DNA of 64,000 nucleotides, taken from Ostrea edulis. Its lineage: Eukaryota. This document shows, piece after piece, positions 1 through 64,000 of this stretch. How positions within the stretch are numbered: the stretch's first letter is position 1; each line of letters opens with the position of its first letter. A program made the translations under genes and the position numbers. The notes under the pieces were generated by a model. The model made no database searches. It was not told where the DNA came from and saw only the letters and a program-made list of their open reading frames with translations. The stretch is taken from contig NC_079171.1 of assembly GCF_947568905.1 (NCBI RefSeq), positions 66,402,001 to 66,466,000 of the forward strand. Direction: 5' to 3'.

Positions 1-1772
1 TTCCACCATTACACAAGGTATACTAATTTCCGAGAAATATGCATACCTTTCTGCTGGGAATTAGTCATATTTTTTATGGGCGTTCATTAAAATATCAAAA
101 GCATCTGGCAATTATCCATGCTGTTATATTCCCTGTTCGGATTTTTGACGGCAGAGATGCACGTATATGAATTCAAATACATTCATTATGACATGTACTG
201 TTGTGATATAAAGTCACTAGTTAGAATAATCTAACTGTGTCTTGGGACAGGCCCTCGCCACACTTAAACCGGGTCAGTGGGACATTATCACTTTAACGAT
301 AGAACATCCTATGTAGTAAAGCGCTAACAACTGTACCTTCCCCTCATCCATAGACACCCAAATAGCACAGCATTTCGTGTCTATGTTAGCAGCAAGAATA
401 TCGTCAATTGTATGATAAATATGTATTTCTATGAATTCTTTTTTTCTGTGATGAAATACCATCTGTTTCGTCGACAACAACAATATAGGTTTCGTTACTC
501 TCACCAGTGGCTATATCTGTTTACATGGTTTTTAAAAAGATGAATTAAAGATATTTTGCAAAACAAAAAGTGATTACCAAATACAAATCAATAGGTTTGC
601 ATTTCACGATTTTCTTCGTAAATTTTGAATGCATTTTATTTTTATTTTCAGTTTGACATGTTGGGTAGAATCGGCGGGATTAAAAAAAAGTAGAAATGAG
701 CATTTTATTTTTTTTTTCGATTCCCCAGAAATTATGGTCCGCGGACCTTTAAACCAAGAAATAAAAAAAAAACTGTCACTAAAGACTTGTGGGTCTTTTT
801 TTTGTATTGCCACCCCATTGGTCTTGAACAAAAGTTTGGCAATATATTGAGGGAGCTCTCTATATTGAAAATCAATTATATTAACAATCTGAATATAGAT
901 TATGTACATGATACATGTAGTTGATAAAAATCTGACAGTTGATTAATACATGCCACTGGGGAGGAACTCTGAGTTTTATATTATTATTATTTATTTAGCA
1001 AATAATTATCATAAAAGTGGAAACCACTGGTATGTATCTCTGTACCTAAAATTGTGATTTCTCATATAAATATAAACAGGTTAAGGCAAAATATTATAGA
1101 TTTATATATAATAGCTAAAATATATGTATTATCATTATTTAGTTTGTTGACTTCTAAAAAGCTTAGTGCTTAAACATGTTGAAACATTCCTTTGATCTTT
1201 TGATTGGGCACGCAGCTATTTTTATAAAAATAATAAAGCTAAAAAGATACGAAAATCAAACTCATTTGAGTGTTTATCACTACAGCAAAAATCTGATGGA
1301 AAGCATTGACCATGATTGACACTTGGACGCAACAAATACAACTAGTCCAATAGCTGAAATATGATCATGCCTTGTATAAATTTATAAACTAAGTGATAGT
1401 AATAGGTTTCATTAAATTGGTTTCAAAATCCCACTTTGTTTTAAAAGCATATGAATACAACAATCTCCATTTCTCCATTTATATTTTGATATAACTTTTA
1501 TCACATCATCTTTGCTAGCCAAGGGTGACTATACTTGGTGTTTCTCGGGGTGAAAAGATAAATACTGTATATCGTCACTCTTCCCTAGCGAAGATGGTAT
1601 CACAAGTGGCAGTTAAATTTAATCCAACTAAAAGCAAAACTCTAATTTGGAAAGTATAAGATTCAATAGAACATTCATAGAGATGAACCAAAATGGGTAA
1701 AAACATTTTCATAGAAATAAAGATTTCAAAAAGATCGTTTAAAAATCACAACAGCTGAACAACAATATACCA

Positions 1773-1812
1773 AGGTGACTCAAGTGAATGATGTGGCCCA
1801 TGAACCTCTTGC
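1773..1812 (+). mobile_element. Probable 3' terminus remnant of a non-autonomous Helitron/Helentron-type oyster repeat
   Basis: GTGACTCAAGTGAATGATGTGGCCCATGAACCTCTTGCT resembles the recalled oyster terminal motif TCAGGTGAGCGATGTGGCCCATGGGCCTCTTGTT. Recalled similarity only. Confidence 0.4.
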
Positions 1813-4800
1813 TAGGGTTACTAGCCAGGCATGTTGTTTAAATATGAGGGACAGGGGTCAATTTACATGGACCTGTGTGCACTTGCGATGAGTTATATGA
1901 CTGATGTAATTGAAATAGCTTTAACTGTCATGCTTGTTAGTCGCCTCGCATAGCGAGCTACTCCTTGGCATGAGGTCTGTCCTGTGGAATCACCGGTTCA
2001 CTACCACCCTCATACGCAACTGAATATAGTTTGACTGGTAGTGTGTATTAATTGATTTATTAAATGAAATTATTGCTGCGCACATACAATTCTTAATGTT
2101 GTCAATGGGATTCACACATTGTTTGTGAAAGAATGTGCAAATAGTTTAGAATCAAGCACCGATAGCAGGTGTGCAACTGAATACAGTTTGGAGATGAGAC
2201 TGCAGATATGAAAGCAGACACTGCGTGTCATTCATTGAGTTTAAGATTTGTTAACATTATTAGTAAAGTTATGCATGAAATATTCAAGTTTTAGCCAAAC
2301 AATAATTATGAAAGACTTAAGAAGTCTATCGAAATGATTATATTTTCAATTGCACTTGAATATAAGGAGTGTTAGGGTTAGATGAATAACAACTTCAACT
2401 TGATATATTGCATTTAACTCTCCGTAAAAATAATTGATATGACAATTCTTGAAGTAATATTCTAACAGAATGTAAATGAATAAAAAAAACGAACCAGCTA
2501 ACCTCATTTACATATTCACGTGGTACATTTTCACGGGAATACTTCATGTAAACAAAACGAAGGAAGATGTGATCAAGATATTTGAAGACTTCAAGATAAT
2601 AATTTCTATCGGTACCTGTTACACATTGTTTCTGGACTGTAACTGTTTTGTCGTTGGCGATAGGGTTTTGATATTTGACATGTACCGATAAATGTGGATA
2701 TCATGGATAGTGACCTTTGATCTTGAATTTTGAGTCTTGCATGTGCATGTTTCACCATACTAATTAAAGCTCATAATATGGTGCTGTATACACCCTCCCT
2801 TGTTGGAAATCGTGGACGAGTCGACTCTGAGGCACTTCAGGCCTTTGATTTATGAAATTCTTTGAAACTCAACAAATATTAGTAATCAAGACAAGATAGC
2901 ATGGTTCTTTTCAGTTGGGGGTACATAACTCTTAATATTTTCCTTGTTTTTTTAACAAAATTATTTGAAATATTAAGTTATAGGTATTTATTATGAGGTT
3001 ATACAATATGATATATACAGAGATTCTGAAAAAAAACCCATACATACACATGTGCTGCAATTTGATTGACTGAAGTTTAAATTGGTTTGGGTTTGATTGG
3101 TGGTTTTTTTTGGGGGGGTTTGGGGGGGGGGGGGGGACAAGCAAACAAGACACGATTTAGAATATATCTTTAGTTATCAGGTAGTATATACTTTAACATA
3201 GTTAACTTTGTAATGGTATATTAATTTTGTTTATCTTACCTAAAAAAAAAATTCCAAAGCCAGTAAGTTAAAGGATAGTCCCTTAGAGAGATGCTTAAAA
3301 GAGGACAGTTAAGTCAGAGTTTTGTCAATTCATCATAGTCGGTATAACGTTGTTTTCAATATTTTGATATCTACAACTGACCAGGTGTAAAGGTGCACAT
3401 TTTCCATTTCTTGAATGGGAAAAGGAGTGGGTTCGATTCCTTCGGTCGGTATATACAATATATTTTGAAATCATAACATATACCGAAAATCCATTTTTGT
3501 ATTAGTACATGTAGTTGGGTCCTTGAATGAAAGGGGATGGGGTGATACCATATTTAAAAGTGTTTGTTTCTCCTCTCCCGACCCTAAATTTCAGAGGAGA
3601 GTTGGTAGGTTGGTAAAAGGTTTTTTTTAGCCAGCAGAATTGTATTTAGTATGAAATCCCAATGTCCATTAACAAAGCCCGATACCAAAACGTCATGAAA
3701 CACATCATTCCACGTTTCATCGTCAAACTCGTAAAGTCGATCCTTGCGTAAGGTTCCGCTTTGATTGCCACGTTTAGTAGTTAGAGGAAGGTGTTGATAC
3801 TTCGGACAGTACTCCAGGTAATTGAGAAATATTCATTATCTAACCACTTAACATAGACATATTGTACATGTATAACGGTTGATTCTACGAACACTCAGGT
3901 TTCATCGGATTTGTTCTGCTATTTATGCCACATATGAACAAATTAAGTCAGTTAGAATGGTGTAACTATGGACAATGATGTTATTTCCGACGCATGGTGT
4001 TATAACTTCAGACAGTTAGTAAATTCGGTTGCTGCTTATTCTGTGGTTCAGTGACATTGTATGCTTTTGTTTTTGCACATTATGTTAATTCAAATATGGT
4101 AGTGATTTCGAATTTGTTTAGAATTGTTTTATAGTAGGCTTATCGGTAGATCTAACTTTTACCAGAGAACGTTTCAGCAAGACTTGATTTTGCCGATCAA
4201 ACAAAATTGATGCTGACATATTTTACAAGGTCAGGTATTTAAATCAAACAATCAGATCTGGGTTACACATGCGCATATAATTATGTGTTTTCCAGTTTGT
4301 AAATGTATCAAGTTCGGAAATAAGTTTGAATTGAGAATACATGGATATAATACTTATTGACTGTTGAAAATATCACACCCGTCCAAAATATCAACACTAC
4401 CCCTACTGAAAAACACAGCTTGCACACCCGTATACCCCGAAGTCTCTTGTCTCTTCGTTCATCGTGTAGACAACAATTTATCGATCTCAATCTAGCAGAT
4501 CACCTCTATTCCTATTCTTTTTTAGATCGAAACAAAGGAAGATATAGAAAATACTGGTCATTATAAAATATTGATCTGTACCTGAAACAACCCTGAAATC
4601 CATGGATAAAAAAAAAACTTCACCAGAATGACGGAATTAAAACGTTTCGGTCGGTGCGACTTTCTAAGACTCGGTCGGGCAAAGGGAAACAAACACTATT
4701 TTTATTTTGGCCCGAAATAGAACACTTGCAATTCTAATTGTTTGTGAACAGTCAGAGGTATTTCCACTTTGTGTTGGTTTTTGGTGACCTTTTACCTTAA

Positions 4801-5536
4801 TCAATTCTTGAATGTAAACAACACTTATAAATAAAAGAAAAGAGAACAATTTAGAGTTAATTTGGGTATGACTAGTCAGTGGATGTTGTATAGTTTCATT
4901 TGGCAATATGAATTAGGTTAAAATTACAAGTATCAAATGGCGGATAATGCAAGCATTCGCTATCATGGAATTCAAATATATTCAATGCTGTTTATTTCTG
5001 TATTGATTTATGATGGTAGTTATTCTTCATTGATAAAGTGCCTTATGTAGAATTAAAACTGGTGAATATGAAATGTGGGGGAGTTTTGATTTCCTTGCAT
5101 GCGATTCTACTTTCAATTAAAAAATAGTACAGGATGCTGCAGATTTGTTTGTTGGCTTAGTTGAGTGTGTTTATGTATTGAGTGTCATTCATTGAGTTGA
5201 CTATGATTTTAAAAGAGGATGTGCAAAATCTGACAGGCAGTGTGTTCAGGATGACAATTGTGTACAATTTGCATACATTGAACATTGGTAATTGGTGTGT
5301 CTGTCTGTGTTTCATGTACTGTTGTAGGCAGCTGTTTTAAATCCTGGGTAAGCTTAACTGTGGTAAATGCATAGAGGAAAAGAACGAACTGTCTAGGAGA
5401 ATATGAAATGATATCAAGAACTTGTTTCTCAATTCTATACAAGAAAATAACAATTTAAGGACTAAACGTTTAGGTTAGTGATGTTAGTAACTTAGACAAT
5501 ATGAAGGGAGAAGTGTATATTTGTTAAGTTCTATAT

Positions 5537-5700
5537 TAGCCCAGCAGATTATGTCTATATATGGAAAAATCTTTCAGTTGGTGATGCAAGCATCAAACTT
5601 GGTACATATATTAACCAAACATAGTTGAATAAATAAAGCACGTTAGCCACCCGAAAAAAACAATATGGCGGCCATTTTTCAAGATGGCGGCGGCCTACAT
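5537..5700 (+). repeat. Left terminal inverted repeat of the Academ-type element
   Basis: Reverse-complement blocks match 8940-9097. Confidence 0.85.
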
Positions 5701-6420
5701 TAAGATATTGCATATTCCTTCCTCTATTGTTTGTTAAAAGTGACATTGTGTTTTTTATTTTCGGAATTCGTGCTTTTTTTTTTGTCTTCCAAACATGATG
5801 AGAGACATTTGTGAATCGTTACGTAATGAAATGCCGGCCATTTTTTTTCAAAATGGCGCCAAAGCATTATGTAAGTGTTCAGTACCCAATAATTTGTTTT
5901 GTGCTATTGTTTTTAATTGAGTAAAACACCGCTTATTCATTATTGAAGGAGTATTTTATACGGTTTTAATCTTCAAGAGATATTTATTTAAAAGAGTGAC
6001 AGTCGAAGCACAACCAGGGCACTCTGCTGACGTCACTGCTGTGTAACTCAGCATGTGGTCCAACATTAGCTTTACTATTAAGTATTCTTTTATAAAGGTA
6101 GTAAATAGTATTAGTAAGATAGCCGCACCTGAATAGACAGGATGTGCCAGCGCAGGAAAGCCAAGCCAAGGGTAATAGGACAATTGTTACCTGAATGGTG
6201 TACATATCTTACGGGTCTTAAACAATGCTGGATGAACGATCGGGCTAGATGTAGGGGTAAATTTACCATGAACCTAGTTGAATCCCATATTTCAATGTGC
6301 TTTGGATAATTTAAGGTGGTAAAAGGATATGCCCTCGGCCTTAAACATTGTCAGTTTCTAGATTATAAAACGTTAGTTGCAATATATACGCTGATACATC
6401 TATGACCTTTTGTTTGAAAA

Positions 6421-8818
6421 ATGGCAAATGTGAGACCATTGTCATCAAACTTGGAGACAGACTGGGGTAAATGTTGTCTCTGTCAGATTGATAAAGATGA
6501 AGATCTTAAATCTCCTTCAACCCGTTACGAAACGGACAGGTAATGATGGGTTCGTTATGATTGCAAGAAATATTCCTATCTTCCATGCGATTCATCAGAT
6601 GCCAATCAAACTAAACCCGAATCGGTTAGATCAAGGTGGTGGAATAGAGGAAACACTAAGGGAAAACAATGCTAAATATCATCAAAGCTGTAGACTTTCA
6701 TTTAGCAATAATAAGCTTGAAAGGGCACGCAAACGATCTGCTACAAATATGTCTGATGATGCCCATAGTGTACCTACAAAAAGTAGACGGAGCTCTCTTG
6801 AAGATAAAGTATGTTTCTTGTGTGAAAAAGATGCTCCAAAATCTTAATTTCGTCATGCTATGACGATGGTAAATATCATCGATTAAATGAATGTGCCAGA
6901 AATTTGAATAACGTTAGATTGATGAACAGATTAAGTGGTGGGGATATAGTTGCTCAAGAACTAAAATATCATCGCTCTTGTCTCACAACCTTTTACAACA
7001 GGGAGAGAGCTCGTTTTGCAAGTCAAAGTAGTGCGGAAAAAATGGCAACAAGAGAGAAGGAGGCCCATCCTATCGTCTTTTCAGTGCTTCTTGTCTACAT
7101 TGTTGAGTCGAAAATAGGTACTGACGGTCCGATGGTTTTTCGCTTGGCTGACCTTGTGAGCCTCTATAATCAAGGTTTGATACAATCGGGAGTAGAAGCG
7201 CCACGTATAAAATCCACGAGACTTAAAGACAAGTTGTAGGAAGAGATCTCTGGACTAGAAGCTCACAAAAAAGGTAGGGATATGTTATTAGCCTACAAGG
7301 AAGACGTCGGCGAAGCATTATCACAGGCGATGGACTATTCGGAGGCACTGATATTAGCGAACGCAGCAAAGATATTGCGTAAACGTATACTGGAACAGAA
7401 AATGCCTTTCAAGGATCTTTCCATGACAGTTGTATTGAAGATTCAATGCCATCTCTTTTTGTACAGTTTGTTTGCATGATTGAGCATGGTGCTGATATAA
7501 AATCTCAGCTAAGATTTGGTGCTTCGAAAACGGACTTAGCAATGGCACAGCTGCTTCAGTACAACTGTTACGCAAAATACAAAGAAGAGTCAAAACCTTT
7601 CAGGCATTCTAAAGACCGTGAGACGCCATTTCCTGTATTTATCGGTATGTCAACTTATTCAAAAACCAGGAAAAAGACATTAGATGAAATGTTTCATGAT
7701 CGCGGTCTTAGCGTCTCTTATGATAGGGTGCTTGAAATATCTGCTCAACTAAGGGATGCAACGGTCTCCAAATTCTATACGGAAGGTGTTGTTTGTCCAT
7801 CAAATCTTAGAAAGAATATTTTCACTACTGCTGCTATGGATAATATTGACCACAATCCATCTTCAACGTCTGCATCAACATCATTTCATGGAACTAGTAT
7901 ATCCATCTTTCAGCATCTAACATCGGATAACAAAGGTGAGGTGCGGGAGAAATTACCAGTAAATTCGAAATCTAAAATGGTTCCAGAACTACCGGACTCA
8001 TTTACCAACATACAATCAGTTTTTTTCTCTGATAAACACCCTAAGCCTTCGAGAGTTGATAGTCCTGTTATAGTTCCAAGTTTACAGCTTCAGCCAGAAT
8101 ATGAATGGTTACAAAAGGTCAGTCTCATTGAATCCGTAAACGAGCATGAAATCAATGTAACATGGTTATCACATTTTGCATCTTAAGGTAGAAGCCCACC
8201 TTTTGAAGTTAGTATAACATCTTTGTTACCATTACTCCGGGACCAAGCACACTCAGTTGCAACAATCAGACATATAATGGATAAAATTAGTGATATTGTT
8301 GCTATTTTGAATCCTGGTCAGGTCCCAGTGATTGCTGCTGATCAGCCTATCTATGCAACAGCCAAATAAATTCAATGACACAGGCCAGAACGTTATGGTG
8401 AAGACAAGTTTATCATGATGTTTGGAGGGTTGCATATTGAGATGTCAGCTTTTAAATCAAACCATTCACTCTTGCAGGATAGTGGTTGGACTGGTGCTCT
8501 TGTAGAGTCTGGGGTAACAACGCCTGGTACAGCTGAATCATTTTTATCTGCTTCCAGTGTTACTCGAACACGCCAAATACACCAGGTAACATCATGCTGT
8601 TTATTTAAACTTATAATAAATGAGGCCTATGAAAATTATACCAGAGGGAAATGAGAGCAGTCTTTCCAAAGATGACTGGGTGAAGAAACGTGAAGCGGAA
8701 AGTCCACAGTTTCAGTTTTGGAATTTGATCCTTTGTATGGAGTTGGCTATATTTTTGCTGATTCGTTCTTTTCGAGAGGCAGACTGTTTGCTTTACCTAC
8801 AGTCTCTGCAAGGAGAGT
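6421..8818 (+). pseudogene. Academ-like DDE transposase pseudogene (frameshifts, stops, C-terminus deleted)
   Basis: ORF pieces 6488, 6904, 7282, 7446, 8415 and 8620 are collinear. Motifs: N-terminal DWGKCCLCQ, KYHQSC, KYHRSC, AAMDNIDH, DQPIYA and MFGGLHIEM (GxxH). About 800 codons, stopping abruptly before the right TIR. Confidence 0.75.
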
Positions 8819-8939
8819 AAGGTGTAATTGTATATAGGATATTTAGTACTGCCTGTTTGTAGTTTTGGTGTCCAGTTGTACGCATTTTTACATCAAATGT
8901 GCGATTTTCAGTTGCACCTTCAGTATTTCCAATTCACGA

Positions 8940-9097
8940 ATACGGTATGGCCGCCATCTTGAAAAATTATGGCCGCGATTTCTAGATATTTGGTGGCTAA
9001 CGTGCTTTTTTGATAAAATAGTATCAAAGGATGTTTCATACCAAATTTCATGCTTGCATCACCTACTGAAAGATTGTTAGGGTTATCTGCTTAGCTA
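8940..9097 (-). repeat. Right terminal inverted repeat of the Academ-type element
   Basis: Reverse-complement blocks match 5537-5700. Confidence 0.85.
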
Positions 9098-10167
9098 TAT
9101 ATATACATAACTTTTCATGCACACCAATAGTTTCTCTTGGACTCAGAACTTCTTTTGTATACATTATGAATAAAATCTACTCTCACAATTTGGCCCACAT
9201 AGTTTCATCAAACCCCTGCAAGAAGACGGGGAAATGAGATATTTGTTATTAGAATGTGCATTGTGTAAAAAATGTTGATATACAGATCAATATATATTAC
9301 AAATAATTGGGATGCTATTATGAAGGTTACCTATTTGTATGAGTTACTAAAAAATAAATCATATATATTTAAGAATATATATGAATTACAGATACATTAA
9401 TATATCAAACTTAAAGATCTCTCAAAAGTGGTAGAATGAAGTTTTATGAAAATTCACCAAAATACAATCCATAATACAAGTTTTATGAATATTCAAATAA
9501 ATGATTATATTAAAACAGAGATTGAAATTTGTCAAAATGAGGAAAATACATAAATCATGTTGGTTTCAGATATTTTGGTGTACTAACATAATTTTTTTTT
9601 TACCTTGACTGAGGTTGAGGCTCAACAAAGGCTTATATTAATATTAATAACGTTTAATATTTGTCTTAGTTGTCAATTTTTTTTCCAGATTTTATCTTTT
9701 TAATTAATTAAAGAATTAGATCTGTAAATTGTGAGGGAAAAGATATTGTCGATATATTTCGACAAAAAATATCTATTATGTATATAATAACATTTATGGC
9801 GAAACTTTTTCCTTATATTATTTATATTAGTTAGTACCGGGTAACCCGTATTGTACCTCTGAACATTAAACCCCGTCGGGAACCCCTATTCAACATTAGC
9901 ACAGTTTGTATCTGAACCAATGAAAACTTGTGTATATATCACGTGTCTACTTCTGTTAGAAAGTTTTGATTGTTTGGACTTGTAGAAAGCGTGTTGAAAT
10001 TTGAGAAATCCAGTAATTTTTATAGTTTCTGCATTGGAGATTTGCACTAAGTGTAAGTGACTTGCAGTTTTGTTTTGTTAACTAGTACATGTTAACATCC
10101 TCGTGGGTTGAATCATTGGTACAGTAACTTTGTGCACTCGTTCAGCAGACGCGTCGCGTCAGTGACG

Positions 10168-10764
10168 ATGGCGGATTAAACGTGCAAGGCGATAGTGATA
10201 GGACATTCATATGTGCGCCGTTTGGATGTTTATTTGCAACGTCACAACATAATGAACTTACGTTTGGACAACGAAAAATTCCAAGTTTCATTACGGGGAA
10301 AGGGAGGTTTATGTCTTAGACATATTCGTTTCAATGCAAAAATTCTGCACTTTGACACAACCCCCGATATATGTTTCATGCAGATCGGTGAAAATGACAT
10401 ATCGCCCCGTAGCGAACCAGGGAAAATCTCAGAGGACATTTTTTCGCAGACTTGTTATCTGCGCGACGGAGTTGGCGTAAAAAAAGTTATCGTTTGCCAG
10501 TTGTTGCGTCGGCTGCCATATGCGTCCTGTCCACGGTTTAACGAGATGGTACAGTCAGTGAACCAATTGCTGAAAGAAAAGTTATCGGACGTACAAGGGA
10601 TTGTGTTTTGGCCACACCGTGGATTCTGGGAGTCACTGTCATACATCTGCCCAGATGGAGTACACCTGCTATGTACTCAAGCCAATGATCAGCCCATGAG
10701 GAAGTTTCTGTGGAGTATAAGCAACGCTATAATTATTAACGCCAAAGATCTCAGGTCAGTATAA
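10168..10764 (+). pseudogene. SGNH/GDSL hydrolase (esterase) ORF
   Basis: Block I IGHSYVRR, block III IGENDI and block V PDGVH are present. The in-frame ATG at 10168 is followed by TAA at 10177; the frame is open from there to 10764. Confidence 0.8.
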
Positions 10765-10874
10765 ACACATCAAAAATTAAATGCAAACTTGAATTATTTT
10801 AGGCCTTGCCTATGTAGGCCATGGTTGTTATTGGTGTTTGAAACACTTTAAAAAAGCATTCTTCAATATCTTCA

Positions 10875-11390
10875 AAGAAACATTGGGTATAATGTTTATT
10901 TAAATAATTACAAAGAAGCAGTCGGTATACTGTTTCATTATTATTAGCAACATTCAGTATAATGTTTACATATTACCAAGAAGCATTCACTATAATGTTT
11001 CATTATTGCAAGAAAACATTCAGTATAATGTTTTCAGAATTACCAAGAAGCATTCAGTATAAGGTTTACATAATTATCAGGAAGCATTCAATATAATGTT
11101 TCATTATTGCAAGGAAACATTCAGTATAATGTTTACATAATTACCAAGAAGCATTTAGTATAATGTTTCATTATTGCAAGGAAACATTCAGTATAATGTT
11201 TACATAATTACCAAGAAGCATTCAGTATAATGTTTGCATAATTACCAGGAAGCATTCAGTATAATGGTTCATTATTGCAAGGAAACATTCAGTATAATGT
11301 TTACATACTTACCCAGACACATTCAGTATAATGTTTACATAATTACCAGGAAGCATTCAGTATAATGTGTCATTATTGCACGGAAACATT
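10875..11390 (+). repeat. Minisatellite of ~15-16 monomers of 32-35 bp with two monomer types
   Basis: The core AAGAAGCATTCAGTATAATGTTT is followed by either CATTATTGC or ACATAATTACC. Confidence 0.95.
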
Positions 11391-11984
11391 TAGAGTGTGG
11401 TTGCAGAGTTATATAGATATAAACTATATATCTGTCTATATTTTAAAGTAGCAGCAGGGCAGAGTGCAAGGCCTGTGCTATAGAGATATATAAAATGCAA
11501 TTTCTATTACACTGAGAGGCATTTTAGTATGATATTCCATTGTTATCAATCAACATGAGTATGATTTAAAATTAGGGAAAGGTTAACGGTATGACGCTAC
11601 TATTACTACATATTTCCCCTGACACCTACTTAAGGTACTATATTTATATTCTTTGATAACTAAAAACAGCCTCCAGATTTGACATTTAGTTTCTTTCTAT
11701 CAAGTTATATTATATTATCTATATATTAGTGTGCCTAGAGATGTTCTTTGGGTTATTGAATTTCTGTCAAATTCAGTTATCATAGCCCTTGTTGCGATGT
11801 ACAAGTCTATTTTATTATACAGGCGAACTGTTTATATCTATACTGGATGTCATGTGGTATACTGTTTGGTGTTTACAGTAGTATTAGTTTGCCAACTGTC
11901 TCACTCATCAAGTTTGTTGGAAGTTGACATGCCCCTTTTTCCTTGATGCCCAGATTTACTGTTGTTAATTATGTTTTAGCAAAC

Positions 11985-13000
11985 ATGCCAAAGGGCAAAG
12001 CCACTTCAAGGAAGCGACCAGCTTCACCCCGGCCCGCTCCAAAGAAGTCCAGTCGTCACAGTGTAGCACCACACAACCCGTCTGTGGAACAAGAGCCTGC
12101 ATAGTTGACACCCACCATAGACTATGAAAAACTGGCGAGACACATCGTCCAGGAGCAAGCACGGGCCCAAAATGCAAACGTTCCCCCAGAACAGACGTCT
12201 CCCAATGCACGGCACCAAATGGATGGGACTTGCTAGGACATACCCACCACTTCCAACCAAGCCATTTCGAGTGACAATGTCACCACCATCCTTGACGCAG
12301 TATTTCAGGGTGAGTCGGCACGCAATCTCACACCCATTACAATCAGTGATAACATACCCTTAGGGGCTACAGTCCCTATGAAAACCAAGTGCAAAATCTG
12401 GTCCAATGAATTTATTGACCTCAGAACACTACTGCCTAATTATACAGATGGTCCCCTTTCAATCACCATACAGGCAGGGAAAATTGATGTAGAGCAGAGC
12501 CAAAAACAAAAGTATCCGCTCTCCATCAACCAGTGGATTGATGCTTTTATAACATTTATGTCCATATACCTTCAGAGATATCCAGCGGAGGCATGCAATC
12601 TCCTAAAGTACTGTGCATACATCAGGGAGATTAACAGATTGCATGTTGACGAGGCATGGCGGGGATATGATGAAACTTTTCGCAAGTTAAGAGAATCCTC
12701 CTTACTTCCATGGCAGCAGCCAGTACCGGAACTGAGGTTGCGGGTTGCTGCCATGGGACCAAAATTCTCAGATAAGTCCCATCCCCCATATGCTAAGAAG
12801 TCTAATTTTCGTCCCCAAAAGGTGTGTTTCGCCTACAACCGGGGTGATAAATGTTCAGTCTTCCCATGTAAATATGTCCATGTGTGTCAGAATGTGGCAA
12901 TAGACATCCCAGAACAAAGTGTTTTGCTAAACCCAAGCCCCAGCCACACCAACCATCCCGTACCTCTTCCAATCCCAGTAAAACCAGCAATACTACGTAA
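11985..13000 (+). pseudogene. gag-like ORF1 of the YR retrotransposon
   Basis: ATG at 11985 (MPKGKATSRKRP) is in frame with ORF 12378, with two internal TAG codons. Motifs PLGATV..KIWSNEFIDL and zinc finger CFAYNRGDKCSVFPCKYVHVC. A 1-nt deletion near 12890 shifts the tail CGNRHPRTKC..., which ends at TAA 12998-13000. Confidence 0.75.
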
Positions 13001-15467
13001 GGAGCTACTAGGTTATGATTCAAATAAATCACAATACTTAGTTGAGGGATTTTGTAGAGGGTTTAGGTTAGGTTGTGTAGGCGCACCCTCGCAGTTGTGT
13101 TAAGTAGGGCCATATAAATATGTCAGGAAAAAAGCGTCAATAAACAGATCAATTTGTGACAAATTCTGTAAACACAGCCCTTTTATACAAAAACAATATG
13201 TATATATCATTAAGTGCATATTGACCTCTTATACATTTTTCACCAGACCGACAGTCTCTACATCAACTCTGTATCACGTGATCAATCATCAAGATAAAAA
13301 CGTATCGTATATGTATAAATCGTTAAATTGGCACGATATCCAGATATCAATGCAAGTTGAAGTTAATATAACTTCAAAGCATATTAATTTCTTAATTTGA
13401 AAAGTGCTGAGAGCAAGTTTATCGTGACTTGTAACATGTCTAATTTTTGTATTGAATATGCAAGATGCAGCGATTTTTAGACATACGAAGTTGAATCTAG
13501 CCTGAAAAACATATTTTCTGTTGAAGCCAGAACTTGGTCCCCTAACTTTCCTCTGGCACTGAAGTTCACATGTCACATAAATCAAACATCTTTCACTTAA
13601 AAACCTCGGGGTGTCGTGCCAATAATGAAATTTTTATGTACGGAAACCCTGTTTATGCAAATGAGTCCATTGTGAAAGTAACTATACGTGTAGATTAGGG
13701 GCGATATCAAGATCACAATATAATATGGATATTACTTTAGCATGTATGCTATATAAAGAAGAAATTGAAACTTTTTCAATATCAAAGAGAATTAATATAA
13801 CCCATTTGACAGAAACTTTTACGCGATTGCAGTTTGCCATTTGACAGAGGTGGTAAATAACGAAACAATATTTTGACATTTCCAACCACAAAAGGACTGT
13901 AGATATGTACGTCATGACCTTCGTCGTGACGTATTTTTCATTGTGACGTCGTGCAATATGCCAGTGCGGTAAAGTATATGTATGTACATCACTGGTATTA
14001 AACAATTTATGGGGAAAGCCTTAACTCAACCGCGCTTGGGATCTTCACCACAGAATCATAAGTCAACTAGGGACCATGTGGAGGTCATTAATGAGTACAT
14101 ATTGAAAGAAATACAAGCACAACGAATAGCAGGCCCCTTTGATGATCCGCCTTGAACAAATTTTGTTACATTACCATTAGGCATTGTTCCCAAATCAGAA
14201 GTAGGTAAATATAGAGTAATTCATGACTTATCATTCCCCGAAGGTCAGTCAGTTAATACATACATTCCTCGTGAAAATTCCAAAGTTCAATATGATACAA
14301 TAGACAAAGTTATTTCACTAGTACAATATTTTGGGCGGGGGGCTTTTATGGCAAAATCTGACATTAAGGATGCTTTCCGCATAGTGCCCATACATCCATC
14401 AGACTATCATCTTCTTGGGTTTACCTGGAAAAGTAAATATTATGACCGCTGCCTCCCCATGGGAGCCAGTAGCTCATGCAAAATATTTGAGGAGTTTAGT
14501 CAGGCTCTGGTTTGGATCATGCTCAACAAATATCATGCATCGGGGATATCCCATATCCTTGATGATTTCTTTTTCATTTCATCCAGTGTCGAAAAATGTC
14601 GGGAGGACTTATCACGGTTCCTTTTTTGTGTAACCAGGTTAATATACCTATCAATATGGCCAAAAATGTTGCCCCTACAACACAGTTAATTATATATGGC
14701 ATGGAAGTTGATTCTCTCGTCATGGAATGTAGGTTGCCCAGGAGAAAATTATAAAAATTAGCAGCAAGCTCAGTGATTTCTGTCATCGGAAGAATGTACA
14801 CCTATGTGAATTACAATCCCTTATAGGCTTGTTAAATTTTGCTTGTACCTGGCACAGGTAGGGCTTTCTTGCGACGCCTTATCGATTTAACTTGTAATAT
14901 TTCAAAACCCTTCCATTTTGTTTATCTCACCAAAGAGGCACGTGCTGACCTAAGTATGTGGTTCCAGTTCATCTCGCACTTCAATGGAAAATCAGTTTCC
15001 CTCCCTTAACAATGGGACTCCTCTGATTACATAAGTCTGTACACGGATGCGTCAGGGTCAATTGGATTTGCGGCAGTGTTGGGATCACACTGGTTTGCGC
15101 AGTCTTGGTCGAAAGAACTTGATCATTTCCAGATTGCAATTAAGGAACTCTTTCCCATTGTCTTGGCTTTAGAAATATGGGGAGGACAACTACAAAATAG
15201 AAGGATTCTTTTTCTAACCGACAACATGTCAATAGTACAAATCATTAACAAACAATCTAGCAAAGACAAAACTATCATGATACTTATCAAGAGGCTTGTG
15301 CTTGCTGGCCTTTACAACAATATTCACTTCAAAGCCAAACATATTAGGGGAAATTGAATGTAATTGCAGACAAGCTATCTCGTTTTCAATTCCAGGCAGC
15401 TCGGCAACTAGCACCGGATCTGGAGGAATGTCAGATACTCATCCCACACTCTCTTCTACACATTTAG
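12960..15467 (+). pseudogene. RT-RNase H (pol) of the YR retrotransposon, split by a MITE
   Basis: GFRLG; RIAGPF; PLGIVPK; YRVIHDLSFP; AKSDIKDAFR; LPMGASSS; HILDDF (catalytic); YTDASG; IAIKELFPIV; TDNMSIV; NVIADKLSR. Several stops and frameshifts. Confidence 0.9.
13090..14034. mobile_element. 945-bp non-autonomous DNA transposon (MITE) with 15-bp TIRs and a 2-bp CT duplication
   Basis: CGCAGTTGTGTTAAG (13090-13104) versus CTTAACTCAACCGCG (14020-14034) match at 13/15 positions. CT lies at 13088-89 and 14035-36. Removal restores the pol reading frame. Confidence 0.8.
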
Positions 15468-16371
15468 CACATGGGGCACGGACACTTTTATCAGCATCCT
15501 TGGCATTATCAACTCAATTAGCGTACCGGCGATCATGGCAACTCTTGCAAACATTTCAAGGTCAGAGAGCTTTACCCTTGCGTGTGGTTGACATATCCAA
15601 CTTTATACCCCACTTGCATGCATCCCATTTTAGTGCAAGTACAGTTTCTTCCCATTTTTCTGCCATAGGCTATGTACACAAGATGCTTGCATTACCGGAC
15701 CCTACACAGCTGTTTATTGTGAAAAAGATACTAAGGGGTTATCACAGGTTGTCTCCCACAGTGGATTCACGCCTGCCAATTGCCAGATATATCTTGCTTC
15801 AGATTATCAAGGCTATACCCCACACCATTTCTGTTTTGGATTATCGTATCATGTTAGAAGCCCTTTTCTCTATTTGTTTTCATGCTTTCCTTAGATTGGT
15901 GAGGTCACAGTAAAACAAGGCATTACATCAGATAAAGTCATTCACCTTCAAGATGTAGAGTTTCAATACAATGGCTCCATTCCCTCCAGAGTGCAATTAG
16001 TATTGCGCTATTTCAAAACCCAAAAAATGAATAAGCCTGTCACAATTTGTGTAGAGGGCTCCCCCACACTGGACCATTGCCCCGTAAAATCATTACACCC
16101 TTATCTGTCGCATTCAGGTCATACATCTGGTCCACTTTTTCAATATAGAGATGGTTCTCCGATTACGTACAATTATGTTTCCAAAGAACTTTCAAACATC
16201 ATTAAGTATGTCAGTCTCAATCCTGCACTATACAAAGGTCACAGTTTTCGCATTGGGGCAGCAACATATGCAGCACAAAAAGGGTACTCGGAGAATTATA
16301 TCCAACAATTAGGTCGCAGGAACTCTAATGCCTTGAAACGCTATATTCGCATACCTACACTTTCTCTTTGA
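15428..16371 (+). pseudogene. Tyrosine recombinase ORF of the retrotransposon
   Basis: N-terminal SAM-like region (SLALSTQLAYRRSW), catalytic R in HAFLR (frameshift just after), HSFRIGAAT and LGRRNS..KRYIR. The usual W appears replaced by R. Confidence 0.9.
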
Positions 16372-16565
16372 TCACTTCACCTCTCCTGAATCAGCCCATT
16401 CGTTGGTGAAGTTCAAATATGCAGGTCCGTGTTTAACTGCTGCATCAAGTTGTTGGCTCATTTCACTCATTGGCTGTACCCGGTTTCTTTCTATACAGGC
16501 CCATTTTTCACCATATATCACTTTTACCAAAAATGCCAGTGTCCTACTACCCAAAAAATGGGGTT

Positions 16566-16795
16566 TACCATGCACGTCAGTGTTTAAGTGTCGCAATTAT
16601 GAGGTCATTATGCAGGTCAGTGTTTAACCGCTGCAACAACGGGGGTTACCATGCAGGTCAGTGTTTAACTGCTGCAACAATGGGGTCACCATGCAGGTCA
16701 GTGTTTAACTGCTGCAACAATGGGGTCACCATGCAGGTCAATGTTTAACTGCTGTAACAACGGGGGCTACCATGCAGGTCAGTGTTTAACTGCTG
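16566..16795 (+). repeat. 40-41-bp minisatellite, ~6 units, 3' of the YR ORF
   Basis: CCATGCAGGTCAGTGTTTAACTGCTGCAACAAYGGGG repeats in tandem. A lone core copy lies at 16419-16447. Confidence 0.95.
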
Positions 16796-17819
16796 TGGAA
16801 AAAAACCCAATCCATTTCCCTTCCCACTTTAAAGTACCTGTTTTAGGCATATTTGCGTGCTGACTCACCAACAGGGTCCAACCGAAATATCCATTAATTA
16901 CCTCCGTTATGGTTGAATTGTAGTTAAGTTTTTCACAACTTATGTATATAAATGTTTGAATTTGTTACACAATTTACAAGACAGCTCACCTTGGATGGCT
17001 CTGAATATGATTTGTTAATCATATCTTTGGCCCTTTTTGTTCGCCATCTTTTTGCTTGTTGTACAATTTGGAACAAGTTTCCAAGGTCTGTATTTTAACT
17101 AGTCATTGTTTGTTATTTGTGATAATCATGTATGGGGAAAATCAGGACAGATGTGTTGAAATCCTATGTAATTACATTGTATGTATCTACTGATTTTCCC
17201 CTGGTTGAACTGGTCAGTACCATATTTATCTGTGAAATTATCTATATGGGAGAAATCAGAAATGATGGGTTTATATATTGTGCAAGATTATGACAGTGTT
17301 TGTGGATCGCTGATGTCCCCCCTTCTTTGTATTAACCTTTATCTTCGTCATGTGTTGTCTAAAATAAATGACATATTTCATTCTCATACACTTTTACAGT
17401 GTTGATTTTTAAAGCAAAAACAAGCTTAGGTGAGCTATCCTCTTGAAAAGGAAATAGTATGAGACATAAATAGATATCATGGTATATTGGGTTTTAACGT
17501 TTGCTGGTTTCTTTATAATTTATTTTGTTTTATTTTGAGGAAAGAAAATGTAGATTTCATTTTTTTTAAACGTAAGATTAAAGCAAATTTAAAGATTTTG
17601 ACTTTTTTCTTTATAATTGCTAGAAAAAGAAAATTGACTTTTCTTTTGAATGTTTGATGAATCCTGTCATATACTTTTTTTGCAAATACTTTAATTTCTG
17701 AACATTATATGCTTCCAGAAAGTATTAAAAAAATCGATACTTTAGTAAATGTACATGTGCATTGATGTATCAAATTGAACCCCTCTGCATCACAAAATAT
17801 CAACGTATTATTACACCCT

Positions 17820-17960
17820 CATTGAGAACCACTGAGCCAATTTCAATCAAACTTGGAACAGTAAAGGTGTTCCTATGAAAGAGACTTTTTAACAGGATGG
17901 GTGTCCTACAAAATCTATCAGAACTACAATTTGTGATATTACTATACAAGCATCCTGAAA
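17820..17960 (+). repeat. Remnant resembling the oyster Helitron-associated (Cg170-like) repeat
   Basis: GAACCACTGAGCCAATTTCAATCAAACTTGG and AAGCATCCTG motifs. Recalled similarity only. Confidence 0.35.
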
Positions 17961-20900
17961 TGTATAGGGGTACAGTAGGAAACTTGTCAAGTTTTTTAAA
18001 AGGAAAAATTAAAGCAAAACATGTGCATGTGTGAAGTAATGGCTTTCAGTAACAATACAGAGGTTTTGAAATGGACAGAAAGCCTACAATGATGCTGAAA
18101 TGTTTTGGAATCCAAGTAATATAGATACACACTGATATCATCCAGAATGAATCAAGCATCCATCAGTTTTTGAGGATTAGTTGCAAAGACATGTAAATGA
18201 TTAAGTATTTTCAACATAATATAGAAGATATACTCAAAATAGATTTCTTATACATATCTATTGTTGGATATTTCCATATGCCAAATCCATTCTCAAGATT
18301 CTATCTACATGGGAATGTAATTTGTTCTTTGCTTCAAGCCTCTTCTTTATATCCCCTTAACATGTGGATAGTTTTAAAAAAATTACTTTGACTGTGGTCA
18401 TTTTTTGACTTCATTCACAAGAATATTTTTCTGAAACATTGAAAAAAGGAAGCATACTATTCTTATGTATTTAAGAATATGTCTTGTTCAGGTGTTATGT
18501 GTACTGATTGTGGGATACAATTGTGCTTAATTAAAGAATTAAGCACATTTGCCGACATGATATACGCTTACAGTTAAAACAAGTTTAGTTTGGAAAAACA
18601 TAATATAACCTATGATATAACCTGCATATGTATACAAGTTTAGAAGTTATTATGATGAAGTAGGATAAAACCATGTTACATCAAACTGAAGAAAAAAGCC
18701 AACCAAAATAATAAATATTATCGTTATATAAAAGATATGTAAATAAAAAAAAACTCTCAAGTTTCGAATCATCCGCAGCTCACAAGTTGGCGAAAAAAAT
18801 AAACGTCTTAACCATATACAATGTATATTTACACCCAGTCACAGTACCTTGAATAAGAGTTTGCTCAAGCATATTTTTTTTTTCCTTAGAAAAGTTTGTC
18901 TTTCATATAGAATTAATGTAGAATGAAAATTTTATTAATTCATAAATCAATTGTCATGGCTATTGCTGACCCAATTTACACTAAATCAGTAAAACGTTCA
19001 ACAGAATAAAGGAGATGCTTCACTAACAGAATATCACTTTCCTATGGACTCTGGAGAAATTGAGATGTACCGATGTATAATTTATTGTCAACAGAGCGTG
19101 GAATCCTTCTCGCCGTGTACGTCCTCATTCTTTCCCTTACCAAAATTGGACCAGATTCATTTTTTCAAGAGGAATATCTCAATTAGTCCACTTTGCTTCT
19201 CTGATATGATTGTTTTGGCACTTAACACTATAATACAATGTAACTTCATTGTTTAATTTCATGAAATGTTGTCAGAAGTCAGGGTTCAACCAGGAACAAA
19301 GCTGGATCAAATTTTAACGTAGTTAGGGTCAATTTCAACTGCAATATTAACTCTAGTTCGTTTTCCTACGTTGATAAACGTTAATTTGAAAAATGAACCA
19401 CACAGTACATGTTTAGGTTTAACGCATTTTGTGTCATTGAACAAAATTGCATGATCATATATTATGTTTCTTCAGTTTTCTTTCTGATTTTTATTTAGCT
19501 GAATCAAACAGATACACGATATACATAATTGCAAAAATTAAAACATAATTTCAATGCAAGCAACAATTCGGTCGCTAACATTTTTAGCACTCTAAACAAA
19601 TAGGGAAAGACACTGATATCTTTTACACACGTTAACACTGTCATAAAGAAGACCTGAATATATGATTTTGAAAGAAAATATTAATGCATCAAATGTCATT
19701 TAAACCTTTAAATTTACTATTGCAATGTGGAAGGCGTGATACATATATTTGCTCATTGATTGATTTTAAGAGGAGTATTTAATCAAACATGTACTCTTTA
19801 TAGATTTTTATTGAAGTATCGGATCTATTTGGGGTGCGTATAAGGCACCTTGTATTTAGATTTTTTTTAAAAATTGCTTCGAAATGTTTAATGTATCATA
19901 TGATGCACGTAGCATCGTTTTTTCTCAGCGCGGGGCGCAACCGGAGGAAATGTCGACTTCACTATAACCTAAAATTCTTGACAAGCAAATACACAAAGCT
20001 TATAATTCATCACGTTATGTCTGATCCTCAAATTCCTTAAAGGGGTTAGAACTAATTAAAGATCTGAGAAGTCACCAAATCTTGATTTCTGAAATCGTGC
20101 GGGAAAATAGCGCTTGTCGTAGAATTCGAAATTCCAAGCAATGCTACTATAAAATACTGTGGATATGTTTTGGAGGGGGATACATAACTACCTTCCCTTG
20201 CATTTGAAAATTGCTAACTTTGTCTGTAAAACTAACGGAAAATGAACATTGTCAAAAAATGGGGGGAGGGGGTCAAACATTTCTCATGACTCTCCTAGTT
20301 CTACGTGACTACATAATTATCTAATAAGAAATGAACAGAATAGATCGTTTTAATACACTGGATATATGCTAAGTTATGATGCGGGTTACTTATGTGGTAC
20401 ATGCCCATAATTATAAACGGTATTTAAAAATTTGAACTGCATGTTCACTACATACGCCAAATATCCTTTTCCTGGGATCTGAACCAGGAATTATGAATCT
20501 AAACGTAAATGGAAGAAAATATGTAGAATAATCAATACATGTATTTTGTTTTAATGACGTTGAAGGGGGGGGGGGGTGTGGGTCGTTGTGGCACGGTCCT
20601 GTAGCCTTAACTGTTAATAATTAGGCAAGGATAATGCATTTCACATGAAGTGTTGACCTTCTGACAGACTGGTGAAGCAAATTATTTCGGTAAAAACTTT
20701 TTTTAAATCATTACCCTCCCCCACAAAATATCTACTAGCCATGGAGTTCCAAATCCCTTCAAAAGTGCGGTCACACGATGCATTTTTTAATATTATCCGA
20801 TTTCCATTAATCTTTCCCATTTTACTTTAATGTTTGAGATTTTTTGTTATTTAACTTTAGCATGAATGTGTCAAGTTTCCGTAAAAGGAATTAAATAATT

Positions 20901-21910
20901 TGAATTATAAAAAGAGAACTCTCTATGCGTCTTAAGGAAGTTTTAAACTCGACAGTTTCAGTCCATTCTAGCTAAAATGTAACTTTTAAAAGACCAATAT
21001 TGAATGAAAAATTAAATCAGTAACTAAGGTGTAATCTTCTCACGATTCGGCGTCTCAACATCTCTCGTATCAAGAATATTTGAATATGTATCGGGCCACC
21101 ATTTTTCCTCTCCTGATCCTATGGAGATGACAAACAGAAAATACAATTACTTCACCCTAATTATCGTACTGTGTTGAAATCGTGTAAGGAGTACGTTTAT
21201 GTTTGAGGGTCTCGTGCATTTTCGAGATACAAATATCTGATATGTCCTAGAATTGTGCGGAAACGGATGGAACCATAGCGTACTTTTTTACATACCAATC
21301 AATGAAACTATTGGGAGCTGTTTCTTGCAAGTCTCCTGAAACAGCTAAACAGACTTAGTAGTACAGATAGATAAACAGACAGTTTGACAGATATATATTT
21401 TATTTTAGTATTTCATATAATTAATTCATAACCTAATAAACATTAAATTCATAACGTAATAGATAATAAATTATGTTTGAAAAGAGTTTTGGAAGGAATA
21501 TATCTGTTTATAAAGAAGTCCCTATACTATCACCACAAATATACATTCTTGTTGCAGATGACGCAATGCAATGATCACCAGGTTTCTGTTCGTCGTTTTG
21601 CACCCACCGCATTTGCCCCTCAAGGTGGAAAACAAAATTGAAAACTAATTGCTCATCTAAAAGGGCACCACCACTCATCTCCCAAAAGATGATTTGGCTT
21701 TTCATAAAATGAAAACCCCAATTGATCCCAGGGTGAAAACGAAAATTTTGAAACTTTATTGCACATTTATATGACACCGCCAATTATCTTCCAAAAGATT
21801 AGTTGGCTAGTAGGTAAAACAGGGAACCAAATGTATGAAATCTGGGAACTAGGTTTTTTTTTTTTTTATAGAAAAACAATTTTTGAACACCATTTTGTTC
21901 CCATTAGTAC

Positions 21911-22104
21911 CTCGTTCGCACGACATAATATCTCGTCTGCACGACTTTTAAATTACCTCGTTCGCACGAGTTAATTATCTCGTTCGCACGACTTATTTTC
22001 TCGTTAGAACGACATATTTTCTCGTTCGCACGACATATTTTCTCGTTCACACGACATATTATGTCGTTTGCACGACATAATATCTCAGGCGAACGACATA
22101 ATTT
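21911..22104 (+). repeat. ~21-bp tandem repeat, ~9 units
   Basis: CTCGTTCGCACGACATA(A/T)TWT repeated. Confidence 0.9.
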
Positions 22105-22826
22105 CCTTATTTTATTTAAAACTTCTATATTTGTGCAGTCATTTTTATCACCAATCGGGACTGTACATTTCTTTAATATGAAATATGACTTGGACATGTT
22201 TTGTTAATCATGAAAAGTCAAATTGAAATAATAATAAATATCGGTATAAATACAAATCAATACTTAAAATATGATGATCGTATGTGCCTCAGCTCTTTGT
22301 CTTTCAAGAATGTTGTTTTTCCAACACTGACCCACATAAGATATCAAATCACTTGGAAATTGTATAACTAGGATGGACTGCTCTAACTTAGCCATAACAT
22401 CCCGCTGTGTCATTCCATTAATACATTGAAAGTCCAGATATTGCAGCTCTGGGGTGCATTTATTTGTAATGAATGCACGCAACAATTAATATTGTTGAAC
22501 ATGTTTTTTTTTGGGAGGGGGGGGGAGTGGACACGTTCATATGCTTTTGGATTTTGTTTGTAACGTTTGGAATTTTTTTTAATCATTTAATTATTATTTT
22601 AAAAAATCATCCTCACTTCTGATTAAAATAATACTGTAATTTAATTGACATCATTTAAAAAAGTTTTATGTACAACAAGGAAATTGCTTTTCTTTTTTAG
22701 TTTCAAAGAAAATTTTTAACCATTTATTTACAAAGGTAACTTAGAGAAAAACGTATTATTTCACATGTTTTATAAGCATCACGAAACCGTTTTTAAATAA
22801 TGTTTGAAAGGAAGCTAGATAATCAT

Positions 22827-24418
22827 GGTTACATGAGGAACATGTTTTGGTTCCAGCTGACAAAGCTAGTAACAACATTGTCTTTGTTTCTAAGGCTCAT
22901 TATTACAACTGCATTTTAAACGAACTTGGCATTAATTCCACTTTTAGTAATCATACTTATACCCCAACTGCCCTTTCAAAAGATGAAAATCTTCAAAACC
23001 ATGCTTCAGTTTTAGACCCATTCAATATCCCAGTCAATGGGTCGAATGAATATGAGTTACCGTACTTATACTGGATTCCTAAACTACATAAAAACCCTTA
23101 AAAACAAAGATACATTGCTGGATCCAGTAAGTGCTCTACCAAGCCCCTATCTTTGCTCCTCACAAAAATATTAACAGCTGTGAAGGAGAAACTTCAAACT
23201 TATTGGGCGAATACATATACCAGAAGTTGTGCTATTCAAATGTGGATTCTAAAAACATAAGAACTTTTGGTAAACTTGAAATCGCAGAATTTCTCCCAAA
23301 TCAATAACATTAAAATATATGACTTTTCAACATTACACACGACCATTCCTCACGATAAATTAAAGACTAGACTTTTTGACATCATAGACAGTTGCTTCTT
23401 CAACAAAAATGGAAAACGGAAATATTCAGATCTAGTGATTAGTCATTGAAAAACTTACTTTATTAAACAACACTCTGATTCCACGCATAAGTACTCTGAA
23501 GTTGAAATAAAAAATATGCTAGAGTTCCTCATTGACAATATCTTCGTGGTCTTTGGTTATCAGGTCTTCCAACAATATGTTGGAATTCCCATGGGCACGA
23601 ATTGTGTTCCTTTGTTAGGTGACCTGTTTCTATATTCATACGAAGCAGAATTTATTCAAAAACTTCTACGCGAGAAGAAAAAAAATATCTCGCTGTGGCC
23701 TTCAATTCGACATTTAGATATATCGATGATGTGTTGTCTATTAACAATAATAGCTTTCATTCATATGTCGATTTGATATATCCCTGCGAGCTCGGAAGAA
23801 AGATCACCACAGAGTCGTCCACTTCTGCTTCATACTTAGATATTTTATTGAAAGTAGACATTAACAGCAAACTGACAACTCTAGTGTATGACAAACGGGA
23901 TGATTTCAGCTTCTCCATCGTCAACTTTCCATATTTATGTAGCAATATCCCATTATCACTTGCATATGGTGTTTATATATCTCAACTGATTCGATATGCA
24001 AAAGCTTGTTCTGGGTATAGTCAGTTTTTAAATCGAGGTAAGCAACTGACAAACAAGTTGATGGTACAGGGGTTTCAACATTATCGATTGAAGACAGCAT
24101 TTCGGAAATTTTATGGTCGTTATAACGACCTAGTTCGTCAATACAACCTCGCATTGGGTCAAATGCTGTATGATGTATTTCATACCGATTGTTCAGCCGT
24201 TCTTGGCACACTGATTATGACTGCGGATAACTCCATTTACCTGATCAGGATATAGGGCTCACGGCGGGTGTGACTGGTCAACAGGGGATGTTTACTCCTC
24301 CTATGCACCTGATCCCACCTCTGGTATGTCCAGGGGTCCGTGTTTGTCCAACTATATATTTTGTATTGCTTTGTAGGAGTTATGAGATTGATCATTGTTC
24401 GTTATCTTCACCTTGCAT
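22827..24418 (+). mobile_element. 5'-truncated Penelope-like retroelement (probable Naiad type): RT plus 3' tail
   Basis: VPADKASNN, YWIPKLHK, YDFSTLHTTIPH, GIPMGTN and FRYIDD. The RT ends near DVFHTDC with no GIY-YIG domain following it. A ~170-bp tail (24256-24418) recurs many times in the window. Confidence 0.85.
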
Positions 24419-24459
24419 CTTGAAGACGAATTTTAAAAAAAAATAATGATGTTATATAT

Positions 24460-24876
24460 TTACATTTATGAGAACTGAATGCATACTGATGTATGCAGAT
24501 GATATGACAGTTTTTGCTGAGAAAATACACGAGCTTCTAAATATGTTACATGTGTTACATATGAATATACGAATACATGGGATCTTTTTATTAATGTATA
24601 GAAAACAAAAGTAGTTATTTTTAGGACTGGAGCTAAAATTAAACCTACAGAAAATGGAATCTGAATGGTCAGCCACTCGAGATTGTTGACATATTTGTAT
24701 ATCTTTGTATTTTACTTAACTTTAATGGTAACTTCAATTGTACTCTAAAACAATTAGCTTGTCAAAGCAGAAAAGCCAAGTTTTTTATTGACATATCAGG
24801 TTAGAAATATGTGTTTGAACACAGAAACACTACTTTCACTTTTTGATTCATATGTAGCAAGTATTCTGAACTATGG
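24460..24876 (+). mobile_element. CR1/L2-like LINE RT remnant
   Basis: Frameshifted translation gives LMYADDMTVFAE, KTKVVIF, NGQPLEIVDIFVYL, KQLACQSRKA and ETLLSLFDSYVASILNYG. Confidence 0.7.
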
Positions 24877-25509
24877 TTAAGTTTAAGGTGGTCACGGTGT
24901 ATTTTGAAACTGGGGGGCTACCTATGAAAATTATTCGCTTTTTTAGGGTGTTCAAATTTTGGTTTAAAGTGTTAGGTAGTGAAAACTGTATAATAATAAA
25001 TTGTTATGATGAATTATATGTTAAATGTGATAAAACGAAAAACTGTAAAAAAAAAAAAAAATTGGCTTATTGTATTAAACAAAAATCGTATGTTACGGGT
25101 CTAGGATATATCTGGTGTGAACAAGACGGTGGTAGTTGTAATGCTTTTTCCAGTTATAAAACAAAGATTAGTTTAGTAGAGCAAACTACCTGTTCCTCGA
25201 AATACATTGTTTATAAGCATGTTATTGATCACCTTTCCTGTGTATATTACCTTTGTAAGCCTATACCTATTATGTACAAAACGCAAATTAGTCGTATTTG
25301 ACTATTTTCTCACAATCTTGAAATCGAGAGAGGACGTTACAACAATGCACTTAGGGAAAATATAGAGTATGTGAATTTTGCAAAAATAAATTGGAGGACG
25401 AATACCACTTTGTTTAATATGTCCTCACTTTGAAGAACTTGTGTAAAAAAAAAATCGACAAAAAGCATCTATATTCATTCTATGCAAACCATTATTGGTT
25501 TCAAAGTTT

Positions 25510-26400
25510 TTAAATTGAAACTCGGTACCTATTCATTGCCTCACATGTGTGGGGGACCAAACGCTTCTCATTTTCCCCATATTTTATTTTCTCTCTTAAA
25601 GCTGGCTTGTTTCTAAAGCGATACGTTTTGGACATTTTGTGATTATTGATAGAACAAAAGACCGAAATACATTTTTTTGCAAATCATTTGTTTGTTAATT
25701 TTCTAAAAGTTGAAACAGAATTTTTTCAGAGTCCCGCGAGTATGAGGGACCAAACATTTCTTGCGTATCCAGTGTTTTTCCCCTCTGTCTTCAAGCTGGT
25801 TTGTTTAATTGATAAGTGTATTATATTTTGATAACTCAATAGAATAAACGAACGAATTACAGTAAAGTGACGTTTTTGGTTTGTTAAGTTTTTAAAGTTG
25901 AAACACAGTATATCTTTATACTCCCGCGAGTATGAAGGACGAAACGATTCTCGCGTCCCTCATATGGTTTTCTCCCTTCAAGCTGATTTGTAGAAGTGAT
26001 TGGTTTGGCAATTTAATGTTAAATCATAAGGACAAACAAATGGAGTTCATTGTTAATCAAACCCTATTTGTTTGGTTTGTAAAGAATTCTTTCACAGTTG
26101 AAACAAAGTTCTTTTTCAGAGTCCCGCGATTATAGAGGACCAAAAGTTTCCTACGTCCCCCATAAATTGTTCTCTCTTCCGGCTGATTTTCTAAGAGTGA
26201 TGTTTGGACAATTTAGGATGATTCAATAGCTCAGAAGAAGGGTATTAACATGTATGTGCAAGAAATTTTTGTTTTGTTGAGTTTTTAAAGTAGAAGGACA
26301 GTACTTTATTATAGTCCCGCAAATGTGGGGGACGAATATTTTATCGCATCCCCCTTGTTTTCTTCTCTCTTCGTGCACACTTTTAAAAGTGTACTTTTTA
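25510..26400 (+). repeat. Diverged ~190-200-bp tandem array, 5 units
   Basis: The anchor TCCCGCGA..GGAC..AAC recurs at ~25538, 25731, 25921, 26121 and 26314. Confidence 0.8.
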
Positions 26401-26718
26401 ATTATCACAATCTTTTATTATTTTTGTAAAAGACTGCGATGGCTGTGTATATAATTTTTAAAAGTAGCTTTGTTTCATTTAGTTGTTTAGAGCAGACTCT
26501 ACTGATATCTCCATTTTCAAGTGAGCAGGTGGACACATAGTCGCTAGATGCCCCCCATCAAACTTCTCTCATCTGAAAAACTAATCAGTTTTGAACATCC
26601 ACAATACATGTACAGATTCAAGAGATGAAGTATATATTTTTTGTGATCTTGTTTTTAGTGTGGGTATCTTTTTTATTTTCTCCCCCACAGTACTTTATGT
26701 GGCTAAGTACCCCAAACT

Positions 26719-26875
26719 NNNNNNNNNNNNNNNNNNNNNNNNNNNNNNNNNNNNNNNNNNNNNNNNNNNNNNNNNNNNNNNNNNNNNNNNNNNNNNNNNN
26801 NNNNNNNNNNNNNNNNNNNNNNNNNNNNNNNNNNNNNNNNNNNNNNNNNNNNNNNNNNNNNNNNNNNNNNNNNNN
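26719..26875. other. Assembly gap (157 N)
   Basis: Run of N. Confidence 1.
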
Positions 26876-27305
26876 ACGGTTACCACGACTCTACTAATCA
26901 TGGAGAGAACGTAGACGTCAATACTAATATAAACTTTTAGTAACACTCTTCACGACACATATATTATATAATTTTATCAGATTGGTAAGAGTTGGGGTGT
27001 CATTAGGCTAGTCAAGTTGTTCCCTAGTACCTGTAAATGTTCATCTATTACACATGTGATATAGAAAAAAATCTTCCACAACAATGGTCGAAATGTCGAA
27101 TCGATCACAGATACAGGTGCTCCACGTTTTAACGAAAATATATCTCGCTGGAAGACATAAATAATTATTTCCTGTTATTTTATTTTTAATATCAAAGGTT
27201 TTTAAAAAGAACTGTTGTAATTAATATCTAATTACTAATGTAGTAATATTTAATTTCAACATGCATCATATACATACATGTATGTACGTACGTTAAAATT
27301 GACAA

Positions 27306-27592
27306 CCCAGTAGCTAAGTACTTCGTTACTAGCTTGAAAATACGGATGTATATTTAATTGCTGTTATAGAATTTAGAAATTCATTCAAAATTAAGGATTA
27401 TCTCCCTCATGCATATCTCTTAACCTTGGACGAATTTGGTCCACTTTTTTGGCAGGCTGTTTTTGGCTATATTTGGCTCTAAAACTTCATAGTTATTTCG
27501 GATTTCAAACATTTCGGTTGATCATCACTGAAGAGACATTATTTGTCGAAATGCGCATCTGGTGCATCAAAATTGGTACCGTATACGTTTTA
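27306..27592 (+). mobile_element. Dispersed ~350-bp non-autonomous repeat, 5'-truncated copy (class uncertain)
   Basis: Near-identical to the units at 45932-46647. Ends GAAATGCGCATCTGGTGCATCAAAATTGGTACCGTATACGTTTTA. Confidence 0.85.
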
Positions 27593-28499
27593 TATGTAAG
27601 ATAACTGAATTAAAAAAAAATCGTATAAATACGTTAATACTGTTAGCAATAAGTGTTATGCATTATATTTGGTATAGGTACTTGTATTAAAGATAGTTGA
27701 AAATTTCGCGAAAAAAGTCAGAGATATTCCAACTATCTAGCTCTAGAATTTTGTAAAAAAAAATGAATTCGAGTTATTAAAGGTCCATGCGTGTCTTTGA
27801 TTTGATTTTTTAAATTCAATTTATTCATAAATAGTTTTATTTTGGAAAGACACAACGTCCAAACATATTCCTGTGACTTTTAAAAACGAAAATAGAATGA
27901 TTTCAATTCACCATGCGGTGGATTTTTGATCCACCTCCATGACTCGAAAGGCAGACACCATCTGCATTTATTATGTGCAGATTTTTATGGCAAAATAGGT
28001 AAAGCATTGATTGTTTGACTGGACATACTTATTAAATCGCAAAGTAAGTACAGGTTTATGAGGTTAAATGGTGGAACAGTTTGTTTCAGTTCTATGCATG
28101 CAACATATTGACTTTGCATATCGAAAACATCCGATTTCCGCACTCATTCTTTTCAAAAATCCATATTGTTTGCAGCTAACACCCGACACCATATTGATAA
28201 TGAAAGAATATTATCAATGGATAATTGAACATGCAAAATATAAATCTGGATGTTGCATGCAAAATTATTTGTTTTCGCTAAAGTTTATTCATAATTTATT
28301 TCAAATCAACATCTTCCGCTAAGCAACTCATCTTTAGCGTATATTCCAAACGTTATAATTACATATTATGCCATTTTCATTTAATTGGGATTAGAAGAAC
28401 ATTCTAGGTGGGTAAATAAAAAGAATAATTAAGCAAAGTATGGAAGTTGAAAAAAATGAAGAAAAAAAATTCGGCGGTATATAGCCAATAACACCCCTT

Positions 28500-29010
28500 G
28501 TTCTTTCATTATTTACCGCAACTGTTAAATCGTCTGCGTGCTGTATACTCTTTATTTCAGAATTATTTATCACAACACCGTCAATGCTGTTATTTGGTGG
28601 GTTTTTTTTTCTAATCGCTAAGATTTCTGATACTAAAAGAAAAAGGAGGGCTGATAGGGGACAGTCTTGTCTAATCCCCTTGTCATCGAGCATAATTTAA
28701 AAAATCATCCATTATTTTTCATTTTAAAGATTGGTTCTGTAAATAAAATTTAAGTTCATTTGATAAGATTATTTCCTAAATTGAATTTATTCAACACTTT
28801 AAAATACAATTTCATTCCACAGAATCGAATGCTTTTTCAAAATCTAATAATTGTAATATTCCTTTCAAATTTTCAGTTTCACAATATGCAAACATATATA
28901 TTAGTGGTCTCGCATATCCCCCAATATAGCGTTCTTTTTAAAAGCAGTATGATTTTCATTAATTATATTTGAAAAATGTCATGTGAATTTTAACCAGAAA
29001 ACTTTATCTA
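28500..29010 (-). mobile_element. L1/Tx1-clade LINE RT remnant
   Basis: Minus strand: LDFEKAFDSVE, RGIRQDCPLSALLFLL and IQHADDLT. Confidence 0.85.
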
Positions 29011-30661
29011 GATTATAACGTGATTGGAAGAATTTCTTTGGAATGAAAGGAGGAAATGCACTATATCCACACAGGAAAAAATGTCCTGATCATGTTTACA
29101 TGAAACGAACTACAGGGAATTCACCAAACCTGTAAACAGCATAAACAATGAGATCCGATTTCTTGAACGTTGAAATAAATATATGGTCCATGAACAGCCG
29201 ACGTGTCCATTTTGAAAATCACACATATGCATTATTCCTGAGTTCTTGTATGCTAAATGTTGCAGTGACTAATTGACATGCAGGGCACTTGGTAAATATG
29301 ACCGTATTGCATTGGTGTATATTGTATACATCCTTTATTTGGGAAAACATGACTTTCACTCTGTATTTGCAGTCATGTGTAGCCTTCTTCTAGTTTAAAA
29401 GAAGTCATTAATAATATTGTACAACAGTAGACAAGTAGGTTTATATGAATAACTAAAATAGTGATTGTATTTAAATTCTTCACAGCTTAGGGCTCTAAAA
29501 CAATTAATCCAAATAATTTGCTTAAATCCACCATATTAGTAGAATAGAAACCTCCAATCATTGGCGAAACTAACTTAAAACTGTAAAACATGGTGTTCAG
29601 TGGTGTATCTTATAGTCAGTCTACCCTTATTTTGCCTACTTCAGGATTCACGCATATGTAGACTCAACATGCTCAAGAGTTTATATTATACAAATGGGTT
29701 GTGGCTTATTACAGTTGTGTCCATGTGAGGCACCAGGGAAAATATCAACCTAACAGCTGAACTTTGTTCTGTGTACTGTGTTGTATAACATTTTGTTATT
29801 TACGTGGCAATACTAAAAAGATGTGTGCAACGATATTTTCAAATCGAAAACGTTTAAATTCACTTTTATTTAGTCAAAAATGCAGTTTTAGTAAAACGTG
29901 ATCTACAAAAAAGCAAACCTCCTGCCAGATTCTAAACCGTACTGTACAGATCAGCGGTCGACGTGCTAACCTGCTGAGGTACTCGTCTAATCTAAAAAGA
30001 AAAGAAGAAAGAAACAAATATCAAATTGCTGATATTTATATGTCCACCCATGGTTCAAAAGGAAGTCAGGCATTGTGATGCTGTAGAGTACATATGTACC
30101 CCCTAATCCCGAATTCATGTTATATTACGTATGACTGTTTGATATGTATTATTGATATACCAAGTATCCTGACTTACTGGATTTATCTCTTTTAAATTGC
30201 TATCTTTGGTGACGTATTCTTCAGAATACTTCGATTGTCCATTCTGATATTTTGCGAAAAAGAGAATAGGTATACACATGTTTTCACAGCATTAACCCCA
30301 AAAGTTACCAACCCATGATACTTAAAATGAAATAGAGTAACTTCATGATTGCTTCGCTTATTACTATATCATTAACAAATAAAGGGAATCCGCTTATTTT
30401 TAGTGCAAACCATATCAAAATGCAGACACTTATTTAATATATAGAGAAAGTGATATGCTTTGTACTCCACAAATTGGATAGATATTCACATGGATCATCT
30501 AATCATACTTGTATGTATTTACAAATGGTGAACAGGTAACATATTTAATTACCATCTATACAGAATATGCATATCCAGTATACAATATTGTACTTGAATA
30601 CTGTACATGCCATTCTCAAGTTGGATGTTGTCAGTTATGAATACAAACATGATGATGAAAA

Positions 30662-30856
30662 TCAGAATCCTGATGTTTTTTCCGTCATTTAAGACAATGT
30701 AGGGTATTACCTTGTGTATATGGTCGATGTAGTGAGCACACTATTTTTGGTGAAGGACTCCTTGAAACGCGTGATGCCTTGGACATGCTGATCCTTTGTT
30801 CTAGGTTTTGTTACAGTCTGTAGATAAATCGTCATTGAAGCCCACACATTTTCAAT
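30662..30856 (-). mobile_element. Tc1/IS630-like transposase C-terminal fragment
   Basis: Minus strand IENVWASMTIYL..KPRTKDQ, then after a frameshift CAHYIDHIHKVIPYIVLNDGK. This resembles the NPIENxW catalytic-E region of Tc1-family transposases. Confidence 0.7.
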
Positions 30857-31116
30857 TGACTTTAGAGGCAAGGATTTCCGTTATTATGTCGGTCATACCA
30901 TCGTCTGCCATAAACTATGTGGTAGATTTACATGCATGTTTGTTGTCATTATCCTATAAATGAATTACAAGAAAGGTAGGATATCAAACTAGCTATTGTA
31001 ACTGTAACATTCAGGACTCCTACAACTGAGTGCCCTTAGGGACAGGTGAAAACTACCAGAAATTGAGCGATTCTCTCTACAATCGCATATATGCAAGGAA
31101 TTTTAAATTCATATCC

Positions 31117-31261
31117 ATGCAAGGTGAAGATAACGAACAGTGATCAATCTCATAACTCCTACAAGCAATACAAAATAGATAGTTGGGCAAACACGGACCT
31201 CTGGACACACCAGAGGTGGGATCAGGTGCCTAGGAGGAGTAAGCATCCCCTGTTGACCGGT
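31117..31261 (-). mobile_element. Penelope-like 3' tail, solo copy
   Basis: Reverse complement of 24270-24418. Confidence 0.9.
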
Positions 31262-33384
31262 TGGAAGGCCTCTACCACAATTTTAATTTCATAATTCCTA
31301 GAGCAGATATTTTGACTCCTGGGGACTGCCTAAATTGACATATAGCGTTTATATGAAAAACAATCCAATAAAATACCTTAAATACTATTGAAATTAAGTA
31401 GATATTTAATAGGAATAGGTTACCTGTTCAGGTATTCTAAACATCCATAAATGATTTAGTCCTTACTGCTATTGATACGTTTCACTGATATCCATGTGAG
31501 AGATACGACCTGTTTAAATTTAAGGAGTTGTGGTACACCAGAGAAATATTTGAAATGAATATTTGAAATGAACGTCAAGTGGATGATATGTATAACAAGA
31601 TTTTGAAATTGAAAACATTCAAATTTACTTAATTTAGTCCAGAAACTCAGTTTAAGTAGAATGCAAGCTGAAAAAAATGTTAAACCCCTGCTGGATCTAA
31701 ACATGCATATATAGTTCAGTAGCAGAGGTGTTAACCTACTGGACTACTCAGTCAGGCGAAATTATTTTAAATGAATAGACAAATATAGCTGCTATTTATA
31801 TTTCCATACATGTTTTAAGAGGACATCAGCCATTATGATGATATAGAATACCTCCTTAAATGTACATGCAGTAACTGACAAACAAAACATTTCTAAGAAT
31901 TATATTAATACCTAGTATAGCCGATATCCATTGAGGAATATCCTTCCAACAAAAGATAGACAGTTTTATTACAGGATTCGTTGGTAGATAAATGAGTCCA
32001 TCACTCCATTAAAAATGCATATGTTTGTTCGTCCTATATATGAAATGCCGGCCCAAACATGCACCTGTTATTTGAACAGTGTGTTATTCTTTCCCAGTAA
32101 TAAAAAAAAATACATCCAACCAATATCTGTTCATATTGTTGGTACTTTAGTTACCATGTATAATAAAAATTCTGAAATTAAATTGTAAAATAGCTAAAAC
32201 GTCTCATTTTATCGATCATTTGTATGAATGATTGAGCTACCTAACACACTTCTTTTGGATCTTTAATGTATCCTGGTGAACGAAAAGTATGTCGTTTTCT
32301 GATGTTCCAACCGTGGTCTCGTTCACAAACACAACATTTCTAAAATGTATCCCCGTCCTTCAGAGCTTTGAGACACAACTGGATCCGCACATGATATAGA
32401 TGAATGTATAAAATTAGTAATTCTACATTATAAAGAATTCAAAAAAGCTAAAAAGAACAATACAGTGGGTTAAATATAGAAAGTGTCAGGTTCTTTTTTG
32501 TGTCTGATGAGCTGACAAGTCTTGGAAACAACGGCCTTCCAACCACGTTCTTTCCACCGCTTTCGAATTAGGTTGTGGGATACGCATACACCAATCTCTT
32601 CAAAGAGTTTTATCTGCAATACTTGTAAAATTTCACTCTATTACACGTGTGTAGTCATTCCATTGTTTATGGACAATCAACTGTTCATAAACTGTAGATG
32701 CAGAGATTTCATTGAAAACTATATCATTATGATAACCATAGAGCTTCCGAAATGCTTATTTCATATAAAACTGTTGAAACCCCTGTACAGTCCCGGAAAC
32801 GTTCTACTTTACCATTAGTTTTATTCGCTCACCACAAGCTCCGGTCAGCTCAGTATATTCCGTTACGCTACAACTCCAATATCATGGCTGCCACAGGCTT
32901 TCAGATATGCACCGTTGACGGCATGACGTCACAGTTGCAAAAGCGCGGTAAGTTATAAAGCTGATGTTTGGGAAAAAAATTATGACATCCACAGCAAAAC
33001 GTACGTTTACGCGATCATTCTGCACGTAGTGGTTCCATATTATCGACATCAGTTTCCTTGCATCTAATAGATTAGATTATCAATTTCTTTCAAATTTCTT
33101 CAAATAAATATTCATAGACCGTTTTTAATAACGTACTATATAAATCAATGAAAGAGAAGGTAAGTTAAACTAAAATAAGTAAAAATGTAGAGTCAAATTA
33201 TTTGATTCAGATAAATGTAATTTCGCTAGAATCAGATAAGAAAACCTCCATTCGTCTTCATCTTAAAATAATTTGCAGGCCTATTCCTAGTAGCTGTACA
33301 CGATGCCCGGTGGATTTTTGAAATTATAGTTTACGTTTTCATCTTTTGACGCCATGGATCCATAAATAATTATGTGAGCGGAGC

Positions 33385-33975
33385 GTCATCAACGTAGTAT
33401 ATGTGAGGTGCCGTTGATAAACTTACATTTAGAAATTTGTGCACAGCAATATAAAGAAATTTAAGTATATATCCGGTGCACATTTATGAAAATGGGGATA
33501 TAGGAGGGGGGGGGGGGGGTGAATTTACTCAACATCATTAAACGAGCAAAAATTGCAGTCATCATTATCTATATTCTAAAACAAATCAGCGTGTCTTTGC
33601 AGGTTGCATTTGAGACATATGATATAAGTACAGGTTCATACATATAGCTTTGCTTCTTTAAAAAAAGGGGGGGTCGACAAGCAAAAATGAAGAAGAGAAA
33701 AAAACTACCCACACTGTTACTCTTGTTGGCATGAAGCAACTTAGTGTATTGATTTTATGATATTTTTAAATTATATTGTACATTGCATTATTTTACATGG
33801 AAGGCATATTTGTCATAAAAAGTGGAAAAGATGGATACCCCCCCCCCCCCCTCCTCCTATATGCCCATTTTCATAAATGTGCAACGGGTATATACGTACA
33901 TTTCTTTATATTGCTGTGCACAAATTTCTAAATGTAAGTTTATCAACGGTGTCTCACATATACTACGTTGATGGC
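33385..33975. mobile_element. Foldback/MITE-like element with ~135-bp inverted arms
   Basis: 33385-33520 is the reverse complement of 33838-33975 with few mismatches. No clear TSD. Confidence 0.75.
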
Positions 33976-35085
33976 AATTTGATAAGAAAAAAATACTTGT
34001 GTTTATATGAGAAAAAAAAGTATCTTATGATTCATATGAATTTTATATCGAATTATTTTTAAATCCCCTGTAAACTATCACCCAACACCAAAATACCCCA
34101 CTGTTTGAACAAATCAAAATCAACACCCTTACAGTACATGTATAATTTGTTATATTGTAATCAATTTGTTCGTGTATATTACATATGTATTTTGTGTCCT
34201 TCAGTAAAATTCATAAAAAAAATTAATAAAATGAGCCCTTATATGGTCCCATCATGTCATCAAGAACCATGCTTTAAAACCCTATACAACAATATTCACA
34301 CAGTTTTGTCATTTCTGTTCCTGTTGATCTATAGCAGATTTGAAATTCAGAATGACCCATTCTATTTTGCATTTATTTCTCCTTGGAAGGGGTCCAAGAT
34401 CCCCCTTTATAAATAAAAAAAAAATTATGTGAAAAGCTTACTTTGAACATGTGCCCCTACTACAGGTATACCAACATTAAATTTGCCCCATGAGGATTTT
34501 TTCAATATGTACTGTATGAGAACTACAGGTATCTGTCAAACATATCTAATGACACTTTCAGAAAATTTATCATGTTTTATTAGCAAACACTTCACATGTT
34601 TATCATTATTACACTATTGATAGCCTCACTGTCATATAATATGTAACAATGGAAAGGGATTTTTGTCTCTTTCTCAGCTTTCAATCCCTGTATACTTCTT
34701 ACACATATTTGGAAACAGGCAAAAAATGACAATTTTTTCATATGTCAGGAACTGAAATGAAGAAAATTATTTGTTATGTTCAAATGTTTCAGAAATTCAG
34801 ACAACTCAAAATTCAATAAATGTGTATATAGAAGTGATGACAGTGAAAAGCGATGACCTGTGATACACAAATTTTAAGTTACCTTGCTGCAATAATAAAT
34901 TCTAAAACTTAAGTATATATTGCTACTCTCACTATTAATGTTTTAGATGTTGGCATGCATAGACATTCCTCAGTATTAAAGATTTACCTTCAAAAATCAA
35001 GAATCATGATTTTTTACTGTTCTCAATTTAAATCAAACATTTATATGTATTAAAGACGAGTACTAGTAGCTCATTCCAATTCGTT

Positions 35086-35169
35086 TCATTCAAACTGGTG
35101 GAAATCCTTCACATATTGTAATTCTTCGTCGTCGGTTACCCATGGATGATTCCCATAAATGCTCTCCTC
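35086..35169 (-). CDS. Candidate terminal coding exon of an unidentified host gene
   Basis: Minus-strand acceptor TTCCACAATCTTACAG followed by ESIYGNHPWVTDDEELQYVKDFHQFE*. No upstream exon was linked. Confidence 0.3.
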   Translation of the reverse strand, partial: EESIYGNHPWVTDDEELQYVKDFHQFE

Positions 35170-36597
35170 TGTAAGATTGTGGAAGCTGGTGTGAACACAA
35201 AATCATGGTTTGCAATTGTGATGATATAATTTCTAAAAAAAATATATATATATAAACCATGTCTTATTCATATGCTCATATTTTAGACATTTATGATCGA
35301 ATTTAAATAAAAATGTGTGGTTCAATGTTGCAAAACTGCATTAATATAAATTTAATCCGAAAACAATCTGTAACACATTACATGATGATGTATACAAATA
35401 TGATGTTTACATCTGAAAGAGGAAACATTTCTTAGCTGAATTTCCATTGGTTGACTTTAATTTCATAAATATGTAATGATTCATATTTATTACATCATGG
35501 ACGTTCAGTGACAAACATTTAGCATAATGTATGAACACTTAGTGAATAATTTGTACAGATATATGTACATCCTGTCCAACTGTCTCATCATAGAAATTTC
35601 ACGTTTAGTGATGAAATTTCAGTGGTGAGAGTATATTTATCCCTTGCTCTGTATGATAACTTCGGGTCCTGTCATAATATAAATCCCGACAGTTATCTAT
35701 CATTGAAATTATTTCATTAATACATTAGTCATAGACCTTATATCTCTCTTACAATTTATCTTAATACTGGATTGTTAATTTCATTAACAAAATGGCAGGT
35801 ATTAAACTGATATCCATATCAGACAGGTGTTTTAATTAAGTTACACTGCATATGAATTTGTTTTCTTTGTATTTTCTTTCTTGAGACACTAACTGTCTGT
35901 ATTAGTGTGTAAACACAAGGTGTGGATCTAGTAAGGTGTACAAAGTTATATATGTATGATTTAATCTAGACCATATCATGGTCATTGATACACTCATATG
36001 CCTTTAAAATCCTGTATCAGATCTATATGTCCACCATGTTCAACAGCATGACACAGGGAATAAGCATGACACAATATTTATTTGAAAAATAATTTTTGAA
36101 AGTGCATCTCCACAATGTTAATTTGGGGGAGGGGGTGGGAGAGGAGACACTTCTCATAAAAAACTTTGTTTGCATAGATCAACATATTTATTTATATACA
36201 TTTGAATTACCTATAACCAAAGTAATGTGATATAGATCTAGTGATTGATATTAGCGATTCTTCAACCACTTTGATTTTGGAAACAATTTCAAGATTTTTT
36301 TTAAAAAACGAAATTAGGTTTTTAAAAATATATTCGATAGTCAATCTTTAATACGTGCCTGTAGTATTTCACTGAAGATGTACGTACACTTAAACGTTAT
36401 CAACATGTATCACTCTCTATGTCACTACGGACAGCTGACTGACTTTTCAAAGATACGAGATCTCTGAGAAAATTCGAGTCACTAACCTGATTATTTGAAT
36501 GTTCTCGCTTTTTCTGGACAACTTATCCATTTGTGAAGAAGTCCCTAGTGTATCTGTCTTTCCTGGCTGGATTACCTCTCAAATATGACAACAATAC

Positions 36598-37325
36598 GAT
36601 GTCAACAAGTCTAGTCTTTAATTTATCTTGAGGAATGGTCGTGTATAGTGTTGAAAAGTCATAGGTTTTAATGCTATTGATTTGGGAAACATTCTCTGAT
36701 TTTAAGTTTACTAAAAGTTCTTTAGAATTTTTTAGAATCCACATTTGATTTAACACCACTTCTGGCATATGTAGTTGCACAGTAAGTTTGAAGTTTCTCC
36801 TTCACCGCTGTTAACATTTTCGTGAGAAGCAAAGATATGGGCTTGGTAGAGAACTTACTGGATCCCGCAATGTATCTTTGTTTCTAAGGGTTTTTATGTA
36901 GTTTAGGAATCCAGTATAGGTACGGTAACTCATATTCATTCGACCCATTGACTGGAATATTAAATGTGTCTAAAACCGAAGCATGATTTTGAAGAATGTC
37001 GTCTTTTGAAAGGACAGTCGGAGTATAAGTATGGAATTAATGCCAAGTTCGTTTAAAATACAGTTGTAATAATGAGCCTTACAAACAAAGACAATATTGT
37101 TACTAGCTTTGTCAGCTGGAACCAAAACGTATTCCTCATGTAATCTATCTAATTCTTTTATCACTTATGGTTTGATAAACACAGAATTATAAATGGTACG
37201 TACTTTTGTTTTCATTTGTCTAATGCGGGATTTTAATATCCCTCTTATGTTTTTAACGCATTCTGACAATGTATCAAGTTCTTATTTTCCATATTTAGCC
37301 CATCGTCTGGCATAATCTTCGACAG
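36598..37325 (-). mobile_element. Internal fragment of the same Penelope-like family
   Basis: VEDYARRWAK..., LHEEYVLVPADKASNN, YWIPKL and YDFSTLYTTIP. It extends further 5' than the 22827 copy and lacks the 3' half. Confidence 0.85.
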
Positions 37326-38239
37326 GAAAGCTGTCGAGTAAATCATTCCCTTATGTCTGGTAACTACTCGAAGTAAACATTTGTTTACTACATACAATAT
37401 CTCAATTTAGACATTATTTGCCATCAACAATGAATATTACGTGAGCAAACATTACTTCAAAATATGTCTCTATGTTATTCATACCAATATTGACCCATAT
37501 GTCCGACAAATTAAAAAGCTTCAAAGGAGCGTAGTGACCATTGTGTACACACATAAGTCATTTCGCTGCAACAATATATTTGTTTCTCATAATGTTATTA
37601 GGAAAACAGATACCGTAGATATGAACAGGTGTATTTTTTTTAAGGTGTCTTATGCCTTATTAATTACATTAGACATTGGTGGTAAGGTAAAACAATATGT
37701 ATTTCTTACATTACACGTAGAACCGAAATCCATAGACAGGGACATATATTTAGAATTCGACACAATACCTATCAACACAAACAAATGCGAGCCAAGAATA
37801 AACGGATGAGATGATTCCTTAAGCAGGTATACATAAATATACACATATAGTTCCGTCTATAAGATTTGCACTTTGATCCTGGCGATACCTATAATACGAA
37901 TTTGTTTATCATGTGTTGACTGAATTTTTGGACTGATAGAATAATGAATAACTGATTTTGATTTGGTACGAAAACTACCATAAAGGGAAAAATATCGTAA
38001 ATATATTGCAGTACCGCAGTCTAAAAGCGCAGATAATGAAATGGAACCAGTTTTGACGATGATAAACATACATTATCCGTGGTTTTGATCTTGAACATAT
38101 TTTCCTTGGCAACATTACATGGGCTCAATACAGATACCGTAAGGAGGCGTTTTTTTCTTTCACATTATTATTCCTTTATGACGTCGACACCGGTTGTGAG
38201 AAAGCGACAGTTGGAGCGTTTAAGTGTGGGTAAGAGGAC

Positions 38240-38363
38240 AGGTGAAGATAACGAGCAGTGACCAATCTCATAACTCCTATAAGCAATACAAAATAGAAAG
38301 TAGGACAAACACGGATCCCTGGATACACCAGAGGTGGGATCAGGTGCCTAGGAGGAGTAAGCA
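38240..38363 (-). mobile_element. Penelope-like 3' tail, solo copy
   Basis: Reverse complement of the 24.3-kb tail. Confidence 0.9.
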
Positions 38364-39094
38364 CATCCTCCGAAGTCAAGAACATGAATCATTTTAATGC
38401 TATTTCTGAGTTTTGAAATAGAAATCCAAGCGTGCGAGGTTAAAAGAAAGCCACGTTTTCTTTACATGCTATTTTGCATCATTTTTTTTTTTAGAGTTTC
38501 TAACATCAATTAAGCATTATTTTGTTTTATTAAACCCGTAGAGGGCGGAATACCCTTTAATTGATTGTGACGCCAGGGTTAGAGTTAGATAGGACATGGA
38601 ACCACTCGAATTAACCTGCATAATCCTTGATTTTCAAATTGGGGATAAGGTCAAACGTCCATGTGACCATGGACACATTTTATTCATTTTAAATGTCTGA
38701 TAAAATATTCCTGGTACCATTGATCATATCTAACTTGATACGAACCGCGTATATCGTTCTGACACATTTACCATTATTGGTGATCCTTTATAATGTTTCA
38801 GCATTATTGTTTTTCATATTATCAAAGAGAATCGGTGAGAACCTCAGTTTTTACTTTTAAGTCATTGATCTCCGAATTTCGTTCAAGGTTACAGGTCAAG
38901 GGCATGAAGTTGTTAAAGTTGATTAGATTTTAAGAAATAAATTCTTAGTTTATGATATTAGAGATAGTGAATTACAACTTTATGTTTCAGGCCAATGGGT
39001 TTACCCATTTAACTTAAACATTCTTACCTGTTTTTTTAAACTGTGGAGGTTTTCGCGTATAATTAGGGTTACTAGTTTGCTGTAGTTGGTTTAT

Positions 39095-39365
39095 GACACA
39101 TGAAGACTTAAATTGTTCAGACACGTAGTCACAGTCTCATCACCAAACGTTTGACATCAAATCTGCAGTATCTGATCCTCAGCTAGAATCGTAAAACGGA
39201 TGTCACGTGTTACAGTAGGCATGACAAGCCAGAGGACCCTCACTACTCATTGACCGTAAGCGCTGACCAAAGGCTTAAATCTGAAACCCTTCACCGGTCT
39301 TGGTGACATCTCCGTATGAGTGACATTGTCGAGAGGAACGTTAAAACAAGATACATGCACAAATA
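39095..39365 (+). mobile_element. Diverged bivalve-type SINE
   Basis: Shares CGTGTTACAGTAGG..CCCTCACTACTCA..CCTTCACCGG..GGTGAC.TCTCC..GAACGTTAAA with the SINEs at 46771 and 47839. Confidence 0.65.
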
Positions 39366-42039
39366 CATAGATATATAAAAATACAAGTTAGTTTGATGAA
39401 GATTTGTTGCGTTCAATATATAGTCTGCATATACATACGTGCATTGGTGATAGTTGTCTAAAGTAATATTGCAAGTGAACCCTCTTTCAGTTTGAATTTT
39501 GAGACTTGTAATTTTTCAGATGATTTTACATTTTATCCATAACATCCCCATTCAAACACACATATAACAGTTTAAATATTTAAAAGCAGCTGCTAAAGTA
39601 TCTAGAAACCAGTGTGTATAAATCGTAGCTACATCAGACAAGGTAACGTAACTTTAGTGCGATCTTATCTTAATCAACACTTGAAGAGTTGTTGTTCTTT
39701 GAGTTATAGCGATTGTACATGTTTACATAGATTTGCCTCGAGTAAACATGATATGTTTTTTTTGAAGGGTACAGAATCAAATACATTATCAGATATATTT
39801 GTTTAGGATAGGACATCCAGAAAGACGACGCTGTATTTTAATTTCCTTATTTCATCCGCAAGCTGCGTTTATTATCATTTGTTTCAATCAATATATTAAG
39901 ACCGAAATTCAACAATTCATAATATTTTTCAATCGGAATAAAGTGTTTACAAATTTAAACCTTCCCATTTTAGGTAATCTCCCAGCCCATCATAGAGATT
40001 TATAACGAGTACATGGGCGTATCTATATATCTAAAATATGCAATCAATCCCTTAGACATTAACATAAATGCTTATTAGCATCAATTCAAAGTAATGTAAA
40101 TCGTTACATTAATTATCTAGGTGTATATATAACTAATTAAACGGATCATGCAGCGATTAATTCTAACACATCGAGTAACTATAGTGTGCTTCTTTTCAAT
40201 TAGCCATGTCTCCAATAGCACTACAGGGAATCCAAGTTGACGTACATACTCAAACGCACTTTATTCGGAAGTCATCACACTACACACTTGTTTATAAGTG
40301 TTTAAATAATCCATTCAGATTATTACACGTGGTTCCGGTTGTTCGTTCTTATTTTGATGAATGGGTATAAGTAGGATGTATTTTAGAGGAAAAACCTTCT
40401 ACAGCCACTTTCATTGTTGAATGGTTAGGGATATTGCGTTCTATTAGGGTGTTGTGATATTCATCACACTAATCCAACACTGATGTGTACTGTGGCTGAT
40501 TGACCGCCTTACGCTGTAAAATTTCACAATGTTAACATTGGTTCTTTGCTGTTTTTTTTTTAAATCTTATTAATAAAAATAAACGTTCTCAAATGAAGAT
40601 CGTGTGTCTGTCATAGAAATATTATGGTACTTAAGTTACAAATGACAGTGACTTTACCTGAATACTTATTGGTGGTAGAATGAATACCCATTTCTCACGT
40701 ACTTTTAAATGTCCAATCAGTCAAATTCACTATTGAACTACTTTTCAATCATCTTTCAGTAGTTATTCAGTCACAATTTAATTAGCAATAAATCAGTCTC
40801 ATTTCGGATATCATTCAGTAACAATTTTGTCACATTTGAGTGAATATCTAGTTACCTTTTAGACATCGATGAGTTTAATCTATGGAACATTCAGTTCTAT
40901 ATTCATGTTGTCATATCTTAACGACCAATTCGCTATATCTCTTGTTTGAATATATATTTAACAATTTCGATGACTTTATTTCCGTGCATATGATAATTCA
41001 GTACCCTGTCTTGTCAACATTTTACATTTTAGAAATAATTGTAGAGGTCTGTGCGACACCAAACAAATTTATATGTTGTTTTTTTAGTTTATGTAACCAT
41101 TTGTCACCCTGTGATTAACATTTCCTCGAGTATTACCATCAATCCATGTAATCGTATGTCGTCGTATGGAATCGCTTATACTTCCATTTTGATACAAACA
41201 GTGGATATAACGAAGTGTGATCAATACCGTATCTCCTATCAGAAATATAAAATATATATTAAGTCAACACCGGATATGCCAGAAGTGGGATCGAGTGCTT
41301 AAGACGGATACGCACCCCTTTTTGACAGTTCGCACCTGCCGTGAGTCCTGTATGCTTAATGAGTAAATGGATATACATTTTTATATAATTACTTCAATCT
41401 AGATTATGACGGTGTAACCGGGAATTTTTACTTCCCCTAGGTATCTGTTTTTATTCCTGATGTTTCCAGGGCATGCGACTGCTCTAACCTTAGTATTATA
41501 TTCCTAACGGAATGTGTGATATTAAGCATTTTTCGTTGTGGTAACCTTTTAGCCATTACATCACTATCAAATATATACACAGAAAAGTTTTTTTTAAAAA
41601 TAGATCAACAGCGTATTCATGCAAACTAGTTTGAGTAAATCGGAGCTACATCAGACAAGGAACATAACTGTAAAATCAGTGCGGTCTTATTCTCTGCAAA
41701 ACGTGAAGGGTTGTTGTTCTTTGAGCAGCTGAGGTTATCCATGTTTATGTTGGTTTACCTCGAGTAATGTATCTATGCTTGTTGTGAAGGGTAAGCATCA
41801 GACAAATTACTGGACATGTTATTTTAACCCAGAAAACGTAAACTGTATTCCCATTTCCTTAATCAATCTTATCTTATTCTCATATAATTTGTTTTAAGCA
41901 TTAAAATAATATCAAAATACTAAAGGTACGTAGCATATATTAATAGCAATTGAGTGTTCATAAATGTAACCCTTTCCTTCTTAGATAATTGCCCTGCTTA
42001 TAAAGTCTATATAGGTATAAAAAGCCCATGTGTATATCA

Positions 42040-42756
42040 ATATTTCTGACCTAAATGTTCATATCAAAGTCATACATTGTCTTGAATAATGTATACTCGT
42101 ATATATGATGCGAGTTTCATTAAAATACTTTTGTTTATAATTCATAATTATTTCTAAGAAAGGGATTTATCAACATGGATAATACTGATAATCTCAATTA
42201 GCCTAATAGACATACTAACTATTATGTTTCATGTACCTTCTACGTCGAGCATGTGCCCCTAAACAAAACTTGAATACCACTTTATATGCTTTGCTCTAAG
42301 AATTCTAGCAACGCTATTTGTCCAACTATCGCTCATGTTTTGTGAAATTGGTGGCAAAAGTCTAAGACTTTGACTCCATTAATATATATCTGTTTTCACA
42401 TCAAATTCCTTAATGGCTTCCTTGATGATTGAGGGTCCCTGGACACCGGCTGAGAGCCTCGATTTCGTTTCCAAATGACCTCGGCCTGAATAACGCGTAT
42501 TGTACCATGTCTACTATATTTGTAGATTTGTTAAACATCGAGAGTTAATATGAAGTCACAATACACTGTGGGTATAAATTGCGTTATATTTCCCGCATTC
42601 AATCAATAGGCGAACAAATATAATCTAAATTTGTGTAACAAGCTAGGGTACTTTGGTAGAGCTCGGTCCTCATAGGTTTGGCGCTTAGTATGTAATATGT
42701 GTACCCAATAATCAAATTGCAATACCCTTTCCTTCGCCTTCAAACACGGTCATCCC
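42040..42756 (+). repeat. ~720-bp direct repeat, copy 1 (copy 2 at 44140-44866)
   Basis: Collinear similarity from TTCTGACC.AAATGTTCATATCAAA to TTCAAACACGG.CA..CCTTAA. Confidence 0.9.
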
Positions 42757-44139
42757 TTAATATCTATGTTATTTTCACAGAACATTTTTTTCCGTTTGTA
42801 TTGTAAAACTTATACGGTACCAATATTGATGCACCAGATGCGCATTTCAACAAATAATGTCTATTCAGTGATGCCCATATTTCAAATAAATTCGATTCAA
42901 CATTCTCTGTGGGACCTTCAAATCGACAATTCAGTTGTGATTTACATTTTTGAAATTATTGCGTTAAATTCCCAGCAATATAATGCTGTCTGCTGAAATG
43001 TGTTTCAGGGTTTGACAGGAACTATATTTTGTGGTGGAAGGATTCACTAACCAAAAAGTTCTACTTCTGCATGATATTACAGTTTCTATTTCATCCAATG
43101 TATCGTCAATTTGTATACTCCTATACGTGCATTTCAGTTTTATAATTCATGATACAGGTAGTTGAGACTTAGAACTAGTTCAAATGTTATAATTTATTAA
43201 CTTGGTTGATATATGTCATCCAAACAGAACACCGATTCTTAAAAAAGCTATAATGAATTTACTCAAAATTTTGTATAAAAATTCAGTATTTTCGCCAATA
43301 ATTAAAAAAAATTGATCTCCAACACTAACGTTTTATAGTTGCATTTTTAATTGGAAGACCAGCCCTTGGGAATTATGTAAACTTTTAGAAATTGACATTA
43401 CTCCTAATATGTCCTTTTAAACTCTAAATTTTGATATCATGAAGTTGTTTGTATATCAAGTGCAAAAAGGTCATTATTTATTTCCTTTTCTAGTATTAAT
43501 TTCTTTTTTCATATGTAGTGTTAGAGGACATAGATATACATCTATTTTATGCAATACTTGATTTGTGTTGCACATGTGGTGTTGACACTAACAGAAAAAT
43601 CAAGTTTGATTGCATAAATTTTAAGTGCAGAAAGGTTATATTTAGAACATTATAGCTCAATAACAAGCGTTACAACCCCAGTTTTTCTTTTTAATTTCCC
43701 AATTTCCCTTCAATGTAGAAATCAAAAATACACTTCCCTAAAAATTGAAACTAACTCCAAATGTCAGGTGTGAACCTCTTTAATTCAACTTAAATTAGTT
43801 TAGAATTCAATCAGGTTTTAATACTAATTAATTCTTTTTACAGTTTGCTGTATCCGTTTATAAACTTCATGTATGTATATAAACTTTACTATAACAATAA
43901 GCAAATTCAACAAACCATGAAATAAAAATCATAATCACAACTTCAACATCAAACCATTTCAACATAGGGTGGATCATTTTTTTATCCTTGAGGGATATGT
44001 TTTGCATCTTATCAACATCATCTTTCCAACATCCTGGACTATATTTCAAATTCGATATTTTTCTCTTGGGGTCTGATTCCCACAAACATCATAACAGGAA
44101 AACGGTGAAAAAATCAGCTAGAGAATTAATACTATCGAC

Positions 44140-44866
44140 ATTTCTGACCCAAATGTTCATATCAAAATCATACAATTGTCATGAATCACGTTTACCTGTA
44201 TATATGACGCGATATTTTCATTCAAATACTTTTGTTTATAATTCAAAATGATTTTTAACAAACAGTTTTATTAGCATGAATGATATCGCTATTCTCAATT
44301 AGCGCAATACAGATAATACATTGTAACTGCTATGTTTTCATATACCTTCTACTCGAGTATGTATCCCTAAACAAAAGTTGCATAACTCTTTGTTTGCTTT
44401 GCTCTAGGAATTCTAACAACGCTATTTGCTCAACTATAGATCATGTTTTGTGAAATTAGTGGCAAAAGTCTAAGACTTTGACTCCATTGATTTATAGCTG
44501 CTTTCATATCCAATTTCTGATTGGTTTCTATGATGATTGAGCGTCCCTAGACACCGACTGAGAGCCTCGAATTCGTTTCAAAATGGCCGCGGCATGGATA
44601 CGAAGTATTGTACCATGTATCCTATGGTTGTAAATTTGCTGAACGTCGACGATGAATATGACGTCACGATACACTGTTTGGATCAATTGCGTTATATTTC
44701 CCGCCTTCAATGAATAGGCGGATCAAATATCTAAAGTCGCGTAACAAGCTAGGGTACTTTGGTGGATCTCTGTCCTCATACTTTAGGCGCTAAGTTTGGA
44801 ATATTTTTATTCTATAATGAAATTGCAATACCTTTTGCTTCGACTTCAAACACGGCCACGCCTTAA
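44140..44866 (+). repeat. ~720-bp direct repeat, copy 2
   Basis: Matches 42040-42756. Confidence 0.9.
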
Positions 44867-45030
44867 GACGTATTTCATATTTACAGAACTTTTTTATCGT
44901 TTGTATGAAATTTATTGTACAGAGGGGCATGACAATCGAGTCGTGCAACGACTCCACCGTCCTTCTGTACAATAAATTCCATACATACCCCCCCCAAAAA
45001 AAACCCACAGTAAATGCCCCCTCTGTACAG

Positions 45031-45211
45031 TGTAAGGTGAAGATAACGAACATTGATCAATCTCATAACTCCTATAAGCAATACAAAAGAGATAGTTGGG
45101 TAAACACGGACCCCTGGACACACCAGAGGTGGGATCATGTGACTAGGAGGAGTAAGCATCACCTGTTGACCGGTCACACCCGCCGTGAGCCCCATATCCT
45201 GATCAGGTAAA
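45031..45211 (-). mobile_element. Penelope-like 3' tail, longest solo copy
   Basis: Reverse complement of 24233-24418. Confidence 0.9.
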
Positions 45212-45931
45212 TTTCATACAAATCAAAAACAAAACAAAAAACCCACTGTAAATGTCTTTTGTCATGATGAATATTCATAACATAATTACAAAAATTGCAC
45301 GTAAAGTGACGTCATAAATCGGGGGTTGATAAAAGATTCGACATGGAGATCGGTGACGCTGACTCTTTAAAGTGTTAACATGAATTTGATGACGTTTAGT
45401 AATCTCAAATATGCACGGTATTAATGGATAGTGATGAAAATAAAAGTGGATGAGGGATTGAACACAATACGTACATGTATGTCGCAAACTTTAGCTACAT
45501 ATAACACGTGCTTTTTGCAATTGAGAGTCATTACTATTGTAGTATAGAGTATGTTGATGTGTGAGTGCCGGATTGATAGCCCCCCTCCCACCGTTCACCA
45601 CAAATATACACGACATTTCTACATGACATATATAGGTGTGATGACCAAGTTATCAATTTATTAAAGTCAAGTTCCAAATGTAGTTTCAAATAGGTGTGCT
45701 TATACTATGACAAAAATAGCAGTGTGCTGTACACTAAACCACGAGGAAAGAAAATAAGTTTAAGTTACATGTACAAAAATGAGATTCAAATAACATATGG
45801 ATAATCATGGAAATAATTGCACATATCATTACACAAAGTCAATATATACAACTGACTGACCTTGATCAATGTTTACTTATAAACTAAAGATTATCACCAC
45901 TCTATGTACCAATGTAATTAACATTTATATA

Positions 45932-46647
45932 TACGTTTACATTATGACTCCTGGATCGAGGTCTCTGCTGGTGGACTGTTAGTCCCCGAGGGTCTCTACA
46001 GCCCAGTAGCTTAATACTTGGTTACTAGCTTGAAAATAAGGATGTCTATTTAATTGCTGTTATAAAATTTAGAAATTAATTTCAAAATTAAGGAATATCT
46101 CCCTCGTGCATAGCTCTTATCCTTGGACGAATTTGGCTCCACTTTTTTGGCACGCTGTTTTTGGCTATATTTAGCTCCAAAACTTCAGAGTTAATTTGGA
46201 TTTCAAACATCTCGGTTGAGCATCACTGAAGAGACACTATTTGTCGAAATGCGCATATGGTGCATCAAAATTGGTACCGTATACGTTTTACATTATGACC
46301 CCAGGGTCGAGGCCTCTGCTGGTGGACTGTTTGTCCCCGAGGGTCTCTACAGCCCAGTAGCTTAGTACTTCATCACTAGCTTGAAAAAACGGATGTATAT
46401 TTAATTGCTGTTATAAAATTTAGAAATTCATTTCAAAATTAAGGAATATCTCCCTCGTGCATAGCTCTTATCCTTGGACGAATTTGGCTCCACTTTTTTG
46501 GCACGCTGATTTTAGCTATATTTAGCTCCAAAACTTCATAGTTATTTTGGATTTCAAACATTTCGGTTGAGCATCACTGAGGAGACATTATTTGTCGAAA
46601 TGCGCATCTGTTGCATCAACATTGGTACCGTATACGTTTTACATTAT
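45932..46647 (+). mobile_element. Head-to-tail dimer of the ~350-bp dispersed repeat
   Basis: Two ~350-bp units, with TACGTTT(T)ACATTAT at the start, junction and end. Fragments also lie at 27306-27592, 48305-48411 and, reversed, 42802-42876. Confidence 0.9.
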
Positions 46648-46770
46648 AGCACACGTGTGTCACATTATTGCAAATAATATAAACTTACCCCAAATAGGGC
46701 CAAATATGCAGACTATGCAAGCCTATTACTCTAGACAGTCAACAGATACAGGGCCACACACCTGCATATA

Positions 46771-47032
46771 TTGATTGATTGGATATTGTTTAACGTCCCT
46801 CTCGAGAATATTTAACTGATAACTTGAACTGCAGGTGAGGGGCAGCTACATTTCGGCGTATAGTCGGCGCCTATGGCCTTTGAGCAGGGAGGAATCTGTA
46901 TCATGCCACACCTGCTGTGACACGGGGCCTCGTTTTTTTTGGCGGTCTCATCCGAAGGACCGCCCCATCTAGTCGCCTTCTAGGACAAGCAAGATATACT
47001 GAGGACCTATTCTAACCCGGATCCTAACGGGA
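46771..47032 (-). mobile_element. Bivalve SINE (Meta/Deu-domain-like) with (CAAT)n tail
   Basis: The minus strand has a CTTGCTTGTC..AAGGCGACTA block, a CCTTCGGATGAGACC..CCCGTGTCACAGCAGGTGTGG block, a GGGACGTTAAACAAT end and a CAAT microsatellite. Domain names are from recall. Confidence 0.7.
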
Positions 47033-47114
47033 TCACTTGTATATAACCTAGCAAGAAATTGATTACCTGTGTAACCACACACTGTGCATTAAGCACATCT
47101 TTACACATCAGTCT

Positions 47115-47192
47115 GTGTTTACCCAGCTATCTATTTTGTATTGATTGTAGGAGTTATGAGATTGACCACTCTTCGTCATCTTCACCGTTCAT
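47115..47192 (+). mobile_element. Penelope-like 3' tail, short copy
   Basis: Matches 24340-24418. Confidence 0.8.
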
Positions 47193-47199
47193 AATAGGA

Positions 47200-47590
47200 A
47201 TTGATTTTCTAGTAGAACCTTGAAAGACGATGAAGCAACCATTACGTAATCTTTCTACTAAAAATAACATGAGTCTAACAATATCAGTCGCATGTGTCCA
47301 TAACATGTAAACATAACTTCTCTAGAACACTCTAGTTTAACTCAGTACAATTAGTACTATACACAACACCTCCCCCTTAAAATGTTTGAAAGATAATGCA
47401 AACTCAAATATGTAATGCATATCAATGAAAGCACATAAAAATACAACAAAACATACTCATGACACACTTGATAGAACATCTGCTACAACATTATCTCTGT
47501 CTTTGATATGTTTGATAGCAATACCATACTCTTGTAATAATATACTCCATCTTGTGAGTCTTTCATTCGAGTTGAACAATACAAGGAAAG
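47200..47590 (-). mobile_element. Gypsy-type LTR retrotransposon 3' fragment: RNase H end, PPT and start of LTR
   Basis: Minus strand NERLTRWSILLQEYGIAIKHIKDRDNVVADVLSSVS* (stop 47457-59), polypurine tract TTAAGGGGGAGG (47380-47369), then TGT at 47368. Confidence 0.75.
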
Positions 47591-47838
47591 ATACTTTCTT
47601 CTAATGTAAAAACATTTGAACAAACCTTATACGATAAGAATATAAAAAAATCAGCTCCATATGTAACAAAGGAGTACAATTCGTGCCTGTGGTAATTCCT
47701 ACATGCTGTTTGAAGATATGATCACGAAATACTACGAAGATATTGTCACTCAGGAACTATTCCAGCATGTTTTTATTAAAACGTCAGGGTACGTGTGCGT
47801 CGAATCAGAGTGGTGTTTATAAAAAGAAAAAAAATATT

Positions 47839-48146
47839 GGATTGATTGATTGATTGCATATTGTTTGACTTGAATTTCGATTTTTTTTAACCATATAGAG
47901 ACGTCAGCAACACCAGCGAAGGACTTCGAATTTAGGCCTATGTTCGCTTACAGCCATTGAGTAGTGAGGGTTTTTAGCATGCCACACCTACCGTAACACG
48001 GGACATCCATTTTAAATGTCATCTCCGAGGAGACATGTCATTCACTTTTGATTCCGAGGGTTTGACGATGGAACTGTCACTACCTGTTTTAACGACTTAG
48101 GTCTGTCGCAACCATGATGTAAACCCTGACCGTCCCCATGCGGAGC
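47839..48146 (-). mobile_element. Second bivalve SINE subfamily with (CAAT)n tail
   Basis: Shares its 3' half with 46771-47032. Its 5' half (AAGTCGTTAAAACAGGTAGTGAC) is shared instead with 39095-39365. Confidence 0.7.
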
Positions 48147-48529
48147 TGAATGATCATTAGATATGAATATTTCCTTTTTCGTAAACGTTTGACATTTTAG
48201 AATATATTGTAGATGTTTGTACGATATACCTACGGATTTTTTATGGTTTGTTTTTGATTTTTGTAGTAATTTGCCTCGTTTTCTTTTTAGCTCTTACAAG
48301 TTTATTGTTATTTCGAGTTTCAAACATTTCGGCTTGAGCATCACTGAAGAGACAGTATTTGTCTAAATGCGCATCTGGTGCATCAAAATTGGAACCGTAT
48401 AAGTTTTACATCAAACACATGCACAGAAAAATTGAAATATCTATGAAGAACTTAGTCCTGTAGATCTTAGCTATATCAGACAAGGTAACGTAACTTTACA
48501 ATCAATACGGTCTTATCTTCAGCAAAACG

Positions 48530-51500
48530 TGAAGAGTTGTTGTTCTTTGAACTACTGAGATCATCCATGTTTACATTGATTTACCTCGAGTAAACTATTT
48601 GTGCTTTTTGTGAAGGATAAGCATTGAATACACTACCGGCTATATTGTAGGATAAGAAACCCAGAAAAGTGAGACTGTATTATCATATCCTTACTCCACC
48701 CCTTATCTAATCTACATTTCTTTTAATTATTAAAGTAATACCAAAATGCATAACATTTATCCATAGTAATAGAGTGTTTGTAAATTCAAACCTTTTCCTT
48801 CTTTGACAGTCTTCATGTTTATCGTGTATTTAAAACACACATGTGCATATCGATGTATATGTAAAAAAAAAAAAATCAATTAATTTCCTAGATATTAACA
48901 TAAATGTTAAATAAAATCAATTCAAACATATGTGAATATGCGCATTAATCATTTATATAATCAATCAATGGGATTATATTGTAATTAATTTTAACACATC
49001 GAGTAACTTGATTTTGTTTTAGTTCAATTAGCCATATATTCTGAAGCAGTGATGGGAATTCACAACAACGCAGACACTTAAAACCACTTCATCCGGAAGT
49101 CATCACACTGCGTGTGTAGCTATAACTGAGTCTTCAGACAACTACACCTTATTCCGGTTGTTATTTCTTATTTGGACGAATGAACATACGTAGAACGCAT
49201 TCTAAAGCAATATACGTTTACAGCCAGTTTAAGTATAGCATGTTTAGTGATATTGATATTATATTGGCGTAGATTCAAATATATAAGTGTTGCCCAGCTC
49301 ATCATAATAAAGCAACACTCAACACATTCTTGACTGCTTGACCGCATCGTGTTCTGCAATTTTCACAGTGTGGACAGTACATTCTTTGGTTTTTAATAAG
49401 AGCAATAAACAACACAATATATTCGAATAAAGACCGAGTTGCTTTCATTAAAGTATGGCTATAGATAGTTGATATATGTACTTATTAAATTGGGGGAAGT
49501 TTAATTTCCCTTTGTTTTCATATTGCATATAACAATAACTTTACTTGAGTCATATATTGGTAAAATGACTACCCATGTCTACGCATTTTTTTATTTCACT
49601 CCATAATTGCAAGATATGGGTATCTCTGCACACAATATTTCATAAAAGAATGAAATATCATATAAAAGCACAAACAAATGATATAAAAGTCAAACACCAA
49701 TAAAGCTTTACATGATTTGATTTCTTCTTTCATTTATTTATTTCTATTGTTGTTGTTATTGTTACAATGAGTTTATGGGGAAAAAAGATATTGTTGTGTT
49801 AATGTTGAATAAAACACACGGTAAATTGTTTAAAGTTCTTATGTTCAACATTTAGATAACATATTTATAAAAAGGCTCTAGTGAAAGGTGTTTAGATGAC
49901 TAATGAGTAATCTTTTAATTAATTTTAAATATCCATTCAGCCCCGATTCATTTGCCATCGAAATGCCTTGCAATCACTGTAAAGTAACAATTCGGTCTAA
50001 TTTCAGACACCATTCAGTCGCCTTTCAATAATAATTTCACTGCATTTTAGTGAATATTCAGTTACCGTTTAGGCTTCAACCAGTTTCGTTTAATGGTAAT
50101 TCAGTTTCCGTTCTCTACTCATACTGTCACGCCTTAATAATAATTCTGTTACCTCTACTATTGCAATAAATATTCAACAACTTCAATGACTTCATTCCAT
50201 ATATAAGACCATTCGGTAGCTTATCTTAAAACGTTTTAAATTTTATAAATTATTACATTAATTTGTACTAGACCCCACCATTATTCATGGTTTTGGTGTT
50301 TAATACCCATGTCCATCTGCCTCCTTGTGACTAACATTTCATCGATCATTAAGAAAGCCCATATCGCCTAGAATTGCTTATATTACCATTTTGATAAGAA
50401 TGCTAAAAATGACGAACAATGATCAATCTCATAAATCATATTATGAATTCAAAATAGAAAGATAGACAAACCTGGATACACCCGAGGTGGGATGAATTGC
50501 TCAATCGGAATAAGCACCCCATGTTGACAGGTCATAACCGCTGTGAGTCATATGTGTTGTGATCAGGTAAATTAATATGCCCTTTTGTAAAGACTGACTT
50601 CAATTGGATTGTATTTCAGATTTTTTTTTATTATTTTTACTAATGTTCTATGTAATTGTCAACATACCTATTGCATCACAACCAAGAAAACCTCAATAGC
50701 CAACAAGTTCATACGATACATTTAACATGTATTCACCTTTTCATTTAATTAGCAAACTTCCTGTAAGTACTTTGGTAATCTCACTGTTTACAGCAGTTTG
50801 ATATGGTGTATGCCACTAAAACAATATAATGTTATAAATGTCAGGTCCACACAAACATGTCTAACCCTGGAACTCCACCGTTGTGGCCGACTAGCCGGGA
50901 ATACTTAAACCTCTTAGGTATCTATGTTCATCCCTGCTGTTTCCAGGAACTAGCGACTGCTCTATCCGCACTTTTATTTTCCTAATGGAATACGAGATAT
51001 TTCCTATTTCGTTATATTTACCTATCATTTAATACACTCCCTATCAAACACATTCACAGAAAAGTTTAAATATATACCTGTAAAATCAGTCTTTACCAGG
51101 AAACCAGTTTGTATGAAACGTCACTACACCGGACAAGATAAGGTAACTTTACAAAAAGTACGGTCTTGCTTTCAGCAAAACTTTAAGAGTTGTTGTTCTT
51201 TCAGTTATTGAGATTATACATGTTTACATTGACTGACTCAAGTAAAATATCGATGCTTTTATATTTATACCTTATTCAATAGCAGAATATTGCTTACTAA
51301 TTTAATCCATCCCCTCGTTAGATAGTCTTCTTGGTTATCATATATACTGATAAAAAGAAAATGTACACATCAATATATTTGAAATAATGCAACATGCTCC
51401 TTAAATATTAGCAAACATGTAAAAAGAAAAAAATATCAATTCAAAATAATTTGAATTTGCACATTAATAATCTGCTATTGGGATCCTACAGAGCTTAATT

Positions 51501-52390
51501 TCAGGCATCGAGTGACTTCATTATGTTTCCTTCCATTCATTCAGTTCTTCAGAAGGAGTTGTGAGAAATTCACAATGATCTAAATACTCCAAATCACTTT
51601 ACACGGAAGTGATCATACTACACGTACAGCTACAATGGGGGTACTATACTCATCAGATTACTACATCTAGTTCCGGTTGTTGTTTCTTATTTTCATGAAT
51701 GGGCATAAGTAGGATGTATTCTAGAGTAATATGCTTATACAGTCACTTTGCGTGCTGTATACTAAAGGATGTTAGTTTTCTAGAGCTGTAACGTTGGCCA
51801 TTATGATAAAACAACACTCATTATGTTTTTGACTGCTTGCCGCCTTATGCTGTACAATCTTCACAATTTGGATAATCATTTCTTTCGATTGAAATCAGAT
51901 TAGTAAAAAGGATGTGTATGTCATAAAAATATGATTGTAGTTAGCTGACATAGATGTTTATTGAATTCGAATGTTTAAGTTTCACGATGTCATATTTAAT
52001 AGAAAATGCTAACGCATATGTTCGTTTCATTTTAGGGAATTCTTCATTCTTATTGATATTTCAGGAGTTATAGTTCACGACATATATAGCGGTGTAAAGC
52101 ATTCTGGGTTTTACAAATGACTGTTCATTGTTTTCATATTGCAAATATCAGTGGCTTTACCGGAATACTTAACGATGGGGGAATGGTTACCTATTTATAC
52201 GTGTGTGTGGTTTTTTTTTTCTTGCTCTGTTTTCGCATTTTAATCCATAATCGTAAAGGGTGGGTGTCTTCGAACACACTGTTTTAAAACAGAATACAAT
52301 ATTATATTATATAATAACATATACAATTGATTTAAAAGTTAAAACCCTATATAACATTTCACTGTTTGCATTTATCTTTCACTTATTTTA
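48530..52390 (+). repeat. Segmental duplication, copy A (copy B at ~55290-58660)
   Basis: Long collinear similarity. Copy B lacks ~49040-49480. In addition, 54300-54900 matches 58770-59320. Confidence 0.9.
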
Positions 52391-52418
52391 GCAACCACCA
52401 CGCATTTTTTAAAAATTA

Positions 52419-52803
52419 CCCAAATCAATAAAAATCAGGTGTAATTACCAATTTTGAGTATGATGATTTCAAATCTGGATTCCTTTTACTCCAATTTCTT
52501 ATAGAAAATGAGATATAGTGTCTCAAACACCCCTACCGTCAGGTTGCCAAAAAAGGAGAATGTTTCATTTCACATCAAAATTTACCCAACTTTATTTCTT
52601 GAAACAACATTACCCAAAACAATAAAAAGCAGGTGTAATTACCAATTTTGAGTATGCTGAATCCAATTCTGGATTCCTTTTACTTCACTTCCTTACAGAA
52701 AATGAGGTATAGGGCCTTAAACACCCCTACCGTCAGGTTGTCAAAAATTGAAAATGTTCCATTTCACATTAAAAAGTGACCTGAAAGTTATTTCTTGAAA
52801 TAA
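52419..52803 (+). repeat. Two-unit ~194-bp tandem repeat
   Basis: CAGGTGTAATTACCAATTTTGAGTATG and AAACACCCCTACCGTCAGGTTG each occur twice, ~194 bp apart. Confidence 0.9.
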
Positions 52804-55289
52804 GGCATACAACAGAAAAGGAAAACAATTAATACTAAATTGTTCCATGAACATTCTTACTTGTTTTGGAAAGAATATATCTCACCTCTGGACTTCACAG
52901 GTACAGGAAAGGAAGTGGAATACGGAGCGGATCAACGATCATAAATTTAATCAGATTGGGCTATAGCCTAATGACCTGATGAACAGGAGCAAAAGTACAA
53001 TTAATAGGAAAACTGATTTATTAAACATCAGCAAGTCTTTTCCGAGAACTTCTGGTAGAGCTGTCGGGGGGGGGGGGGGGGGGGGGGGCTGAGTTGCATC
53101 ATTATCAGAATTTACCGAAACAGTGGACTCTCTGGCCAGTCTGGGGGCTGAGCTAGTTGCATGAGAACTGACAGAAGCATAACTATTTGGCCAGTCGGTG
53201 GGCTGAGTGGTATCAGAATGTATTATTTATTTATTTTTATTTTTTCAAAATTCAGAAATTTAAAAACTGCATGATCAGATTTTTTTGTAACACTAATAAT
53301 TAATGTCCCTTTATTGCGATGACTCTTCAAGTACAAACCATGATATTTAAAAAAAAAATTAAATGAAATGATAGATAAATAAATAAATAAAATATTTGTA
53401 AGCTACTTTATTTATCTGTGAGTAAGTCACTAATTAAGTGTAACTTTTGGCAGTGCAACTTGCAAGTGAAAATTGCATCATCTGTAGCTTATGACCCCTT
53501 TTGCCTTGCCTTGTAATTAATATTGTTGAAAATTTGGCAAATAGCATTGTTAACCCCCCAGTCCATACCCCACTTTTCTTTAAACGTTAAAAATCCAGCT
53601 AATTCAGTGAGGAAGAAATGTCACTACCATATTTCGAATTTCCTCTAGACTATATCAAATTAAATACCGCGCTACTATCAATCACAGATTGACACTGGTA
53701 GGGGTATGGGGACCTGCTCTGCGAGTATGATGGAAACGATTCTGATGAAAATAAAGATTCACTCATCATTCAGAAATGTATAAACATTGAATTATTGTAT
53801 ACCACAGGTACGTTGTGAGTACGTTAATAATGGGAGTTATCTTTCCTTGGATATCTAAATCAATCAAATACTATATGAACACGGGCAATTATCGTCCATG
53901 TTTGACCTCAGTATAATTTATTCATGCATAAAATGTATTAATATGTCACTCTTTGTTGCGTATTTCACCGTTAAGTAAATGTTTACATATACTCGCTCTG
54001 CTTAATCGCTTCAATCTCAAAGGGATTTTGTGGAATGTGCCTAATCACGTGAGATACGTTAAATATAGCTATTTTAGATCCGAACGATCAACTTCGCATC
54101 ATTCGTAGGCTCTAGGTTCATCCATACTAGCCCGTAAAAATAGGGTGGAACCTCGTCCCACTTTTCCTGTAGAAATAAAAATACAACATGACGCATCACC
54201 TAGCGAGCGTGGTTGTTGCTACTTATTTTCGATTTGTATTTTGTTGTTATTATTGTAGTATGTCGATGAGAATATTTCACATTATTATTACATATAAACA
54301 CAAGTTAAATTTGTATGGTGTTTTTGCCTAGAACATTCAGACAGCATATACATAAACACTGTAGATATAGATATTGATAGGAATATTGTCAATATCCTGA
54401 TATTTCTTCTTCCCGTGCATACTTGTGATAATTCACATTCACTCATTCACGATAGAATATGACACGTCTAGGAAGTGATGAAACTCAACAAAGACAATCA
54501 CATATAAAGGGGGAGGTACCTTGATTAATTTGCAAAGCCTTTTTTCAATCAGCAGGTGTAAATTCAATTGCTGATTCATTTCGCACCATTATGTAGCTAT
54601 GTAAAAACAATAATTGAGAAGAAGTGATACTTGTATCACTTAATGTATATGAAGTAACTTAAGGACTATGTGCATGTTACCATTTTTTTTATAATATATA
54701 AATACTACATTTCATGTAAAATAATTGTTTATTATCGTTTCCAGAGCGCCAAGAAAATTCATAACCTCTGTGCACATTATGCAATTAACATTTATGCTTT
54801 TAAATTGACGACAATGTTTTTTTTTTACACCATTTATATCCAAGCGATGGAATCTATATTTAGATATCTATACCCCCGACAATGGTGGACATAACCCAGT
54901 TGATTTTACCTGCAAGTCGTGTTTTACTGTAAGTGTTGGGATGGAACTGTGTATCACCCATAGCTATGACTTGTATTCATATGTGAAATGTAGTGCTCAC
55001 GAGTGACCGATATAACTACACATGTACGCCATGTTACAACATAAACTATACATGTCCCTATAGAATTAACAATGTTATTGATATAAACCCTAACTCGCAT
55101 ATGAAAATGGCATATGGTAAACAAACGCACCACAATACAACATTAACCGCTGGTATACTCTAGGGTGGAATAATGCGTGTACTTACAAAATTTACAATGT
55201 TATTGATACAAATCCTAAGTCACATATGACAATGTAAATAAAACAAAACAGATATAAGGGGAGTATAAGGTAATCTAGGGTTATTCTTA

Positions 55290-58200
55290 TTTAAGCTACT
55301 GATGTTACCCATGTTTATATTGATTTACCTCAAGTAAACTATTTAGGTTTTTTGTGAAGGGTAAGCATCAACTACATTACTGTAGAGACTGTTGTAGAAT
55401 AAACCAAGACACGGGATTCTGTATTCCCATTTCCTCACTCCATCCCTCGTCTAATCCCCATATTTGTTTTAAGCATCAAATAGCAATACACTGTTTGCAA
55501 ATTCAAACCCTCTCCCCTTAGTGAATATTCCTGGTTATCATATATATAGGTATAAAAACACATGTAGCAATCGATGTATCTAAAATGCAATGCATCCCAT
55601 AGACACTAGCATCAATGTTAAATACAATTCAATATAATGTGAATATGCACAGTAATCATTTATATAAACAATGAATGGTAATATCCAGGGATTAGTTTTA
55701 ACACAACGAATAACTTGATTTTGTTTTAGTTCAATTAGCTGATATATCTACTTATCAAATTGGGGAGTTTAAGATCCCTTTGTTTTCATATTGCAAATAA
55801 CAATAACTTTACCTGAATCATATCGTGGTAAAATGACTACCTATGAATACGTGTTTTTTTTTAATTTTACTTCATGATCGCAAAATATACATACAATCTT
55901 TTTTATGAAAATAAAATATCATATAAAAGCAGAGACAAATCTTTTAAAAGTCAAACACCAGTAAAGCGTTACACAATTTGCTTTCTTCTTTCATGTATTT
56001 ATTTTCTATTTTCGTTGTTATTGTTATTGTTACACTGAGTTATTGAAAAAATCACATTGCTTTGTTGGTGTCCCATAAAACACACGGTATATTGGTAAAA
56101 AGTGCTTGTGTTCAACATTGATATGATATATACATAAAATGGCTTTAGTGATAGGTATTTAGATGAATAGAAAAAGTAATCTTTTATTAATTTGAAATAT
56201 CCATTCAGTCAGATTTTAATTGTCATTGAACTACCTTTCAATCACCTTAAAATAAATATTCAGTCGAATTTCGGACACCATTCAGTCGCCTTTCAGTAAC
56301 CATTTCGTTGCATTTTAGTGAATATCCAGTTACCTTTCAGGCATCAACCAGTTTCGTTTAGTGACCATTCAGTTTCTGTTCTATACCCATGCTGTCACAT
56401 GTTAATCCTCATTGTGTTACATCTACTATTTCAATAAATTTTCAACAATTTGAATGACTTCATTCCATGCACAAGACCATTCAATAGCTCGTCTTAAAAA
56501 CCGTGTTAACTTATTATAAATTATTGCAGTATTCTGTACTGGAACCTGCCATTATTTATGATTTGGTGTTTAACATCCATGTTCATTTGCCTCCTTGTGA
56601 TTAACATTTCATTGATTAGAAAGCCCATATCGCATAGAATTGCTTATATTACCACATTGATCAGAATGTTGAAAATAGCGAACAATGATCAGCATCATAC
56701 CTCCTGTAAATAATTCAAAATAGAAAGATAGGCAAAACCTGGATACACCAGAGGTGGGATGAAGTGCTTAGTCGGAATAAGCATCCCGCGTTGACAGGTC
56801 ATATCCGCATTGAGTTGTATGTGTTGTGATCAGGTAAATTAATATGCTTTTTTCAAAGACTGACTTAAATGTAGATTGAATTTCAGAATGTTGTTATTAT
56901 TTTTACTAATGTTCTATGCAATTGTGCACATACCTATTACATCACAAACAAGAACACCTCAATATCCCTAAAGTTCATCTGATACATTTAACATGTATTC
57001 ATCTTTTCATTTAACTATCAAGCTTCCTGTAAGTACCTTTGTGATCTCACAATAAAAACATACTGTGCATAGCGGATTTTATGTGATATATGACATTAAA
57101 ACACTATAATGGTAAAAATGTCAGGTCCACACAAACATTTCTAACCCTGGAACTTCAATGTTGTGACCGACTAGCCGGAAATGCTTACTCCTCTTAGGTA
57201 TCTATTTTCATCCCTGATGTTTCCAGGAACCAGCGACTGCTCTATCCGTACTTTTATTTTCCTGATGGAATGCGACATATTTCCTATTTCGTTTCATTTA
57301 CCTATTATCTAATACACTCCCTATCAAACACATTCAGAAAAAAGTTCAAATTTATATATGTAAAAGCAATCTTTACCAGGAAACTAGTTTGTATAAACCG
57401 TCACTATACCGGACAAGATAAGGTAACTTTACAAAAAGTACGGTCTTGCCTTCAGCAAAAAATTAAGAGTTGTTGTTCTTTCAGCTATTGGGATTATACA
57501 TGTTTACATTGATTAACTCAAGTAAAATATCGATGCTTTATATATATACCATTATTCAATAGCAATATATTGTTTACTAATTTAATCCGTCAGCTCGTTA
57601 GATAGTCTTCTCGGTTATCATATATACTTATAAAAAGGAAATGTGCACATCAATATATTTGAAATAATGCAATGTGTTCCTTAAATTTTAGCAAAAATGT
57701 AAAAAGAAAAAAAAAAAGACATCAATTCAAAATAAATTGAATCTGCACATTAATGATCTGTCATTAGGATCATGCAGAGCTTAATTTCAGGCATCGAATG
57801 ATGATTCCCTCCATTAATTCATTTCTTCAGAAGCAGTGGTGAAAAATTAACAATGACCTAGATACTTCAAAACACTTTACACGGAAGTGATCACACTACA
57901 CGTACAGCTACAATGGAGTGATACTATACTCCTCATATTACTACATCTAGTTCCGGTTGTTCTTTCTTATTTTCATGAATGGGCATAAGTAGGGTGCACT
58001 CTAGAACAATATGCTTACGCAGCCACTGTAAGTGTTGTATACTAAGGGATGTTAGTTTTCTAGTTCTGTTGCGCTGGTCATTATAATAAAACAACACCCA
58101 TATTGTTTTTGGCTTCTTGACCACCTGATGTTGTACAATCTTCATAATTTGGATAATCATTTCTTGGGATTTTAATCAGATTAGTAAAAGGAAACATTGC

Positions 58201-58660
58201 ACTTCAATGAATGTTATACATCTGTCATAAAAACATGATTGTAGTTAGCTGACATAGTTGTTTATTGAATTCTAAAGTTTAAGTTTCACGATGTCATACT
58301 TAATAGAAAATGCTATAGCATCCGTTCTTTTCATTTTAGGGATTCCTTCGTTCCTATTGACATTTCAGCAGTTATAGTTCAAGACATATATAGAGGTGTA
58401 AAGTATTCTGAGTTTTACAAATGACTGTTCATTGTTTTCATATTACAAATATCAGTGGCTTCATTGGGGCACTTAACGGTGGGGAATGGCTACTTATGTC
58501 TACGTATTTGTGTGTGTTTTTTGTATTTTGATCCATACTCGCAAAGGGTCGGTGTCTTTAAACACACCGTTTCAAAACAAAATACACTATCATATTATAT
58601 AATAGCATATACAATTGATTTACAAGCTAAAAACATATAAAATATGTCACGATTTGCATT
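55290..58660 (+). repeat. Segmental duplication, copy B
   Basis: Matches 48530-52390. Confidence 0.9.
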
Positions 58661-61634
58661 CCTTTTTCACTTACTTTTATTTTATTTTCAGTTATTTTTA
58701 TTTTGTTTTTGTTTTTTTTCATTCCAGTATGTTCTTAAGATTGTTTCATGTTATCATAAAATAAAAACACAAGTTGAATTTGTAAGACGTTTTTTCCTTA
58801 AACGTTTCTATGATATATACATGAAATACTCTAGTTATTGGTATTTAGAGGAATATTGACACAATCTTCTGATATGTCTCCTTCTCCTGCATACTTGTGA
58901 TAATTTATATTCACTCATTCACAAAAAGATATTAAACGCATAGGAAGTGATGAAACCGTACACAGACTACCACATATAAAATGGGGTGATACCTTGATTA
59001 ATTTACAAAACCCTCTTTTTCAATCACCAGGTGTTAATTTTAATTCTTGATTTATTGTGCACCCCTATGTAACTATGCAAGAATAATAATTAAGAAGTGA
59101 TATTTGTATCACTTGATATACAGGAAGTAAATCAGGGACTCTGTGCGTATCAGGAATTGTTTGTGATATAATACTACAGCACCATGTAAATAATTGTTCA
59201 TTGTCTTTTTCAGTGTACCAAGAAAACTCAGGACAACTGTGTGCATGATCTACATCATTTATTTCTAAACGATGGAATTTATATTTTGATGTCTTTACCC
59301 CCCCCCCCTCACAATTGCAGACATAAACCAATATATTTCATGTTATAATGTCCGTGACTGCCGCGTGTAATTTAAAATTTAATAACCTGAACGTCGTGTG
59401 TTAGTGTAAGCGTGCAAATGGAAATAATTGCTACCCCTAGTTGTAACTTGCCTCAACATTTGAACTGTAGGGCTCACGGTGGAGTGACTGGTAGAATTAC
59501 ATAGGTATCATTTGTTATATCACAACAGTAACTGTAAACATAATCCAGGGTGTGTGTACTAACATAATTTACAATTCTATCACACGTTATGAATATGTGG
59601 GTTAATGATAAGCTATTGCGGTTGAAGTTATGTGATTTGGTCAGTTATTTTGAATATGGGACTTTATTTTCCTAAAGTTTGAGAAAAACTTTTAAACCAA
59701 TTTAATGTTACTAGAAAAAAAATTCCAACTGTTATCTCTTTGTTCGCAGTTTTGCACGCACTTCCTATCATGTAAACAGTGAGTATGGGCGACACAAGTG
59801 TTTCTTTGTGAAGGTATATTGGGCAAGTAAGACACCATTTTTAAGAAAAAAAAAGCACATCAAGTATGTTTTTTTGTATTCCAACTTATTTGTCAGATGT
59901 CAGGTGTGATGATACTATTTAGAACTTCTGTTTGTGGAAATACTACTCCATCCCTTAGAACCTACACCCGGTCCGGTGTACAAAAATAAAGTATGACAAA
60001 TAAAGTCATTATTCATCACATACGAGAATGAAAATAAATCATATAGATAATTAAGTTTGTGTCAATGACAGCGAATAATCAAATGACATAGAAAAAGAAG
60101 TCTCTGTCTAAAACAGAGGATGATAAAATAGTACACACAATCAAGTCTCTGTCCATCACAGTGAGTAGTGAACATGCTATAATCAACCAAATGCGTCATA
60201 CCTACACTTATCATCAACTAACACACATCTGACTTTTACATACGTTACATAAACATTCATTGAAATCGTCGATACAATGAAATGAATGTAAAATTGTCTT
60301 AACGTTCCCTGTACGTTCCTCGGTAACCCCACACACATGCCGGTGTACAGCATATTATCACCTGTTGGATGATATTAAGACACTCTATTGGTAAGCATGA
60401 CAGGTTTACACAGAGAAATATATACCCCCGGACTCCACCCTGATCTTTCCTAGAACCCGTGATTATCCTTCTCTCGATTTTGCATTCCTTATGTAATTGA
60501 TGGGATTGATCACCGTTCATTGGTTTGATCTCATATAGATAACATACGCTCTCTAACAAATGCATAGAAAATTTTTTTAAATATTTTGGAAAATGTGTAA
60601 CTTGAAACTATGCTATATAGATGGTAGCTATACCAGAGAACGTAACATATCTTTACAAAACGTTTACTGTCTCAGCAAAACTTGGAGAGTTATGGTTCGT
60701 GTAGTTATACAGATTATATATATTTGCATTGGTTTGTCCTGAGTAAAATGTTTGTTTCTCTGAAGGGCACGATACCAGATACAATACTGGATATATTGTT
60801 TTAGGGTAGTAAACCCAGAAACGCGAGACTGTACTCCCATTTCCTTACACTATATCTTGTTTGTTGTGCTCGTCCTCTCCCTATCATAAGGTAATAACAA
60901 AATACAAAGAATCAAGTAGCATTTATCTATAGCAATAGCATGTTTGAAAATATAAACCCCCCGCTTGTTAAATAGTATTGTTGTTTATCGTATCATAAAT
61001 CACTAGTGTACATCCAGATAGACATCATCTATTTCTGTTCAGTTTTTAAATATTACCATACATATTATATAAGAATATGAATCGGAACATAAATAATTTA
61101 TATACCTAATGCATGGTATCTTACAGTGATTAAATTTAACGAATCGAATAGACTGGTTTTCTTTCCGTTCAATTTCTCATCTCTTCAGAAGCAGTACTGT
61201 ATAATTCACATTGATGTAGATGCTCAAAACTTCATGTAGAAGTCGTCACACTACACTTGTCGTTATCACGGAATGATAATTTACTGTTCAGAGTTCTACA
61301 TGTGGTGTATGTTGTTCTTTGTTATTGCGGTGAAGGGATATAAATAGACTGTACTCTGGAGCTTACACAGCCAGTTTAAGCGGTTTATGTTGTATTTTAG
61401 CGTTCCTAGGTGTCTACTTTAATTAAGTAGCACTGATCAGTTTCATCTGCATGACTACTTCATGCTGTACGGACTACAGAGTGCAGACAATATTTGATAG
61501 GTGTTTGACTCATTTTATAGGTGTTTAAAGGAATGCTATCCAGTTCATGATATCCTGCAAAGTTTTCCGCCTGACTCCTTTTATCTGCTTCCTTCTACTA
61601 AATAATATGCACCGATCCTTAAAAAAATTGAAAC

Positions 61635-61731
61635 ATGCAAGGTGAAGACAACGAACAGTGATCAATCTCATAACTCTTATAAGCAATACAAAATAGATAG
61701 TTGGGCAAACAAGGACCCCTGGACACACCAG
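61635..61731 (-). mobile_element. Penelope-like 3' tail at the junction of two tandem ~1.1-kb units
   Basis: Reverse complement of the distal part of the 24.3-kb tail. Confidence 0.9.
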
Positions 61732-64000
61732 TAGCTTTACAAAGCGTTTACTGTCTTAGCAAAACTTGGAGAGTGATGGTTCGTGTAGTCATACAAATTA
61801 GATATATTTGCATTGGTTTGTTCCGAGTAGAATGTCTATTTTTTATGAAGGGTGCAATACCAAATACAGTACCGGGTATATTGGGTTTTTTTTTTTTTTT
61901 GGGGGGGGGGGTAGTAAGAGTGAGACTGTACTCTCATTTCCTTACACTATATCTTGTTTGTGACGCTCGCCCTTTCCCATTAATTATGGTAATAACAAAA
62001 TTCTAAGAATCAAATAGCATTTATCAATTGCAATAACGTGTTTGGAAATCTAAACCCTTCTCTCGTTAGGCAGTTTTATCATATAAAAAGCATGAATCGC
62101 ATGTGTACATCCAAATAGGTAATATATTTTCTATTCAGTTCTTAAACTTTACCATACACACTATATAAAAGTGTGAATCTGCATGTAAATAATCTATATA
62201 ACTAATGAATGACATCGTAATGTGATTGGATTTAACGCATGGGATATATTGATTTTCTTTCTGTTCATTTACTCATATCTTCAGAAACAGTACCGTATAA
62301 TTCACATTGACGTAGATACTCAAATCCTTCATACGGAAGTCATCACACTACCCGTGTCGTTATCATTGAGTGAGAATTTACTCTTCAGAATTCTACATAT
62401 GGCTGCGGTTGTGGTTTGCTATTTGGGTGAAGGTATAAAAATAGACTGCACGCCGCCGCTTACACAGCCAGTTTAAGCGTTATGTGTTATTTTGTTCCTA
62501 GTGGTCTACGTGAATTGTGCACCACTGATCAGTTTGATCTGTCTGACCACTTCATGCTGTACAATTAAGTACCACCGATCAGTTTCCTCTGTCTGACCAC
62601 TTCATGCTGTGTGAACTTCATAGCATGGTGAGTCTTTGTCGCTGGATATGCTGATTGGTGTTTAAAGGAATACTGTCCATTTCATAATGTCGTGAATTTT
62701 TTTTCTGCCCGAGTTAGTTTTATCTGTTTCCTTCTGCTAAATCAAAATCACTCATCCCTGCGATATTTGAAACATATATGAAGTGACGAAAATGCACACA
62801 GAATGCATACAGAAAAGACAGGGTGTATTTATTAATTTGCAAAACTTTCTTCAATTATCAGTTGGTAATCATAAGTCAGGGAATATTTCTTAAATGTTAT
62901 ACTTATACAACTATAAGAATGGTGATTAAGGATATTTAATATACAGAGAGTTAATTAAGAACTATGTTAATCTATTCCTACAATATTTACATTGTAATAT
63001 AGACCAATTTTTATTGTTTCCCTCAGTGCACTGAGGAATTTCAATGTAAACTGATGCAACTGAAGTTTTTTTTTTATTCTTAAACGAACGACACTTCTTT
63101 TGCACCGCATCGACATTTAATCTATCGAATTTAAATTTATTCATATATCATTTCTCATGATAGAGGACATGAGCTGTTATTCTTGACAGTCGCGTGGAAC
63201 TTAAAACATTTAAAGAAATAAATGACTGTGTTACTGTAAGCAATGTAACGGTAATATATATCATTCATTGTCATGATTTCTGGTAAGAAAGTGTATATAC
63301 GGGTTACAAACATGCCTTTTGTTATATTACAACATTGACTCTGAGCATACACAATTATGCATTTAAAATGTGAACCTCGGAATTTACAATTTATAGATGC
63401 AAATTTTTAATGGTTTAAGATAATACAGTTGAAAGAAGACATACATATGCATTTAGTAAAAGCTTATCGATGTGTGGGTTAATGCCAATCAATTGTGGTT
63501 GATGTTATATGATTCGACCAATCATTAAAATATCTGGAAATTAGATTTTCTGACAGCTTGACAAAATTGTTTTGTTATAAACAGTCCGACGTGACGATCA
63601 AAACAATATCTTCTGTGTATCCCAATTATGTCTCTGATATCTCTTTTCACAGCGCCATACACACTTCCTATAATGTAAACAAACATGGGGTGACTGATGA
63701 ACGGATCTGGGCGAAGCAGTAGTTTCTTTGTAAAAATACTCGGAACATGTAAGCAGAATATTTAACAAGAAAAGAAGAAGAAAAACGTCACTCGTGTTTG
63801 CGCTTCCACATGATTGTCGAATGCCAGTAGTTAGTAAAAAAAAAAAATATAGCATTTGTGTACGTGGAATTACTACTTCAGAAGTCAGAGTCTAAAACCG
63901 GTGTACTATAAAGGGGATAAGGTTAAGTCTGATCAAATACAGAAAATAATAGGATGACATAGATAACTATGTTACTTTCCATCACAATGGAATGGTATAT

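Follow-up and report, generated by a model that had tools for sequence, protein, structure and literature searches.

The locus described here is very probably a dead retrotransposon of the Ngaro type, encoding a tyrosine recombinase (YR) and belonging to a clade with the layout A1-SGNH-gag-pol-YR-B1-A2-B2, in which an SGNH esterase gene stands first. In this copy A2 and one B would have been lost, likely by a crossover between B1 and B2, and in the clade Gag and YR are likely made from spliced mRNAs and the esterase from unspliced RNA. The element lies on the + strand of the window, by which we mean the whole 64-kb stretch of Ostrea edulis DNA that was analysed. An initial annotation had placed its boundaries at 10168..16371. 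However, comparison with the boundaries of sibling copies gave a span of 9767-17471, and the onset of similarity at 9759-9768 for nine of the 10 siblings supported the start of A1 as the 5' end.

All parts of the element itself are on the + strand. A1, a split direct repeat of about 250 bp (9767..10016), forms the 5' end, and the same block follows B1 as A2 in 6/10 siblings. A candidate splice donor, GTAAGT (10053..10058), is predicted between A1, from which it is 36 nt away, and the SGNH ATG. The SGNH/GDSL esterase ORF (10168..10764) has a stop as its codon 4 (10177-10179) and is open from 10180 to 10764. The spacer between SGNH and gag contains a minisatellite with a 33/34-bp unit (10899..11390), whose copy number differs between siblings, and a predicted splice acceptor (…TTTTAG, 11964..11979) 5 nt upstream of the gag ATG (11985). 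The gag-like ORF (11985..12998, end approximate) is interrupted by two stops and, near 12890, by a frameshift; it was named by its position and by homology among the copies, a Pfam match being absent. The pol region (12739..15464; Pfam RVT_1 and RT_RNaseH) is disrupted by frameshifts, stops and a DNA-transposon insertion, its limits and damage having been read by comparison with sibling L044, and the YR ORF (15374..16371; Pfam Phage_int_SAM_1 and Phage_integrase) has a frameshift near 15890. The 3' untranslated part holds a minisatellite with a 40-bp unit (16557..16795), and a single B repeat, a B1/B2 hybrid (17030..17471), forms the 3' end; A2, a 75-bp spacer and one B are lost. The ORF and Pfam comparisons confirmed the order given in the initial annotation (SGNH ORF, 1.2-kb spacer, gag, RT, RNase H and YR on one strand) as well as its GHS, GEND and DGVH blocks, to which a G block was added. 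As it had also stated, neither a YR upstream of SGNH nor an SGNH downstream of YR was found at the window copy. The stop at SGNH codon 4, the two gag stops and the frameshifts in pol and YR mark this copy as dead. Its dead state had been overlooked, as had the insertion in pol, a non-autonomous DNA transposon of 945 bp (13090..14034, no strand assigned) with imperfect TIRs of 15 bp and a CT target duplication. The site is empty in six siblings and occupied in three duplicates of the window locus, and contigs of public runs covered the inserted sequence at very high depth.

A and B occur once each in the whole window, where the repeat search found minisatellites only, so the earlier statement that split repeats are absent stands for this copy. 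However, it does not stand for the family: six of the 10 fetched siblings terminate in the split direct repeats of Ngaro elements (A1...B1-A2-B2). Repeats are not visible in the window copy because A2 and B2 were lost; three duplicates of the locus, with both flanks in common with it, kept B1-A2-B2. The diagnostic sites of the remaining B are of the B1 type up to 17333 and mostly of the B2 type from 17391-17428 on, which amounts to one switch, with a few sites in conflict with it. From these sites, A2 and one B were likely lost through a B1 x B2 crossover after insertion, and the hybrid could be a product of assembly collapse. Among more divergent loci, A1 lies 5' of SGNH with a full B1-A2-B2 in 7/20, and also in L085 and L088; at the other 13 of the 20, A2/B2 was not seen within 10 kb. 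The element ends have a short A/T core in common and target duplication is absent. Some contigs in assembly G001 look circular and may be assembly loops. When one single-B copy is read alone, the Ngaro signature is hidden.

The order SGNH-gag-pol-YR is the norm of the family and no one-off circular permutation. SGNH was 5' of gag in all 10 close siblings, which together with the window copy represent six insertion sites by their flanks, and alignment of these flanks showed outer boundaries common to independent insertion sites. A window-type SGNH was located upstream, on the same strand and within 12 kb, at 67 of 146 YR loci and at none downstream or on the opposite strand, the zero being limited by a query that misses canonical SGNH (L089 was scored among those with none). 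About 14 divergent families, with pol identities of 37-66%, have the same order. Wherever SGNH was located inside an element of the clade, it lay 5' of gag, at a distance of 1.2-2.7 kb; we interpret L160 as a permuted contig. The order also appeared in two other assemblies (L153, L158 and L159 in G001; L157 in G003), on contigs that are apparently host-derived, and in the Magallana gigas gene models P0033 and P0037. Metagenome contigs yielded SGNH at 22 loci, most of which were too short; gag was seen downstream at L110 only, and a weak pol piece upstream of SGNH at L097 only. A search of viral contigs gave no match. The SGNH profile matched 4260 of 1.84 billion proteins at E 0.001, for which the genomic context was not given, and species names were found on two of the 10 protein clusters looked up (Ostrea edulis and Mytilus edulis). 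Longer SGNH fusion proteins were represented by one gene model. Many gene models of oyster, pearl oyster and mussel that were recovered under the names "uncharacterized" or "SGNH hydrolase" are likely transposon ORFs. The lineage with a 5' esterase gene, one of the two readings first offered for this locus, was thus supported by all of the tests proposed with it.

In a rooted RT/RNaseH tree, built from rows that clade-specific queries had gathered, none of them a published or named reference Ngaro, the SGNH-first families formed one clade (support 100/97). Its sister was the canonical gag-pol-YR-SGNH Ngaros of the same genome (100/99); the pairing of SGNH-first with canonical YR-SGNH elements received 100/98 and was distant from Dam-bearing elements. 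The YR and SGNH trees gave the same two-way split as pol. How SGNH came to the front is a sub-question within this explanation, and two versions have to be weighed. We give an even chance to a move of the ancestor's own 3' SGNH by an ancient permutation of a circle or tandem dimer, which would have created new ends. SGNH is 3' of YR in the sister clade as well as in a deeper branch (L174, a partial match), so the 3' hydrolase is likely ancestral, and a circular intermediate would ease the relocation. However, the branch between the SGNH types measures ~1.9 changes per column vs ~0.45 for pol, and the median cross-clade identity is 19% for SGNH vs 36% for pol. This deep split would suit the second version, to which we lean only slightly less: that the 3' hydrolase was lost from the clade, which acquired a different SGNH independently, by capture into its 5' leader. 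Independent esterase captures are described for LTR, Penelope and non-LTR elements (PMC5408684). Nevertheless, the 5'-type profile still detects canonical SGNH (L089), and no outside donor was found, the SGNH tree being without outgroup esterases.

The element moves through RNA, as is demonstrated by integrated copies from which a GT-AG intron is precisely deleted and whose ends are complete. In the window copy the corresponding intron (12310..15395, + strand) would, on removal, join gag codons 1-108 in frame to YR. This gag-YR join was precise in 9/10 integrated deletion copies tested, from three families, and it preserved the reading frame in the window copy, L052 and L065. Contigs from the public runs X1, X4 and X6 (run type unrecorded) contained the join as well. 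Among 11 derivative loci of the canonical type no precise gag-YR splice was found, most of them being without the needed gag-side match. SGNH was kept in the spliced copies L069 and L195-L198, the latter four also with B1-A2-B2, and therefore the esterase travels on the transposing RNA. For the SGNH-first clade, such integrated copies are a proof of the YR expression route that is independent of RNA data.

Gag, too, is likely reached via a spliced mRNA, because an acceptor lies directly before the gag ATG in all families in which this codon was located (12 of 14). A YAG was 0-11 nt from the ATG in 12/12, with at least 7/12 pyrimidines in 11 of them, vs a background of 1099/6622 ATGs and 0/12 canonical oyster rows. 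Such an acceptor was also present in two of three canonical elements of G001 and was absent from L156, a member of the clade. Gene model P0001 resumes at the AG of the predicted acceptor. On the donor side, GTRAGY occurred 40-170 nt before the GHS codon in eight of 14 families vs 75 of 1050 control windows, the range having been chosen after inspection; the hexamer was absent from the other six. By eye, no in-frame ATG was found in the leader before the donor at 10053 of the window copy. A possible, somewhat doubtful alternative is that access to gag does not require SGNH to be skipped: transcription could start at a promoter within the spacer, or translation could re-initiate following a splice at the SGNH end, after which SGNH would overlap with the start of gag. 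In its favour, the SGNH end is connected to the gag acceptor in gene models P0001, P0006 and P0037, though these models are computational. Counted from acceptor to ATG, the distance equals 2 mod 3 in 11/12 oyster families, which hints at a translated stretch; however, this phase is lost in G001 (1, 7 and 9 nt). Among the 36 derivative loci that were compared, none was an integrated copy from which SGNH had been precisely spliced out, which also favours this alternative, and the donor enriched upstream of the SGNH ATG speaks against it. A leader-to-gag joint was not found in contigs of six public runs of unrecorded type, a result that speaks neither way.

The esterase ORF itself matched Pfam Lipase_GDSL at E 0.006, below the curated cut-off, and its catalytic residues S, G, N, D and H were invariant in 24 homologues. 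By analogy only, the esterase is predicted to bind or deacylate lipids in particle assembly or transport. An intact esterase has been kept at the opposite end through ~14 families, so selection acts on the gene wherever it is placed. The comparison of SGNH and RT that had been asked for gave congruent divergences, SGNH tracking pol with a Spearman rho of 0.83 over 91 family pairs. It had also been proposed that the window copy arose when a canonical gag-pol-YR-SGNH circle integrated at a point between YR and SGNH, which would have buried the terminal junction at 11400-11950. Canonical elements are indeed present in the same genome (41/41 loci) and the window copy on its own looks single. However, we regard this as very improbable: the order and outer ends common to all siblings at six insertion sites already refute it, A1 lies upstream of SGNH and B1-A2-B2 after YR, similarity between the spacer and A or B is confined to chance words of 10-15 nt, window-type SGNH is only 13-25% identical to canonical Ngaro SGNH, and the loss of A2 and B2 explains the absent repeats. 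Least probable of all is that the SGNH ORF, whose homologues are annotated in databases as stand-alone oyster proteins, is a host gene or separate element adjoining by chance, since it is internal to A1 and inside the repeats, which already refutes this, since 67 upstream placements stand against none elsewhere, and since its divergence follows that of pol and it is retained in spliced, retrotransposed copies.

For the Ngaro-type element preferred here, we propose that transcription would run from A1 into B2, that the ends would be repaired on the internal B1-A2 junction, and that a circular DNA intermediate would be integrated by YR at a short core rich in A/T, with no duplication of the target, as in the standard model of the literature. 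The gag acceptor may be paired with the donor 36 nt after A1 or with a donor at the SGNH end; unspliced RNA would then give the esterase and spliced mRNAs Gag and YR. More speculatively, an old Ngaro clade in bivalves, and probably in other marine invertebrates, might invert the logic of the retroviral env: the esterase would come first, on unspliced RNA and within an intron, Gag(-Pol) and GagN-YR would be made only after splicing, splicing would set the ratio of esterase, capsid and recombinase, and one ancient circle permutation would have founded the clade.

The A1...B1-A2-B2 repeats of Ngaro-like elements (order DIRS) were found in six of 10 siblings and nine divergent loci, the window copy having A1 and a hybrid B only. 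A gag-like ORF is followed by RT/RNase H and YR with overlaps, and no methyltransferase follows RNase H; Dam was absent from the pol proteins scanned, and none of the genome's 14 Dam matches was at the window locus. The element is therefore not DIRS-like, as its repeats are direct rather than inverted and it has no Dam domain, nor PAT-like, as it has split direct repeats without the methyltransferase (PMC7192593). In Cafeteria, Ngaro 1-4 have the A1-ORFs-B1A2B2 layout, and repeat recombination products (solo AB) are reported; however, they have three ORFs, and "hydrolase" is absent from the main text (PMC8547959). In ZfL2-1 (CR1/L2/RTEX), too, an SGNH esterase precedes the RT gene; our ORF matched it weakly as a profile (E 0.01; PDB 4C1B). 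ZfL2-1 is the only functional model, with hydrolase activity and phospholipid binding (PMC3905857). However, it belongs to another retroelement order and its esterase is part of an ORF1p that replaces Gag, whereas the oyster SGNH is a free ORF besides gag. Ngaro hydrolases have so far been described only after YR; no description of an esterase-first Ngaro was found in the literature searched, with incomplete coverage of key Ngaro papers and Repbase. Xenopus DIRS-53_XT and DIRS-54_XT, hydrolase-bearing Ngaro-like elements, resemble the oyster clade in A1-body-B1-A2-B2, gag, RT/RH, YR, an extra SGNH ORF, with intact catalytic residues in the oyster clade, and no methyltransferase. However, their SGNH follows YR and all of their ORFs overlap (PMC9210276), whereas in the oyster clade SGNH comes first among the ORFs, with 1.2-2.7 kb between it and gag, and belongs to a deeply separate type. 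The canonical oyster Ngaros (L089, L113-L152) are sister to the clade in the pol tree and have the same repeat layout where it is preserved (L122, L128 and L146), but their SGNH directly follows YR and their 12 rows show no strong gag acceptor. The clade thus offers a natural comparison for the role of the esterase, placed in front or at the back, free or coupled to YR.

The SGNH-gag-pol-YR order is a real, conserved, clade-level rearrangement inside the Ngaro-like superfamily. In the window copy, all on the + strand, an A repeat (9767-10016) and a B repeat (17030-17471), recognised by sibling comparison, enclose the SGNH ORF (10168-10764; ORF reading, Pfam and homologue alignment), a 1.2 kb SGNH-gag spacer that contains a 33/34-bp minisatellite, a gag-like ORF whose ATG is at 11985, RT and RNase H between gag and YR (Pfam), and the tyrosine recombinase ending at 16371 (Pfam). 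The Pfam matches were weak and only RT_RNaseH passed the cut-off. The catalytic residues of SGNH were invariant across 24 homologues, and the closest named protein match (97% identical) came from Ostrea edulis. This copy is dead: SGNH codon 4 is a stop, gag has two stops, pol and YR are frameshifted, and a 945-bp TIR element, flanked by a duplicated CT target, interrupts pol. This insertion (13090-14034), a non-autonomous DNA transposon present in very many copies, has 15-bp TIRs; its 2-bp duplication would suggest the CACTA/Mirage/Chapaev group. Broken ORFs at 6434-8654 (+), without Pfam match in the two scanned, lie between the two arms of an inverted pair (near 5565-5691 and 8950-9078) and look like a degraded DNA transposon.

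For ten close siblings, the sequence on both sides was retrieved and compared with the window. SGNH preceded gag in 10/10 and YR lay upstream of SGNH in 0/10; similarity began at 9759-9768 in nine and ended at 17470-17487. Judged by flanks, siblings and window represent six insertion sites, two of them multiplied through segmental duplication. The shared order and the common outer ends at these six sites bear out the family architecture that the initial annotation had proposed. Its alternative, a permuted insertion with the terminal junction buried at ~11400-11950, was refuted for this copy: neither A nor B, both compared with the spacer, resembled it, and therefore no terminal junction is buried there. 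The reported lack of visible terminal repeats held for the window copy with its single B, but not for its relatives, 6/10 of which terminate in B1-A2-spacer-B2, the Ngaro layout according to PMC9210276 and PMC8547959. A short A/T-rich core was common to the element ends and the B1|A2 junction, and comparison of sibling ends revealed no target duplication.

Three duplicates with both window flanks retain B1-A2-B2. Compared with them, the window B is B1-type to 17333 and mostly B2-type from 17391-17428 on; relative to two of them, one or two sites depart from this pattern. The missing repeats are accordingly explained by crossing over between B1 and B2 in the inserted element; the single B might also be an assembly collapse. 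The element and both flanks (window 5000-22000) lie in a segmental duplication; the same contig holds at least four copies of it, which share about 98% identity (73.47-73.49, 74.30-74.32 and 68.60-68.62 Mb on contig C8 of the oyster genome G000), and a second insertion (loci L040, L042, L046) is likewise triplicated. In four public runs, contig depth, a poor measure, was several-fold that of the body over A and B; this would be expected if solo A-spacer-B elements were numerous, comparable to the solo AB repeats known from Cafeteria Ngaro.

About 150 scored candidates each were listed for YR and SGNH in the oyster genome. Among the matches listed, for 67 of 146 merged YR loci a window-type SGNH lay at most 12 kb upstream in the same orientation, for none was it downstream or on the opposite strand, and 79 lacked it. 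Seven of 20 divergent SGNH-upstream loci had A1 5' of SGNH and full B1-A2-B2; in the other 13, A2/B2 were absent within the 10 kb retrieved. Of 20 loci examined from the set without SGNH, four (L084, L085, L086, L088) were actually SGNH-first, and most others had no SGNH in the retrieved stretch, several being truncated or deleted relatives. Another, L089, carried a different SGNH directly 3' of YR, and searches with it yielded a second large group in which 41/41 loci were gag-pol-YR-SGNH as far as genes survive; thus one genome hosts both layouts. Locus L075, on a long branch within the SGNH-first clade, has A1 directly before gag (2867-3023), full B1-A2-B2 and no SGNH. It may have lost the gene by deletion, be a retrocopy from which SGNH was skipped, or represent a family without SGNH.

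The suggested comparison of SGNH and RT phylogenies agreed with this division: unrooted pol, YR and SGNH trees separated the layouts alike (SH-aLRT 99-100). A pol tree of 65 rows, with two Dam-bearing elements as root (one row per family, pol of at least 380 aa, rows gathered by clade-specific queries and published Ngaro sequences outside the set), placed the SGNH-first clade (100/97) sister to the canonical clade (100/99). The former has 34 rows; in 18 the order was seen or, in the case of L160, which reads as a permuted contig of this type, inferred. It takes in database pol proteins of Pinctada, Saccostrea, Mizuhopecten, Pecten and Argopecten, known from protein alone. Among its about 14 families, identity ranges over 37-66% for pol and 24-57% for SGNH, and SGNH divergence tracks that of pol (rho 0.83, 91 non-independent pairs). 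Between the clades, SGNH identity is 13-25%, and the branch joining the two SGNH types is about four times pol's connecting branch, so the 5' SGNH may stem from translocation or from independent capture.

SGNH-gag-pol-YR also occurred in L153, L158 and L159 (assembly G001), and SGNH-gag-YR in L157 (assembly G003); these contigs, filed in bacterial genome bins, we infer to be host DNA. The G001 bin holds about 30 YR contigs and so is heavily mixed with animal DNA; in seven, SGNH is immediately 3' of YR. Three G001 contigs (L158, L159, L173) are circle-like, with a doubled repeat block and periods of about 7.0-7.1 kb, and are either true circular intermediates or assembly loops. In two gene models of Magallana gigas, P0033 and P0037, SGNH is N-terminal to gag, and ESM Atlas neighbours are GDSL clusters, mainly of Mollusca.

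When 36 derivative loci were compared with intact relatives, three families proved to have a precise GT-AG deletion that starts within gag and stops immediately 5' of YR; the join was confirmed in 9/10 copies tested. The reading frame continues across it in the window copy (108 codons + 1 base; intron 12310-15395) and also in L052 and L065; L044 deviates through its own frameshift. Deleted loci L195-L198 retained A1, SGNH and B1-A2-B2, and L069 retained SGNH. Such copies are best read, from their sequence, as retrotransposed spliced RNAs, and the element as moving via RNA with SGNH carried 5' of gag; YR is probably expressed as a GagN-YR fusion. The join also appeared in contigs of public runs X1, X4 and X6, of unrecorded run type. 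L069 is a chimeric, non-autonomous element, a spliced L052-family copy in which a piece of the window-family SGNH region follows its own SGNH and precedes gag; other loci of this multi-copy element lie at C1:36.33, C4:73.23, C5:7.37, C5:9.79, C6:34.63 and C9:49.06 Mb, the sequence examined being that of L069.

With SGNH as first ORF, gag must be expressed by another route. A YAG acceptor lay 0-11 nt 5' of the gag ATG in 12/12 families with an ATG found (14 examined), with at least 7/12 pyrimidines in 11/12, against 16.6% of background ATGs and 0/12 canonical oyster rows. However, 2/3 canonical G001 elements had one before gag and L156 did not. The predicted acceptor is well supported. Its partner may be a GTRAGY donor between A1 and SGNH (8/14 families vs 7.1% of control windows, in a range picked after inspection) or the SGNH end, which gene models P0001, P0006 and P0037 join to the gag acceptor instead. 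None of the 36 derivative loci showed a precise splice removing SGNH. Six families encode the C-terminal R-P-V of SGNH (window 10752-10761) with an identical AGGCCAGT, the window copy itself having AGGTCAGT; such uniform codons suggest a nucleotide-level signal, e.g. a splice donor. All five public runs whose contigs cover both sides contained a variant with a 352-bp deletion in SGNH (window 10241-10594).

Beyond the layout, ends, clade, RNA step and gag-YR splice, which the copies document, the cycle would follow the standard model set out in PMC7192593: ends would be repaired on the internal B1-A2 junction, circular DNA formed, and the circle integrated by YR. The same paper reports that DIRS-1 cDNA was mostly linear and its circle junction was not amplified. 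SGNH weakly matched the ZfL2-1 esterase structure 4C1B (E 0.01), and by analogy with that esterase (PMC3905857) a lipid- or membrane-related role is predicted.

No description of the SGNH-first Ngaro order surfaced in the literature searched (listings and main-text passages), nor any 5' SGNH in passages of PMC6681497, PMC7192593, PMC3783388, PMC10294476, PMC9341512, PMC5408684 and PMC2997562. Oyster consensus entries in Repbase/Dfam may already show this order, uncommented. That hydrolase-bearing Ngaros had been described with the hydrolase 3' of YR, as the initial annotation stated, agrees with PMC9210276: the hydrolase there follows YR, whereas the window-type SGNH precedes gag.
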